A stretch of DNA of 64,000 nucleotides. Source: Hydrurus foetidus. Its lineage: Eukaryota. How positions within the stretch are numbered: position 1 is the first letter of the stretch; the number at the start of each line of letters is the position of its first letter. Positions 1 through 64,000 of the stretch are shown in pieces. The notes under the pieces are model-generated. The model did not search any database. It saw only the letters and a program-made list of their open reading frames with translations, and was not told the DNA's origin. The stretch covers positions 2,418,001-2,482,000 of the forward strand of contig UYFQ01000001.1 of NCBI GenBank assembly GCA_900617105.1, given 5' to 3'. The translations under genes were made by a program, and so were the position numbers.

Positions 1-852
1 GGGCAGCGGCTTTAAGGCGTGGCCATAAATCACCTCAAACGTGAGCGATAGCCGCCCATCCGCGCCTACTGCCAAGTGCCGGGAAAGCGCGGTTTCAAGC
101 TGCTTGCGCCAGGCTCGGCCCCGCAAAGCGGTAAATCGCGCGGGGTGAAAATTGCGCCCCAGCTCGGCCAGCTCAGCCAACAGGCGCGCGGGCGAATCGT
201 AAGTCAAGGTGATGCGTTCCATGTCCATCACCGGCTCAGCAAAACCAGCCTGCACCAGCATGTCTCCCCAATCGTGCATATCGGTCAGGTCATGCCCGGC
301 GGGCGGCCACCCCAACTGTTGGTACACCCGGCGCAGCTCTACAGCAGTGTCTGGCCCTAGGCATGAAAACATTAAAAACCCGCCCACTCGCAAAGCTGCA
401 TGCCACTCGGCCAGCAACGCCTGCGGCGCGGGCGCTTCGTGCAGGGCCATGTTGGCCCATAGCATGTCGACTGCGCCCGGTGGCGGCGCTTCAAAGCGGG
501 TTTGTTTTTGACCCAGCCCGACCAACTTCCACCACGGTTTTGCTATTTTTTCAATAGCTGCTTGCGCCCGTTTTAATTGGCTTTCAACCACAAAACATGC
601 TGATTTGGGGTACTTTTTAGCCAATTCGGCGTGGTTGTCGAGCCCTCCGCGCACCGCCCCCCAGTGGGCCCAGGCCTCAGGTTGCAGCTTGATCCATTGC
701 AGGCGGTCGCGCATGCGGCTGGCCACCTCTTCATGCAGCCACGGCGAGCTGCTGGGCGCAATGCGCTGCCAGCGCGCCACCGCAGTCGCGTCGAGGGTGG
801 GGGGCGCTTGGTCGGCGGCAGCTTGGGGTAAAAGCGTTGGGGGGGAAGGCAT
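1..852 (-). CDS. BioC-like SAM-dependent methyltransferase (3' end runs off the window)
   Basis: Hand translation from ATG at 852 is open to base 1 (WLHEEVASRMRDRL, DMLWANMALH, GGFLMFSCLGPDT, DMHDWGDMLV, TFEVIYGHA); divergent from comF, as is usual in Betaproteobacteria. Confidence 0.8.
   Translation of the reverse strand, partial: MPSPPTLLPQAAADQAPPTLDATAVARWQRIAPSSSPWLHEEVASRMRDRLQWIKLQPEAWAHWGAVRGGLDNHAELAKKYPKSACFVVESQLKRAQAAIEKIAKPWWKLVGLGQKQTRFEAPPPGAVDMLWANMALHEAPAPQALLAEWHAALRVGGFLMFSCLGPDTAVELRRVYQQLGWPPAGHDLTDMHDWGDMLVQAGFAEPVMDMERITLTYDSPARLLAELAELGRNFHPARFTALRGRAWRKQLETALSRHLAVGADGRLSLTFEVIYGHALKPLP
541..589 (+). repeat. Family-1 ~49-bp dispersed repeat, in-frame inside bioC-like CDS
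   Basis: Matches by-eye consensus TGCTAY-N7-ATAGCTGCTNGCGCCCGTATTTATTGGGCTASAGGC; reads ESQLKRAQAAIEKIA. Confidence 0.8.
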
Positions 853-960
853 ACTGGGCGGTGCGAAGCGCACGTTAGCCAAGAGTATATTGACTACCTC
901 GCTGTGGCTCTGCGCCCTGCGCCTACAACCTCACCCGACAGCTAAATTTCGCATCTTCAA

Positions 961-1734
961 GTGTTCCGTCTTACCGTTAACCGACTTTTTCAACAATTCG
1001 GCTTGTCGCCGCTGACCCACAGCCTGCCCAGCCAGTGCGCGGTGTGCAAAAGTTGGCCCGCCGAACCGATGTGCGAGCCGTGCGTGGCGCGATTTTGTTC
1101 GCGGGCGCAGCGCTGCAGCCAGTGCGCTGTGGCCCTGCCCGCTGATTTATCGCTTGGCCAGGCCAGCCCGCGCAGCGTTTGCTTTGACTGCATCAAACAA
1201 CCACCGCCGGTAAATAAAACGCTGGTAGCCGTTGACTACGCCTACCCATGGTCAGCGTTAATCACGCAATACAAATTTGCAGATCAACCCGGTTGGGCCG
1301 AGTTTTTCGCTAAATTAATGCTGGCCAACCCCGCTATTGGGCAGGTGTTTGACTCGCTTAGCCCAAGCGACGTGATTTTGCCAATCCCGCTGGCGACGCA
1401 GCGCCTGCAAACGCGCGGTTTTAACCAGGCGTGGGAGCTGGCCACGCAGTTAGCGGCGCAGTCTGGCAGCCAAGGCAAAACCGACGCTACTTTGCTTTGG
1501 CGGGTTAAAAACACCCCGCCCCAAACCCAGTTAAAACGCCAGGCCCGCATGGACAACGTGCGCGGTGCATTTCAAATCGACCCGCTGCGAGCTGCCAGCC
1601 TGGCGGGCAAGCGTGTGGTGCTGGTCGACGACGTGATGACCAGTGGCGCATCGCTTTTTACGGCGGCAGAAGTGTTGCGCGCTGCGGGCGCGGTGCACAT
1701 CACCGGCGTGGTGCTGGCCAGAACGCCGCTCTAA
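961..1734 (+). CDS. comF: ComF family protein (zinc finger + phosphoribosyltransferase domain)
   Basis: CxxC pairs, RGFNQA, VVLVDDVMTSGAS PRPP-binding motif. Confidence 0.9.
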   Translation: MFRLTVNRLFQQFGLSPLTHSLPSQCAVCKSWPAEPMCEPCVARFCSRAQRCSQCAVALPADLSLGQASPRSVCFDCIKQPPPVNKTLVAVDYAYPWSALITQYKFADQPGWAEFFAKLMLANPAIGQVFDSLSPSDVILPIPLATQRLQTRGFNQAWELATQLAAQSGSQGKTDATLLWRVKNTPPQTQLKRQARMDNVRGAFQIDPLRAASLAGKRVVLVDDVMTSGASLFTAAEVLRAAGAVHITGVVLARTPL

Positions 1735-1746
1735 ACTCGGCAGCTT

Positions 1747-2217
1747 ATGTTCAACATTGTTCTAGTCGAGCCTGAGATTCCGCCCAACACCGGCAACGTG
1801 ATTCGGCTGGCCGCCAACACGGGCTGCCGCCTGCATTTGATCGAGCCGCTCGGCTTTTCGATGGACGACAAACAAATGCGCCGCGCCGGTCTGGACTATC
1901 ACGAGTACGCGCCAGTCACCCGACACAGCAACTGGTCGGCCTTTTTACTGGCACAAACCCCAGACCCTGCGCGCGTGTTCGCCATGACCACGCGCGGTTC
2001 GCGCAACTTGTATGAAGTGGCTTTTCAAAGTGGCGACTGGCTGGTGTTTGGCTCAGAAACCAAAGGCCTGGCGCCAGAATTGCGGGACTCGTTTGACGCC
2101 GCCCAACGCTTGCGCTTGCCCATGCAGCCGGCTCAGCGCAGCTTGAACCTGTCTAACGCAGTAGCCGTGACGGTGTTTGAGGCGTGGCGACAAAACGGCT
2201 TTGGCAGCGCCAAATAG
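1747..2217 (+). CDS. trmL: tRNA (cytidine/uridine-2'-O)-methyltransferase TrmL
   Basis: PEIPPNTGN, RAGLDY, FGSETKGL, RSLNLSNAVAV. Confidence 0.95.
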   Translation: MFNIVLVEPEIPPNTGNVIRLAANTGCRLHLIEPLGFSMDDKQMRRAGLDYHEYAPVTRHSNWSAFLLAQTPDPARVFAMTTRGSRNLYEVAFQSGDWLVFGSETKGLAPELRDSFDAAQRLRLPMQPAQRSLNLSNAVAVTVFEAWRQNGFGSAK

Positions 2218-2247
2218 CGCCCCAGCAAGCCGCCGCAAAAAGAAACG

Positions 2248-2703
2248 CTACGGGTAGCGGCGCACCAAAGATTCTGCAATGCACACCGGCTTGGCTTCGC
2301 CTTCGCGCTCCACCACCACTTCCCATGTCATTTGCACGCCGTTGTTGTCGATGGGCTGGCTCGAGAGCAGCTTCATGCTGGCGCGCAAACGGCTGCCTAC
2401 CGGCACGGGCGCAGTAAAACGCACCTTGTTCAGCCCGTAGTTCACGCCCATGCGCGAGCCCACAATTTCAAACGACGATTCAAAAAACTTGGGCAATAGC
2501 GACAGCGTTAAAAACCCATGAGCAATGGGCGCGCCAAACGGACCCTTGGCCGCTTTTTCAGGGTCAACATGAATCCACTGGTGGTCGCCGGTCGCATCAG
2601 CGAACAAATTGACTTGCTGCTGGGTAATGGTCAGCCAGTCACTGACAGCTACCACTTGGCCCACGCAGGCGCTCAATTCATCTAGGGTTTGAAACGTTTT
2701 CAT
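2248..2703 (-). CDS. MaoC family dehydratase
   Basis: FADATGDHQWIHVD, IAHGFLTLSL, NYGLNKVRF; start reassigned to ATG 2703. Confidence 0.9.
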   Translation of the reverse strand: MKTFQTLDELSACVGQVVAVSDWLTITQQQVNLFADATGDHQWIHVDPEKAAKGPFGAPIAHGFLTLSLLPKFFESSFEIVGSRMGVNYGLNKVRFTAPVPVGSRLRASMKLLSSQPIDNNGVQMTWEVVVEREGEAKPVCIAESLVRRYP

Positions 2704-2731
2704 GTTTTGATTTTTACTATTGGTTTTACTT

Positions 2732-3349
2732 TTATTTGTCCAGCCACGCGCACAAGCCGCGCCATTGCTCCAGGTCTTTTTCCACCCGGCCCGGCGCAAC
2801 GTCAAACAAGGTCAAGCCGCGTGCCGCCAGGTGAATGTAGTTTTGCGTGTCGCGCACCATGCCAAGCACCGGCAGACCCAAGCTGTCGACAAAGCCGCGC
2901 AGTTTGTCGGCGGCTAGCGTTCGGGAATCCACCCGCATACCAACGATGCCGACTTGCACTTTGCCCGCATGGCGGTGCTCGGCCAACTGGTCTAAAAACG
3001 TGCGCGTAGCAAAAATATCGAACACGCTGGGCTGCAGCGGCACAATGATTTTGTCGGCCAGTTTGATCACATCGTTAAAACGCCAGCCGTGCAGGCCGCC
3101 GGGCGTGTCGAGCACCACATGCGTGGTGCCTTTGGGCGGCTTGACAATCAAGTCAGCCGTCACGTCCCACGTCGCAATCGGCCGCGCGGCGGGTGGCCGC
3201 AAGCCCAGCCACAAGCGAGACGACTGCTGGCGGTCGGCATCGCCCAGCATCACCGCGTGGCCTTGGCTGGCAAAGTAGCCCGCCACGTTGGTAGCAAGTG
3301 TCGATTTACCGACTCCGCCTTTAGGATTGGCAATCACGACCACTGGCAT
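2732..3349 (-). CDS. ParA family ATPase
   Basis: NPKGGVGKST deviant Walker A, DADRQQS, LDTPGG. Confidence 0.9.
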   Translation of the reverse strand: MPVVVIANPKGGVGKSTLATNVAGYFASQGHAVMLGDADRQQSSRLWLGLRPPAARPIATWDVTADLIVKPPKGTTHVVLDTPGGLHGWRFNDVIKLADKIIVPLQPSVFDIFATRTFLDQLAEHRHAGKVQVGIVGMRVDSRTLAADKLRGFVDSLGLPVLGMVRDTQNYIHLAARGLTLFDVAPGRVEKDLEQWRGLCAWLDK

Positions 3350-3469
3350 ACCGGGCTCCTTTTTGTAGGTGTTTGAAACTTCTGCAGCTTTTTCTATTAT
3401 GGTAGCGCCAATGGACTGGCTTAAAAACCAGCATTTGGTTAACACTTACCCGACTTACCCGATTTGTTC

Positions 3470-5326
3470 ATGGAAAACTCACCCGCATGGCTGATTAACA
3501 GCCTGATTTATCTGGCCGCTGCCGTCGTGGCCGTGCCGATTGCCAAAAAGCTCGGCCTGGGCTCGATCATTGGTTACCTGGCGGCAGGCATAGCCATTGG
3601 CCCCTGGGGCTTAAAGCTCGTCACCAACGTGCAAGATATTTTGCATTTCGCCGAATTCGGCGTGGTGCTGATGTTGTTTTTGGTGGGGCTGGAGCTGGAG
3701 CCCAAGCGATTGTGGGACTTGCGCCGCCCCATTTTCGGCTGGGGCAGCGCGCAAATGGCGCTGTGCACGGCGGCCATCACCGGCGTGGCCATGGCTTGTG
3801 GGGTTGACTGGAAAATTGCCTTGGTTGCTGGCCTCGGCCTGGCGCTGTCGAGCACAGCGATTGCATTGCAGGCGATTAATGAGCGCAACCTGATGCCCAC
3901 CAGCAGCGGGCAGGCCGGGTTTTCGATTTTGCTTTTTCAAGACGTAGCGGCTATCCCAATTTTGGCTTTATTGCCGCTTTTAGGCGTTTTAGCGGGCTCA
4001 AATGAGGCTGTAGCCCAATCAAATCGGGCGCTAGAAGCTATTAAAATAATAGCGGTTATTGGCGGCATCATTTTGGGTGGCCGGTTGCTGCTGCGACCGG
4101 TGCTGCGCTGGATAGCCAAAAGCGAAACACCTGAAATTTTTACGGCGGCGTCGCTGCTGCTGGTGGTCGGCATTGCCGCGCTGATGCAGTTTGTTGGCCT
4201 GTCGATGGCGCTCGGCGCGTTTTTAGCAGGCGTGCTGCTGGCGGAAAGCGAATATCGCCGCGAGCTTGAAACCGATATTGAGCCCTTCAAAGGCCTGCTG
4301 CTGGGCTTATTTTTTATCGCTGTGGGCATGAGCATTGACTTCGGCGTGTTGCTGCAATCACCGGGCTTGATAGCCGCGATTTTGTTCGGCTTTTTGGCGC
4401 TGAAGCTGGTGGTGCTTTACGGCATTGCCCGCGCCATGAAGATTCCTTTTCAAGAACGCCCGGTGTTTGTGGTGCTGCTGGCCCAAGGCGGCGAATTTGC
4501 TTTTGTGGTGTTTCAGGCGGCCGCTGGGGCCAGTGTTTTTTCAATGCAAACGTCGTCACTGCTGATTGGCGCTGTGGCTTTGTCAATGCTGATAACGCCG
4601 CTTTTGCTGATTGTGGTCGATCAATTTCTTTTGCCGCGTTACGTCAGCCGCGGTGCTACTTCAATGGCCGAAATATCAGAGATGCAAACCGCGTCAGTGA
4701 TCATCGCTGGCTTTGGCCGCTACGGGCAGATCATCAGCCGCATGCTGCAGGCGCAAGGAACTGTGCCAACTTTGCTCGACCACAACGCTGATCAAATTGA
4801 AACTGCGCGCGCCTTTGGCTACCGCGTGTTTTACGGCGACGCCACACGCCTTGACTTGCTGCGAATCGCGGGCGCGGGCACAGCCAAAATTTTAGTGGTG
4901 GCCGTAGACAACGTAGAGCAATCTTTGAAGATTGTGGACATCGCCAAGGCGCATTTTCCGCAACTTCAAATAGTAGCCAGAGCCCGAGACGTTGTGCACT
5001 GGAACCAGTTGCGCGACCGCGGCGTGACGCTGGTGGAGCGCGAGCTGTTTGAGGCCAGCTTGAAAAGTGCCAGAGCTGTGCTCGAGCTGCTCGGGCAATC
5101 AGCCGACCAAGCCTGCGAGAGCGCAACACGTTTCAGGCAGCACAACATTGCACTGGTTGAGCAGTTTTATCCGCACTACAAAGACCGCGCCAAAGTGATT
5201 GCGGTGGTCAGGCAAGGCCGGGCTCAGCTGGAGCAGCAATTGGCAAAAGAGCGGGAGCAACTTGCCAATAAAGCGACTGAAGATACTGCCGAAAAAGCGA
5301 AGTCGTCACCCACGCCTGAAAATTGA
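3470..5326 (+). CDS. kefC: Glutathione-regulated K+ efflux protein KefC/KefB (CPA2 + TrkA-N)
   Basis: ILHFAEFGVV, LALSSTA, FQDVA, IEPFKGLLLGLFF, GFGRYGQ, FYGDATR. Confidence 0.9.
   Translation: MENSPAWLINSLIYLAAAVVAVPIAKKLGLGSIIGYLAAGIAIGPWGLKLVTNVQDILHFAEFGVVLMLFLVGLELEPKRLWDLRRPIFGWGSAQMALCTAAITGVAMACGVDWKIALVAGLGLALSSTAIALQAINERNLMPTSSGQAGFSILLFQDVAAIPILALLPLLGVLAGSNEAVAQSNRALEAIKIIAVIGGIILGGRLLLRPVLRWIAKSETPEIFTAASLLLVVGIAALMQFVGLSMALGAFLAGVLLAESEYRRELETDIEPFKGLLLGLFFIAVGMSIDFGVLLQSPGLIAAILFGFLALKLVVLYGIARAMKIPFQERPVFVVLLAQGGEFAFVVFQAAAGASVFSMQTSSLLIGAVALSMLITPLLLIVVDQFLLPRYVSRGATSMAEISEMQTASVIIAGFGRYGQIISRMLQAQGTVPTLLDHNADQIETARAFGYRVFYGDATRLDLLRIAGAGTAKILVVAVDNVEQSLKIVDIAKAHFPQLQIVARARDVVHWNQLRDRGVTLVERELFEASLKSARAVLELLGQSADQACESATRFRQHNIALVEQFYPHYKDRAKVIAVVRQGRAQLEQQLAKEREQLANKATEDTAEKAKSSPTPEN
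4006..4054 (-). repeat. Family-1 repeat, in-frame inside kefC
   Basis: GGCTGTAGCCCAATCAAATCGGGCGCTAGAAGCTATTAAAATAATAGC; reads AVAQSNRALEAIKIIA. Confidence 0.8.
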
Positions 5327-5398
5327 TTTGAGTCAGTCCACAAGCACGCTCAAAGCGACGAAAAACAGCTAGAAAGCCTGATTTTCAATACCGAATAG

Positions 5399-5447
5399 GG
5401 CTGTAGCCCAATAAATACGGGCGCGAGCAGCTATACATTAAATAGCA
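5399..5447 (-). repeat. Family-1 repeat, intergenic
   Basis: GGCTGTAGCCCAATAAATACGGGCGCGAGCAGCTATACATTAAATAGCA. Confidence 0.9.
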
Positions 5448-5511
5448 ATTTCAGGGTCGCGAAAACTTGCTGGCTGGCCCTACTTCAGCCTACCTACTTC
5501 AGCCTACCTAC

Positions 5512-7671
5512 TTACCGGGCCTTGTCCGCTTCGCGCCGACGCTCGTCCATCAGCCGCCGTTCAACGCAGGCGGGGTGCTGGGCAAACGCGGGCTTGGCGC
5601 ATTGCTCGGACATGCAGCTTTGAAAGCCGAACATGACACGGTCTTCGCACGCAGCGCGTGGCCCGCCACCACCGCCCGTTGATGCGGCGGTCGCGGTTTT
5701 AGGTTTTGGCGGCGCGGGAGTAGCTTCGCTGGTTACAGTGGTCTCGCTCTTGGCCGGTTTGTCTTTTTCTGGCGTCGTTTTTTTGGCGGCAGCAGACGCC
5801 GCTTGCCGCGCCGCATAAGCTGCCTGGCGCAGTGCAGCGCTGGCCGGTGTGATGGGTTTCGGTGCAACAGATGCCGCAGCGCTGGCGGCAGAGCTGGCGA
5901 TGGCCAACGGCGTAGCCAACCCAGCCGCCCCTGACGCCGCTGTAACGGTTGCTGCACTTGCTGCACTTGCTGAATTGGCAGATGCCTCAGCGGCCGGCAA
6001 TGATGCCGATGCAGTGGCTAATTTGGCTCCAGAATCAACGCCCTTGGCCAGCACCGCCGTTTCGCCTGGCCCCAAGCCCATCGCGCCGAAAGACGCCGAA
6101 GCTGAGGATGCCGCCGACGCTGCCGTTGATGACGCAGCTGATGCAGCTGTCAATGCGGCCGGTGGTGCGCCCGTGTCAAGAGGTGCTAGGGTGCTGGGTG
6201 ATCGCAGCTTCAAGCCGATACCGGCTGCCGCCAACACGGCTGCGCCAAGAACCGCCCACAGCACCCGGTGGCTCTTGGCGGGTATCGGTGCGACTTTCCC
6301 AGCAGCAACGGCAGACTTCGAGCCCAAGCCCGTGCCTGAGCCCGACGCCGACTTCCTGGGAGACTTGATTAAAGTGCTGTCAGCACCAACAGCGCCGACA
6401 GTACCCACAGACGCCGCAGAACCCAAATGTGGACTGGCTGAGCGCACATCGGCCGGGGCCGATGCGCTGGGCGCCGCCCCACCGCCACGCGGAGCCAACA
6501 CGGTTTCGTCCGTAGAAGCGTCCGCATCCGACTTGCTTTGCGAGTCAGACGTGGGCACCACGCCCATTTGCCGCAAGCGGCGGCGCGCCAGGTCGGCGTA
6601 AATGCCCGACGGAAATTTATACAAAAACTGCTGCAAGTCGTCGACGTCTGCCGAATCTTTAACGTCTTTCCAGTACACCAGCTCAACTTCTTGCGAGACG
6701 ATGGATGTGCCCGCGCTGGTGCCCGACGTGCTGATGCCAGAGCGCGACGCGATCAGCGATTCGCTGGCCAGCATGGTCGCGGTCCAGGTGGCGGTGGCGC
6801 CGCGTGCGGGCACTACGCCAGCGGGCGCCACGGTAGCGTCACTGGCATCTTTGCTGGCCAGCGCCAGCGCATCGGCGAATTCATCAGCACTTGAAAAGCG
6901 CTGGCCACGTGACTTTGCCAGAGACTTTGCCACCACGGCGTCCAACGTAGGCGGCAGGCCGCGGTTGTGAAACGTGGCAGCTGGCGGCGTGAGTGAGACG
7001 ATGTTTTGAATCACGGCAAAGTCGGTGTCGCCGTCAAACGGGCGCTTGCCGGTCAGCAGCTGGTAGAGCACCACGCCAGCAGCAAACAAGTCGGCCCGCG
7101 CGTCAATCGGGCGGCCTTCCAGCTGCTCAGGCGACATGTATTTGAGGGTGCCGACAATCGAGCCCTGCGTGCGCGTGACGTCGCCAGAGTCTTGAATACG
7201 CGCAACGCCAAAATCGGCCAGCTTGATTCGCCCATTGGCCTGCATCAGCAAATTGGCGGGCTTGATGTCGCGGTGCACAATTTTTTGCCTGTGTACGTAG
7301 CTCAGCGCCGACAGCAGGTCTGTCATGATGCCGAGCGTTTGCGCCAGCGTATACACCTCGCCCTTGTCCAGGTGATGCTTCAGGTCGTCACCTTCAACGA
7401 ACTCCAGCACCAAAAAGGCGATGTCGCCGTCGCGGTCTGAGTCGTACACGCTGACGATGTTGGGGTGCTGAAGGCGCGCTGCTGAATGGGCTTCAGTTCT
7501 GAAGCGAACTTCATATTCTTTGGCGGCCTCGTCCGACAGGTTGTCAACCTTGATCGTTTTGATCGCCACGCGCCGATTCAAATTAGGGTCGCGCCCCTCG
7601 TACACCAGCCCCATGGCGCCTTTGCCCAACACGCGAATCAGGTCATAACGACCGAGTTTTTTAAGGCTCAT
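5512..7671 (-). CDS. Hanks-type Ser/Thr protein kinase with TM helix and Ala-rich C-terminus
   Basis: LGKGAMGLVY, VAIK, HRDIKPAN, DFG, GTLKYMSPE. Confidence 0.95.
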   Translation of the reverse strand: MSLKKLGRYDLIRVLGKGAMGLVYEGRDPNLNRRVAIKTIKVDNLSDEAAKEYEVRFRTEAHSAARLQHPNIVSVYDSDRDGDIAFLVLEFVEGDDLKHHLDKGEVYTLAQTLGIMTDLLSALSYVHRQKIVHRDIKPANLLMQANGRIKLADFGVARIQDSGDVTRTQGSIVGTLKYMSPEQLEGRPIDARADLFAAGVVLYQLLTGKRPFDGDTDFAVIQNIVSLTPPAATFHNRGLPPTLDAVVAKSLAKSRGQRFSSADEFADALALASKDASDATVAPAGVVPARGATATWTATMLASESLIASRSGISTSGTSAGTSIVSQEVELVYWKDVKDSADVDDLQQFLYKFPSGIYADLARRRLRQMGVVPTSDSQSKSDADASTDETVLAPRGGGAAPSASAPADVRSASPHLGSAASVGTVGAVGADSTLIKSPRKSASGSGTGLGSKSAVAAGKVAPIPAKSHRVLWAVLGAAVLAAAGIGLKLRSPSTLAPLDTGAPPAALTAASAASSTAASAASSASASFGAMGLGPGETAVLAKGVDSGAKLATASASLPAAEASANSASAASAATVTAASGAAGLATPLAIASSAASAAASVAPKPITPASAALRQAAYAARQAASAAAKKTTPEKDKPAKSETTVTSEATPAPPKPKTATAASTGGGGGPRAACEDRVMFGFQSCMSEQCAKPAFAQHPACVERRLMDERRREADKAR

Positions 7672-7820
7672 GGCAAACACACAGTGAACACAGCGACCCA
7701 ATGAAACAATAGCAATTTAATACGCGCTTGTAAGCCTACGTATTATCTGCGCTTGGCCCTGTGTGACTTACCAAAGCCGGACGCCGCACCTGCTCTCGCG
7801 CCACAGTACAGGGAAGAAAA

Positions 7821-8711
7821 TCAGCTTTTTAGTGAAAAAGTAATCACTGGCGCGCCCTCATCGCCTAGCTCGCAGCCCGGCACGATGTGACCGGTACCAG
7901 ACAAATAACACTCGGTGCGGCGCAGCAAAACCCCATCACTCGGGCTGCCCAGGTACACCCAAGTGCCGTAGCTCGATGCATCGGTCAGCACAAAATTGCC
8001 GCCACGCCAGGCCAGCGTGGCATGCAAGCGGGACACACGCGGATCGTTGACGGGCAACCCCGCATCAAGCGCCCGCCCGATGGTGAGCTGCCCGGTTTGG
8101 GCCTTGCACAGCACTGTTTTGCCACCAAAACCAAGCTCCAAACTGACGGCTTTGCTGGCGGTGTACATCGACCGGCCGGCCATGGTGGCTTCTTCATCGC
8201 GCCCGGCTTGCCACTCAACCCGGTACACGTGGCTGGCCTCGGCCCGGCCGCGCAAATACATCGGCCCCAGGCTGCGCAGCAGCATTTTTTGAAGCGGCAG
8301 CAAAGCAGACCAGACGTTTTCAGTCGTCAATATTTGTCCGCCACCCGCCAGGTCGGCCAGCCGGGCAGCCGAATTGACGGTGTCGCCAAAGCAGTCGCCG
8401 TTTATTTCAACCACCTCGCCCGCGTCCATGCCAATCTGCACTTCGATGGGTGCGCCAGCGCCGCCTGCAATCAGCGGTGTGTCAGCCAAGTTTTTTTGAA
8501 TGCTGACGCATGCCGCCAACGCGTCGCCACCGCTTTGAAAGACAACAAACAGTCCGTCGCCGAGCAACTTGACGACCCGGCCTTGGTGCTGCTCAAACGC
8601 GCGCTGCAAGTCTTTGGTCAGCTGCGTGACGAAAGTAGATGCGGCCGCATCACCCAACCTTTCATACAGGCTGGTGCTGCCAACAAGATCAGCAAATACA
8701 ACGGTGCTCAT
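7821..8711 (-). CDS. Adenylate/guanylate cyclase domain + FHA domain protein
   Basis: VFADLVGST, VKLLGDG, GDTVNSAARL; FHA motifs IGR, VSRLHA, SSYGTWV. Confidence 0.9.
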   Translation of the reverse strand: MSTVVFADLVGSTSLYERLGDAAASTFVTQLTKDLQRAFEQHQGRVVKLLGDGLFVVFQSGGDALAACVSIQKNLADTPLIAGGAGAPIEVQIGMDAGEVVEINGDCFGDTVNSAARLADLAGGGQILTTENVWSALLPLQKMLLRSLGPMYLRGRAEASHVYRVEWQAGRDEEATMAGRSMYTASKAVSLELGFGGKTVLCKAQTGQLTIGRALDAGLPVNDPRVSRLHATLAWRGGNFVLTDASSYGTWVYLGSPSDGVLLRRTECYLSGTGHIVPGCELGDEGAPVITFSLKS

Positions 8712-8791
8712 GGGCAGAAAATGTCAAGCGGAATGAAAGATCAATGGTGCACAAGGCATGGCGCGAAAAGCTCGGCAAACCTTAAGCAAAC

Positions 8792-9547
8792 TCAAGCAAA
8801 GCCGTCCCACAGCAGCTTGCAGCCCGTCGCCAACATGCCGCCGTACAGCACCCGGTAAAACACGCGCTGGCTGACGTGCCGCGCTATGCGCACACCGGCC
8901 CACACACCCACTGGCGCCAGCGGCAGCAGCACCAGCGAAGTGCTCAGGTTGCGCATATCCAGCAGGCCCAGCCAGGCATAAGGAATCCATTTGGACAAAT
9001 TCACCACGAAGAAGAAAAACGCCATGGTTGCAGTGAATTTGACCGGCGACAGCCGAAGCGGAATCACATACGCGTTGATGGGTGGGCCACCCGCGTGCGC
9101 CACAAAGCTGGTAAAGCCAGACGTTACAGCCAGCAGCGCGCCCAGCCATTTGGGCGGCGGCGCGCTGCCTGGCCGGGGCGGAAAAAGCAGGCGCTGCGCC
9201 AAAAACAGCAGCGTAAATGCGCCCACAATTGCCGCCACGGCCTGGGCGTTCAACACCTTGAAGAGCAAAGTGCCAACCGCCGTGCCCACCAGACCAAAGG
9301 GCACTAAAAACCGCAGTAAAGCAGGGTCAAAGTCTTTGCGAAAAGCCGCCATGCCGAGCAAGTCCATCAGCAGCAGCACCGGCATCAAAATGGCAGCGGC
9401 TTGCGGCACTGTGATGGCAAACGCCATCAGCGGTACCGCCAGTGAGCCAAAGCCCGCGCCGAACCCGCTTTTGCTAATGCCCAGCAGCAGCACAGCGGGC
9501 ACGGCCACCGCGTAAAAAAGTGGGTCAGTGATCACTAGGTAACTCAA
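8792..9547 (-). CDS. Sulfite exporter TauE/SafE family membrane protein
   Basis: GISKSGFGAG, HAGGPP, many hydrophobic segments. Confidence 0.85.
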   Translation of the reverse strand: MSYLVITDPLFYAVAVPAVLLLGISKSGFGAGFGSLAVPLMAFAITVPQAAAILMPVLLLMDLLGMAAFRKDFDPALLRFLVPFGLVGTAVGTLLFKVLNAQAVAAIVGAFTLLFLAQRLLFPPRPGSAPPPKWLGALLAVTSGFTSFVAHAGGPPINAYVIPLRLSPVKFTATMAFFFFVVNLSKWIPYAWLGLLDMRNLSTSLVLLPLAPVGVWAGVRIARHVSQRVFYRVLYGGMLATGCKLLWDGFA

Positions 9548-9640
9548 CCATCATGCGAATGCCGCTGACGAAGCCTGCTGGCGCCCAACCGAGCTAATGG
9601 TAGGCAGGGTAGCAAAAAATGATGGTGGATACAAGTCAAT

Positions 9641-9689
9641 TGCTATTAAATAAAGAGCTATTAGCCCCTGAATTCATTGGGCTAATCAG
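9641..9689 (+). repeat. Family-1 repeat, degenerate
   Basis: TGCTATTAAATAAAGAGCTATTAGCCCCTGAATTCATTGGGCTA. Confidence 0.65.
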
Positions 9690-9727
9690 GTAAATGGCGC
9701 TGAAAAAAGAACGAATCGCCCGGCGTG

Positions 9728-10354
9728 TCAAGGCTTGGCAGCAGCCGCCGCTTTAGGCGTCACATTCGGTTTGATGTTGCCGCAATCGGTACCTAACCAC
9801 TTACCCGAGCCGTCAATGGTGTTGGTTTGCGGCTTACCTTTGCCGTTGCCGTTGCCATTGCCATTGCCTTCGTCGGCGCTGCTGATTTTCATGTTCATGG
9901 TGTACGAGCTGTCGTTGGGGAAATTGAATTGCCCTTCCCCGGTGGACGACGGATTCGTACAAACGTACTTGAACTTCCTGCTGGTACTGGTTTTTTCAGT
10001 GGTGGTGCTGGTGCAATTGCCTTGTGTTTGAACCGGCAATTGGCTGCGCTCGACCATTTCTTTGGTGATGCAAGACTTCGCCGTTACCGCGCCTGGTGGG
10101 CCAGACAGGTTCAAGCCCTGCTTGCCCATCATGGCCTCCATTTGCTTGCGCTCGGCGGGCGACATGCTGGCCAGTTGCTTTTGAAGGTTGGCCATTGCCT
10201 TTTCCGTCTCAGGGCTGCCGCCCATTTTGCTGGTGACTTCCCACAAGCCGGGCTTGCTGGTTTGGGCGTGTGCGCAAACTGGCAGCAGGCTTGCTGCGCT
10301 TGCTGCGCTTGCTGCGCTTGCTGCGACCAGCGCCAGGGTTTTCAAAGCTTTCAT
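9728..10354 (-). CDS. DUF3617-like exported protein
   Basis: Signal peptide, KPGLWEV, paired Cys, GKWLGTDCG. Confidence 0.8.
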   Translation of the reverse strand: MKALKTLALVAASAASAASAASLLPVCAHAQTSKPGLWEVTSKMGGSPETEKAMANLQKQLASMSPAERKQMEAMMGKQGLNLSGPPGAVTAKSCITKEMVERSQLPVQTQGNCTSTTTEKTSTSRKFKYVCTNPSSTGEGQFNFPNDSSYTMNMKISSADEGNGNGNGNGKGKPQTNTIDGSGKWLGTDCGNIKPNVTPKAAAAAKP

Positions 10355-10472
10355 CACTGTCCTTTCAAGTTTTCTGGTCGAAGAACATCTTGGCCGATTA
10401 TTCAGCGCCGCCGCCGCAAACACAAGCAGAGCTCTAAACAGCCAAAACCAGGCCAAAATGGATATAAATAAT

Positions 10473-10521
10473 GCCTTTTGACCAGTAAATACGCGCGCAA
10501 AAAGCTATAAATTACATAGCG
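10473..10521 (-). repeat. Family-1 repeat, degenerate
   Basis: GCCTTTTGACCAGTAAATACGCGCGCAAAAAGCTATAAATTACATAGC. Confidence 0.7.
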
Positions 10522-10556
10522 CAAACCACCCTACTTACACCCCACTCACACCCCAC

Positions 10557-11759
10557 TCACACCCGCTCCAGCACAACCGCAATGCCCTGCCCCACGCCAA
10601 TACACATGGTGCACAGCGCGTAGCGGCCACCCGTTTTGTGCAGCTGATTGACTGCCGTTGTCGCCAAACGCGCACCCGATGCGCCCAGCGGGTGGCCAAG
10701 TGCAATCGCGCCGCCGTTGGGGTTGACCCGTTCATCATCATCTTGCAAGCCCAGCAGCCGCAGCACCGCCAGGCCTTGGGCAGCAAAGGCTTCATTCAGC
10801 TCAATCACATCCATTTGCGCCAGCGTTAAACCCGCCAGGGCCAGAACTTTTTGCGTAGCGGGCGCAGGGCCAATGCCCATGATGCGCGGCGCAACGCCCA
10901 CCGTGGCCATGCCCACAACGCGGGCGCGCGGCGTCAAGCCGTTTTTGGCAGCGGTGCTTTCGTCGGCCAGTAGCAAAGCGCAAGCGCCGTCATTAACGCC
11001 AGACGCATTGCCCGCTGTTACGCTACCGTCTGGCTTGACTGCGCCTTTGAGCTTGGCCAGTGCTTCAAGCGATGTTTCGCGCGGGTGCTCGTCTTTGCTG
11101 ACGACAAGCGCATCGCCCTTCTTTTGGGCAATCGTCACGGGCGTGATTTCAGCATCGAAATAGCCCGTTTTTTGAGCGGCCACAGCTTTAAGCTGGCTGG
11201 CAAGGGCCATCTTGTCCTGGTCTTCGCGGCTAATCTTGTACTCGGCCGCTACGTTTTCGGCTGTTTCAGGCATGGCATCTACGCCGTACTTTTCTTTCAT
11301 CAACTTGTTGACAAAGCGCCAGCCAATGGTGGTGTCGTACATTTGCGCCGCGCGGCTAAAAGCGCTTTCAGCCTTGCCCATCACAAAGGGCGCGCGGCTC
11401 ATGCTTTCGACCCCGCCTGCTATCATTATGCTAGCTTCACCGGCTTTAATGGCGCGGGCTGCCGTGCCAATCGCGTCTAAACCCGAGCCGCACAGGCGGT
11501 TAATCGTGGCACCGGGCAATTCCATGGGCAAACCGGCCAGCAGGCTGGCCATGTGCGCCACATTGCGGTTGTCTTCACCAGCCTGGTTCACGCAACCGTA
11601 AATCACGTCAGTCACGGCCAGCCAGTCCACATTTGGGTTGCGTGCCATCAGCGCCTTGAGCGGAATCGCGCCCAAGTCGTCAGTGCGCACACTGCTCAGC
11701 GCACCGCCGTAGCGACCAAAGGGCGTGCGAATCGCATCGCAGATAAAGGCGTGGTTCAT
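10557..11759 (-). CDS. pcaF: 3-oxoadipyl-CoA thiolase (PcaF/PaaJ)
   Basis: NQAGEDNRNVA, NRLCGSG, DTTIGWRFVN, GHPLGASG, CIGVGQG. Confidence 0.9.
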   Translation of the reverse strand: MNHAFICDAIRTPFGRYGGALSSVRTDDLGAIPLKALMARNPNVDWLAVTDVIYGCVNQAGEDNRNVAHMASLLAGLPMELPGATINRLCGSGLDAIGTAARAIKAGEASIMIAGGVESMSRAPFVMGKAESAFSRAAQMYDTTIGWRFVNKLMKEKYGVDAMPETAENVAAEYKISREDQDKMALASQLKAVAAQKTGYFDAEITPVTIAQKKGDALVVSKDEHPRETSLEALAKLKGAVKPDGSVTAGNASGVNDGACALLLADESTAAKNGLTPRARVVGMATVGVAPRIMGIGPAPATQKVLALAGLTLAQMDVIELNEAFAAQGLAVLRLLGLQDDDERVNPNGGAIALGHPLGASGARLATTAVNQLHKTGGRYALCTMCIGVGQGIAVVLERV

Positions 11760-11842
11760 TAAAGTCTCCTAGATTGACAGCTCATTATCAAAGACAGGAC
11801 GACATGGCTTTGCAGCGCAATAATTGGGGCTAGCGGATACTT

Positions 11843-11993
11843 CTAGAAATTCAGATTTTCGGGGTGAAGTGCAAGGCGCACGGAGCGCAGCACCTAGGGG
11901 CGCACTTGTGTGCCTGAGGACTGCGAGCACCGCCGAATGCCACGCGTTCGCTGACGCTCTGTGCAGCAATTCGCCCGAAAAATGAACTTATAG
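11843..11993 (+). repeat. ~150-bp palindromic MITE-like element
   Basis: Imperfect terminal inverted repeats TTCAGATTTTCGGGGTGAAGTGC / GCAATTCGCCCGAAAAATGAA in the pcaF-DUF1841 intergenic region. Confidence 0.55.
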
Positions 11994-12003
11994 AGGTATC
12001 CGA

Positions 12004-12438
12004 ATGTTCACGCCCTCCCAACAAGATGTTCGCCGATTTTTCTGCTCGGTGTATGCAAAGTCGCAGTCGCAAATGCCGATGGAAGCAATTGAAACGCTGG
12101 CCAGCCAATGGATAGCCGAGCACCCCGAATACCACGCGGATTTTGCCGATGCCGATGCCGCACTTGAGAAAATGTACGACCCCGAAGATGGCAAAACCAA
12201 TCCGTTTTTGCATCTGTCGATGCATTTGTCGATCAGTGAGCAATGCTCAATTGACCAGCCGGGCGGTATTCGGCAAGCGGTCGAGTTACTGTGCGCCAAG
12301 CGCGATTCGCTTCACGATGCGCACCATGAAACGATGGACTGCCTCGGGCAAATGGTGTGGGAAAGCCAACGCGCTGGCCGACCACCCGACGGTGCGGCGT
12401 ACATCGATTGTGTGCAGCGCCACGCTACGCGGGATTGA
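12004..12438 (+). CDS. DUF1841 family protein
   Basis: HPEYH, NPFLHLSMHLSISEQCSIDQP. Confidence 0.9.
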   Translation: MFTPSQQDVRRFFCSVYAKSQSQMPMEAIETLASQWIAEHPEYHADFADADAALEKMYDPEDGKTNPFLHLSMHLSISEQCSIDQPGGIRQAVELLCAKRDSLHDAHHETMDCLGQMVWESQRAGRPPDGAAYIDCVQRHATRD

Positions 12439-12453
12439 CCTTGTCGCGGGCGT

Positions 12454-12481
12454 AAAAAAACCGCTTTGCTAGCGGTTTTTT
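12454..12481. terminator. Bidirectional intrinsic terminator
   Basis: A7-CCGCT-loop-AGCGG-T6 between convergent genes. Confidence 0.85.
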
Positions 12482-12497
12482 GCTCTGTCAGGTCAGA

Positions 12498-13163
12498 TCA
12501 GCGAAATCTACTCTGCGGCACCGTTTTCACCTCACCATCAAGGGACGCCAGATAGTTGGCAATCAGCTTTAGTTCAGCGTTGGTGTACTGCTTGGCCATG
12601 CCGGCCATGATGGCGTTGTTGCGGCCTACCTTGGGGTTGTTTTGTACTTTGTACGACTTCAACGCCACCAATAAATAGTCGCCGTGCTGGCCAGCCAGCT
12701 TGGGGTACGACGGGTCGATGGGTTTGCTGTAGTTGGCGCCGTGGCAAGACGAGCAATTGGCCTTGGCCATCAGCGCCTGCACTTGCGCGCTTGCCTCTTT
12801 TGCTGGCTTTTCAGGCAAGGCCGCCACCGACACTACGCCGCTGGCGCTGTAATACGCGGCCAGGTCGGCAATGTCCTGGTCGGTCAGGGCCTCGGCAATG
12901 CCGCGCATGCTGGGGTGCTTGCGTTCGCCCTTTTTGTAAGCGTTCAGGGCCGACACAATGTACTTGGCACCTTGGCCAGAAATCATCGGCACCTTGTAAA
13001 CTTCTGGAAAGCTGGCCTGGTAGCCTTTGATGCCGTGGCAGCCCACGCACATGGCGTTTTTTGATTCGCCGGCCTTGGCATCGCCCTTGATGTCTTGAGC
13101 CGACGCGGTTGCCGTCACACAGGAGACAACCAGAGCGAAAATCGTGGATAACAGCTTGTTCAT
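12498..13163 (-). CDS. Di-heme cytochrome c4/c553
   Basis: Signal peptide; CVGCH and CSSCH heme motifs. Confidence 0.95.
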   Translation of the reverse strand: MNKLLSTIFALVVSCVTATASAQDIKGDAKAGESKNAMCVGCHGIKGYQASFPEVYKVPMISGQGAKYIVSALNAYKKGERKHPSMRGIAEALTDQDIADLAAYYSASGVVSVAALPEKPAKEASAQVQALMAKANCSSCHGANYSKPIDPSYPKLAGQHGDYLLVALKSYKVQNNPKVGRNNAIMAGMAKQYTNAELKLIANYLASLDGEVKTVPQSRFR

Positions 13164-13341
13164 TTTGCGCGGACAATCGAGATAAATTGGAGAATCACCG
13201 GAAGGAAGCAGGTGGAAATTTTTTCTTGCAAAATTTCGTTCTCTATTATATCTAGGCACACCTTGCGGCCACTTGACAAGCCAAGGCGTCGCCAGAAACT
13301 CAGCCAACAGGCTTTCACTTCGCTTTAATTCGACTAAAAGT

Positions 13342-14196
13342 ATGAAATTTCAAGGCTCTAAAAACTACGTTGCCACGCAAGACCTGATGTTGGCCGTCAA
13401 CGCCGCCGCCACACTTAAAAAACCCTTGCTGGTCAAAGGTGAGCCGGGAACCGGCAAAACCATGCTGGCCGAAGAAGTTGCCGAAGCTTTGGGCATGCCG
13501 CTGCTGCAGTGGCACATCAAGTCCACCACCAAGGCGCAGCAAGGTTTGTATGAATATGACGCGGTGTCGCGGCTGCGCGACTCGCAGTTGTCCACCGTCG
13601 ACGGCGGCGAGAAAGTAAAAGACATTCACAACTACATCGTCAAAGGCGTGTTGTGGCAGGCCTTCACGTCCGAAACACCTGTGGCACTGCTGATTGACGA
13701 AATTGACAAAGCCGACATTGAATTTCCGAACGACCTGCTGCGCGAAATCGACCGCATGGAATTTTATGTGTACGAAACGCGCGAGCTGATCAAAGCCAAG
13801 CACCGGCCACTGGTTTTTATCACGTCGAACAATGAAAAAGAATTGCCCGATGCATTTTTGCGCCGCTGCTTTTTTCACTACATCAAGTTCCCGGATGCGG
13901 ACACGATGCGGCAAATTGTGGATGTGCACTTTCCCACGCTTAAAAAAGAGCTGCTCGCGGCGGCCATGAAGACGTTTTACGAAGTGCGCAATTTGCCCGG
14001 CCTCAAGAAAAAACCATCGACCAGTGAGCTGCTCGACTGGCTTAAATTGTTGGTGGCCGAAGATATTTCACTTGAAACCCTGCAAAGCAAAGACGACAAG
14101 GTCAGCGTGCCGCCACTGGTGGGAGCGTTGCTTAAAAATGAGCAAGACGTGACACTTTTTGAAAAGCTGGTGTTCATGCAGCGCAACAACCGATAA
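13342..14196 (+). CDS. MoxR family AAA+ ATPase
   Basis: GEPGTGKT, LLIDEIDKAD, LPDAFLRRC. Confidence 0.95.
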   Translation: MKFQGSKNYVATQDLMLAVNAAATLKKPLLVKGEPGTGKTMLAEEVAEALGMPLLQWHIKSTTKAQQGLYEYDAVSRLRDSQLSTVDGGEKVKDIHNYIVKGVLWQAFTSETPVALLIDEIDKADIEFPNDLLREIDRMEFYVYETRELIKAKHRPLVFITSNNEKELPDAFLRRCFFHYIKFPDADTMRQIVDVHFPTLKKELLAAAMKTFYEVRNLPGLKKKPSTSELLDWLKLLVAEDISLETLQSKDDKVSVPPLVGALLKNEQDVTLFEKLVFMQRNNR

Positions 14197-14232
14197 CTGA
14201 TAACCGATAACCGGCAATTACAAAGAAAAATC

Positions 14233-14478
14233 ATGAATTCAAAATCATTGCTGGCGGACGGCTTTGCAGATGCGGTCGGCTTTATTGGCGGCTCGCTGAT
14301 TTCGTTTTGGCTAGGCCGACTTTTTGGGTTTGATATTTTTGATGCGGGCTACAGCAACACCACGATTGCCGGCATTGTGATGGTGGGCATCGGAGGCGGG
14401 CTAGGTCTGCAAATCGCCCGCCGCGTGCGTGGCCAACAGAAAGCCAAACAGGAAGCCCTCGAGAAAGAAGACCTTTAA
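14233..14478 (+). CDS. Small two-TM membrane protein
   Basis: Two hydrophobic segments; lies within the operon. Confidence 0.7.
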   Translation: MNSKSLLADGFADAVGFIGGSLISFWLGRLFGFDIFDAGYSNTTIAGIVMVGIGGGLGLQIARRVRGQQKAKQEALEKEDL

Positions 14479-14480
14479 CC

Positions 14481-15077
14481 ATGGCCTTTGTAAATCCCAT
14501 CACGCTTGAATCACGCGGTGTAAAGCTGCAACCGTTGGGGCTGGAACACGAAGACGGCCTGCGTGCCGCCGCCAAAGACGGCGAGCTGTGGAACCTGCGC
14601 GTAACGTCGGTGCCCGAGCCTGAAAACGTCGCAGCCTACATCCAAATTGCTTTAAAAATGCGCGAGGCTGGCGACCGCTTTGCCTTTGCCGTACTTGACG
14701 CGAACACGGGCGATGTGTTGGGCAGCAGCAGTTACCACGACATTTTGCCAGCCGTTAAACGCGTTGAAATTGGCTACACCTGGTACGCCGCGCGTTGCCA
14801 GCGCACCCACGTCAACTCCACCTGCAAGCTGCTGCTGATGACGCACGCGTTTGAAACGCTGGGCTGCAATGTAGTGGGTTGGCGCACAGACAATTTCAAC
14901 TTCGCCTCACAGCAGGCGATTGAACGGCTAGGCGCCCAAAAAGACGGCGTGCTTCGCGGCCACGCCATGCGCCGCGACGGCACCATCCGCGACACCGTGA
15001 TGTACAGCATGCGCACTGGGGAATGGCCAGAGGCCAAGGCGCAACTGCTGGCTGGTTTGCACAAAACACGCGCGTAA
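14481..15077 (+). CDS. GNAT (RimJ/RimL-type) N-acetyltransferase
   Basis: EIGYTW, SQQAIERLGAQKDG, RDTVMYS. Confidence 0.9.
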   Translation: MAFVNPITLESRGVKLQPLGLEHEDGLRAAAKDGELWNLRVTSVPEPENVAAYIQIALKMREAGDRFAFAVLDANTGDVLGSSSYHDILPAVKRVEIGYTWYAARCQRTHVNSTCKLLLMTHAFETLGCNVVGWRTDNFNFASQQAIERLGAQKDGVLRGHAMRRDGTIRDTVMYSMRTGEWPEAKAQLLAGLHKTRA

Positions 15078-15097
15078 TACTTGAGTGACATTTCGCC

Positions 15098-16342
15098 ATG
15101 CTGATTGACTTCTTCTACACCCTTCGTTCGGCCAAGCTGCCGGTGTCTGTCAAGGAATACCTGATGCTGCTCGAGGCGTTGCAGGCGGGTGTGGTGGGGC
15201 CGAACAGTGGGGCCCTTGAAGAAGACGGCGAGGTTGGCGAGGGCGAAAACAGTGAAACAGGCGCAGGCGCCTGGAAGATCGACGACTTTTATTACCTCAG
15301 CCGCACCATACTAGTCAAAGACGAAAAGCACTACGACAAGTTTGACCGCGCCTTTGCCGCCTACTTCAAGGGCGTGGAAATGGTGGCCGACTTCACCAAA
15401 GACATTCCGCTCGAATGGCTGCGCAAAAACCTTGAGCTTCAGCTAAGCCCCGAAGAAAAGGCGAAGGTTGAAAAAATGGGCTGGGACGAGCTGATGGAAA
15501 CGCTCAAAAAGCGTTTCGAAGAGCAAAAAGAGCGCCACGAGGGCGGTAGCAAAATGATTGGCACCGGCGGCACATCACCCTTCGGCGCGAACGGCTACAA
15601 CCCGCAAGGCATTCGCATCGGCCAAGAAAAAAGCCGCAACAAAAGCGCGGTCAAGGTGTGGGACCAGCGCGCCTACAAAGACTACGACGACACACAAGAG
15701 CTGGGCACGCGCAACATCAAAGTCGCGCTGCGCCGCCTGCGCAAGTTTGCGCGGCTGGGCAACGTGGAAGAGCTGGACTTGCCAGACACCATTCACTCCA
15801 CAGCCGCCAACGCGGGCTGGCTCGACATCAAGATGATCCCCGAGCGGCACAACAATGTGAAGGTGCTGCTGTTGATGGACGTGGGCGGCACGATGGACGA
15901 GCACATTGGCCGCGTTGAGGAGATGTTTTCAGCGGTTAAAACCGAGTTCAAACACCTGGAGTTTTATTACTTTCACAACTGCGTGTACGACTTCATGTGG
16001 AAGAACAACCGCCGCCGCTTCAGTGAAAAGTTTGCCACCTGGGACATCATTCGCAAATACAACAAAGACTACAAACTCATCTTTGTCGGCGACGCGACCA
16101 TGAGCCCGTATGAGATTTTGCAGCCCGGCGGCAGCGTGGAATACAACAACGAAGAAGCCGGTGCCGAGTGGATGCAGCGGCTGACCAACGCCTTCCCCAA
16201 GTTCGCGTGGATCAACCCCGAACCGCAAGGTGTATGGCAATACCGCCAATCGATCAGCGTCATTCAGCAGCTCGTCAACCAGCGCATGTACCCGCTGACG
16301 ATCAAGGGCCTGGAAGAGGCGATGCGCCTGCTGTCGAAATAG
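15098..16342 (+). CDS. VWA-domain protein (CoxE-like MoxR partner)
   Basis: IGTGGTSPFG, LLMDVGGTM, YFHNC, VGDATMSPYE. Confidence 0.9.
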   Translation: MLIDFFYTLRSAKLPVSVKEYLMLLEALQAGVVGPNSGALEEDGEVGEGENSETGAGAWKIDDFYYLSRTILVKDEKHYDKFDRAFAAYFKGVEMVADFTKDIPLEWLRKNLELQLSPEEKAKVEKMGWDELMETLKKRFEEQKERHEGGSKMIGTGGTSPFGANGYNPQGIRIGQEKSRNKSAVKVWDQRAYKDYDDTQELGTRNIKVALRRLRKFARLGNVEELDLPDTIHSTAANAGWLDIKMIPERHNNVKVLLLMDVGGTMDEHIGRVEEMFSAVKTEFKHLEFYYFHNCVYDFMWKNNRRRFSEKFATWDIIRKYNKDYKLIFVGDATMSPYEILQPGGSVEYNNEEAGAEWMQRLTNAFPKFAWINPEPQGVWQYRQSISVIQQLVNQRMYPLTIKGLEEAMRLLSK

Positions 16343-16350
16343 CCACCGCT

Positions 16351-16356
16351 TACAAT
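16351..16356 (+). promoter_or_regulatory. Probable -10 box of the host tRNA-Arg promoter
   Basis: TACAAT ending 15 nt before the tRNA 5' end. Confidence 0.5.
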
Positions 16357-16370
16357 CCGACGTTCAGCTT

Positions 16371-16409
16371 GCCGCCATAGTTCAACGGATAGAACGAGTG
16401 CCTCCTAAG
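16371..16409 (+). pseudogene. 5' half of host tRNA-Arg(CCT), disrupted by the integrated element (attL)
   Basis: GCCGCCA-TA-GTTC-AACGGATA-GAAC-G-AGTGC-CTCCTAA-G, then non-tRNA sequence; pairs with the 3' half at 23619-23663. Confidence 0.93.
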
Positions 16410-16561
16410 GGGCCACACGCTGTTTATTTAAAATACGATTCTCCTCTGTAAACGGGCTTCAAACAATGTCAGTGGATGCCAGTTTTTTGCAGAAATCCCA
16501 AATTAGCTTGGGATTTTTATGGGACGGGATAATGGGATGCAACGACCCTAATTTTTCTAAA

Positions 16562-16636
16562 CTCGCCGTCGTCTAATGGATCAGACGCATGCCTCCTAAG
16601 CGTGAAATACAGGTTCGATTCCTGTCGGCGGGACCA
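16562..16636 (+). tRNA. Complete tRNA-Arg(CCT) carried by the element
   Basis: Cloverleaf: acceptor CTCGCCG/CGGCGGG, D GTCT/AGAC, anticodon CATGC-CTCCTAA-GCGTG, T ACAGG-TTCGATT-CCTGT, 3' ACCA. Confidence 0.93.
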
Positions 16637-16650
16637 ACCAAAATCTGAGC

Positions 16651-17121
16651 ATGTCCTACGAAGACGCACTCGCAGACCTGAAAGCTGACTTCGGAAAAAA
16701 GAAGCTGCTCACGCCCGCCGAGATCGCGCCTTACATTTCCAAATCGCCATCGGCGCAAGCCTCGATGCGCACGCGTAAGCAGTTTCCCATCGCGAAGAAG
16801 GACATGGGTGGGCGCGTCGTTGTGTCGATCTATGCGTTGGCGAAATACATCGGCGAAGATGAAGGGCCGCTCGATGCTCCCGAACAAATCAGAGTGGGCA
16901 AGCCTGCCAAGCCGGTTGCCAAGACCGCAAAGGGCATCGACAAGACCAAACCATACCGACGCCCGCCATCGCTCGGGAAAACGCTCATAGCCCTGCGCAA
17001 TCGCGTCATTGATACAGCGCTGCAATTGCAATTCCAGCAGACCCTATTCGCCGAACTTGAAGCCATTGCGATGGATCGAGTCGCCGCACCCGGTCGCGCG
17101 AAAAAATCCAAGCCGGCCTAG
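16651..17121 (+). CDS. Excisionase/AlpA-like winged-HTH protein (probable recombination directionality factor)
   Basis: LLTPAEIAPYISKSPS...RKQFPI...GGRVVVSIYALAKYI pattern; basic protein; at the element end opposite int. Confidence 0.65.
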   Translation: MSYEDALADLKADFGKKKLLTPAEIAPYISKSPSAQASMRTRKQFPIAKKDMGGRVVVSIYALAKYIGEDEGPLDAPEQIRVGKPAKPVAKTAKGIDKTKPYRRPPSLGKTLIALRNRVIDTALQLQFQQTLFAELEAIAMDRVAAPGRAKKSKPA

Positions 17122-17248
17122 CGTTGGCGCGCCGCCCATTTTTTCTTCTTAATGCAAAAGCCCCGCTTTGCTGGCGCTGCATGAGTGTCTGCCGTGATAC
17201 ACGCATCACTGCTTATTCCCTGAACGCAACCGCCTCACCCCATCAGTA

Positions 17249-17460
17249 AGAAGGACCCCACGGGGGTCCTTCTCTCCGGCCCCTGTCGGGGCCGGTTCCG
17301 CTCCTACACCGGAGCGGGCACGGCTCGCCCTAAGGACTCTTAAAAAGTCCTTGGCACCATGCCCGCTGCGGTCTACACCATCTGCGGGGCGATGCACTTG
17401 CCAACTGGCATCGCTTCGGAGTTCAGAGCGTTTGGCGCTCCCTCGGGCCGGTCTCCTTCG
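17249..17460. other. Dense cluster of GC-rich hairpins (candidate single-strand origin or ssDNA promoter)
   Basis: Perfect stems at 17249-17273, 17276-17295, 17298-17317 and 17332-17352. Confidence 0.5.
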
Positions 17461-17684
17461 GCTTCGGTGCAGCTTCCCCGAGATACCATCCTGGCTGCTT
17501 GTGCCTGGTCCCCTGACCCTGGCAGGCTGGGGGATCGAGAACCTTGCGGTCGACGCGTGCCCAGCCCGCATCTGGTTTACCAAATCCCGCGCCAATAGCA
17601 AGGCCCCGCCCCTGACCCGTTGAATGGCTCTTGATCTGCTGGGCTGGCCGCGCCATCGTGAAGGCCTCACACCGGAGGCCTCCT

Positions 17685-18002
17685 ATGTCCGCAAGTCCCA
17701 TGCTGCAAGCCATCGACCTCGTGAGGGTCAATATCGACGCCATGACCCTGGAAGACCTCGAAGCCCATGCCGAGCAGGTGCTGGACGCGCTGGGCGGCTT
17801 GAATGAATACACCAACAGCCCTGCCCCAAAGAGTGGGAACGCCAAGCGCAACGCCCTGCATCAGGCCCGCAAGCTACGGCTGCATATGGCGCGGGTTCGT
17901 GATTTGATCAATGCCCGCAAGCTGGCGGCGGTGGTGGTCGCCACCATGCAGGCTGCTGGTTCGGCGAATTTGGCACCGGGTGCGCGGCACCCGGGCTGCT
18001 GA
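17685..18002 (+). CDS. Hypothetical helical protein
   Basis: GGAGG RBS before ATG 17685; 105 aa. Confidence 0.6.
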   Translation: MSASPMLQAIDLVRVNIDAMTLEDLEAHAEQVLDALGGLNEYTNSPAPKSGNAKRNALHQARKLRLHMARVRDLINARKLAAVVVATMQAAGSANLAPGARHPGC

Positions 18003-18226
18003 GATTTTGGATACCTCGCGCGCGTAATGCGCGCACGCGCGTGCGCGCGAGACCGCAGTATAGCCGGGCCTGACAGGATCGATTTCGATGCTGTGGCCCG
18101 GCGTGCCGGCGCGCCAGCAATGACGGGACGAACCTCCGAGCCGCAGGCCGGAGGCTGGTCCCGGCATGGCGCACCCTGTCTTGCTCCCCGCCCTTGCAGG
18201 GCGGGGCTGGGGGTGGGGCGAACAAA

Positions 18227-18255
18227 ACCGAGCTTGCTCGGTGTAGTGAGTAGAC
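18227..18255 (+). promoter_or_regulatory. MOBV-type oriT
   Basis: ACCGAGC-TT-GCTCGGT inverted repeat followed by TAGTGAGTAGAC, resembling the pMV158/pBBR1 nick region; ~55 nt upstream of the relaxase. Confidence 0.7.
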
Positions 18256-18310
18256 CGGACATCTGATGGCCGGGCGTGCAATCTCTGGCGGCGTGCGATA
18301 TGCATGAGGC

Positions 18311-19288
18311 ATGAGCACCCCGCACCCCAGCGCCGCGACCTCGACCCCCTACGCCGTGTTGCGCGTGGATCGCCGAAAAGCGAAAGCGATGGCGGCGATT
18401 GCGGCTTCATCGGCGCACACCATGCGCGAGAAGCCCACACCCAACGCAGACCCCGAGGGCGCGGCGCCGGTCGTGATGCACCTAGCAGACGGCAAGACGC
18501 CTTATCAGGCGGCGCGCCATCTGCTCGAAGGTGCAGAGCGGCGCAACCGGGACACGGTGCTGTGCCGCGAGATCGTGCTCTCTGCAAGCCCTAGCCACTT
18601 CCGGCCAGGGCGGGAGCACATCGGCGGCGCGTATGAGCCGGACAGGGTCAAGGCGTGGGCCACTGCCTCCCTGGCATGGGCCAAGCGGCAATGGCCGGAT
18701 CAACTGGCCTCGGCGGTGCTGCACCTGGACGAGATGACCCCGCACATGCACCTGCTTGTGGTGCCGCGCGTGAAGTCGGCGGCGGGTGTGTGGAAGCTCA
18801 ATAGCAAAGCCCTGTTTGACCGCGAGCGGCTGCGGGAGCTGCAAACCGGATACGGTGAGGCCTTGGCACCGCTAGGCATCCGGCGCGGGGAGCCGGGAAG
18901 CCAGGCGGCGCACTCGGAGGTGCGGCAGTTCTACGGGGCGGTGCAGGCTGCGAAGGCATTGCCCCAGCGGGTCAAGATACCACCTGCACCGAAGGCGCCA
19001 GTGCCACCCAGCGGAATAGTCGCGGGTGCAGCTGATTCCTTGGGTTCACTGCTGCGTATCGAAACTGCTCACGAGCGAGCGACGAAGGCGCACGCCGAGG
19101 CGATGAAGCAATGGCGCCAGACAGTCAGGGACTTGCGCCAACAGGATGCGGTAGCTTGGGAGCAGATGAAGGCGAGTAGCCTCATGGCACCATTAGCAAT
19201 GAGACAGCGTCAACCGCCTGTCGCAACCCACTCCCCAATTAACCAAATGACTGCGCCTAAAAACGGCGCAAGAAACAAGCTTCGCTAG
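18311..19288 (+). CDS. mobV: MOBV (Mob/Pre) relaxase
   Basis: YAVLRV...SSAHTMRE..TPNAD, EIVLSASP, AVLHLDEMTPHMHLLVVP, LRELQT. Confidence 0.9.
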   Translation: MSTPHPSAATSTPYAVLRVDRRKAKAMAAIAASSAHTMREKPTPNADPEGAAPVVMHLADGKTPYQAARHLLEGAERRNRDTVLCREIVLSASPSHFRPGREHIGGAYEPDRVKAWATASLAWAKRQWPDQLASAVLHLDEMTPHMHLLVVPRVKSAAGVWKLNSKALFDRERLRELQTGYGEALAPLGIRRGEPGSQAAHSEVRQFYGAVQAAKALPQRVKIPPAPKAPVPPSGIVAGAADSLGSLLRIETAHERATKAHAEAMKQWRQTVRDLRQQDAVAWEQMKASSLMAPLAMRQRQPPVATHSPINQMTAPKNGARNKLR

Positions 19289-19382
19289 CCCTATCTTCGA
19301 AGCGCCTGCATTGACACTAAATCACTTCGCTCTGACAATATGTTTCAACTTATAGACGTTTGTGGCGAACCAAGGAGTTTCA

Positions 19383-19751
19383 ATGATTAGAGTTTGGGGA
19401 GTAATCATCGTTGTCGCGGGGACTTGTCTTCTTAGCGGATGTGAATCATTAACTCCTGAGCAGCAGGAGTCAAATCGTCGACAGGAACAACAAGAATACA
19501 TAGGAAATCTGAGGAGTAAATGCCAAGCCTTTGGATACTCACCAGGCTCGGATTCATTTGCTCGGTGTGTGCAAGATCAAGACAGGGCATCACAAGCCCG
19601 AGATGCAGCCAGTCATGAAGACACGCTTCGCGCTATACGTGCATACAACTGCAATACTGGCGTCCAATCATCTTGCGACAATCAATCTGGTAGAACGGTG
19701 ACGAGTTGTAGTCGAGATTTAATGGGCAACGTTAATTGCGTTACACGATGA
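19383..19751 (+). CDS. Small Cys-rich lipoprotein
   Basis: Lipobox LLSG-C; CQAFGY..GSDSFARCV; six Cys after the lipidated Cys. Confidence 0.7.
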   Translation: MIRVWGVIIVVAGTCLLSGCESLTPEQQESNRRQEQQEYIGNLRSKCQAFGYSPGSDSFARCVQDQDRASQARDAASHEDTLRAIRAYNCNTGVQSSCDNQSGRTVTSCSRDLMGNVNCVTR

Positions 19752-19758
19752 AAACTAT

Positions 19759-20001
19759 ATGCCCAGGAAAACTGTCAGCGTAGAAGTTCTTGCAGCTTGG
19801 CTCACGTCCAAGTTGCAGCTGGTAGAAGACTGCGAAGAATGTTCCGTTATTGGCATTGTTCCTCTTCAAGAACCTGATCCTAGCGGATGCAATTGGTCAG
19901 AGAGCATCACGGTAAATTCCGCTGGCGTTCCATCTGAATATTTTCTGCCTCACTTGAGAAAAATCATGATGGAAGCAAGATCAAGCTACAACATCGGATA
20001 A
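19759..20001 (+). CDS. Hypothetical protein
   Basis: 80 aa, 7 nt after the lipoprotein; CEEC and PDPSGCNWS. Confidence 0.65.
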   Translation: MPRKTVSVEVLAAWLTSKLQLVEDCEECSVIGIVPLQEPDPSGCNWSESITVNSAGVPSEYFLPHLRKIMMEARSSYNIG

Positions 20002-20304
20002 CACAACTCAGTTCCTGAGTATGTTTATTTTTGACCGCTGAATCTTCCATCTAGCTTGCTGGCAAGAGTTTCTAGCCGAAGATTTGCATAGCGCTGCAAC
20101 GTCTTCAATTCGGTATACCCCATGATCAGGGCAATTTCCATATTCTGCAACGTCGTGCGTTCGAAAAATCTTGCCACACCCGATAAACCGACCATGTGTA
20201 AGATTCAGACACATGCAAAGTCGCGGCTTGCGGCGCATCACTCTGAGTGATCGCCTCATTTTTCACCCGTTGCGTCGAAAGCCAACTGCCCGAAAAGATT
20301 TGCC

Positions 20305-21291
20305 ATGAATATTTCGCAAAGCGACAACCTAAGCAATGGCCTTTCACCAGCCGTTGACTTCACGTTCTCAGAAAAGCTCGAAGCATCTGAGCGTGATGTG
20401 TGCGCGAATATTTTCAAAAATTTGGCCGGGTCAATCAGACAACAACATCCTGAATTGTCCTTTGATCGCTTACTTCACATCATTGTTTCTGACAACGTTT
20501 GGGAAACCGTCGCCGCACTAGAAAAAATAGTGGGTCATGAGCTATCCGCTGCACGGAATGGTGCCCAATCCTACTTGGCATTTTCCGTTGACTTAGGCCA
20601 AATTGATGTATTGGTCTACCGCATCGAGCTGATCAACGGATTTTCTAGCGGTCATCCCCGAAAAGCTGATTCGGTCTGGCATTACCTAAGCACATTGGCG
20701 AATATTGACTATTACACAAAAGCGAAGGCCAGATTTGCCAACGACCCATGGCGAGCAAAAGCAAATCAGGCTGAACTCGCAATTTTTGGCGCCGCTAGTG
20801 ATCTGCTTGCAAACTATTGGTTTGGATATTTCAGTTATCACCCTCGTAGTTCGCCCTTAGCTCCATTTGAGCTACTCGCCGAAATCTTGGATTACGAGTC
20901 TCGGCAAATGGAGTCCTCGTTCATCGCCAACGCAAAAGATAAAGATGATTTCAAGCTGTTTAATGAACTTCATAGCAGCGCAACCTCTGTATGCGGAGCT
21001 ATGGCCACAGCGATGGGTTACTGTGATGCGGCCAATCAATCGTTAGCGAAGTCATCACCAGAGACTTGGGCGCTGATATTGAAATGGAATTTTGCGGATG
21101 TGTGGGAAAAAATGGCGCCCATCATGCGTATCGTTTTTTCGAATCGACATCTTTGGAGCAACTCAGCTGATTTGCTGCCGCTGGCCACAGTTCTCAACTA
21201 TTTTGTAGAAAGGTGTGGAATAACTTTTACAAGCGATGGGGGGACTACCCCATTTAGGTCAACACCCCTTGAAAAGGGCAATTCTCATTAG
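20305..21291 (+). CDS. Hypothetical protein (lower-GC cargo)
   Basis: 328-aa ORF with no motif I recognise. Confidence 0.7.
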   Translation: MNISQSDNLSNGLSPAVDFTFSEKLEASERDVCANIFKNLAGSIRQQHPELSFDRLLHIIVSDNVWETVAALEKIVGHELSAARNGAQSYLAFSVDLGQIDVLVYRIELINGFSSGHPRKADSVWHYLSTLANIDYYTKAKARFANDPWRAKANQAELAIFGAASDLLANYWFGYFSYHPRSSPLAPFELLAEILDYESRQMESSFIANAKDKDDFKLFNELHSSATSVCGAMATAMGYCDAANQSLAKSSPETWALILKWNFADVWEKMAPIMRIVFSNRHLWSNSADLLPLATVLNYFVERCGITFTSDGGTTPFRSTPLEKGNSH

Positions 21292-21303
21292 TTCACATTG
21301 GCT

Positions 21304-22284
21304 TCATAGGGATTTTGCCAAGCGCTTCGCTGTTTCGTCTCTTGCTTCACTAATAGTTTTGAATGAGTCGGAAAGCAGAGTGTCAATCGCGCACCACGCA
21401 TGACCAGCTTTGATTATTCCTCTGCCAGTCCTTTTTTCCGTTTTTGGTTTCATAGGTGGTCCAAGGCGATAAACAAAATGGTCAAAATCAGTTTTTACCC
21501 AGAGGTGATTCACGCTGGACAGGTCTTCGACGACCTCAAAACTATCGATGTGATGAACAGACTGCAACTTACCGTGATACCGAAAGGCAATGTAATTGGG
21601 TGGCTGCTTTGGAAAACGTTTGCCCACAGGGTGAAAATAACAGCCGTCCTTTTCAACCACATCAATCCACGTATGCTTGCCGCCCTCTACCATCGGTTCC
21701 AAGCCTAATGACACTACGAAAACGTTGTTGTCTGTAACGCGATCCATGGCAACGAACTCCTGCAAATGTTGGATGAACTGATACAGCCAAAGTCTTTCCT
21801 CAAAAGTAGTTGCGCTCGCGCGCGCCTGTTTTGCTATTCGCTGAACATCCCCCCAAGACTGATGAATAATTTCTGCGCCATCGATGTGTGGCGGAAGTCG
21901 CCTATGTGCAAAGGCCGCATCCGCTGCGCTTACAGATATGAGGCGCTGGATGTTAGCGCCGATAGCGCCAAGCCTTGGTCGATATCGATTTAACTGTGCT
22001 GTCGTGGGGACGTCCCACCATCGCTTCGCCTCAACTATGGCGTGGTATTGAAGACCTGCATGGACTTCGATATCAGTGAATCCTCCATCGCTTCCATGCT
22101 TCTGCAACGAGATCACAGCATCTTCCGATGGAAGAGACTCTCCGAACCAAGCATTGATCATTGCCAAACGAAAAAGTTTGCTTTGGTCAAGCAGCCAGCC
22201 CAACGCATATGTCGCGCTGTTTTCGTCGGCACCATTTAGGCGGAAAACATTGGCGGCATTGCTGCCGCGAACTAACAACACCAT
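21304..22284 (-). CDS. PD-(D/E)XK nuclease-domain protein
   Basis: ENSAT..L.WLL, FTDIEV, IVEAK, QLNRY, SWGDV. Confidence 0.7.
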   Translation of the reverse strand: MVLLVRGSNAANVFRLNGADENSATYALGWLLDQSKLFRLAMINAWFGESLPSEDAVISLQKHGSDGGFTDIEVHAGLQYHAIVEAKRWWDVPTTAQLNRYRPRLGAIGANIQRLISVSAADAAFAHRRLPPHIDGAEIIHQSWGDVQRIAKQARASATTFEERLWLYQFIQHLQEFVAMDRVTDNNVFVVSLGLEPMVEGGKHTWIDVVEKDGCYFHPVGKRFPKQPPNYIAFRYHGKLQSVHHIDSFEVVEDLSSVNHLWVKTDFDHFVYRLGPPMKPKTEKRTGRGIIKAGHAWCAIDTLLSDSFKTISEARDETAKRLAKSL

Positions 22285-22314
22285 AGTTTCAAATAAGCTT
22301 TACTGCCTGCAATC

Positions 22315-23487
22315 TTATTCCTGTATTTCGATCATTTTCGCCAAAGAGCGTAATTTCAATTTCGACATGCCCGCTCCGTCTAATTTACTAGCCAAAATTG
22401 ATGGCCGCAGATTTGCATACCGTTGCAATGTTTTCAACTCAGTGTGCCCTGTGATCAGCGCAATCTCCATTGTCTGCAACGTGGTGCGCTCGAAAAATCG
22501 CGCCACGGCCTCATGGCGCAAGTCATGGAAATGCAGGTCTGCGCATTCGGCGCGCTTCGTGATTCGTTTGAATCCGCGTCCGAGCACTGAGGACACAGCG
22601 GGCAGCGTTGCGAACACGCGGGGCTCGCCTTTCACGCCGCGCTTCTTCAACTCTGCCAATATCCCCAGGGCCTTGGTCGATAGCGGCACCTGCCGCCCCT
22701 TGCGGGTCTTCTCGCGCTCCTTCGGTATCACGATAAACCGCTGTGCAGTGTTCACCTCGTCCCATTGCATGCCGATCAACTCGCCCGCGCGCATTGCGGT
22801 TTCAAGTGCAAGGCTGATCAGAAGCTGCCAGCCTCTCTGGTCTTTATACATGCCACCACAGGCCACCATCAGCCGCGCCTCTTCGTCGCCGTTCAAACGA
22901 CGGTCTCGCGGTGCTGCCCACGCTGCGGGCACCTCCACCGCCTGGAACTTGTCGCCCAACGGGTAGTGGTGTTCATGCGAGTGCCATTCGATAGCGGTCT
23001 TCAATGCATAAAACAGTTTGCGTGCTGACCCTGGTGTGTAGGTGCGCACGCGGTCGCCGTCATACAGTGGGTGGGTCTTGGTCTTGTTGGCTGGTTGCGG
23101 TATCGGCGTTACTTGCAGTTTTTTCAAGAAGGCACTGATGACCTTGTGGCTGAGTGTGTCGATGGTGAAGTCGCCAAGATGATATTTGACGGACTCGACG
23201 CCGTATCGCTTCGTGTTGGTCAGCGTGCTAACCGTCTCACCTTCGGCATTGGTGGCGCTGTGGGCTGCGAGGTATTCGGTCAATGCGTCGGCAACAGTGG
23301 TGCGCTCGCTTTTGCGCGAGACCTTGTCGCCGCCTCGTATCTTGACCTCTTGTTCTTGCGCCCACTTGACGGCGTCCCGCTTCTTGTTTTTGTCGAAGGT
23401 CTTGGATAGTGGCGGGTGGCCCTTGATGGTTATGCGCGCTTCCCAGAACTCACGCTCGCCCCGCACTCGCTTGGTAACTGCTGCCAT
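22315..23487 (-). CDS. int: Tyrosine recombinase/integrase
   Basis: TAMRAGEL, FHDLRHE, ITGHT...LQRY catalytic residues. Confidence 0.95.
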   Translation of the reverse strand: MAAVTKRVRGEREFWEARITIKGHPPLSKTFDKNKKRDAVKWAQEQEVKIRGGDKVSRKSERTTVADALTEYLAAHSATNAEGETVSTLTNTKRYGVESVKYHLGDFTIDTLSHKVISAFLKKLQVTPIPQPANKTKTHPLYDGDRVRTYTPGSARKLFYALKTAIEWHSHEHHYPLGDKFQAVEVPAAWAAPRDRRLNGDEEARLMVACGGMYKDQRGWQLLISLALETAMRAGELIGMQWDEVNTAQRFIVIPKEREKTRKGRQVPLSTKALGILAELKKRGVKGEPRVFATLPAVSSVLGRGFKRITKRAECADLHFHDLRHEAVARFFERTTLQTMEIALITGHTELKTLQRYANLRPSILASKLDGAGMSKLKLRSLAKMIEIQE

Positions 23488-23618
23488 GGTGTTGCCCTAT
23501 GATGAAATTGAGCAGAAGGTCCCTAATCTTCGCCAACTTGGGATTAGATTGGGATTTCATCATAACTGATAGTCAAGAATCTATATTCTATGCGGCTTAG
23601 CGACAGATAGTGTTAGCT

Positions 23619-23663
23619 CCTCCTAAGCGCTAGATACAGGTTCGATTCCTGTTGGTGGTACCA
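23619..23663 (+). pseudogene. 3' half of host tRNA-Arg(CCT) (attR)
   Basis: CCTCCTAA-GCGCT-AGAT-ACAGG-TTCGATT-CCTGT-TGGTGGT-ACCA with no tRNA 5' half upstream. Confidence 0.93.
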
Positions 23664-23680
23664 GACCCATCCCCGCCAAG

Positions 23681-23729
23681 TACTATTATTTTTATAGCTG
23701 CTTGCGCCCGAATCTATTGGGCTAGAGGC
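23681..23729 (+). repeat. Family-1 repeat
   Basis: TACTATTATTTTTATAGCTGCTTGCGCCCGAATCTATTGGGCTAGAGGC. Confidence 0.9.
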
Positions 23730-23766
23730 TTAAAACACCCTCTGAAATGCTTAAAAAGCGTCAAAA

Positions 23767-26700
23767 TCAGGCGACCCAGCCATCGCCAAACGCTTGCACC
23801 TGCTCCAGCACCAGCTCAACCGCTGCGTCCTGGTGGTCTGGAGGGTATTTGTATTTGCGCAGGATACGTTTGACCATCAGCCGCAATTTGGCCTGCACAC
23901 TTTCGCGGGCTGACCAGTCCACACTCAGGTTTTTGCGCAGGTTTTCTGTCAGCTCATGGGCGATTTTTTTCAGGGTCTCGTCAGTCAGTTCGCGCACGGC
24001 GGATTCGTTGGCTGCCAGCGCGTTGTAAAACTTCACTTCGTCCTCGCTCAGCCCCAGCTTTTCGCCTTGCAAAGAAGCTTCTCTAAACTTCTTTGCCATT
24101 TCAATCAGCTCTTCCATCACCTGCGCGGTTTCAATCGAGCGGTTTTGATAGCGGGCAATCACGTTGCTCAGCATGTCAGAGAACTTGCGGTCTTGCACCA
24201 CACTACCTGCAAAGCGGCTTTTAATTTCGCCTTGCAGCAGGCGTTCTAGTAGCTCTACGGCCAGGTTCTTTTCGGGCAGGTCGCGCACCTGCGCTAAAAA
24301 CTCATCGTCTAGCAGGCCAATGTTCGGCTTGTCCAGGCCCACCGCGTCAAAAATATCGACCACACTTTCAGAAACCACCGCCGACGAAATGATTTGGCGG
24401 ATGGCCAGCTCGCGCTGCTCGTCGGTGCGTTTTTTGGCTGTCAGTTCTTTCTTGGTCAAAATGACTTTCACGCCTTGTAAAAAAGCCACTTCTTCGCGTA
24501 CCCCTTTGGCTTCATCCAGCGTGCAGCACAGGGTAAAGGCCTGACTCATTGCCAGCGCGTTGTCGGCAAAGCGCTTTTTACCGTCGCGGGTTTTACCAGT
24601 GGCCAAGCCCAGCACGTGGTTAGCAGCGCCTGCCAGTGTTTTGTGGCCGCCGGTTAAAAAGTTTTGATAGTCAAATCCGTGCAGCATGGCGCGCAGCACG
24701 TCCATCTTTTCAAGCAACACGCTAAACGCCTCATGCGCATCTACCGTCGGCCTGCCGCGCCCCTGGCTGGCGGTGTATTCCTTCATGGCCAGCTTCAGTT
24801 CGTTACCAATGCCGATGTAGTCCACCACCAAGCCGCCCTGCTTGTCTTTAAACACACGGTTGACCCGCGCAATCGCCTGCATCAAGTTGTGGCCCTTCAT
24901 GGGTTTGTCAACGTACAGCGTGTGCACGCATGGCGCGTCAAAACCTGTCAGCCACATGTCCCGTACGATGACCATGCGCAGCGGGTCGGCTGGGTCTTTA
25001 AAGCGCTTTTCAAGCCGCTTTTTAACTTGCGCGCTGTAGATGTGCGGGCGCAGCAGGGCCTTGTCGCTGGCTGAGCCTGTCATCACAATTTTGATTGCGC
25101 CTTTTTCAGGGTCTGCATCGTGCCAGTCGGGCCGCAGGCGAATGATCTCGTTGTACAGGTGGGCGCAAATGTCGCGGCTCATGGCCACCACCATCGCCTT
25201 GCCGGTTTGCGCCTTGTTACGCTCTTCAAAATGCGCCACCAGGTCAGCCGCCACGCTGGCGATGCGCGGCTCGGCGCCCACCACCTTTTCAAGCGCCGCC
25301 CAGCGGCTTTTCAGGGCTGCCTGCTGGCTTTCTTCGTCGTCTTCGGCCAGCTCGTCCACGTCATCATCCAGTTGCTGTAGGTCAGCGTCTTTCAGGCTCA
25401 GCTTGGCCAGACGCGATTCGTAATAAATCGCCACCGTCGCACCGTCTTCTTTGGACTGCTGCATGTCATACACATGGATGTAGTCGCCAAACACGGCGCG
25501 CGTGTCGCGGTCTGTGCTGCTGACAGGCGTGCCGGTAAAAGCAACAAAGGTGGCTTTGGGCAGCGCGTCGCGCAGATGCTGGGCGTAACCTGCCTGGTAG
25601 TGTTCTTGGATTTGTTCAACCTTGTAAATAGGCGGCTCAAACTCAACCCGGTGCTTTGTCACCACACCATCACCAGTTGCTACAACATTAGGAGCTGTTC
25701 GCGCATGTATCCATTGGCCTGAAGGCGTATTTGATGCCTTTTTCAGCCTTAATTTGGCCTCAAAACCGTATTGGGTGCGGTGCGCCTCGTCGGCTATCAC
25801 CACAATGTTGTGCCGCTCTGACAGGATGGGAAAGGTGTCTTCGTCCTCCCCTGGCATAAATTTTTGAATGGTGGCAAACACAATGCCGCCTGATGGCCGG
25901 TTGCCCAGCAGCGTGCGCAGCTCTTGCCGGGTGCGCGCCTGCACGGGTTGCTCACGCAGCAGGTCTTGCGCCAGGCTGAACACGCCAAACAGTTGCCCGT
26001 CCAGGTCATTGCGGTCGCTGATGACAACGATGGTTGGGTTTTCCATCGCAGGTTCTTGCATCACGCGGGCGGCAAAGCAGGTCATGGTGATGCTTTTGCC
26101 GCTGCCCTGCGTGTGCCACACCACACCGCCTTTTTGATTACCACCGGGGCGTGACGCTTCAATCACCTTGGCAATGGCAAACCGCACCGCATGAAACTGG
26201 TGGTAGCCGGCAATCTTTTTAAGCAGCGCGCCGTCGTCTTCAAACAGCACAAAGTAACGCAGGTAGTCCAGCAAATAGGTGGGCGCCAGCACGCCGCGCA
26301 CCAGCGTTTGCAGCTCATTGAACTGCCCCAGCGGGTCCAGCGTTTGGCCGTCAATCGTGCGCCAGGCCATAAAGCGCTCGGCATCGCTAGACAGTGAGCC
26401 CATCAGCGCCTCGGTGCCGTCAGATATCACCAGCACCTCGTTGGTCTGGAACACGTCGGGAATTTGCTCTTTGTAGGTCTGTATCTGGTCGTAGGCCTTC
26501 CACACATTGGCGTTTTCGTCAGCCGGGTTTTTGATCTCTACCAGCACCAGCGGCAAGCCGTTGACGAACAAAATGATGTCTGGCCGCCTGGTATGGTGCG
26601 GGCCCTTGATGCTGAACTGATTCACTGCCAGCCAGTCGTTGCTTGCGGTAGCCGCCCAGTCAATCAAGCGAACAAAGTCGCCCCGCGTCTCGCCGTCCTT

Positions 26701-26997
26701 CTGGTACTGCACCGGCACACCGGTGACCAGCAACTGATGAAAGCGCCGGTTGGCCGTCAGCAGCGCAGCAATCCCCAAATCCATCACTTGCTTTAGTGCA
26801 TCGTCACGCGCCGCAGCAGGCACGCCAGGGTTCAGCCGGTCAATCGCTGCACGCAAGCGCCCGGTCAAAATCACCTGTCGGTAGTTGTCACGCTCAGGCG
26901 CAGGGCCATCGGGCGCGACGTCGGGGCCGTAAACCACGGTGTAGCCAACGTCTGCCAGCCAGCCAAGCGCTTCTTGTTCTAGTTGGTCTTCGGTCAT
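23767..26997 (-). CDS. hsdR: Type I restriction endonuclease subunit R
   Basis: [19 protein letters not shown] nuclease, [34 protein letters not shown]. Confidence 0.97.
25678..25726 (+). repeat. Family-1 repeat, in-frame inside hsdR
   Basis: TGCTACAACATTAGGAGCTGTTCGCGCATGTATCCATTGGCCTGAAGGC; reads [16 protein letters not shown]. Confidence 0.7.
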
Positions 26998-28076
26998 GGT
27001 GCTACCCCAGCGGCACCCAGCAACACAGCATTAAGAGCCGTGTTGACATAGTAGTTACCACGCCCGATTTTTTGCTTTTGTACAAACCCACCTGCTGCCA
27101 AAGCATCCATGTACTTGGTGGCGGTGATACGTGACACCTGCAAGTCCCGCTGCACAAACTCGATTTTGGTGTACGGGTGCATGAACAGGTTATTGATCAA
27201 GTCCTGGCTATAAAACTTGTACTCGTCTCGAATCCGGTGCTTGTAGTCAAACAGCGCTGCCTTGATGGCATGAATGGTGGCCAGCGTCTGGCCAGCAGTT
27301 TGCTCTACAGCCTCAAGCAAGTACAACACCCACTCCTCCCAGTTGTCGTCTTCACGCACGGTTTGCAGCAAGCGGTAGTAGTCAGCCTTGGTACGCACAA
27401 TGTGGCTGCTGAGGTAAAGCACCGGAATATCCAGCAGCCCCTCTTTGACCAGATACAGCACATTCAATATCCGCCCGGTACGGCCATTGCCATCGTAAAA
27501 CGGGTGAATGCTTTCAAACTGATGGTGCATCAATGCCATTTTGATCAGCGGGTCAGCATCAAACAGCTCGGCATCGTTCATAAACCGCTCCAGCCCGCGC
27601 ATCAGCTCAATGATCTCAGTCGGGTCTTGCGGCGGCGTGTAAATGGTTTTGCCAGCGCCGTCTTTGAGCGCAGTGCCCGGCAGCTTGCGAAAACCGGCGT
27701 TGTTACGCTCAAGCTCGCCTTGAATTTCAATGATGTGGTTGGCCGTCAGCAAGCCGCTGGCGCGTACCTGCTCAAACCCCACCCGCAGCGCCTGGCGGTA
27801 GCGCAGCACTTCTTTGGCGGCTGGGTTGGCAAAGGCCTCTGGCAACACATCGTCTTTAAACAACGCATCGTGCGTGGTGACGATGTTTTCAATCTCTGAG
27901 CTGTCCTTGGCCTCTTGCAGGCCCAGCGTGTTGATCAAAATGCCTTGATTGGGAATCGACGCTGCAATCCCCTTCAGCTCAGCCAGCTTGCGGCTGGTAG
28001 CGGCCAGCTTTTTCAAAATTACCGGCGTGTCAAAACGCGCGGGGTTGAGACTTTCAAGTGGCGTTAGCGTGGGCAT
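26994..28076 (-). CDS. Fic family AMPylase (SoFic-like, C-terminal HTH)
   Basis: [12 protein letters not shown] catalytic motif; SSEIENI inhibitory motif; [13 protein letters not shown]. Confidence 0.93.
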
Positions 28077-28100
28077 GGGCTGGCTTCTGAAATTGCTATG

Positions 28101-28209
28101 TGTATAGAAAAAGCGATTTTCTATACATGTTAGCGATCATCTGTATAGAAAGCACTATTTTTTATACGCTTCCGCAGCGATGTGTATAGAAATCGTCGTT
28201 TTCTATACA
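28101..28209. repeat. Three 27-bp palindromes TGTATAGAAA-N7-TTTCTATACA at exact 41-bp period
   Basis: Copies start at 28101, 28142 and 28183 (the middle copy is imperfect), upstream of fic. Confidence 0.9.
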
Positions 28210-28348
28210 CGTTGTGAAATTCGTTAAAGCTGGGTTCAATGTGGCCTTAATTGGCTCGATACCAATCCGCCTGTAAGACCACACCGCCAGTCGCCAATTA
28301 GGGGAAGCACTTAAGTTAAGCTTGCATCTGTATATACAATCGGTCTCC

Positions 28349-28645
28349 ATGCTTGAAAACCTCATCATCCCTCAAGACATTCGGGACAAGCTTCTCCGGG
28401 ATGATCACAACGTCAAAGAGGATGAAGTCAGGGAACGCTACTTGAATCACGACGGGTTTTATTTAGAGGACGACAACGAGGATCATGTTACCGACCCAGT
28501 GACTGAGTGGTTTGTCGGCGAGACTGACCGAGGACGCCTGTTGAAAATCATCTTTGTTTTCCGTGACGGGAATCTTTATCTGAAGTCTGCTTACCCTGCA
28601 AATGATAAAACGCAGCGTATATACAAAGACCTCAAGCCAATTTAA
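28349..28645 (+). CDS. BrnT/DUF4258-like toxin
   Basis: KL...HNV..DEVRE, GETDRGRLLKIIFV...LKSAY pattern; upstream palindrome TGTATATACA at 28329-28338. Confidence 0.7.
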   Translation: MLENLIIPQDIRDKLLRDDHNVKEDEVRERYLNHDGFYLEDDNEDHVTDPVTEWFVGETDRGRLLKIIFVFRDGNLYLKSAYPANDKTQRIYKDLKPI

Positions 28646-28658
28646 CTAGGAGAGTGTG

Positions 28659-29045
28659 ATGACAAATGCCAAAAAGTCTGGAAGCGCAGAAGCGTGGGAC
28701 AGCGGCGAGTTAGGAGAGGATATGGGCTCCGCGAAAGTGGCGTCCGCTGAGACTACACAGGCGATTAATGACGCCCTCGGACTGCAGATGATCTCGATCA
28801 GGCTGCCTAAGTCGGTGATTGAGGACTTTAAAGCGCTCGCCCAAATTGAGGGGGTTGGCTACCAGCCGCTAATGAGAACTGCACTTATGCGCTACGCAGA
28901 GTGCGAGTCGAAGCGCGTTATGCGGGAGTACGCGGCGCAGCGCGAGCTTGAAAAGAAGGCAGCCACAGCTACAAGCAACGCCACCAAGACACAGCGCCGC
29001 AACGATGAATTGAATGACCTGCCGCTGGAGCGCAAAGCGGCGTAA
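28659..29045 (+). CDS. BrnA/CopG-like RHH antitoxin
   Basis: MISIRLPKSVIEDFK.LA...GVGYQPLMR. Confidence 0.8.
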   Translation: MTNAKKSGSAEAWDSGELGEDMGSAKVASAETTQAINDALGLQMISIRLPKSVIEDFKALAQIEGVGYQPLMRTALMRYAECESKRVMREYAAQRELEKKAATATSNATKTQRRNDELNDLPLERKAA

Positions 29046-29061
29046 CCAAAGTCAGACTCAT

Positions 29062-29085
29062 AAAACCCGCCTCGGCGGGTTTTTT
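29062..29085 (+). terminator. Intrinsic terminator of the TA operon
   Basis: AAAACCCGCC-TC-GGCGGGTTTTTT. Confidence 0.85.
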
Positions 29086-29181
29086 ATTGCCCCGCACACA
29101 CCTGGCGGCTGGACTAGGCCTGCAACGACCTGAAAAACGACCCAAAACGCCCAAAAATCGCCTTTTTAGGGTATCAAATCG

Positions 29182-29230
29182 GCCTCTAGCCCAATAAATA
29201 CGGGCGCAATCAGCTACTAAATGAGTAGCG
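29182..29230 (-). repeat. Family-1 repeat
   Basis: GCCTCTAGCCCAATAAATACGGGCGCAATCAGCTACTAAATGAGTAGC. Confidence 0.9.
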
Positions 29231-29300
29231 TCTAATCCCACACAGGGTTAGCGATACAAATCATTTCTACACTTGTTGAGTTGTTAGGCTAAACTTATGG

Positions 29301-30206
29301 TCAAGTGGATTGGGGGTTCCTGATCGGCGTTATAGCCTCGGTGGGTTCATCGGGGCTTTTCGCTTTCTGGGGTGGGTAAATCATCAAACCCACGTTTTCA
29401 TAGCCGCTGCCCACGCACTCACGTCCACCTTCGCAATAAAACTTTTTCTTCAGCATATCAAACGCCTGATTGGTGTGCGCTGGACGGATGTAGTTCAAAC
29501 CTACCGGGCGGGCCACCAGGTCAGCCAGTTGCAATCCAGCCAAATTGGTTTTCTTGTCTGCAAACACAACGTCGAATGGCAATGGCCGGTTGCCCGAATT
29601 GTTGCCGTCGCAGATTCGCCGAAATTCCAACTCCAGCTCGCGGTCTTCCTTCTTGCCTCTGCACTCCACGACCACATGGGTTTGCAAATGATCCTGCTTT
29701 TTCTCCGCCAGAAACCCCCGCAAGGACTCCAGGCATATATCCAGCGCAATGTGGTAGGGGTTGGTTGTGGCGCCTTCGCTCTTGCTCATACGCGTCTTGT
29801 CCACAACACAGGCAATCAGGATGAAATTGCTAACGTCCATGATGGACGACAGTTGCCTGACGAATTCAATCCTGGTGGGTAGGTGACTGAGGAAGGCAAA
29901 GTCACCTTTTTGCTTGCGGATGTCATGTTCATAAAGCACCACGCTATCGTGCCCAAAGTAGTTGAACTTCAATTTCTCCACGGCGGGAATGATCTTTTCG
30001 GCATAGTGTCTTTTGTGAATGACACACAGAGCCAGCACAAACACCGGGAAGTCAGGGTTGATGCTGGCCAGCGAATGATCCCCGCTTTCGTCCACATACA
30101 CGACGTAATCACTGAATCGCCCCGAAAGCGGCAGAACTCCAGGCAGCTCCAGCGGGATGGTTTCTGCCAACTCAAACAATGCGTACTGTGTGCCCCGTGT
30201 GGTCAT
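29301..30206 (-). CDS. DUF3800 family protein (RNase H-like)
   Basis: VYVDESGD N-terminal motif and GLQLADLVA C-terminal motif. Confidence 0.85.
   Translation of the reverse strand: MTTRGTQYALFELAETIPLELPGVLPLSGRFSDYVVYVDESGDHSLASINPDFPVFVLALCVIHKRHYAEKIIPAVEKLKFNYFGHDSVVLYEHDIRKQKGDFAFLSHLPTRIEFVRQLSSIMDVSNFILIACVVDKTRMSKSEGATTNPYHIALDICLESLRGFLAEKKQDHLQTHVVVECRGKKEDRELELEFRRICDGNNSGNRPLPFDVVFADKKTNLAGLQLADLVARPVGLNYIRPAHTNQAFDMLKKKFYCEGGRECVGSGYENVGLMIYPPQKAKSPDEPTEAITPIRNPQST
29303..29366 (+). ncRNA. Predicted small structured RNA antisense to the DUF3800 3' end
   Basis: Two hairpins (29308-29325, 29334-29357), each with a GGUU loop and G-U pairs valid only on the + strand; U-tract follows; TAAACT -10-like box at 29290-29295. 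Confidence 0.55.
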
Positions 30207-31471
30207 ATCGCAGCTTTCTGAATCTGCAGTTCGGCATCCGGCAGCCGCAACTGCCCCGAGATTAGGCGCGGGAGCAGGGTGTCGCGGAGGGTGGCTAGAT
30301 TGCGCATTTGATCGATGTTGACCTGCTGGCGTCCTAAAAGAGCTTCGGCAACGACGGAAAACGCTTCAACAACCGAGAAAGGCGGACAAACAAATTGATA
30401 TGACCCAACGCCGTCCTTTGACAAATGGAGCACTGTGGTTCCTGACGTGTGCGAAAACGTGTGCGCTTGAAATGCGTCGGTTTTAAACAAACCATACAGA
30501 AACTGACGAGTCACTCTATCTTCCAAGGGTCGAACAATACCCACGTCCAATGAAGCTACCAGCGTCTTATGTTCAGCGACTTCTATAACAATCGCGGGCT
30601 TTCCGATCAGTTCAGCCGCCTGCGTGACGTCCGTATAGGCAATGATTAAATCGCCAGACACAACCACTTGAGTTGCTTTAAACGAACCCGAATATGGTTT
30701 AAAACCGTCCAAACGGAAACCGCCACCTCTTGCAAATGACTTCAGGGTGACCAGTGCCGTATCGTGTGTATCAACCAAATCTTTGCTGGAATAGGACTTC
30801 CCCTTCACAACGCTGGCAACGTCGGCCACTGGAAATACCCGCCACCCCCTCGGCACCAAGCCCAGCTCCGACTCCTCAAACCCATCGGGAAACAGCGCCG
30901 CTGCGGCCTGGTCCATGCCTTCGGGGGCGCGGCCTTCGAGCTTGGCGCGCACGGGGTCGAAATCGACAAACCATGACTTGAACAGCGCCTGGGCGATGGC
31001 TTCGAGCGTGGCGTTGGTTTCGCGCAGGAGGGTGATGCGGTCGTCGAGGGCACGAAGCATTTCAACAAGTCGATCTTGCTCATCTCGACCCGGCACCCGG
31101 AGCGGCATGGAATAAATAAAATTGCGGTTCAGAGATGGTTGAGCGCTACCTGAATTAAAAGCTGCAAGATCAAGCGTTCCTAATAAGTAGTAAGCGAAGT
31201 GCGGGTTGTTGCCCAAGAAATCTGTGACATAGATGCATGTGTTGTGCGGCCAATAGTCCACTTCGGAAAGGTGAACTCTTCCCATCGAAGCGCCACTTCT
31301 GCCAATGACAACACCCGGCCCCGTTGCTTTTGATTCGCTATGCGTTCCATTTGGCCCGGCTGAACCCATTACAGGGACGAAACCGGGTTTCTGTTCCGAG
31401 GCAGTTAGATCATGTCCACGCTGAAGACGGACGAAATCGCCAAGCGTGCAATCGCTCCACTCAGAACTCAT
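30203..31471 (-). CDS. hsdS: Type I R-M specificity subunit S
   Basis: Two TRDs; GSAQPSL, LDDRITL..ETNATLEAIAQALFKSWF, LRDTLLPRLISGQL. Confidence 0.95.
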   Translation of the reverse strand: MSSEWSDCTLGDFVRLQRGHDLTASEQKPGFVPVMGSAGPNGTHSESKATGPGVVIGRSGASMGRVHLSEVDYWPHNTCIYVTDFLGNNPHFAYYLLGTLDLAAFNSGSAQPSLNRNFIYSMPLRVPGRDEQDRLVEMLRALDDRITLLRETNATLEAIAQALFKSWFVDFDPVRAKLEGRAPEGMDQAAAALFPDGFEESELGLVPRGWRVFPVADVASVVKGKSYSSKDLVDTHDTALVTLKSFARGGGFRLDGFKPYSGSFKATQVVVSGDLIIAYTDVTQAAELIGKPAIVIEVAEHKTLVASLDVGIVRPLEDRVTRQFLYGLFKTDAFQAHTFSHTSGTTVLHLSKDGVGSYQFVCPPFSVVEAFSVVAEALLGRQQVNIDQMRNLATLRDTLLPRLISGQLRLPDAELQIQKAAI

Positions 31472-31542
31472 ACCCCAACCCTCCAAGCTTCTGCCGAATC
31501 AACATATCCAGCTCGGCCCCTTTCGCCATCTGCTCACCCAGC
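31461..31542 (-). pseudogene. hsdM: Severed 3' end of hsdM
   Basis: Reads LGEQMAKGAELDMLIRQKLGGLGYEF*, continuing ...QQLTEK from across the IS; stop overlaps the hsdS start region. Confidence 0.9.
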
Positions 31543-31600
31543 TGTAGTGGTCTAATAAAAACAGACAGCTCAATAGGTTGTTAAAACCGAAATGGCATAA

Positions 31601-32791
<1,191 letters not shown>

Positions 32792-32799
<8 letters not shown>

Positions 32800-34387
32800 C
32801 CAATACAAGCTTTTCAGTCAGCTGCTGCATCTTGGTGGCGAAGTCTTCGTCGTTGTCTTCAACTTCTTCAGCGCCTACGTAGCGGCCTGGGGTGAGGACG
32901 TGGCCGTGTTGGGCGATTTCGGCTAGTTTTACGCTTCGGCAGAAGCCGGGGGTGTCTTGGTACGAGGTGTGTAGTGAATTCGGATTCGGAGAGCCCTCAC
33001 CCCTGCCCTCTCCCGGAGGGAGAGGGAGCAATTCGGTGAAGGGAGGTGAATTTGGTAGAGGGAGTGATTCACCGCGCCAGGCAGCTACGGTGTTGGCTAT
33101 GCGGGCAATCACTTCGTCGGTGAACTCGCTTTGCACCCTTGAGATCATCGTGGCTTGCTTGCGGGCGTCTATGAAAAGCACTTCGCCCTGGCGGTGCGTT
33201 TTCTTCTTGACCAAAAACCACAAACACGCGGGAATCTGCGTATTGAAGAACAGCTGGCCCGGTAGCGCGATCATGACTTCGACCACATCGGCATCAACCA
33301 TGGCGGCGCGGATTTGGCCTTCGCTGTTTTGGCTGCTGCTCATGCTGCCATTGGCTAACACAATGCCAGCACGACCATTCGGCTTGAGGTGGTGCAGCAT
33401 GTGCTGCAGCCAGGCGTAGTTGGCGTTGCCTGCGGGTGGGTCGCCGTACTGCCAGCGGGCGTCGCCCGTCAGGCTGGCGTGCCACCAGTCGCTGATGTTA
33501 AAAGGCGGGTTGGCGAGGATGAAATCAGCGCGCAGGTCTTTGTGCTGGTTTAGTACAAAGGTGTCGGCACTCTCGCGGCCCAAATTAAAGTCAATGCCGC
33601 GAATGGCCAGGTTCATGGCGGCCAGGCGCCAAGTGGTGGGGTTGGCCTCTTGCCCGTAGATGGAAACACCCTTTAGACCCATATTTTCCAGCTTCCCGCC
33701 GTGCGACTCAATGAACTTCGCACTCTGCACAAACATGCCACCCGAGCCGCAGCACGGGTCATACACCTTGCCGCTGTGGGGGTTGAGCACCGCGACCAGC
33801 GTTTTGACAATGCTGGCCGGGGTGTAAAACTGCCCGCCGCGCTTGCCTTCAGCGCTGGCGAACATGCCCAAAAAGTATTCGTACACCTGGCCCAGAATGT
33901 CACGCGCTGTGCTCGGGTTGTCGCCAAAGCCGATGGTCGAGATCAAGTCCACCAGCTCGCCCAGTTTGCCGTCGGGTAACTGGGCACGGGCGTAGCGTTT
34001 GTCGAGAATGCCCTTGAGCTTGGGGTTTTCAACCTCGACCAATGTCAGCGCTTCGTCAATGCGTTTGCCAATGTCGGGTTGCTTGGCTCTAGAGCGCAGG
34101 GCTTCCCACCGGGCCGCTTCGGGCACCCAAAAGACGTTGACGGACTTGTAATAGTCGCGGTCTTCCATCTCTTGGGCCAATGCCTCGGGCGTCGCGCCTT
34201 CAAAAAAGTATTCGTCTTTCGGGTCAGCCAGCCTGCTGGCTACTTCAGCCCGGCGGGCGGCAAAGGTGTCTGAAATGTATTTGACAAAAATCAGGCCGAG
34301 CACCAGGTGCTTGTATTCAGCCGCGTCCATGTTGGCGCGCAGCTTGTCGGCCGTGGCCCAGAGTGTTTTTTTGATGTCGTCTAGCAT
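32792..34387 (-). CDS. hsdM: Type I R-M methyltransferase subunit M, C-terminally truncated by IS3
   Basis: GQFYTP, YDPCCGSGG, NPPF; last 25 native residues replaced by IS-derived VLVK*. Confidence 0.93.
32994..33026 (+). repeat. Family-2 palindrome, in-frame inside hsdM
   Basis: CCCTCACCCCTGCCCTCTCCCGGAGGGAGAGGG; reads PLPPGEGRGEG. Confidence 0.85.
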
Positions 34388-34446
34388 GCGCGCAATTATG
34401 CTGCGCGGCTATCTCTGAATCGTCATCTTTCGCTGAGCAATTCAAA

Positions 34447-34495
34447 TACTACTAAATTCATAGCTGCTTGCGCCCGTATTTATTGGGCTTAAAGC
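34447..34495 (+). repeat. Family-1 repeat
   Basis: TACTACTAAATTCATAGCTGCTTGCGCCCGTATTTATTGGGCTTAAAGC. Confidence 0.9.
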
Positions 34496-34750
34496 CTAAA
34501 TTAACGCCAAATTAGGCCATTTTTGCCCATAAATCCTCCCACGCTTGGGTTTGCTGGTGGCCGCGCCAAGCGCGCGTCAATAGTCAATTTGTAGGGGTTG
34601 GCAAACGCACAGCTGCTGCATACATTTATATACAAGCCGATTCAAAAGCCCACTCGGCAGTTAGCAGCCGGCACTTTTCGAACGCCTTTTCCCAGGGCTC
34701 GAGCTGGGGCAATTTTGGGTATGTCAATGGTCTTTATCAGGAGCAGCAAT

Positions 34751-35920
34751 ATGTCGATTCTGCAACGCATGAGTCTCATGCAATTCACCACCGGCCTGGC
34801 TTTGGCATCCTTGAGTTTATTCAGCGCTTGCGGTGGCGGCAGTTCTGGTGCTGGTGCTGTTCCTGCTGGCGGCGCATCGCCAGTGGCTGTGCAAGCACCT
34901 TCGCTAGCTTCAATTGCGGTCTCGCCTGGCACCGCAAGCATTGTGCAGTTAGCGTCGCAGCAGTTCACTGCGGTGGGCAGTTATTCAGACGGCACCACGC
35001 AAACGCTGACTAGCCAAGCGGTGTGGTCGTCCAGCGCCACGCCAGTTGCGGCTGTTAACGCTAGCGGGCTGGCAAAGGCCGCGCAAGTTGGCACGGCGAC
35101 TGTTTCAGCCGCGGTGGGCGGAGTGGCGGGCAATGCTGCCGTTACGGTAACGGCGGTAGGCTTGGCCAGCTGGACGGTGCCTGCAGGGGCCACTGAAATT
35201 CAGATCGTAGCTATCGGCGGTGGGGGTGGCTTCGGCGGGGGCCATGGCGGCAAGGTGACGGCTCCGGTGGCGGTGTCTGGAGGCGATGTGCTGGATATTT
35301 TTGTCGGCGAGGGCGGGCTTTACGACTCTGGCGATGGCGGCGGCGGTGGCGGCGGGTCGACCAACGTGAGCAAACCCATCGCGAACGATGTGCTGTTGAT
35401 CGGCGGCGGCGGCGGTGGCTTCAGAGGCACGGGCGGCAACGGCGGAAACGGTACAGCCGGTACTGGCAGCAGCGGCGCACCCGGTGGGCCAGATGGTGCA
35501 GGCACTGGCATCAATGGCAGCTTGGTAGCCGGTGGCGGTGGATCTGGCGGCGGCTTTGGATTTGGTGCCGGCGTTGCCGGCGCGGCCGCAACGCAAGCTG
35601 GCAACGGCGCAGATGGTCTGGGCGGCGGCGGTGGCAATGGCGCATTAAATTCGGGCACGTCAGGCCCAGGCGGCACAGGCGGCGCCAGCGGCGGATTTTT
35701 AAGCCGTCGGGTTGGCACAGGTGGCGCTGGCGTTGCAGCAGGCGGCGGAGGCGGCGGCGGACACGGTGGGGGTGGCGGGGGTGCTTTTGGTGGCGGCGGC
35801 GGGGGTGGAGGCAGCCTCGGCCCGTCTGTGCCCGGCGTAATTTATTCAATCGGCACCAACGGTGGTGCGCTTCGCCAATCCGGCGGCAGCGGCTCGGTGG
35901 TCATCACCATCATCCGATAG
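34751..35920 (+). CDS. Lipoprotein with Ig-like (Big_2) domain and glycine-rich domain
   Basis: AGGAG RBS; lipobox LFSA-C; IAVSP..QQFTAVGSYSDG..WSSS..VAAV; long GGGGG tracts. Confidence 0.8.
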   Translation: MSILQRMSLMQFTTGLALASLSLFSACGGGSSGAGAVPAGGASPVAVQAPSLASIAVSPGTASIVQLASQQFTAVGSYSDGTTQTLTSQAVWSSSATPVAAVNASGLAKAAQVGTATVSAAVGGVAGNAAVTVTAVGLASWTVPAGATEIQIVAIGGGGGFGGGHGGKVTAPVAVSGGDVLDIFVGEGGLYDSGDGGGGGGGSTNVSKPIANDVLLIGGGGGGFRGTGGNGGNGTAGTGSSGAPGGPDGAGTGINGSLVAGGGGSGGGFGFGAGVAGAAATQAGNGADGLGGGGGNGALNSGTSGPGGTGGASGGFLSRRVGTGGAGVAAGGGGGGGHGGGGGGAFGGGGGGGGSLGPSVPGVIYSIGTNGGALRQSGGSGSVVITIIR

Positions 35921-35936
35921 CATCAAGCCGCCAAAT

Positions 35937-35985
35937 TGGTATATAAATAATAGCTGCTCGCGCCCGTATTTGTTGGTCTAGAGGC
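35937..35985 (+). repeat. Family-1 repeat
   Basis: ATAGCTGCTCGCGCCCGTATTTGTTGGTCTAGAGGC core. Confidence 0.85.
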
Positions 35986-36009
35986 CTAAAAATCTCTAAA
36001 AAAGGCCAT

Positions 36010-36939
36010 TTAAGCGCCCGCACTGCTCGCCAGCCGCAGTACCGCCGGGTAGCTGGGCTGCACTTCCATCCGGGCCGTTACGCCGCCTCTGGCGAGTATG
36101 CGGTGAGCTTTGGGCAAGTTCCAGCAGGGAATTTGCGTGAACATGTGGTGTTCGCCGTGGTAGTTGACCCAGTAGGGTGCAACCAGTGCGCGTTCGATGA
36201 AGTTGGCGTGGGTGGTGCGGGCGTGGCGCAGGGGGTCGGCGTTGTTTTCGGCTACCAGGGCGTGCTCGGCAATGTTGCGCAGGCGGGTGACCAGCGGCAG
36301 CCAGGTGGCCATGGGCAATAGCCACATCAGCAGCCACGCCCACCACAGCCCGGCGGCAGCAAACAACGCGAAGCCCGCGCCATTGGTTAATAAAAACACG
36401 CGCTGCGATTTAACTTCAAGCCCAATCACCGCAAACGCACTCTGCCCCGCTTCGCGATTTTTCAGCTTGGCCAGTACCGGGCCGACGCGTTGTTTGAAAA
36501 AGGTTTGCCCAGACAAGTCACGCCAAATTTTGCGTTTAAGTGACGCGGGCGTGATGGGAAAAGGTGCCGACAGCACGAGGTCGGGGTCTTCGGTTTGCTG
36601 CACAAAGCGGTGATGCTGCAGATGGTACGGGCGATAGGTGTCGAGCTCTGCGCCGCCAAACCATTTGGCAGCCCAGTCATTGATACGCCGGTTGGGGTGC
36701 AGCAGGCCGTGTGCGGCGTCGTGCATCAAAATAAACAAGCCGAGCTGGCGGGTGCCAATCACCATCACCATTAGCGGAATGGTGATGGGCCACAGCACGC
36801 CAATGGCCATGGCGGCGGCGATCACCGCCCAGCAATGCAGCAACAGCGCCAAGCCTTTGAAACGCGAGCGACCGGACACCGCTGCCCACTGGGCAGGCGT
36901 GAAAAAGTCTTCGTGTTGAACTCGGGGTGCGGCGGCCAT
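36010..36939 (-). CDS. Fatty acid desaturase family protein
   Basis: His boxes HDAAH, HLQHH, HGEHH. Confidence 0.92.
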   Translation of the reverse strand: MAAAPRVQHEDFFTPAQWAAVSGRSRFKGLALLLHCWAVIAAAMAIGVLWPITIPLMVMVIGTRQLGLFILMHDAAHGLLHPNRRINDWAAKWFGGAELDTYRPYHLQHHRFVQQTEDPDLVLSAPFPITPASLKRKIWRDLSGQTFFKQRVGPVLAKLKNREAGQSAFAVIGLEVKSQRVFLLTNGAGFALFAAAGLWWAWLLMWLLPMATWLPLVTRLRNIAEHALVAENNADPLRHARTTHANFIERALVAPYWVNYHGEHHMFTQIPCWNLPKAHRILARGGVTARMEVQPSYPAVLRLASSAGA

Positions 36940-37028
36940 GCCTAACTGTAGACACTACGCCCACAAACTGCAAGCCGACCCAGCTGCGACATAGGGCGCA
37001 GGGGTCAACAAGCAGCGTGTACTACAAC

Positions 37029-37601
37029 TTACTTCATTCCAAATTTAACTTTGGCGTCGGCTTGGCAAGCGTCTTTTGGGGCACCAGCTAATGCATCGCA
37101 ACGCTCGTTGGCAGCTTTGAACATGGCTTTGCGCTCGTCCTCAGAAGCATCTTTCTTGACGTCGGCCATTTTGGACGACTTGTCTGCACTGGTGTCTGCC
37201 GAAACTTTGGCGATTTTGGCGTCGTCTTTGGCCTTGGTGAAAGCGACTTTCGCGTCTTTTACGCAAACGTCTTTTGCGTTGCCAGACAAGTCATCGCATT
37301 TTTCTTTGGCGGTGTCGTACATGGCGTCTGCCTTTGCCATGCCCACCTTCTCAGCGCCGCGGGCCGACGGTTTGTACTTGCTTTCCATTTCGGCTTTGGC
37401 AACTTTTTCTGTACCCTTCGCTTCAGAAATGCAGATGTCTTTGGCGTTGGCCTTCAGGCTGGAGCACTTGTCTTTGGCAACTTTATAGTCACCGGATATG
37501 CGGTCTTTTTCAGTTTTGTATTCGACTTTAGTCATCGACATGGCGTTGCCAGCAAAGGCGCAAGACAAAACTATTGACAGCGTAAGGAGCTTTGATTTCA
37601 T
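37029..37601 (-). CDS. Exported Lys/Ala-rich repeat protein with paired cysteines
   Basis: Signal peptide; three (A)K(E/D)KC..L.GNAKD.C..(D/E)AK-type repeats. Confidence 0.8.
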   Translation of the reverse strand: MKSKLLTLSIVLSCAFAGNAMSMTKVEYKTEKDRISGDYKVAKDKCSSLKANAKDICISEAKGTEKVAKAEMESKYKPSARGAEKVGMAKADAMYDTAKEKCDDLSGNAKDVCVKDAKVAFTKAKDDAKIAKVSADTSADKSSKMADVKKDASEDERKAMFKAANERCDALAGAPKDACQADAKVKFGMK

Positions 37602-37760
37602 GGAGTAGCTTTCAAAAATACGGTTAAGAAAACGGGCTACAAACCCGAGAGCTAAACCATACGTTTGCCAGCGTCCATCGCAGGTGGGCAAAGGGTGATA
37701 TTGACCGTAGGCCGATGCCTACGAAAGCCGCGTTTTACCCGTTAAAACAAACTATTTTAG

Positions 37761-37809
37761 GGCTGTAGCCCAATAGATATGGGCGCGAGCAGCTCCTGAA
37801 AAGATAGTA
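37761..37809 (-). repeat. Family-1 repeat
   Basis: GGCTGTAGCCCAATAGATATGGGCGCGAGCAGCTCCTGAAAAGATAGTA. Confidence 0.9.
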
Positions 37810-37833
37810 AAGGAGACTGCTCGTTTTACAAAT

Positions 37834-38715
37834 TCACACCTTGCCAGGCTGTGCGTTCTTCAGCGCGGCAATGCGCTCTTCAATCGGCGGGTGGGTTGAA
37901 AACAATTTGCCGATACCGCCGGTAATGCCCATCGCTGCCACAGACTTGGGCAACTCACCGGGCACCATGCCGCCTAAACGAGCCAGCGCGTTCATCATGG
38001 GTTGCGTGCGGCCCATGAGTGCTGCAGCGCCCGCGTCGGCACGAAATTCACGGTGCCGTGAAAACCAGGACACCACCATGTGCGCGGCAAAACCCAGCAC
38101 GATGTCCATCACGATAGTGGTGACGTAATAGCCAATGCCCGGGCCCGAGCTGTCGCTGCCCTTCCTTAAAAAGCTGTCGACTGCATAGCCAATCACGCGG
38201 CTTAAAAACACCACAAAGGTGTTCATCACGCCTTGAATCAGGGTCATGGTGACCATGTCGCCATTGGCAATGTGGGCAACTTCGTGGCCAATCACGGCCT
38301 CAATTTCTTCGCGCGTCATGCCTTGCAGCAAGCCGGTAGACACCGCCACTAACGCTGAATTTTTAAAAGCGCCGGTGGCAAACGCGTTGGGCGCGCCTTC
38401 AAAAATACCGACTTCTGGCATGCCAATTTGAGCCTTGTCAGCGAATTTCTTAACGGTGTCGAGAATCCACGCTTCATCTGCGTTTTGCGGCTCTTTAATC
38501 ACCTTGACGCCCGAGCTCCATTTAGCCACCGGCTTGCTGATCAATAGCGAAATAAACGCGCCGCCAAAACCCATGATGAGCGCAAAGCCCAGCAGCGAGG
38601 TGAGGTTCAGGCCCTGCGGCGTTAAAAACCTGTTTAAACCGAGTACGTTAGCAACAATGCCCAGCACCAGCACAACAGCCAGGTTGGTCATCACAAACAA
38701 GAAAATACGTTTCAT
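37834..38715 (-). CDS. htpX: Protease HtpX
   Basis: [27 protein letters not shown]. Confidence 0.95.
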
Positions 38716-38809
38716 GAAATCTCCGTGAGGAAAGTTAATTCAGTAAGTCGATAAATGGGGAGCAACGTTAAAAGCTCAAGAGCGGACTGCAGTTTGCACC
38801 GCTTGTTTT

Positions 38810-39535
38810 TTATATTTTCTTGCTTTTAGCGCGAAATACAAGAATGTCCTCATAAAAGGAAAGTTTCTCGTTCGGCGACCACCAGCCAGGCACGCCCAAT
38901 ACCGGCAGCGGCGCAAACGGTTTTAACGACAGCTTATCTGCGCTAATATCGTTGGCGATCCAGCTGTCCAAATCTGCTATGTTATTAATAGCTGTTTGCG
39001 CCCTATAAACGTGGGCTGTGATTGGTTTTCTTGGATAAACCAGCTTTTCAAGCAGCGCATGGCCAAACAAAACCAGCTGCGCGTCTTTCCACATCGGTCG
39101 CAACTCAATAAACAATCGTTGCCAATTGCAATCTAGCAGCGCGTCCCACAGCGGCTCGGGTGCCATTAAAAAAGCAGCGTTTTCGTCGAACAGGGTTAGT
39201 GCATCACGCACCGCGCCGCGAGTTTGTTGCACGCCGTTGGTAGCCAGTTGCTCGGCTTGCAATTGGTTAAGCTTTTTCTTGGTTTGCGGAAAGGTTAACC
39301 AACACAAGCCATTAAAAAAGTCATGCAGGTTGTCGCGTGTGGGAACCGTGCCGGTGTCGAAGATGAATTGTTCGTAGGCTTGGCCGTCGGGCAATTGGGA
39401 CTGCGAGACGAATCGAACAGGAGAGCCTGCTACCGAATTCAGCGCTTGGGCAACCGCGATGCCTGTGAAGTCAAGGGCAGTGGCTTGGTAAGGTGCAAGC
39501 CACGGCGCGCTCCAATCAATCACACCATGCGCCAA
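38810..39535 (-). CDS. DUF3025 family protein
   Basis: [46 protein letters not shown]. Confidence 0.85.
38975..39023 (+). repeat. Family-1 repeat, in-frame inside DUF3025 CDS
   Basis: TGCTATGTTATTAATAGCTGTTTGCGCCCTATAAACGTGGGCTG; reads [16 protein letters not shown]. Confidence 0.75.
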
Positions 39536-40575
39536 GCCAGGCTTTCCCCGCTGCGCAGCGGCTTGAGCTGGCCCTGCCCGAACGCGAAACTCTCGGGCGG
39601 CGTCCAGCTTTCTTTTTTCAATGTCACTTTGCTTGTGTTGCGCGGCAAGCCATAAAAATCTGCACCATTGAAGCTGGCGAACGACTCAAGCTTGTGCAGC
39701 GCGCCCGCTGCTTCAAACGCCTCGGCGTACAGCTCCATCGCGGCGTGGGCGGTGTAGCAGCCTGCGCAGCCGCTGGCGTGTTCTTTCAGGCTGGCTGGGT
39801 GCGGCGCGCTGTCTGTGCCCAAGAAAAATCGGGTGTTGTCGCTGGTGGCGGCTTCAATCAGTGCCAGGCGGTGTGTTTCACGTTTGAGCACGGGCAGGCA
39901 GTAGTAGTGCGGGCGCAGGCCGCCAGTAAACATGGCGTTGCGGTTGTACAGCAAGTGGTGCGCTGTGACGGTGGCGGCGGTGAAGCGATCTGCATCGCGC
40001 ACGTAATGCGCGGCCTCTTGGGTGGTGATGTGCTCGAACACGATTTTGAGTTCAGGGAAATCGCGGCGCAGCGGTATGAGCTGGGTGTCAATAAACACGG
40101 CTTCACGGTCAAACAAATCAGTATCGGGCGAGGTGACTTCGCCGTGCACCAGCAGAAGCAAGCCTTCTTTTTGCATCGCCTCTAAAGTTTTGTAGGTTTT
40201 GCGCAAGTCGGTCACGCCTGCATCGCTGTTGGTGGTGGCGCCTGCGGGGTACAGCTTGGCAGCAACCACACCGGCGTCTTTGGCGCGTTTGATTTCGTCT
40301 GGCGGCAAGTTGTCGGTCAAGTACAGCGTCATCAACGGCTCAAACTTTATGCCGGCGGGCACGGCTGCTTGAATGCGCTTTTTGTAGGCCAGCGCCTGCG
40401 CCGCAGTGGTGACGGGCGGGCGCAAATTGGGCATGATGACGGCGCGGGCGAATTGCGCGGCAGTGTGCGGCACCACCGTGTGCAGCGCGTCGCCGTCACG
40501 CAGGTGCAGGTGCCAGTCGTCGGGGCGGTTAATTGTCAGGGTGGTAATAGGGGTCGAGGGCGGCGATGCAGTCAT
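39520..40575 (-). CDS. pyrC: Dihydroorotase
   Basis: [36 protein letters not shown]. Confidence 0.97.
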
Positions 40576-40603
40576 GGGTCAAATTGTCGCACCGACCGGG
40601 CGT

Positions 40604-40631
40604 AAAAAAGCCCGCTAGCGGCGGGCTTTTT
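40604..40631 (-). terminator. Intrinsic terminator after the ABC operon
   Basis: AAAAAAGCCCGC-loop-GCGGGCTTTTT. Confidence 0.85.
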
Positions 40632-40649
40632 AAGCAGACCGAAAGAAGA

Positions 40650-41393
40650 TCAATGCGCCAAAATTTTGTTCAAGAAATCTTTGGTACGCGGTTGGCGGTT
40701 TTCTGGGTGCATGAAGAACTCATTGGTTGAGCAGTCTTCCAGAATTTTGCCGCCCACGTCCATGAAGATGACGCGGCTGCCGACTTTTTTGGCAAAGCCC
40801 ATTTCGTGTGTCACCACCATCATGGTCATGCCTTCTTTGGCCAGATCCATCATGCAGTCGAGCACCTCACCGACCATTTCAGGGTCAAGCGCAGAGGTGG
40901 GTTCGTCAAACAACATGGCAATCGGGTCCATGCTGAGCGCACGCGCAATGGCGACGCGTTGCTGTTGACCGCCTGACAACTGGCCAGGAAACTTGTCTTT
41001 GTGCAGCATCAGGCCCACGCGCTCGAGATACTTCAGGCCATGTGCTTTGGCTTCTTCAGGCTTGCGGCCCAGCACCTTCATTTGCGCCAGAGTCAAATTC
41101 TCCGTCACGCTCAGGTGCGGGAACAACTCGAAGTTTTGAAACACCATGCCCACCCGGCTGCGCAGCTTGGGCAAATCAGTTTTAGGGTCATGTACCGCTT
41201 GGCCATCCACAAAAATCTGACCTTTTTGGAAGGGCTCTAGCGCGTTGATGGTTTTGATCAGCGTGGACTTGCCGGAGCCTGACGGCCCGCAGACCACCAC
41301 TACTTCGCCCTTCTTGATGCTGGTGGTGCAACTGTTCAAAACCTGAACAGTGCCGTACCACTTCGACACTTCTTTCATTTCAATCATTGCCAT
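40650..41393 (-). CDS. gltL: Glu/Asp ABC transporter ATP-binding protein
   Basis: [26 protein letters not shown]. Confidence 0.88.
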
Positions 41394-41441
41394 ATTCTTC
41401 TCCAGTACTTGTTCATTGAGCGGTTAAGTTTGCAGGCAGAC

Positions 41442-42128
41442 TTAACGAATAATCGCGATTTTGGTTTGCAGGCGCTTGACCATGTAAGACAGGCCAAAAC
41501 ACATGATGAAATACACCACTGCGGCTAGCAAATAGGCCTCTTCGGTGCGGCCATAAATTTTGCCCGCGGTGGTAAAGCCTTTAAGCAAGTCGTAGGCGCC
41601 AATCGCGTAGACCAGTGACGTGTCTTGGAAAAGAATAATCGTCTGCGTCAGCAAAATGGGCACCATGTTTCTGAAGGCCTGCGGCAACACAATCAACTTC
41701 ATGTTTTGCGCGTACGTCATGCCCAATGCGCGGCCAGCATTGACCTGCCCACGCGAAATTGACTGAATACCGGCCCGCATAATTTCACTGAAATAAGCCG
41801 CCTCAAACGCCACGAAAGTAATGATGGCAGAAATTTCAGCGCGGTTGTTTGCGCCCCCCGGAATCAACGCATAAAACCCAGCCGGTACCAGCAGAAAAAA
41901 CCACAAGATCACCATGACCAGCGGCACTGAGCGCATACCGTTGACGTAAATAGTGGCCGGTGTGGCTAGCCAAGCTTTGCCTGACAAACGCATTAACGCC
42001 AAAATAGTGCCGAGAATAATGCCGCCAATGGTGGCAATGATAGTTAACTGAATACTGAACCAGAAACCTTTTACGACGAACTTGGAGATGATCTCCCAGT
42101 TCAAAAAACTCATGTCTAAGCCGAGCAT
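41442..42128 (-). CDS. gltK: Amino acid ABC permease
   Basis: FEAAYFSEIMRAGIQS, ILFQDTSLVY. Confidence 0.85.
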   Translation of the reverse strand: MLGLDMSFLNWEIISKFVVKGFWFSIQLTIIATIGGIILGTILALMRLSGKAWLATPATIYVNGMRSVPLVMVILWFFLLVPAGFYALIPGGANNRAEISAIITFVAFEAAYFSEIMRAGIQSISRGQVNAGRALGMTYAQNMKLIVLPQAFRNMVPILLTQTIILFQDTSLVYAIGAYDLLKGFTTAGKIYGRTEEAYLLAAVVYFIMCFGLSYMVKRLQTKIAIIR

Positions 42129-42129
42129 A

Positions 42130-42852
42130 TTAATGTCCTCCGCCCGGTGCGCCAGCCATCACGAAGCCGGGGATTTGCGCCTTCTTTTCGATCAGCGCAA
42201 AAATGCGGTTCACAGCAAACGCTGAAATGGCGTACAGCACCGTTACAGCCAGGTAAATTTCAATGCCGCGCGAGGTCTCTTCTTGCGCCTGCATGGCGAA
42301 CATCGTCAGCTCGGCAATCGACACCGCAAAGGCCACTGAAGAGTTTTTCAGCAGGTTCATTGACTCGCTGGTCAGCGGCGGAATAATCATGCGCAGCGCC
42401 ATTGGCAAAATAACGTAGCGGTAAGTTTGCGCAGTGGTAAACCCCATGGCCATGCCCGCATAGCGCTGGCCGCGCGGCAAGGCTTGCACGCCCGCCCTGA
42501 CTTGCTCTGCAATACGCGCTGACGTAAAAAAGCCCAGCGCAAACACCACCAGTACAAAGCCGGGCACGTTCTTCATGGGCGGAAATATTTTGGGTACGAC
42601 GAAATACCAGATAAAAATTTGCACCAGCAAGGGAATGTTGCGAAACAACTCTACCCACGCGTTGGCGATTTTGGTCAGCAGCGGGCTGTTGGGCAGCGTA
42701 CGCAGGGTGCCAAAAAGCAGGCCGACGACTATCGCAACCACCCACGACGCGCCAGCCACAGCAAGTGTCCAGCCCCACGCATCAAACATCCACTGCAGAT
42801 AAGTTCTGCCGCTACCGTCGTCGTTTAAAAATACTTTCCAGTCCCAATTCAT
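42130..42852 (-). CDS. gltJ: Amino acid ABC permease
   Basis: ELFRNIPLLVQ, SARIAEQVRAG, PPLTSE. Confidence 0.85.
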   Translation of the reverse strand: MNWDWKVFLNDDGSGRTYLQWMFDAWGWTLAVAGASWVVAIVVGLLFGTLRTLPNSPLLTKIANAWVELFRNIPLLVQIFIWYFVVPKIFPPMKNVPGFVLVVFALGFFTSARIAEQVRAGVQALPRGQRYAGMAMGFTTAQTYRYVILPMALRMIIPPLTSESMNLLKNSSVAFAVSIAELTMFAMQAQEETSRGIEIYLAVTVLYAISAFAVNRIFALIEKKAQIPGFVMAGAPGGGH

Positions 42853-43001
42853 AACATCCCCTGCTTGTTATTGTTCGTCGCAGTCCGCCGATTCGCATTG
42901 ACTAGGCGTTTGGCAGAACCTACCACGCCATAAACAACAAACCCCGCAACTTGATGCCAAGAGCGGGGCTTAAAGTTGTCAAACGTTTTTGCTCAGCTGA
43001 T

Positions 43002-43892
43002 TTACTTCTGCGCGTAGTCTTCAGCTGGTTTGTCGTTCGGTTTGTCCCAAGCGGCTTTGGTCCCAGCGCTCAGGGCCAAGCCGACTTTTGCGTCCTTTGG
43101 AGGAATTGGCGATAAAAACCACTTCGTCCAGAGCTTGGTCATCTCTCCCGACTTGATCATGCCTTTCACAGTGTCATCGGCAAGACGCTTGAGCAGAGGG
43201 TCGTCCTTGCGGATCATGATGGCGATGGGCTCAACACTGAGCGGCTCTCCGACCAATTTGAAGTCGGCCGGATTTTTTGAAGTGGCGATGTTGCCGGCAA
43301 GAATGGAGCCGTCCATGACGAATGCGTCAGCGCGGCCTGACTCCAGCAGCAAAAAGCTGTCAGAGTGGTCTTTACCGAAAATTTCCTTGAATTCGACACC
43401 AGTAGCGCGCTTGTTTTTGCGCAGCGTTTGCACAGATGTAGTGCCGGTGGTGGTGGCGATGGTCTTGCCGTTCAGATCGGGAATCGACTTGATGCCGGAA
43501 TTGGCTTTCACTGCGATGCGCACCTCTTCAACGTAGGTGGTGACCACGAAAGCCACGTCTTTTTGGCGAGTAGCGTTGTTGGTGGTTGTGCCGCACTCGA
43601 TGTCGACAGTTCCGTTTTGCACCAGCGGAATGCGGTTTTGCGAGGTAACCGGCTGGAATTTAATTTCCAGCTTGCGGCCTGCCGCTTTCTCCAGATTCGC
43701 AATGATTTTCTGGCAGATCTCGACGTGGTAACCAGCGTATTTGCCTTCACCAAGCGTGTACGACATGGGCACGGATGATTCCCGCACACCCATGGTGACG
43801 ACGCCCGAGGCTTTTGTTTTGTCAAGGGTGTCAGCAAAGCCACTGCCCGCTGCTAGCAAAGAAAGGGACAACACGGCAAGTTTGAGTTTCAT
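43002..43892 (-). CDS. gltI: Glu/Asp ABC substrate-binding protein
   Basis: RESSVP, VTSQNRIPLVQNGTVDIECGTTTNN. Confidence 0.88.
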   Translation of the reverse strand: MKLKLAVLSLSLLAAGSGFADTLDKTKASGVVTMGVRESSVPMSYTLGEGKYAGYHVEICQKIIANLEKAAGRKLEIKFQPVTSQNRIPLVQNGTVDIECGTTTNNATRQKDVAFVVTTYVEEVRIAVKANSGIKSIPDLNGKTIATTTGTTSVQTLRKNKRATGVEFKEIFGKDHSDSFLLLESGRADAFVMDGSILAGNIATSKNPADFKLVGEPLSVEPIAIMIRKDDPLLKRLADDTVKGMIKSGEMTKLWTKWFLSPIPPKDAKVGLALSAGTKAAWDKPNDKPAEDYAQK

Positions 43893-44175
43893 GAGTTTCC
43901 TGTAGATAAAAGTAACGAAAAATTCTATTTAACATTCTAAAGAGCTTGACCCCGCGCTAGCCCATAGGTTTACCCAAGCTAAAGTCGAAGTTTTCCCGCG
44001 CCGCCAGCCTGCTGCCCAGCGGTGCGCCAGTCCATAAAGTGAAGCGATTGCGGCGGTTGACGACCTAAACCCTGAACCATTGACCAAACCTTGCTCCCCG
44101 GCTTGGTGCGCAACAGTCATTTGCACAACAACGCTACTTAAACGCCAGCCAACCGCCAGGGGCTGTAGCTTAGTA

Positions 44176-44191
44176 AGCAGGCTTTGTGCCA
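44176..44191 (-). promoter_or_regulatory. Candidate sigma-54 promoter for the glt operon
   Basis: TGGCACAAAGCCTGCT on the - strand, with GG-N10-GC spacing. Confidence 0.5.
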
Positions 44192-44322
44192 GATTTTGGG
44201 GTGCGGCAACCGATTGAATGCTTCCACATCAAAACGTACTGAACTGTAATTTGCGCCGTTTTAAAACGCCAATGCCAGTTACAAAACGCGTTATGCAATT
44301 TATTTATAACGGCTTAGGGTTG

Positions 44323-45294
44323 CTACTTAGACGCGCTTTTTGCGTCTGGCCGCGCAGGCGACTGCGCTTGCAAATATGTCCACAGCGCCTGCGCCGCGCT
44401 TTTTGTTGCCAGGCTGGTGGTGGCTTCACGGTTAGCTGGGCGCTCACGGTAAACGCGAATGTCCATCGTCATGTCTAACGCATTGCTGAGCATGTCAGCG
44501 GCGGGCACCAGCTTTTTGGCGCGCAGCTCTTTTTTAACTGCGCTGAACGGTAAAAACGCAATGCCGTGGCCTTCAAGCGCCATGGCTTTCAGCCCTTCTG
44601 CCATGTCAGTTTCGTACACCCGGTCTAAATGAATCGCCGTGCTGGACTGCTTCAAAATCAAGTCCACCACCCTGCCCAGGTAAGCACCCGGCGCGTAGCC
44701 CAAATACGGCAGCGGCTGCCCGGCACGGCCCGGCAGTTTGTACAGGGGCTCGCCGTCAGCGTTGGGTTTTACGTAGGGCGACAGCACCTCTTGCCCCAGC
44801 GTCACCATTTCATAACGGTTAGGGTCGAGCTGAAACGGCTGCGAGTCGTGGTGGTAAGCAATCAATAAATCGCAACTGCCCTCAACCAGGCGCAGCACGG
44901 CGTCGTGCACGTTCAGGGCAATCAGGCGGCTCTTGATTGGCCCAAACTTTTCACGCAAGCTGCTGACCCAAGCCGGGAAAAATGTAAAAGCCAACGTGTG
45001 CGGCACAGCAAACTCAATCACGTCTTGCCCCGCAGAGGTGTGGCCGCGCAGCATGGCGCGGGTGGACTGCAGGCCCTGCAGCATTTCAAGCGACTGGCTG
45101 TAAAGCGTTTCACCCGCCGGTGTAAGCCGCGTTGGGTACGAGCTGCGGTCGACCAAGTCAGTACCCGCCCAAGCCTCGAGCGCCTGAATGCGCCGCGAAA
45201 ACGCCGGCTGCGTAACGTGGCGCAGCGTGGCCGAGCGGCTGAAGCTGCGGGTTTCAGCCAAGCTGACGAAATCTTCAAGCCATTTGGTTTCCAT
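44323..45294 (-). CDS. LysR family transcriptional regulator
   Basis: SFSRSA..RHVTQPAFSRRIQALE. Confidence 0.95.
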   Translation of the reverse strand: METKWLEDFVSLAETRSFSRSATLRHVTQPAFSRRIQALEAWAGTDLVDRSSYPTRLTPAGETLYSQSLEMLQGLQSTRAMLRGHTSAGQDVIEFAVPHTLAFTFFPAWVSSLREKFGPIKSRLIALNVHDAVLRLVEGSCDLLIAYHHDSQPFQLDPNRYEMVTLGQEVLSPYVKPNADGEPLYKLPGRAGQPLPYLGYAPGAYLGRVVDLILKQSSTAIHLDRVYETDMAEGLKAMALEGHGIAFLPFSAVKKELRAKKLVPAADMLSNALDMTMDIRVYRERPANREATTSLATKSAAQALWTYLQAQSPARPDAKSASK

Positions 45295-45356
45295 AACCAG
45301 ATTATGTAAGCTTGGCCGAACAGGGCTGCTACGGGGATTCCCATAGGCACCTTGAG

Positions 45357-45405
45357 CGCTATTTTTTCAGGAGCTGTTTACGCCCGTATTATATGGACTA
45401 CAAGC
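45357..45405 (+). repeat. Family-1 repeat
   Basis: CGCTATTTTTTCAGGAGCTGTTTACGCCCGTATTATATGGACTACAAGC. Confidence 0.8.
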
Positions 45406-45537
45406 CAATTCGGTAGTGAAAAACCAGCAGATTTCATGCAGCCGGAGTGTTGTCGGACCTTTTTCAGCTTTCCAATCGCGCCGCCGCCAATTTGCGTCTT
45501 TATACCGACGCTTCACCTAGCGCCATGATGTGGCGCA

Positions 45538-46725
45538 TCAAGTCTGCCTGCCGGTTACCTTGACTCTAGCGTGAACCTCTTTCACGTGGGTGGCGACGGT
45601 GTTGCTAGAAACGCATAGATCGCGCGCGATTTCTTCATAACTGCTGCCGCGGCCAAGCGCAATCGCTACGCGCGCTTGGCTGCGGGTAAGGCCATACAAA
45701 TCCGCGACACGCTCTGTCGTGGGCATTTGCACGGCGTCTGGATCAGTGATGAAAACGACCATGCGTGCCCCCTTCGCGCCAACGCTTGAAAAGGAGGCGG
45801 GAAGAAGCGCTGCCTGCAAGGCGTAAAACTTGCCGGGCTCGGTTCGCGTTTGAAGGAAAGCACTGGAAAAGTGTTCAGTGGGCTGACCGGTCAGGGCGAT
45901 GGTTGATAGCTGATTCGCTATCCAGTCTTTAAGACTATCTGAGGGCTGCCCATTGCTATTGGCGCGACTCATTCCTGCCAGGCTATTTTGCGGGTCGAGT
46001 AACAGACCATCCCCCCGCGACAAAGCACTGCGGGCGCTTGGGTTCATGTGCAATATGCTCCCGGTTTCATCCAGCAGGCACGCGCCAAAATTCAGGCGGT
46101 CAAAAGCTGCTAACAACGAAGAATTTTGCACACGCAATGCATCGAGGTGATGCAGTAAACCCAAGGCGCGTGAAAGGTGGGGGACCAACAGCCGAAACCA
46201 GGCCACTTCGGCGGGGCTGAAGGTGGGCGAGTCAAAAGGTCTATAAACGGACAGGCAGGTCGTTGGAAGCCCGGGCGCGCCGCCCAGCAGCAATCCCGCA
46301 CATACACGGCCAATGTTCATGGTGGTAAGAAATTCACGATAAAAAACAGATTGCGCCAGCACATCGCGCGGCACGAGCTGTTCGTCCACCAACACCTCAC
46401 CTTCTTGCCAAAGGCCTTTTTCAAAAGCGCTTTGTGACCAAACGTCGTGGTCAATGTATTTCGTGCCCGAAAGAAGTACGTGCAACTCATCCATCTGCCA
46501 TGGGAAAAAAAAACCGCCCTCTTGGGGCCGCGCGTAGGGCGTGAACAAACAACCGCAGTGGGCGTTGAGCGACTGCGCAATGGCGCCTACGACGCCAGAC
46601 CAGTTTTGAGGCTCAGTAACTGCCTCGTAAATCTGGTGTGCCAAGGCTGAAAAGTCCTCAGCACTGCGGCCGCTGTCAGCCAGCATTTGCAGATTTGATT
46701 CGCTTATCTTGATAGCGGCGTTCAT
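45538..46725 (-). CDS. LuxR-type HTH regulator with sensor domain; probable frameshift in the last helix
   Basis: YGLTRSQARVA..L.RG....IA..L.VS.NTV.THVK; alternative frame continues RQADLMRHIMALGEASV* to 45500. Confidence 0.8.
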   Translation of the reverse strand: MNAAIKISESNLQMLADSGRSAEDFSALAHQIYEAVTEPQNWSGVVGAIAQSLNAHCGCLFTPYARPQEGGFFFPWQMDELHVLLSGTKYIDHDVWSQSAFEKGLWQEGEVLVDEQLVPRDVLAQSVFYREFLTTMNIGRVCAGLLLGGAPGLPTTCLSVYRPFDSPTFSPAEVAWFRLLVPHLSRALGLLHHLDALRVQNSSLLAAFDRLNFGACLLDETGSILHMNPSARSALSRGDGLLLDPQNSLAGMSRANSNGQPSDSLKDWIANQLSTIALTGQPTEHFSSAFLQTRTEPGKFYALQAALLPASFSSVGAKGARMVVFITDPDAVQMPTTERVADLYGLTRSQARVAIALGRGSSYEEIARDLCVSSNTVATHVKEVHARVKVTGRQT

Positions 46726-46812
46726 GCTTAAGAAAAACGCCGGGATTGCGGCACGAATTAATACTGGGTCGGGCGATGTTACAGCGTTGCAACATTCTAA
46801 AAGCCGTTGAAC

Positions 46813-48702
46813 TTACTCGGCGCTTTGCTGCAAAGTCCACATGCGGGCGTACTTCCCATCCATCGCCAGCAGCTCGGCATGCGTTCCGCGCTCGGCAATT
46901 TGGCCAGCGTCCATGACCAAAATTTCGTGCGCGTCTACCACCGTAGACAAGCGGTGGGCAATGACCAGTGTGGTTTTGTTTTGTGCGGCGCTTTTTAGCT
47001 CGCCTTGAATGGCGCGCTCGTTGGCTGAGTCAAGCGCCGACGTGGCTTCGTCAAAAATCATCACGGGCGGGTTTTTGAGCAGTGTGCGGGCAATCGCTAC
47101 CCGCTGCTTTTCGCCGCCTGACAACTTTAAGCCGCGCTCGCCGACCATGGTGTTGTAGCCCAGCGGCGTGTGGCTGATGAAGTCGTGAATATGCGCGGCT
47201 TTGGCCGCCTCTTCCACCTGCTGCCTTGACGCGCCAGGCTGGCCGTACGCGATGTTGTATTCGACCGTGTCGTTGAACAGTACGGTGTCTTGCGGCACGA
47301 TGCCAATGGCCCGCCGCACGCTGGCCTGAGTGACGTGTTTGATGTCTTGCCCGGCGATGGTGATGCTGCCTTGTTGAATGTCATAAAACCTGAACAGCAG
47401 CCTTGCGAGTGTCGACTTGCCTGCGCCAGATGAGCCGACGACGGCGACGGTTTTACCGGAGGGGATTTCAAAACTGATGTTTTTCAGGATGGGGCGGGCG
47501 GGGTCGTAGGCGAAGCTTACGTTTTGGAATTTGACGGTGGCGTCGAGCTGCGGGGAAGAGTCGGATGCGGGGATGCCCTCACCCCTGCCCTCTCCCGGGA
47601 GGAGAGGGAGAAAGACCAAGGGCTTTGCACCCGGCTCATCCGCAATCTCCCGCTCTTTTTCCATCAACGTGAACATCTTGTCGAGGTCGGTCAGGCTTTG
47701 TTTGATTTCGCGGTAAATCACGCCTAAAAATCCCAACGGTATGTAAAGCTGAATCATGAAGGCGTTGACCATGACTAGGTCGCCCAGCGTCATGCGGCCA
47801 TCAACCACGCCTTGTGTGGCGCGCCAGAGCATGGCCACCAGCCCGACCGCAATGATGAGCTGCTGGCCGCTGTTGAGCAGGCTCAACGTGCGCTGGCTTT
47901 TGATCGCTGCCTTGCGGTACTTGGCCAGGTTTTCGTCGTAGCGGGTGGCTTCAAAATTTTCGTTGTTGAAATATTTGACTGTCTCGTAATTCAGCAGCGA
48001 GTCAATTGCGCGGCTGTGAGCCGACGAGTCGAGCTCGTTCATTTCTTTTCTGAACTGGGTACGCCACTCAGTAACTGTCACGGTGAAGGTGATGTAGCAG
48101 GCCAACGCAGCCAGCGTGATCCAGGCAAACCACACGTCAAACTTCACCGCCAAAATACTCAGCACCAGCGTGACTTCAATCAAGGTGGGAATGATGCTGT
48201 ACAGCGAATACGAAATGAGGGAATGCACGCCGCGTGTGCCGCGCTCAATGTCACGCGTCATGCCGCCAGTTTGGCGCTCTAGGTGAAACCGCAGGCTGAG
48301 TGCATGCAAGTGCCTGAACACTTGCAGCGAGATTTTGCGCGAAGCACCTTCAGTTGCTTTTGAAAACACCAGCTCACGCAGCTCAGTAAACAGCGAGGTC
48401 GACAACCTGAGCAAACCATAGCCAAGCAGCAACGCGGCGGGCACCACCAGCAACGCTTGTGCGTCGCCCGGCTTGATGTTCATGGTGTCAACCAGATTCT
48501 TCAGCAGCAGCGGCACGCCGACGTTGCCCAGCTTGGCACACAGCATGAAGGTGAGTGCCGCCAGCACGCGCCATTTGTAGTCCCACAGGTAAGGAAACAG
48601 GCGTTTTAGGGTGTCCCAATCTGAGCGGGGTGGCACGGCAATAGCAGGTGCGGTGGAGGCCAGAACAGGTGGGGCAGCAGAATCAGGAGCCATGGAACGC
48701 AT
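46813..48702 (-). CDS. ABCB Atm1-type ABC exporter
   Basis: FHLERQTGG, DSLLNYETVKYF, GSSGAGKST, LSGGEKQRV. Confidence 0.92.
   Translation of the reverse strand: MRSMAPDSAAPPVLASTAPAIAVPPRSDWDTLKRLFPYLWDYKWRVLAALTFMLCAKLGNVGVPLLLKNLVDTMNIKPGDAQALLVVPAALLLGYGLLRLSTSLFTELRELVFSKATEGASRKISLQVFRHLHALSLRFHLERQTGGMTRDIERGTRGVHSLISYSLYSIIPTLIEVTLVLSILAVKFDVWFAWITLAALACYITFTVTVTEWRTQFRKEMNELDSSAHSRAIDSLLNYETVKYFNNENFEATRYDENLAKYRKAAIKSQRTLSLLNSGQQLIIAVGLVAMLWRATQGVVDGRMTLGDLVMVNAFMIQLYIPLGFLGVIYREIKQSLTDLDKMFTLMEKEREIADEPGAKPLVFLPLLPGEGRGEGIPASDSSPQLDATVKFQNVSFAYDPARPILKNISFEIPSGKTVAVVGSSGAGKSTLARLLFRFYDIQQGSITIAGQDIKHVTQASVRRAIGIVPQDTVLFNDTVEYNIAYGQPGASRQQVEEAAKAAHIHDFISHTPLGYNTMVGERGLKLSGGEKQRVAIARTLLKNPPVMIFDEATSALDSANERAIQGELKSAAQNKTTLVIAHRLSTVVDAHEILVMDAGQIAERGTHAELLAMDGKYARMWTLQQSAE
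47576..47608 (+). repeat. Family-2 palindrome, in-frame inside the ABC exporter linker
   Basis: CCCTCACCCCTGCCCTCTCCCGGGAGGAGAGGG; reads PLLPGEGRGEG. Confidence 0.85.
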
Positions 48703-48762
48703 AAAACACAAACCTTCAGGGACAATCGTGGGTAGACATTACTATTTACACAGATTGTGCCC

Positions 48763-49197
48763 ATGACCCTTCATACAAGTGCCAAGCTCAGCAATTCGCC
48801 TACTGGCGAGCCAGTTCATCTGCCGACTGACAAAGAACTGGTGCTGAAAGTCATCACCATGCCGGCTGACAGCAACGTCAACGGCGACATTTTTGGTGGC
48901 TGGGTCATGGCGCAAGTTGACTTGGCCGGGTCTGTGATTCCAGCGCGCATGGCCGCTGGGCGAATCGCCACCGTGGCGGTGAATCAATTTATTTTCAAGC
49001 AGCCGGTGAAGGTGGGCGACTTACTGAGCTTTTACGCCGAGGTGGAGCGGGTCGGCAACACGTCGATTACGGTGAAGGTCGAGGTGTATGCGCAGCGAAT
49101 GCGCCAGCCGGAGCCGATTATCAAAGTGACCGAGGCCAACTTGACTTATGTGGCGATTGACGACTTTGGCAAGCCGCGCAAAATCGAAATCACCTGA
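48763..49197 (+). CDS. Acyl-CoA thioesterase (YciA-like)
   Basis: MPADSNVNGDIFGGWVMAQVDLAG. Confidence 0.9.
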   Translation: MTLHTSAKLSNSPTGEPVHLPTDKELVLKVITMPADSNVNGDIFGGWVMAQVDLAGSVIPARMAAGRIATVAVNQFIFKQPVKVGDLLSFYAEVERVGNTSITVKVEVYAQRMRQPEPIIKVTEANLTYVAIDDFGKPRKIEIT

Positions 49198-49202
49198 AAC
49201 GA

Positions 49203-49694
49203 TCAGGACACGATGTAAGCTGCCGCGCCAGTAGACAGCAACTTGCCGTCAGCGCCCAAGAATTCCATGCGCGTGCTGGCCACGCGGGAGCCCAGGCGCA
49301 TTACCTCGGCGCGCAGTTCAAACGCCTCACCCAAGCCCGGGCGCAAATAATCCACCCGCAAATCAATGGTGCCAAGCCTTAAAAACCGCAGCAAACGCTG
49401 CGCGGGCGGCTCGTCCATGTGGCGCGCACCAATGGCCACCATCACGGCCAGCCCGCCCATGGCGTCAAGCCCCGCGCTGATGGCACCGCCGTGAATGCGG
49501 TTGTGCGCGTAGTGGCCAATCAGCTCAGGGCGCATGGCCATGGTGGCGGTAACGCGGTCTTGCGCCAGCGACGTGATTTTTAAGCCCAGGGTTTTGTTAA
49601 AAACTATCTTCTCTTCAAACAGCTCTTTCAAGCCTTGGGTGAATTCGGGTTCAAATGTGGGTGCGAAATCAGAATCGGTGGCAGCTTTTTTCAT
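49203..49694 (-). CDS. Hotdog-fold thioesterase
   Basis: IHGGAIS..LD, GTIDLRVDYLRPG. Confidence 0.88.
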   Translation of the reverse strand: MKKAATDSDFAPTFEPEFTQGLKELFEEKIVFNKTLGLKITSLAQDRVTATMAMRPELIGHYAHNRIHGGAISAGLDAMGGLAVMVAIGARHMDEPPAQRLLRFLRLGTIDLRVDYLRPGLGEAFELRAEVMRLGSRVASTRMEFLGADGKLLSTGAAAYIVS

Positions 49695-49766
49695 GCTGTT
49701 GATTGTCGCCCTTCCCTACAAGACTGCCGGTAAGACTACGTTAAGCGAAAACATTGAAAGCCGCAC

Positions 49767-50573
49767 ATGACAAACACACCACTCGATCTACCCGTCGCTG
49801 TCGTCACTGGCGGCGCGCGCGGCATCGGCCTGGCCATTGGGCAATGGTTCTTGAACAACGGCTACCGCATCGCCATGCTTGATATTGACGAAGCCACGCT
49901 GGCGACCACTGCAGCGGCTCTGGCCAGCTCTGAGAACGTGCTGTGCTTGCCGTGCGACGTGTCGAACGAAGGCGACGTGAACGCCGTAATGGCGCAAGTC
50001 AACGCCAAGTTTGGCCGCATCGACGCGCTGGTCAATAACGCCAGTATCGCCGTTTTCAAATCGATTGGCGAAACAACTTTTGCTGAATGGCGCTCGGTGT
50101 TGTCGGTGAATTTGGATGGCTCGTTTTTATGTACGCAGGCCTGCGTGCCGTACATGCTGAAGAACGCGGCCCAGGCGAACGGCACACGCGGGGCAGTGGT
50201 CAACATTGCTTCAATATCCGGCCTGCGCGCCAGCACGCTGCGGGTGGCCTACGGCACCAGCAAGGCCGCCATCATTGCGCTGACCAAGCAGCAAGCCGTT
50301 GAGCTGGGCAATGCAGGCATTCGCTGCAATGTGATTGCGCCTGGCCCTGTCGACACTGAGATGTCAAAGCTGGTGCACAGCGTGGCGATACGCTCGGACT
50401 ACTACGATGCGATTCCGCTGAACCGCTACGGCACTGTCGATGAAATTGCGTCAGTCGCCGGATTTTTGTGCAGCGCTGGCGCCAGCTATGTGAACGGCCA
50501 GGTGCTGGCGGTCGATGGTGGGTTTGATGCGTCGGGTGTGGGCTTGCCGACGCTGCGTAAATCTGCAGTTTAG
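49767..50573 (+). CDS. SDR family oxidoreductase
   Basis: TGGARGIG, NNAS, YGTSK. Confidence 0.93.
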   Translation: MTNTPLDLPVAVVTGGARGIGLAIGQWFLNNGYRIAMLDIDEATLATTAAALASSENVLCLPCDVSNEGDVNAVMAQVNAKFGRIDALVNNASIAVFKSIGETTFAEWRSVLSVNLDGSFLCTQACVPYMLKNAAQANGTRGAVVNIASISGLRASTLRVAYGTSKAAIIALTKQQAVELGNAGIRCNVIAPGPVDTEMSKLVHSVAIRSDYYDAIPLNRYGTVDEIASVAGFLCSAGASYVNGQVLAVDGGFDASGVGLPTLRKSAV

Positions 50574-50580
50574 TTTTTTA

Positions 50581-50629
50581 TGCTACTTTATATATAGCTG
50601 CTAGCGCCCGCACTTATTGGGCTACAGGC
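50581..50629 (+). repeat. Family-1 repeat
   Basis: TGCTACTTTATATATAGCTGCTAGCGCCCGCACTTATTGGGCTACAGGC. Confidence 0.9.
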
Positions 50630-50668
50630 AATTTTTATACTGGAAGTCGCCTAAAAAACCTGAAAATC

Positions 50669-51097
50669 CTATAAATCAACCGTTTGCTTGCCCTTGATGC
50701 GATGCGACCGCCCGCGAAACACGGCAATGCAATCTGCGTTTTGGTTGTACACCATCACGTCATACACGCCGGTGCGGGCTTGCAGGCTCACTTCAATCGC
50801 GCGCGCAGTTAGCACGTCGCCTTCAAAAGCCGGGGCGACAAAATCCACGCTTAAACCCGCAGCCACCGTCAGCTCGTTGTAGGAGTTACAGGCAAACGCA
50901 AAAGCAGAATCGGCCAGCGTGGTGATGACGCCGCCGTGGCACGTGTTGTGGCCGTTTAGCATGTCGGGGCGCACAGTCATATCAATGTGCGCAGCTCCAG
51001 GGCTGATGTGAGTCAGGCGCATGCCGAGCGCACGAGACGCATTGTCTTGGGCCATCATGCCAACGCCAACCGCGTTGGCGATTTCCTGTGCGGTCAT
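50669..51097 (-). CDS. paaI: Phenylacetyl-CoA thioesterase
   Basis: DMLNGHNTCHGG..TLADSAFAFACNS. Confidence 0.92.
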   Translation of the reverse strand: MTAQEIANAVGVGMMAQDNASRALGMRLTHISPGAAHIDMTVRPDMLNGHNTCHGGVITTLADSAFAFACNSYNELTVAAGLSVDFVAPAFEGDVLTARAIEVSLQARTGVYDVMVYNQNADCIAVFRGRSHRIKGKQTVDL

Positions 51098-52413
51098 GCT
51101 GCACCCCGCTTGTCGATCACGCGGCGCGACTTGCCGGTTTGCGTGCGCTCAATGGCGCCGGGCTGCAACACGCTGACTTTGGCGCTGATGCCGATGAGGT
51201 TTTTTATACGCGATTCCAACGCGGCCTTGATGCTGCTAATGTCACTTGGCAGCAGGTGAGCAGCGGAATTTTGCAACTCAGTTAGCACTTCCACTTCATC
51301 AAGATGCCCGCTTCGCGTGACGAGTACCTGATACAAAGCCGTCAGCTCCGGGTGGGCCAGCACCAACTCTTCAATTTGCGTGGGGAAAACGTTCACGCCG
51401 CGAATGATCAGCATGTCGTCAGACCGGCCAACGATTTTGCCCATGCGCCTGAAGGCGCGCGCGGTCGGCGGCAAGAGCCGCGTCAAATCCCGAGTGCGGT
51501 AGCGAATGATCGGAAAAGCCTCTTTAGTAAGCGACGTAAACACCAGCTCGCCCTCTTCTCCATCGGCCACCAGCTCGCCCGTATCGGGGTTGATGATTTC
51601 TGGGTAAAAGTGGTCTTCCCAAATCACCGGGCCGTCTTTGGATTCAATGCATTCGCTTGCCACGCCGGGGCCCATCACTTCAGACAGGCCATAAATGTCT
51701 ACCGCGTCCATATGGGCGGCAGCTTCAATGTCGCGCCGCATGGCGTTAGTCCACGGCTCTGCGCCGAAAATGCCGATTTCCAACGACGACTTTTTAACGT
51801 CCAGCCCCAGCCGCGCATATTCTTCAATGATCACCTGCATGTAAGACGGCGTGACCATGATGATGCGCGGCCTGAAGTCTTCGATCAGCTGCACCTGCTT
51901 TTCAGTTTGCCCGCCCGACATGGGGATGACGGTGCAGCCCAGGCGCTCGGCACCGTAGTGCGCGCCCAGCCCGCCCGTGAACAACCCGTAGCCGTACGAG
52001 ATATGCACCATGTCGCCCGCACGCCCACCGGCTGCGCGAATGGAGCGCGCGACCAGGTCAGCCCAGTTGCTGATGTCATTGGCGGTGTAACCCACTACCG
52101 TCGGTTTTCCCGTGGTGCCCGACGAAGCATGGATGCGCATGACTTGCGATGACGGCACGGCGAACATGCCAAACGGGTAGTTGGCGCGCAGGTCTTTTTT
52201 TGTCGTAAAGGGGAACTTGGCTAAGTCACTGAGCGCATTGAAGTCACTTGGGTGAACGCCTGCTGCATCAAACGCTTGGCGGTAATGTGCGACGTTTTGG
52301 TAGACGTTGTCTAACGTGGCCTTGAGGCGCTTGACTTGCAGTGCGGTAATTTCGTCACGGCTGGCTCTTTCAATGGGGTCAAGCAAGTCGGTAGGGGTGG
52401 TGTGTACAGGCAT
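51094..52413 (-). CDS. paaK: Phenylacetate-CoA ligase
   Basis: HASSGTTGKPTVVGYT, YGLFTGGLG, YGLSEVMGPG. Confidence 0.95.
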   Translation of the reverse strand: MPVHTTPTDLLDPIERASRDEITALQVKRLKATLDNVYQNVAHYRQAFDAAGVHPSDFNALSDLAKFPFTTKKDLRANYPFGMFAVPSSQVMRIHASSGTTGKPTVVGYTANDISNWADLVARSIRAAGGRAGDMVHISYGYGLFTGGLGAHYGAERLGCTVIPMSGGQTEKQVQLIEDFRPRIIMVTPSYMQVIIEEYARLGLDVKKSSLEIGIFGAEPWTNAMRRDIEAAAHMDAVDIYGLSEVMGPGVASECIESKDGPVIWEDHFYPEIINPDTGELVADGEEGELVFTSLTKEAFPIIRYRTRDLTRLLPPTARAFRRMGKIVGRSDDMLIIRGVNVFPTQIEELVLAHPELTALYQVLVTRSGHLDEVEVLTELQNSAAHLLPSDISSIKAALESRIKNLIGISAKVSVLQPGAIERTQTGKSRRVIDKRGAA

Positions 52414-52428
52414 AGGCGATTGATAAAA

Positions 52429-53232
52429 CTAGCTACCAATAAAAACAGGCGGGCGTTTGGCAATGAAGGCTTGCACGCCCTCGGCATAGTCGAGGCTGTT
52501 GCCCAGCTCGCGCTGCATGTCGCGCTCCAGGTCAAGCTGCGAATCGAGCGTGCTGGTGGCGGCATGGTCGATAGCGTCGCGGGTGCGCAGGTAACCCAGC
52601 GTTGGGCCTGCTGCCAGCGTTTTAGCGATGCTGCCTACTTCAGCTTCAAAGTCAGCGGTGGCAACGCACTTCCAGATCAAGCCCCACTGCGCAGCAAGTT
52701 CGGCACTTAGCTTGTCGCCGAGCATCGCAAGCCCGACCGCCCGCGCGCGGCCGACCAGTTGCGGCAGCAGCCACGTGCCGCCTGCATCGGGCACCAATCC
52801 GAGTTTGCAAAACGGCTGAATAAAACTGGCGGTTTGCACCGCGATAACAATGTCGCAAGCCAGCGCAATGTTGGCACCAGCGCCGGCTGCCACGCCATTG
52901 ACAGCGCACAAAACCGGTTTGGGCATGGCGCGCAAGCGGCGCACCAGCGGGCTGTAGAACGTCTCGACCACGTCGCCAATATCTGCCGGTGCATTTGAAC
53001 CTGGCTTGGGTGACATCGCCGGGTCAGCCAGGTCTTGCCCTGCACAAAACGCGCGGCCTGCGCCGGTGAGCACCACAGCACGAACGGCTTCGTCCTGCGC
53101 TGCCTCGCCGAGGGCGCTGTACAGCTCCAGCATCATCGCGCCCATCAGGCTGTTGAGCTTGTCTGGGCGATTCAGCGTGACGGTGGCTACGCCGCTATCG
53201 ACTTTATAAACAATAAACTGGTAGTCAGGCAT
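52429..53232 (-). CDS. paaG: 1,2-epoxyphenylacetyl-CoA isomerase
   Basis: FCAGQDL, AAGAGANIALACD, LVPDAGGTW; in the paa cluster. Confidence 0.88.
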   Translation of the reverse strand: MPDYQFIVYKVDSGVATVTLNRPDKLNSLMGAMMLELYSALGEAAQDEAVRAVVLTGAGRAFCAGQDLADPAMSPKPGSNAPADIGDVVETFYSPLVRRLRAMPKPVLCAVNGVAAGAGANIALACDIVIAVQTASFIQPFCKLGLVPDAGGTWLLPQLVGRARAVGLAMLGDKLSAELAAQWGLIWKCVATADFEAEVGSIAKTLAAGPTLGYLRTRDAIDHAATSTLDSQLDLERDMQRELGNSLDYAEGVQAFIAKRPPVFIGS

Positions 53233-54313
53233 GAGAATGCTCCTGGTCAAAATCAATCACCAGTTTATTGGACACCGGAAAGCTCTGGCAACACAGCACA
53301 AAACCGCGCGCCAATTCGTAATCCTCCAGGGCAAAGTTATTGTCCATGTCTACCTCACCGCTCAGCACTTGAGCGCGGCAAGTTGAGCACACGCCGCCTT
53401 TGCAGGAGTACGGCATGTCAATACCGGCTTTGAGCCCCGCATCAACCACACTGATGCCGTTTTTGGGCATTGAAAACCTGCGGCGGCTGCCGTCAAGCAC
53501 AACTTCAACTTCGCATAGCTCGTCGCTAGCATCTAGAACTTGAATCGCACGCGGCTTGGCGGCCGAGGGCGTTCCAAACAACTCGGACTTGATGCGCGAC
53601 TTGTCCACACCTTTTTCTTGCAGCGCCTGCGTCACGGCCTGCATCATCTCAATCGGGCCGCAGATAAAAGCCGCGTCGATGCTGGCCGGGTCGACCCACC
53701 GCGTTAACAGCGCGCTGGTTTTTTCAAAGTCGATTCGCCCATTAAACAACTCAATATCTTGCGTTTCGCGGCTCATGACCCACACCAAGTTCAAGCGACA
53801 TAGAAACCTGTCTTTTAAATCTTCCAGCTCTTCTTTGAACATCACGCTGCTGGACGAGCGGTTGCCGTACACCAGCGTGACGCGGGTCAATGGCTCAGCC
53901 AGCAACATGGTTTTAATGATCGACAACATCGGCGTGATGCCGCTGCCCGCTGCAAAGGCCATGATGTGGCGACCGGTTTCAGGCGCTAGCGGAACATAAA
54001 AATGCCCTTGTGGCGGCATCACGTCGACCGTTGTACCGGGCAGTAAATGGCCTGCAGCCCAATTGCTAAAGACGCCACCAGCTATTTTTTTAATAGCTAC
54101 GCGCAAACGCTTGTCTTGTACCGCCGAACAAATCGAATACGAACGCCGCTCTTCTTGCCCATCAATCGTGGCGCGCAATGTCAGGTACTGGCCTTGTATG
54201 TACTCGAATTTTTTTTGTAGACTTTCAGGAACTGCAAAAGTAATGGCTACCGATTCGCGTGTGGTGGCCTCAACGCTGGCCACTGCCAGGGTGTGAAATG
54301 AATGCGTTGCCAA
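53225..54313 (-). CDS. paaE: Phenylacetyl-CoA epoxidase reductase subunit
   Basis: RRSYSIC, AAGSGITP, PYSCKGGVCSTC 2Fe-2S motif; TTG start assumed. Confidence 0.92.
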   Translation of the reverse strand: MATHSFHTLAVASVEATTRESVAITFAVPESLQKKFEYIQGQYLTLRATIDGQEERRSYSICSAVQDKRLRVAIKKIAGGVFSNWAAGHLLPGTTVDVMPPQGHFYVPLAPETGRHIMAFAAGSGITPMLSIIKTMLLAEPLTRVTLVYGNRSSSSVMFKEELEDLKDRFLCRLNLVWVMSRETQDIELFNGRIDFEKTSALLTRWVDPASIDAAFICGPIEMMQAVTQALQEKGVDKSRIKSELFGTPSAAKPRAIQVLDASDELCEVEVVLDGSRRRFSMPKNGISVVDAGLKAGIDMPYSCKGGVCSTCRAQVLSGEVDMDNNFALEDYELARGFVLCCQSFPVSNKLVIDFDQEHSHA

Positions 54314-54341
54314 AATATCAACTTCCCGGTTTTTGCTTTTT

Positions 54342-54869
54342 TCAATGCGGCTTGAAATAGTCAAACGGCTCCAGGCAACTGTTGCACTGGTACAGCGCCT
54401 TGCAGGCGGTTGAGCCGTACTGCGACAGCAAGCGCGTTTTACGCGAATCGCATTGCGGGCAAGGCACCAGCACCTTGCTGGAAAGCAGCGCGCTGATGTC
54501 GATGGCCAAGCTGCCGTCGGCGCTTGGCGCTCTGGCGGCGGGGGGTGCAATGCCGTAAGCGCGCAGGGCGTCGCGGCCCTTCAGCGTCATCCAGTCGGTG
54601 GTCCAGGCGGGTGACAGTTGCGTTCGCACTTCAACGCTGGCGATGCCGCGAACATGCATGGCCTCACGAATCGACTGAGCAATGACTTCTGTAGCTGGGC
54701 AACCCGAATAAGTCGGCGTGACGGTCACGATCAACGATGAATCAACCCACTGCAGGTCCCGCAAAATGCCCAAATCGACAATCGACACCACGGGCACTTC
54801 AGGGTCCATAACCTCACCCAGCCAGCTTAGCAGAGTTTCCCTGCTTGCGTGGTCCACAACGTTCACCAC
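54342..54869 (-). CDS. paaD: Phenylacetyl-CoA epoxidase subunit D
   Basis: DPEVPVVSIVDLG, TPTYSGCPA, CLEPFDYFK. Confidence 0.95.
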   Translation of the reverse strand: MVNVVDHASRETLLSWLGEVMDPEVPVVSIVDLGILRDLQWVDSSLIVTVTPTYSGCPATEVIAQSIREAMHVRGIASVEVRTQLSPAWTTDWMTLKGRDALRAYGIAPPAARAPSADGSLAIDISALLSSKVLVPCPQCDSRKTRLLSQYGSTACKALYQCNSCLEPFDYFKPH

Positions 54870-55612
54870 TGTGCCCCGGGGTGCGTGCGCTGCAGCACCT
54901 GCATGGGTGCCAGCAGATGGCTCAAATGCTCAGTGTGCAGGCCGCGCTTGCCGCCTTTTTGATGGCCAGCGTAGTCGGGCATGGTCAACGTGGCTTTGGT
55001 GAGTACCGTCTGTACGGTGCGGTGCCAATGGTCTACCAGGCTGCTGGCTGCTGGGCACAAGCCAGCTGCCGCACACTGCACGTCAATCGCATCAGACTCA
55101 AACCACTCATGCGCGTACGGCCAGAGTTTGTCGATGGCGCCCTGCATCCGCTCACGGCTGAGCGCTGTGCCGTCGCCGAGCGACACCATCAGGCCAGCAG
55201 AACGCTCAACGTGGTAGCGAGACTCTTTGACTGATTTTTCAGCAATTTCCGCTATGCGCGCGTCAGTTGATTTGCACAAGCCCATCAGCAGCTGCTGATG
55301 CCACACATCAAACAAAAACTGCCGTGCCATCGTGTCGCCGTAGTGGCCGTTGGTTTGCTCCAGGATCAAGAGGTTGCGAAAGTCTTTTGCATCGCGGTGG
55401 TAGGCCAGCGCATCTTCATCGCGCCCCGCGCCTTCCACTTCGCCTGCATAGGACAGCCACAATCGCGCCTGGCCGAGCAGGTCAAGTGCGGTATTGGTCA
55501 GCGCCAAGTCTTCTTCAAGCGCCGGGCCGTGCCCGCACCATGCGGACAGACGCTGAGACAGCACCAGGCAGTTGTCGCCCAACCTCAAGAGGTATTCAAA
55601 CTTTGCAGTCAT
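54863..55612 (-). CDS. paaC: Phenylacetyl-CoA epoxidase subunit C
   Basis: LGDNCLVLSQRL..WCGHGP.LEED, KESRYH. Confidence 0.95.
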   Translation of the reverse strand: MTAKFEYLLRLGDNCLVLSQRLSAWCGHGPALEEDLALTNTALDLLGQARLWLSYAGEVEGAGRDEDALAYHRDAKDFRNLLILEQTNGHYGDTMARQFLFDVWHQQLLMGLCKSTDARIAEIAEKSVKESRYHVERSAGLMVSLGDGTALSRERMQGAIDKLWPYAHEWFESDAIDVQCAAAGLCPAASSLVDHWHRTVQTVLTKATLTMPDYAGHQKGGKRGLHTEHLSHLLAPMQVLQRTHPGAQW

Positions 55613-55637
55613 TGGTTTGCCAAAGAACAGGCCTGCT

Positions 55638-55727
55638 CCCTCGCCCCTTGGGGAGAGGGCTGGGGTGAGGGGGTGTAGCGCGGGGTAAGCGCCCTCACCC
55701 TAGCCCTCTCCCGCCAGCGGGAGAGGG
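55638..55727. repeat. Family-2 inverted doublet (REPIN-like) between paaB and paaC
   Basis: Reverse copy 55638-55671, ~20-bp spacer, forward copy 55692-55727. Confidence 0.9.
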
Positions 55728-55773
55728 AACAAGAAAGCTGCCTTGCTTCATGCACCATGAACAGCCTGCTAGG

Positions 55774-56076
55774 TCAAATATGCTTCACGCCTTCAGGCGT
55801 GGGGAAAAACGTCGGGTGCCTGAACACTTTGCTTTGTGCCGGGTCAAACAGCGCGGCTTTGTCATCTGGGCTGCTGGCCACTACGTCGCTGGCGCGCACC
55901 ACCCAAATGCTCACGCCTTCGTTGCGGCGGGTGTACACGTCGCGGGCGTGTTGCAGCGCGCTTTCACTGTTGGCTGCGTGCAGACTGCCCACGTGCTTGT
56001 GCGCCAAGCCGTGCTGGCTGCGAATGAATACTTCCCACATTGGCCATTCGCGTTGCACAGGAGCTTCCGTCATCAA
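55774..56076 (-). CDS. paaB: Phenylacetyl-CoA epoxidase subunit B
   Basis: [29 protein letters not shown]. Confidence 0.95.
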
Positions 56077-56679
56077 GCGGCCTGCTGCAAGTTCTCGGCT
56101 TCTTGCTTGTCAGCATGCGCGGTTAATGCATCACGAAACCAGACACCTTCGTCCCACGCTTTGTTGCGCGCCGCCAAGCGCTCTTCATTGCACGGGCCTT
56201 TGCCTTTGACCACATTGAAAAAATCAACCCAGTCGATCTGCCCGTAGTCGTAATGGCCGCGCTCTTCGTTCCATTTCAAGTCGGGGTCGGGCAATTCAAG
56301 CCCTAGGAACTCGATCTGCGCGACGGTTTGATCGATGAATTTTTGGCGCAATTCGTCATTGCTGTTCAGCTTGATCTTCCACGCCATCGACTGGGCGCTA
56401 TTTACTGATGCTTCATCAGCCGGGCCGTGCATCGCGATTGATGGCCACCACCAGCGATTCAGCGCATCTTGCGCCATGGCTTTTTGCTCAGGCGTGCCGT
56501 TGCATAGGGCAATCATGATGTCAAAGCCCTGGCGCTGGTGAAACGACTCCTCCTTGCACACCCGCACCATGGCGCGCGCATACGGGCCGTAAGAGCAGCG
56601 GCAAATCGGCACCTGGTTCACGATGGCCGAACCATCGACCAGCCAGCCCACGGCGCCAATGTCGGCCCAGGTCAAGGTG

Positions 56680-56714
<35 letters not shown>

Positions 56715-57068
56715 GCTCAGCAGGTCGGCATACAGAGCATCGCGCGTCACGCCCAGTGTTTCTGCCGCGCTGTACAAATACAAGCCGTGGCCGGCTTCGT
56801 CTTGTACCTTGGCCATCAAAATCGCTTTGCGTTTTAGTGTGGGCGCCCGGCCAATCCAGTTCGACTCGGGCAGCATGCCCACGTATTCAGAATGTGCGTG
56901 CTGCGAGATTTGCCGCACCAGCGTTTTGCGGTAGGCGTCAGGCATCCAGTCCTTTGGCTCAACCTTGATGCCGACGTTGATTTTTTCTTGCCAGGCGCGC
57001 TCTTGGGGCGACATTTGCTCTAGCGTTTTAACGCCTTTTGTGCCGGTTTCAACGAGTTGTGCGTACAT
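56073..57068 (-). CDS. paaA: Phenylacetyl-CoA epoxidase subunit A
   Basis: [26 protein letters not shown]. Confidence 0.97.
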
Positions 57069-57103
57069 GCTGATGCCTTGGATGAAGTAATTAAACGTAT
57101 AGT

Positions 57104-57146
57104 AGTGATACACAACGGCTCTTACAACCTGTTTTTATGTATCACT
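57104..57146. promoter_or_regulatory. Probable PaaX operator
   Basis: Perfect AGTGATACA-N25-TGTATCACT between divergent paaA and paaX. Confidence 0.7.
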
Positions 57147-58009
57147 TACCGTTGAAACTGCCAGTCAAGGTCAGCGAGCTGCAACGCGGTTTAACGCTGC
57201 GCGCCAACTCGCTGCTGGTCACGCTGTATGGCGATGCGCTGGCGGGGCGTGACTCGCTCATCAGCCTCGGTAGCCTGATTGAGCTGGCCGGGCTGTTTGG
57301 CCTGTCGTCGCGGCTGGTACGCACCAGCGCGTTTCGCCTGACGGCAGACGGCTGGTTTGATGTGACGCGGGTAGGCAGGCGCAGTTTTTATGGCTTGTCA
57401 GAAGTAGGCAGGCTTCGGGTGGTGCATGCGCAGCGCCGCATTTACGACTTTGCTGCGCTGCCGTGGGATGGCCACTGGACGCTGGCGCTGCTAGACGCGC
57501 ACCTCAAAGCCAGCACGCGCCAGCACTTAAAACGCGAGCTGCTGTGGGCCGGGTTTGGCCAGCTGTCAAGCAACGTGTTTGCACATCCGCATGCAGACCA
57601 CAGCACACTTAAAGACATCATCAACAGTACGCAAACGCACGACCAGTTGGTGGTGCTCAGCGCGCAGAGCATTGACGGCTACGCCGAAAAGCCGCTGGCC
57701 ACCGTGATGCAAGACACCTTCAAGCTTGCTGCGGTGGGGCAGGCGTGGAAAGACTTCATGACGCGCTTTGCGCCGCTGCAAATAGACGCGGCTAGCCTGA
57801 GCCCCGCCGCGTCGTTTTTTAGCCGAACATTGCTGATTCACGAATACCGCAAAGTGCTGCTGCGCGACCCGCAACTGCCAAGCGCGTTGTTGCCCGCAGA
57901 TTGGCCAGGCGGCGTGGCGCGGCAGTTGTGTGAGGCGCTTTACCGCAGCCTGGCCGCTAGCAGCGAGTTGTTTTTAGCTGAACAAGTCAGCACGCTTCAG
58001 CAGCCTTGA
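57137..58009 (+). CDS. paaX: Phenylacetate catabolism repressor
   Basis: SLLVTLYGD, LVRTSAFRL..DGW, LIHEYRK.LLRDPQLP..LLP.DW.G. Confidence 0.93.
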   Translation: MYHLPLKLPVKVSELQRGLTLRANSLLVTLYGDALAGRDSLISLGSLIELAGLFGLSSRLVRTSAFRLTADGWFDVTRVGRRSFYGLSEVGRLRVVHAQRRIYDFAALPWDGHWTLALLDAHLKASTRQHLKRELLWAGFGQLSSNVFAHPHADHSTLKDIINSTQTHDQLVVLSAQSIDGYAEKPLATVMQDTFKLAAVGQAWKDFMTRFAPLQIDAASLSPAASFFSRTLLIHEYRKVLLRDPQLPSALLPADWPGGVARQLCEALYRSLAASSELFLAEQVSTLQQP

Positions 58010-58010
58010 A

Positions 58011-58059
58011 TACTATTATTTAAATAGCTGCAAGCGCCTATATTTATTGGGCCACGGCC
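58011..58059 (+). repeat. Family-1 repeat
   Basis: TACTATTATTTAAATAGCTGCAAGCGCCTATATTTATTGGGCCACGGCC. Confidence 0.85.
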
Positions 58060-58062
58060 GAG

Positions 58063-58827
58063 TTAGACACTAGAAAAGTCTGGTTTACGCTTTTCCATGA
58101 ACGCCGTGAATGCCTCACGGGCAGCGGGCTCCTTTAGCATCCGGCCAAAGCTGGCGCCTTCTTCCACCATGCGCTCCGCAAGTTGCGGTGCATTGCTCTT
58201 TTTCATAAGGCGCTTGGTTTCAATCAATGACGACAACGGCTTGCCTGCCAGCTTGCGTGCCTGCTGCTGCGCCAGCGCGTTGGCTTCGCTGGGCGGCACG
58301 ATGCGGTTGACCAGACCAATTTCAAGCGCAGTTTCAGCTGTAAAAGGCTCACCCAAAAGTAGCGCTTCAGCCGCACGGTGGTAGCCCATCAGCTGCGGCA
58401 CCAGCAGACTTGATGCAGCTTCAGGGCACAGGCCTAAATTAACAAACGGCATCGAAAACGCAGCGTTGTCGCCCGCGTAAACCAAATCGCAATGCAGCAG
58501 CACCGTGGTGCCAATGCCCACCGCCGGGCCGCAGACTGCCGCCACTATCGGCTTGGTGAAGGTGCTTACGGTGCGCAAAAAGCGAAACACGGGCGAGTCT
58601 TGCCCAGCAGGCGGCACGTTCAAAAAATCACTGATGTCGTTGCCCGCTGAAAAAATGCTTTCGTGGCCTTGAAGCACCACGGCACGCACGGCGGCGTCTT
58701 GGGTTGCAGCGTCAAGCGCATCAGACAGCGCGGTGTACATCGCCACGTTGATCGAGTTTTTACGCTCAATGCGGTTGAGCGTGATGGTGCACACGCCCGC
58801 TTCGTTGTTGATCAAAATTTCATTCAT
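58063..58827 (-). CDS. Enoyl-CoA hydratase/isomerase
   Basis: FSAGNDI, AVGIGTT, LGLCPEAASS. Confidence 0.9.
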   Translation of the reverse strand: MNEILINNEAGVCTITLNRIERKNSINVAMYTALSDALDAATQDAAVRAVVLQGHESIFSAGNDISDFLNVPPAGQDSPVFRFLRTVSTFTKPIVAAVCGPAVGIGTTVLLHCDLVYAGDNAAFSMPFVNLGLCPEAASSLLVPQLMGYHRAAEALLLGEPFTAETALEIGLVNRIVPPSEANALAQQQARKLAGKPLSSLIETKRLMKKSNAPQLAERMVEEGASFGRMLKEPAAREAFTAFMEKRKPDFSSV

Positions 58828-59411
58828 TGCAAAGCTTCCTTGATAAAGTCAAATCGGTCCTGGCCCCAGAACATCTGCTGGCCCACAAAAAAAGTTGGCG
58901 CGCCAAACACGCCGCGATCAATGGCATCTTGCGTCACGGCCTTGAGGCGGTCTTTAACATCCGGCGATTGAGTCATGGCCATCATGGCCGCGGGATCAAA
59001 GCCCGCTGCGCCCAGTGCCGCTGCAGCAACAGCCGCATCGTTCATGTTGAGGGAATCTACCCAAATAGCTTTGAACATGGCGTCGACATACGCCATAAAA
59101 CGGGCCGGTTCTTGCATTTGCAAACCGCAAGCGCCACGCATCAACATCAGCGTGTTGATGGGGAAATGCGGGTTGCGGTTGAGCGGCACGCCGTATCGGC
59201 TCGCAAAGCGGTCAAAGTCGTCGAATATGTACGCGCCCTTGGCTGGAATACTGGCGGGCGACTGGTTACCGGTTGCCTGAAACACGCCGCCCAAAAGCAT
59301 CGGCTGGTAAACAGCTTTGGCGCCGCTGGCCTGCTCTAGCTGCGCAATTTGTGTATGGGCCAGGTACGAAGCCAGGCTGCCGAAGTCAAAGAAAAATTCA
59401 AACGTTTTCAT
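58824..59411 (-). CDS. 2-hydroxychromene-2-carboxylate isomerase / GST-kappa family
   Basis: FFFDFGS..SYLA, GVFGAPTF, FWGQDR. Confidence 0.9.
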   Translation of the reverse strand: MKTFEFFFDFGSLASYLAHTQIAQLEQASGAKAVYQPMLLGGVFQATGNQSPASIPAKGAYIFDDFDRFASRYGVPLNRNPHFPINTLMLMRGACGLQMQEPARFMAYVDAMFKAIWVDSLNMNDAAVAAAALGAAGFDPAAMMAMTQSPDVKDRLKAVTQDAIDRGVFGAPTFFVGQQMFWGQDRFDFIKEALQ

Positions 59412-59513
59412 ATCAAGTCTTCAGTGTTTTCAAGTTAGCTCAAAGGATACGTTGAATCAGTTAAAGCAGAGCAACGTGCAGCGTTGCAATGGTGCTGATT
59501 TGACTAGTGAGTG

Positions 59514-59885
59514 TTAGAACTTTTCCATATACGGCCGCAAGTCCAACTCATGCGTCCAGGCATCGCGCGGCTGCTGGTGCAGCATCCAGTATGCATCGGC
59601 AATATGCGCAGGGTTGATGATGCCATCTTGGTCTTTAAGTGCAAAACGCTGCGGGAAATTTTCTTTAATGAAGGCAGTATCAATGGCGCCGTCAATGATG
59701 CTGTGCGCCACATGAATACCCAGCGGGCCCAACTCGCGCGCCATACTTTGCGCCAGCGCCCGCAGCGCATGTTTGGCACCCGCAAATGCCGCAAAATTCG
59801 CGCTGCCCCGAAGCGATGCGGTAGCGCCCGTAGCATCACCCGCACCGATGACCAATGCTACCGGCTTGCGTTCTGCAGATGTCAT
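59514..59885 (-). pseudogene. SDR oxidoreductase with a large in-frame internal deletion
   Basis: N-terminal VIGAGDATG is joined directly to the later GATASLRG..FAGAKHALR motif; only 123 aa. Confidence 0.8.
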
Positions 59886-59914
59886 GTGAGGCTCCAGTGG
59901 CAAATGGTTTAAAA

Positions 59915-60733
59915 CTACTCTTTGTAGTAGACCACTTGATGGGTGGTGGCCAACAGCACCCCATCACTGGACCACAACTGGGCGCTGTGGTCGAAAAAAC
60001 CGTTGAAAAAACACTGCGCTTTGGCTTGGCCAAATATAAAGTCAGTGCCCAGTGCGGCTAGCTCAACAGCATCGGCATGAAAGTACACCGTCATCGACAC
60101 GGTGCCAATGGGCACAAAGGTGCGGCGGCGCAAATACACGCGCGGAAAGAACGAGTCTGCCAGCGCGGTGAGCGATGCGAAGTCAATGCTGCGCTCTTGA
60201 ATGTCGCGTACCCACATTTGGGTGAGCGTGTCGCCTTCGGTGCCGTCCCACACGGTGGGCAAATGGCCAGTCAACGCGCGCATGTCGTAGCGTTGGGTCC
60301 ACGGGAGTTTGGGCGGCGCAGAGCGGCTCAATCGCGCGGCGGGCGCCACAGTGGGCATGTGCGATTCAATGCTGCTAAAGGTTGTGCGGCGCGCGGCAGT
60401 CACTGCTGTGGCAGTGATGACAACCGCATCACCCTGCGTGAGTTCAATCGTCCAGTGCTGGGTTGAGCGATTGGTGCGCGCTGGCTTGGCAGTGATTTCA
60501 AATGCACCTTCAGCCACGCCTGCGCAAAAGTTAACGGTCAGCGCCACCGGGTTACCCAAGCGGTCGGGGTGTTGAATCACGGCCTGCAACATCACCGCCG
60601 CCGTGATGCCGCCAAACGGCCCGACCATGTTCATCCAGGCACTGTGGGTGCTGCCGCTGTATCTGCCATCACCCAAGTTACCCAAGCTCTGCAGGGCAAT
60701 GGCTTGGTCGAAGTCGAAGGCGCTTTGAGTCAT
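59915..60733 (-). CDS. Thioesterase family protein (double hotdog)
   Basis: NMVGPFGG, LADSFFPR, TVSMTVYFH, GFFDH. Confidence 0.88.
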   Translation of the reverse strand: MTQSAFDFDQAIALQSLGNLGDGRYSGSTHSAWMNMVGPFGGITAAVMLQAVIQHPDRLGNPVALTVNFCAGVAEGAFEITAKPARTNRSTQHWTIELTQGDAVVITATAVTAARRTTFSSIESHMPTVAPAARLSRSAPPKLPWTQRYDMRALTGHLPTVWDGTEGDTLTQMWVRDIQERSIDFASLTALADSFFPRVYLRRRTFVPIGTVSMTVYFHADAVELAALGTDFIFGQAKAQCFFNGFFDHSAQLWSSDGVLLATTHQVVYYKE

Positions 60734-60753
60734 GATGTGATGTCTGGCGTAAC

Positions 60754-60802
60754 TGCTATATAAATAGGAGCTGCTAGCGCCCGTATTTATTGGACTAGAA
60801 GC
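60754..60802 (+). repeat. Family-1 repeat
   Basis: TGCTATATAAATAGGAGCTGCTAGCGCCCGTATTTATTGGACTAGAAGC. Confidence 0.9.
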
Positions 60803-60855
60803 CTAAAATATACCCAGAAAGAGAATTTTTTGATACTTTTTAGATGATTTTTAAC

Positions 60856-62052
60856 TTACACCCGCTCAAAAATCCCCGCAGCGCCCTGCCCCATGCCAAC
60901 GCACATGGTGACCATGCCGTACTTGAGTTTGTGGCGCTGCAAGGCGTGGATAACGGTAGCCGCACGAATCGCACCGGTTGCGCCTAACGGATGACCAAGC
61001 GCAATCGCGCCGCCCATCGGGTTGACTTTGGCTGGGTCCAGGCCCAGCGTATTCAACACCGCCAGCGACTGGGCAGCGAACGCTTCGTTCAGTTCAAACC
61101 AGTCGATGTCGTCTTGCTTCAAACCTGCGTAACCGAGCGCCGCTGGAATCGCCTCAATCGGGCCGATGCCCATGATGTACGGCGGCACGCCCTTGGCTGC
61201 GTAGCTGACGAATCGCGCGAGCGGCTTGAGGCCAAATTGCTTAACGGCTTTTTCACTCGCCAAAATCAACGCGCCTGCGCCGTCTGATGTTTGCGAGCTG
61301 TTGCCCGCTGTGACCGAACCGCGAGCGGCAAACACGGTTTTGAGTTTTGCCAAGCTTTCTACCGTGGTGTCTGGCCGTGCGCCTTCGTCCATGTTTACCG
61401 TGCGGGTGGTGGCTATGACTTCGCCAGTTTCCAAATTGGCGGTGCGGTCAGTCACTTCAACCGGTGTGATCTCGCCCGTGAACTCACCGGCTTGCTGCGC
61501 TTTGAGCGCCTTCATGTGCGACGCGTAAGCAAACTCGTCTTGTGCGGTACGTGACACTTTCCATTGCTGGGCAACTTTTTCAGCCGTCAACCCCATGCCG
61601 TAAGCAATGCCAATGTTTTCATCATTTGCAAACATGGCGGGCGACAGCGACGGCGAATTGCCCGACATGGGCACCATGCTCATCGACTCGACACCCGCTG
61701 CAATCATGACTTCAGCCTCACCCACGCGAATGCGGTCAGCCGCCATTTGAATGGCCGACAGGCCCGATGCACAGAAACGATTGACAGTGATGCCGCCCAC
61801 GCTGGTGGGCAGGCCAGCCAGCACGGCACCAATACGCGCAATGTTCAAACCCTGCGGGCCTTCAGGAATAGCGCAGCCGCAGATGATGTCTTCAATCGCC
61901 TTGGGGTCGAGGGTAGGCACTTGTGCCAGAGCGGCTTGAAGCGCTTTGACCAGCAAATCATCAGGCCGGGTATTGCGGAAAAAACCGCGATGCGAACGGC
62001 CAATGGGCGTGCGCGTGGCGGCGACGATGTAGGCTTCCTGGATTTGTTTCAT
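60856..62052 (-). CDS. Acetyl-CoA C-acyltransferase (FadA-type thiolase)
   Basis: NRFCASG, NEAFA, GHPLGATG, CVGMGQG. Confidence 0.93.
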   Translation of the reverse strand: MKQIQEAYIVAATRTPIGRSHRGFFRNTRPDDLLVKALQAALAQVPTLDPKAIEDIICGCAIPEGPQGLNIARIGAVLAGLPTSVGGITVNRFCASGLSAIQMAADRIRVGEAEVMIAAGVESMSMVPMSGNSPSLSPAMFANDENIGIAYGMGLTAEKVAQQWKVSRTAQDEFAYASHMKALKAQQAGEFTGEITPVEVTDRTANLETGEVIATTRTVNMDEGARPDTTVESLAKLKTVFAARGSVTAGNSSQTSDGAGALILASEKAVKQFGLKPLARFVSYAAKGVPPYIMGIGPIEAIPAALGYAGLKQDDIDWFELNEAFAAQSLAVLNTLGLDPAKVNPMGGAIALGHPLGATGAIRAATVIHALQRHKLKYGMVTMCVGMGQGAAGIFERV

Positions 62053-62092
62053 GGGGTTCCTTTTTCTTAATGTGGATTGGGAGCGGGGATTG

Positions 62093-62572
62093 CCCTCACC
62101 CTAGCCTTCTTCCGGGTACGGAAGAGGGGACTGACACGGATTTGGGTTCATCTTGTTCCCTCTCCCGCTTGCGGGAGAGGTTGACATCTTGTTCCCTCTC
62201 CCGCTTGCGGGAGAGGGCTAGGGTGAGGGTCTCAGCGGTTTGAAAACTCTTCTCAAGTACGCCATCGATCTGAGTAAAAACATCGTTGTTCCAAAACCGC
62301 AAGGTCTGAAAGCCCGAGGAAGCCATATCGCTTTCGCGCTTGATGTCATAGGCGTTGTCAACATGCTGACCACCGTCCAGCTCAATAACCAGGCCGATTT
62401 CAAGGCATGCGAAATCCGCAAAGTATGAGCCAATCGGGCGCTGGCGACGAAACTTGAGATTCAATATTTGACGGGCTCGGAGTTTTGACCAGAGCAATGT
62501 CTCTGCATCTGTCTGGCCTTGTCTTAGCGCGCGTGCCCTCACCCTAGCCCTCTCCCGCGAGCGGGAGAGGGG
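62093..62572. repeat. Family-2 palindrome cluster around the DUF559 gene
   Basis: Copies at 62093-62129 (fwd), ~62158-62180 (partial, from a 36-bp tandem duplication), ~62193-62229 (rev) and 62536-62572 (fwd). Confidence 0.9.
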
Positions 62573-62602
62573 ATTTACGTCGGGAACGGTGCTTGCTGAC
62601 AC
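62096..62602 (-). CDS. DUF559 (Vsr-like) endonuclease
   Basis: ARALR..QTDAE.LLW.KLR, KFRRQ.PIG.YFADF, IELDGGQH, LRFWNNDV. Confidence 0.9.
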   Translation of the reverse strand: MSASTVPDVNPLSRSRERARVRARALRQGQTDAETLLWSKLRARQILNLKFRRQRPIGSYFADFACLEIGLVIELDGGQHVDNAYDIKRESDMASSGFQTLRFWNNDVFTQIDGVLEKSFQTAETLTLALSRKREREQDVNLSRKREREQDEPKSVSVPSSVPGRRLG

Positions 62603-63109
62603 TTACTTCCTCGGCCCAGTCGGTATCCACGCCCACACAAATTCACACTCAATCGGCTGGTTGCCCGATTCGTCAGTCACCGTCACAGCCACGGTAACTT
62701 CGCCTTTGGTGGTGCTGCGGATCAGCTCGCGCTGCTCGCCTGTCAAAGTGGCCACAGCGCGCATCGCACCCTGGCCGCGCTTTTTAAACTGCACGCGCAT
62801 GTCTTTGACGACCGGAATGCAGTCATCACGCACATTCATGCCCATCACCATGCCAGTGGCGGTTTCAGCGGCCAATGTGCTGGCTACGGCATGCACGCCG
62901 CCGATGTGGTTACGCACTTTGTGTTGGTTCGCCACAAAGATTTGCACGCTGCTGGTCGACATTTCTTCATAACGTAGCTTGGCCGTACCCGTAAAGGGGA
63001 CGGCACGGCCCAGCACCACACTGCGAAACCACGGGCGCGCAAATGCAGGCACTTCTTGCAGCCGCTCTAGCTGACGCTCCAGGCGATTGGGTGTGTGCTT
63101 AGCCGCCAT
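62603..63109 (-). CDS. DUF4442-like hotdog-fold protein
   Basis: VPFTGT, NHIGGVHA...LAAETATG. Confidence 0.8.
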   Translation of the reverse strand: MAAKHTPNRLERQLERLQEVPAFARPWFRSVVLGRAVPFTGTAKLRYEEMSTSSVQIFVANQHKVRNHIGGVHAVASTLAAETATGMVMGMNVRDDCIPVVKDMRVQFKKRGQGAMRAVATLTGEQRELIRSTTKGEVTVAVTVTDESGNQPIECEFVWAWIPTGPRK

Positions 63110-64000
63110 TAGTTTCTGACAGGCTTGCCAGTACTCATCATCCCCATGATCCGCTCCTGCGTTTTCGGGTGCTCAAGCAGCGAGCAAAACGCCTTGCGCT
63201 CCAGCGTCATCAAATACTCTTCGGTCACCAGCGTGCCGTTGTCGACATCACCGCCGCAGACCACGTTGGCGATCAAGCTGGCGATGTGAAAGTCGTGCGC
63301 GCTGATAAAGCCGCCGTCGCGCATGTTGACGAGCTGGCCCTTGATGGTGGCCAGGCCGCTGCGACCCACAACCGGGAAACTGCGCTTAAGTGGCGCTCGG
63401 TAGCCGGAGTCGTACATCGCACGCGCTTCGTTGATGGCGACAAACAGCAGCTCATTGACGTTGGGAACAATCACATCGCTTTCCAGGAGATAGCCCACCT
63501 TGCGGCTGTCAATCGCGCCGGTACCCACGGTGGCCATGGCCGCTGCGGTAAAGCCCTCGATCAAAAACGGCAGCATGTCTTTGTTAGTAGATTTGGCAGC
63601 GTTTTCGGCCGCGCGGCGGGCAATATAGGCCAGGCCGCCCGCGCCGGGCACCAAGCCCACGCCGACTTCAACCAGGCCAATGTAGCTTTCCATTGCAGCA
63701 ACGCGCTTGGCTGAATAAACCGCCATCTCGCAACCACCGCCCAGTGCCAAGCCGCGAATGGCCGACACAACCGGCACAGCGGCGTAACGCATTTTCAGCA
63801 TCACTTTTTGCAGCTCGCCCTCTACCTCATCAATGGCGGCTACGCCGCTCATCATGAAGGCAGGCAGCATGGCTTGCAGGTCAGCACCGGCCGAGAACAT
63901 CTCGTCGTTTGACCAGATGACCATGCCTTTGTAGCTTTTTTCGGCCATGTCAACAGCCAGTGCCAAGCCTTCGGCCACGTCTGGGCTGATGGCGTGCATT
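63109..64000 (-). CDS. 3-hydroxyacyl-CoA dehydrogenase/enoyl-CoA hydratase, C-terminal part (5' end outside window)
   Basis: FSAGADL, ALGGGCE, GLVEVGVGLVPGAGG, TGKPVRN end. Confidence 0.9.
   Translation of the reverse strand, partial: MHAISPDVAEGLALAVDMAEKSYKGMVIWSNDEMFSAGADLQAMLPAFMMSGVAAIDEVEGELQKVMLKMRYAAVPVVSAIRGLALGGGCEMAVYSAKRVAAMESYIGLVEVGVGLVPGAGGLAYIARRAAENAAKSTNKDMLPFLIEGFTAAAMATVGTGAIDSRKVGYLLESDVIVPNVNELLFVAINEARAMYDSGYRAPLKRSFPVVGRSGLATIKGQLVNMRDGGFISAHDFHIASLIANVVCGGDVDNGTLVTEEYLMTLERKAFCSLLEHPKTQERIMGMMSTGKPVRN

Follow-up and report, generated by a model that had tools for sequence, protein, structure and literature searches.

The window, i.e. the whole stretch of 64,000 nucleotides analysed here, contains a mobile element of 7,218 bp which splits the tRNA-Arg(CCT) gene of a bacterial host without repairing it at either end. 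It brings along a complete tRNA-Arg(CCT) of its own, which very probably takes over from the lost gene for as long as the element stays integrated. The insertion lies in the anticodon loop, and by its sequence the element is classified as an integrative mobilizable element of non-phage nature. A split-and-replace tRNA strategy known from phages thus appears to recur in a family of small proteobacterial elements.

The 5' half of the host gene (16371..16409, plus strand) ends in the attL core at 16401-16409, and the 3' half (23619..23663, plus strand) starts with the attR core at 23619-23627; both halves match the intact genes of relatives. The identity between attL and attR is exactly CCTCCTAAG, 9 bp, and extends on neither side. 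This 9-mer occurs three times in the 64-kb window, namely in the two host halves and in the internal tRNA. ARAGORN calls no tRNA on either the attL or the attR junction, a 75-nt tRNA-Arg(CCT) on the attB site reconstructed in silico, and only the internal gene on the attP site reconstructed in the same way. The split host gene had been described in the sequence-only reading with these coordinates, sequences and stem pairings and with junctions that form no tRNA, all of which was confirmed by the sequence and by ARAGORN. The gene at attB has exactly the sequence of the single intact gene directly following a VWA gene in the relatives G023 (L018) and G005 (L038), and the flank beyond attR is shared with G005 at 146 of 163 bases. 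In the nearest genome, G001 (81% complete), a contig end leaves only the beginning of the VWA gene, and there is no match to the CCT gene. Both junctions are spanned without differences by one contig of run X1, which is possibly the source sample. A contig of run X2 that joins position 16400 to 23619 was rejected as a sign of excision: its depth is 4.5 versus about 1,100, its short side measures 29 letters, and it was not counted because X2 also contains, at a depth of 4.2, a relative of 90% identity, and relatives do not differ in the host tRNA.

The attL P' arm (16410..16561, plus strand) contains TGGGAT-type repeats at 16495 (reverse), 16509, 16520 and 16533, which are predicted integrase arm sites, and the attR P arm (23488..23618, plus strand) contains two TTGGGAT repeats at 23538-23555. 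The plus strand of the 64-kb window has 13 matches to TGGGA[TC], five of them within 16410-16561 or 23539-23554, and the attL arm repeats are kept in G482, G536 and G378. Upstream of the host gene, a TACAAT box (16351..16356, plus strand) is likely the -10 element of the host tRNA promoter; the hexamer is found at most 45 nt upstream in all 16 intact host-type genes among 30 loci examined. A promoter and terminator scan detected no consensus promoters or terminators; the missing promoter weighs against the replacement reading.

The internal tRNA-Arg(CCT) gene (16562..16636, plus strand) lies 152 bp inside attL and has an encoded CCA. As stated in the earlier reading it is complete: it is called by ARAGORN and scores 52.8 bits against Rfam RF00005 (gathering threshold 29; host type 62.9 bits). 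It has the same base as the host gene at 57 of 75 positions, with an identical anticodon loop. A hybrid of the host 5' half and the internal 3' half mispairs as had been claimed and is nevertheless accepted as a tRNA by ARAGORN; for the reverse hybrid (internal 5' half, host 3' half) this takes a relaxed ARAGORN threshold. All 75 positions are identical in G482 and G536, with flanks diverging by 12–26%. Between the window and G482 the spacer matches at 116 of 153 positions, 20 of 78 four-fold sites have changed in the gene that follows, and the computed chance of zero change in the tRNA is about 2e-10. G378 is identical at 67 of 75 positions, and among its eight differences are three D-stem pairs, distant from the core, in which the change is fully compensatory. 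This pattern points to an independent gene under selection. Against the replacement reading weigh C9 and C21 of the element gene, positions at which A is the usual base among relatives, and a score about 10 bits below that of the host gene. No match to the element tRNA was found in viral contigs.

Starting 14 nt past the tRNA, a putative excisionase-like helix-turn-helix protein of 156 aa is encoded at 16651..17121 (plus strand); its match to phrog_66 excisionase is weak (E 0.0025), its Atlas neighbours are of the HTH_17 type at 0.92, and a homolog adjoins the tRNA in G482, G378, G609, G833 and G847. A conserved ORF of 123 aa upstream of the relaxase (17631..18002, plus strand; 78-94% identity in L009, L010 and G482) has no match in Pfam or PHROG. 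The MobV-type (Mob_Pre) relaxase at 18311..19288 (plus strand; PF01076, E 5.7e-20) has an HxDExxPHxH motif at residue 138 and reaches 99.5 bits against the NCBIfam MobV model, just under the cut-off of 100. Variable cargo of low GC content (0.46-0.49) occupies 19362..22284, with ORFs of 129, 80 and 328 aa on the plus strand and 326 aa on the minus strand; the region is absent from G482. The 326-aa ORF may encode a PD-(D/E)XK nuclease-like protein (Atlas PDDEXK_4 on 23% of one cluster), and positions 20046-20201 hold an integrase remnant 75% identical to integrase residues 320-371. The PADLOC defence-system scan matched none of six element ORFs. At the right end, a tyrosine integrase of 390 aa is encoded at 22315..23487 (minus strand; PF00589, E 5.2e-23) with intact catalytic motifs. 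We take R233, H321-x-x-R324, H348 and Y357 to be the catalytic residues.

PHROG matches were obtained for just two of the eight element proteins, namely the integrase and the excisionase-like ORF. Pfam and PHROG detected no phage genes, so that, with a relaxase present, the element is not classed as a temperate phage; the lack of Pfam or PHROG matches to primase, replication or capsid-redirecting genes likewise sets it apart from phage satellites (PICI/P4-like). Beyond the matches given above, the same two databases yielded none for the element ORFs scanned, and thus none to mating-pore genes. Segment 17100-19300 had no DNA match in a plasmid collection, the integrase had no match among plasmids, and its identity to phage or viral records is only 31-40%. 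With its att sites, integrase, relaxase, variable cargo and no detected genes for conjugation pore, replication or virion, the element resembles MOBV (Mob_Pre) integrative mobilizable elements, from which it differs by the replacement tRNA.

The same layout is found in relatives. Six relatives identified by integrase homology show their left end, and in every one a complete tRNA with the anticodon of the split gene is located there, answering the question of the earlier reading whether homologous elements also carry a full tRNA near attL. Where both ends lie on one contig (the window, G482, G248, G609, G833 and G847), the ends of all six elements share only a core of 9-11 bp, a tRNA is rebuilt at attB and none at attL or attR, and one whole tRNA of the same anticodon lies 150-210 bp inside attL; the left ends of G378 and G536 are like those of the complete elements. 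In G248 the split target is Arg(TCT) and the tRNA carried is Arg(TCT), i.e. the anticodon follows the target. Three relatives have the element tRNA in reversed orientation. The layout recurs at 34-91% integrase identity, with different cargo and different host alleles; G833 and G847 are not independent because their integrases are nearly identical. The relaxase type changes in deeper relatives (in G847 it is MbeA-like, with a MobC-like partner), which leaves the integrase-excisionase-tRNA module as the part that stays constant. A sister branch of the same integrase clade (G1278 and L060, in a quick version of the integrase tree) differs, in that the gene next to the integrase is a whole tRNA-Ser(GCT), and this counts against the replacement reading. 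Loci with only a right end (L009, L010, L012, L013/G162, L015 and G524), at which classical and split layouts are indistinguishable, were not counted, and L014, L058 and L059 show no element end. Carriers are rare in family searches (3/401, 3/401, 2/204, 1/68 and 1/350 genomes). In a metagenome scan covering 4 of 64 parts, 76 of 79 loci were distant integrases (28-45% identity); a complete tRNA immediately upstream, as in the classical layout, was seen at many of the loci.

Together with the independent, selected internal gene, this family-wide layout supports the break-and-replace strategy proposed in the sequence-only reading. How far the cell depends on the element gene is a separate matter. 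No whole CCT gene besides it was found in G609, G833, G378, G536 and G847, the last being one contig and 100% complete; across the genus a CCT gene is present in 80 of 82 good genomes and is single-copy in 121 of 129 genomes with a match. Dependence is weighed against by an extra intact host-type CCT copy on another contig of G482, by G162 (99% complete), where only a 3' half and no whole CCT gene was found, and by separate UCU genes in G847, G609, G833, G378, G536 and G001. According to PMC4652775, argW (CCU) of E. coli is dispensable because the UCU tRNA reads AGG; lethal dependence on the element tRNA is therefore unproven.

This dispensability also fits the view that the tRNA is ordinary cargo, serving AGG decoding in foreign genes or evasion of tRNA nucleases, with compensation only incidental. 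AGG accounts for 11 of 1,777 codons in element ORFs versus 25 of 8,433 in 18 long ORFs outside, an about twofold difference, and nuclease escape is discussed in PMC10865867. We consider ordinary cargo unlikely: the anticodon equals that of the split target in all six complete elements, including the switch to TCT, AGG is absent from the integrase and excisionase-like genes, and the loop is the same as that of the host. Two benefits suggested earlier are weak. With a shared anticodon loop, escape from a loop-directed nuclease is not obvious, and AGG supply on excision is not needed, as precise excision restores the host gene.

A classical island that lost its restoring 3' fragment by deletion, in a host that later happened to acquire or retain another tRNA at this one locus, would agree with the integrase remnant as a trace of past rearrangement, with a tandem pair of host-type copies behind the VWA gene of G517, and with resident genes of the element's tRNA sequence type in G557, G543 and G496 with no halves nearby. 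The G517 pair also qualifies the expectation that element-free relatives lack tandem Arg-CCT genes, which holds for the single copies in G023 and G005. This explanation is largely refuted by the recurrence of the layout, and the integrase and arm repeats are intact; we regard it as very improbable. Equally hard to credit is the idea that the internal gene acts mainly as a re-created attachment site, or as a decoy for later elements, whether or not it works as a tRNA, for which speak its 9-bp core, the remnant as a hint of nested insertion and the unusual C9 and C21, and against which stand the conservation of all 75 nt including CCA, the compensatory D-stem changes of G378 and the fact that none of the eight element tRNA genes seen is interrupted.

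The closest known system for the preferred reading, replacement of the split gene by a carried one, is tRNA-dependent lysogeny, shown experimentally in mycobacterial phages by Guerrero-Bustamante and Hatfull (mBio 2024, PMC10865867) with Fionnbharth and other Subcluster K4 phages as examples and Lactobacillus prophage Lj965 cited there; Lo5R7ANS-like Sinorhizobium prophages (PMC11476347) are a further close system. The novelty claimed for the strategy was hence overstated. A literature search found no non-phage case of a split and replaced tRNA, most subscription papers being outside its reach. Shared features are a tyrosine integrase with attB in a host tRNA gene, a core of about 10 bp in the anticodon loop, attL and attR that rebuild no tRNA, and an element tRNA with the same anticodon and a sequence unlike the host gene. 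In contrast to the phages, the present elements are relaxase-bearing, 5-16 kb in size and hosted by Betaproteobacteria; their tRNA lies beside the excisionase-like gene in either orientation, whereas in Fionnbharth the tRNA has a promoter of its own and overlaps a protein-coding gene; and the CCU target is dispensable in E. coli, while mycobacterial phage targets are essential. Classical tRNA islands (Islander, PMC4383910; anticodon-loop class A) likewise have a tyrosine integrase, a crossover in the loop and a displaced tRNA fragment at the end, but here attP contains no restoring fragment and both element ends are fragments. Judging from the description of the algorithm, a search for a fragment plus a whole gene would match the 3' half to the internal tRNA and set the left boundary about 190 bp too far inward.

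In the proposed mechanism the integrase would cross over within the anticodon loop, and the element would spread by being mobilized through its relaxase, with a conjugative system acting as helper. As the element is oriented here, transcription from the host promoter probably continues across the 152-bp attL arm as far as the tRNA and the excisionase-like gene. If the tRNA were lost in any way other than precise excision, fitness would fall; the effect would probably be mild for CCU and probably lethal for the UCU-splitting relative. More tentatively, and less likely than not, these islands may form a non-phage mobilizable clade whose exchangeable integrase-excisionase-tRNA module retargets between tRNA genes (Arg CCU, Arg UCU) by whole-tRNA swap, whose tRNA and excisionase gene come under the captured host tRNA promoter, letting excision control sense host tRNA transcription, and whose decay leaves the tRNA as a new resident gene.

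With this finding, a strategy for which proof exists in phages alone would also be at work in small, conjugation-dependent proteobacterial islands. Because the target tRNA is probably nonessential, 'lethal dependence' can be separated from plain compensation, and the selective reason becomes testable. Island finders that assume gene repair would mis-delimit such elements, and a UCU-targeting relative could allow integration without a marker, an essential tRNA keeping the insert in place. Core tRNA genes may also be replaced horizontally by way of such elements; if the clade-wide scenario is true, tRNAs left by decayed elements would explain several unrelated tRNA-Arg(CCU) alleles within one genus.

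The host tRNA-Arg(CCT) gene, preceded in the window by a VWA-domain gene, is cut into a 5' half (16371-16409) and a 3' half (23619-23663), which share a core of exactly CCTCCTAAG with no identity beyond it. This 9-mer occurs three times in the 64 kb, in the two host halves and in the whole tRNA gene inside the element. When the 7,218 bp that separate the two cores are taken out in silico, a 75-nt tRNA-Arg(CCT) is rebuilt at attB; attL and attR were both examined and neither forms a tRNA. Both junctions are covered with 0 differences by one contig of sequencing run X1, which may be the source sample. The internal tRNA-Arg(CCT) (16562-16636) is called by ARAGORN and Rfam (52.8 bits) and is identical to the host gene at 57 of 75 positions. 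The sequence-only reading of a gene split around a short core, with junctions that make no tRNA and a complete, divergent tRNA-Arg(CCT) inside attL, is borne out on all three points.

Carriers of related elements were found via the integrase (G numbers are genomes of relatives, L numbers loci in relatives or metagenomes). Five more elements are complete on a single contig, in G482 (5,286 bp, same contig as L011), G248 (5,530 bp), G609 (15,881 bp), G833 (15,526 bp) and G847 (11,068 bp). In the window and in all five, the junctions share only 9-11 bp, attB rebuilds a tRNA that neither junction forms, and one whole tRNA of the same anticodon lies about 150-210 bp inside attL. In G378 the two ends lie on separate contigs, and the left one shows this layout. 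Six of the relatives selected by integrase show their left end, and all six have a whole same-anticodon tRNA there; the objection that homologous elements might lack the tRNA thus fails for these six. G536 shows the same left-end layout, but was found through its tRNA and stands outside these six. Six right-end-only loci were left out of the family count. As a point against the replacement reading, only a 3' half was found in G162. The split-gene arrangement is real and conserved. The integrases of G833 and G847 are almost the same, but the host alleles differ. No whole CCT gene other than the element's was found in G847 (one contig), G609, G833, G378 or G536. Against the replacement reading, G482 additionally has an intact CCT copy of host type, i.e. 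resembling the split gene. In G248, a genome 87% complete, the split target is tRNA-Arg(TCT) and the element brings a TCT gene; no other whole TCT gene was found there. This 5.5-kb element (contig C42, L054:2945-8550) lies in a target gene that sits behind tRNA-Pro; a TIR-like ORF was recognised by eye among its cargo, and it has no match to the window's relaxase. The G847 cargo (L227:2626-4559) includes a DNA adenine methyltransferase and a probable restriction enzyme.

Indirect evidence suggests that the internal tRNA may be functional. It is unchanged at all 75 positions in G482 and in G536, whereas the flanking spacers match the window at 116/153 and 134/153 positions, respectively. Four-fold sites are changed at 20/78 in the gene next to the tRNA and at 80/167 in the integrase; at these rates the chance of an unchanged 75-nt tRNA is 2e-10 to 5e-5. 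The eight differences of the G378 version are confined to the D arm, where six combine into three compensatory pairs. The internal tRNA has A20, C35 and an A discriminator, which we take to be arginyl-tRNA synthetase determinants; C9 and C21 are unusual. Element-type genes are resident in G557, G543 and G496 with no tRNA halves in the 8-18 kb fetched, which suggests that the element tRNA may have been captured from, or domesticated into, other hosts.

The empty site was compared in 30 VWA-gene loci from relatives of G001, the genome nearest to that of the window. An intact host-type gene stands right behind the VWA gene in four, and in two of these (G023 and G005) it is identical to the in-silico attB gene. 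The objection that relatives without the element might already have tandem Arg-CCT genes here holds only for G517, the sole tandem case seen among the loci examined, with two complete genes of host type separated by 746 bp, neither of the element's type; it fails for G005, which has one gene at the locus and both flanks in common with the window (146/163 bases). Counting against the replacement reading, as G482 and G162 do, G944 has an intact tRNA-Arg(CCT) of another type behind its VWA gene. The CCT 3'-arm motif, in a tally including the unpublished genome G448, is present in 129/151 genomes of the genus of G001 (80/82 of the good ones) and single in 121 of the 129. The resident tRNA-Arg(CCT) genes of the genus are of five or more unrelated sequence types, and some of them lie on opposite strands where they occur at the VWA locus (L017, L019), which points to repeated replacement. 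Behind the VWA gene of G025 (L055:1480-1777), a tRNA-Arg(CCT) has about 222 nt in the anticodon loop (ARAGORN intron call), resembling a group I intron by eye; an Rfam search of it gave no match.

The element encodes a tyrosine integrase (22315-23487; PF00589, catalytic motifs in place), a MobV relaxase and, 14 nt behind the internal tRNA, a weakly supported excisionase-like ORF. The cargo is low-GC and without family matches, with one PD-(D/E)XK lead, and contains at 20046-20201 a remnant of a second integrase C-terminus copy (75% identical). TGGGAT-type repeats are clustered in both arms, the distribution that arm-type sites would show, and are predicted to be such sites. No virion, replication or mating-pore genes were detected in the element, which is classed as a putative integrative mobilizable element. 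Close relatives of the integrase are found in MAGs of Rhodoferax, Polaromonas and other Betaproteobacteria, and 143 proteins pass E 1e-40. A quick, midpoint-rooted tree of 39 integrases places the split elements within one 12-row clade (SH-aLRT 100), apart from 27 metagenomic rows, most of which have a whole tRNA upstream. The split-and-replace layout does not hold throughout the clade: in two of its rows, G1278 (L236:21-113) and L060 (L060:1-53), the integrase end carries a complete tRNA-Ser(GCT), and these elements may restore their target by means of a 5' half. A further Ser(GCT) gene is present at another place in G1278.

Directly behind attR (23767-28076) lie a Type I restriction HsdR gene and a Fic gene; HsdR adjoins the same tRNA in L010 and G517, suggesting that the tRNA-Arg(CCT) locus is a defence-island hotspot. 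A repeated intergenic sequence (23681-23734), near a weak ARAGORN pseudo-tRNA call, shows about tenfold raised depth and many loose contig ends. A 101-nt tRNA-Arg(GCG) call by ARAGORN (45209-45309), atypical in anticodon and length, is probably spurious.

Islands classically restore the tRNA gene they enter, according to PMC4383910. The element works like tRNA-dependent lysogeny, defined in the accessible text of PMC10865867 by a core of about 10 bp and a same-isotype phage tRNA, but it is not a temperate phage. That text reports experimental proof of the requirement for the phage tRNA and refers to Lj965, without naming any island or satellite; the same strategy is described for Sinorhizobium prophages in PMC11476347 and PMC12429752. 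No non-phage case was found in the literature searched, which covered few subscription journals and whose supplements could list some.

Crossover by the integrase would take place within the anticodon loop, the element tRNA would take over AGG decoding, and precise excision would give the host gene back. Transcription starting at the host promoter could plausibly run on into the internal tRNA and the excisionase-like ORF, because a TACAAT box stands upstream of the 5' half in the window and of 16/16 intact host-type genes, and a terminator scan gave no terminator-like site ahead of the internal gene. The tRNA gene is reversed in the G609, G833 and G847 elements, so the host promoter is not usable there.

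Dependence on the element tRNA may be mild, since E. coli can do without argW (PMC4652775) and UCU tRNA genes are present in the carriers. The near-universal retention of the CCT gene in the genus argues for its fitness value. To our knowledge, AGA is read only by the UCU tRNA, and loss of the split TCT gene is therefore expected to be lethal in the TCT-splitting relative, G248.
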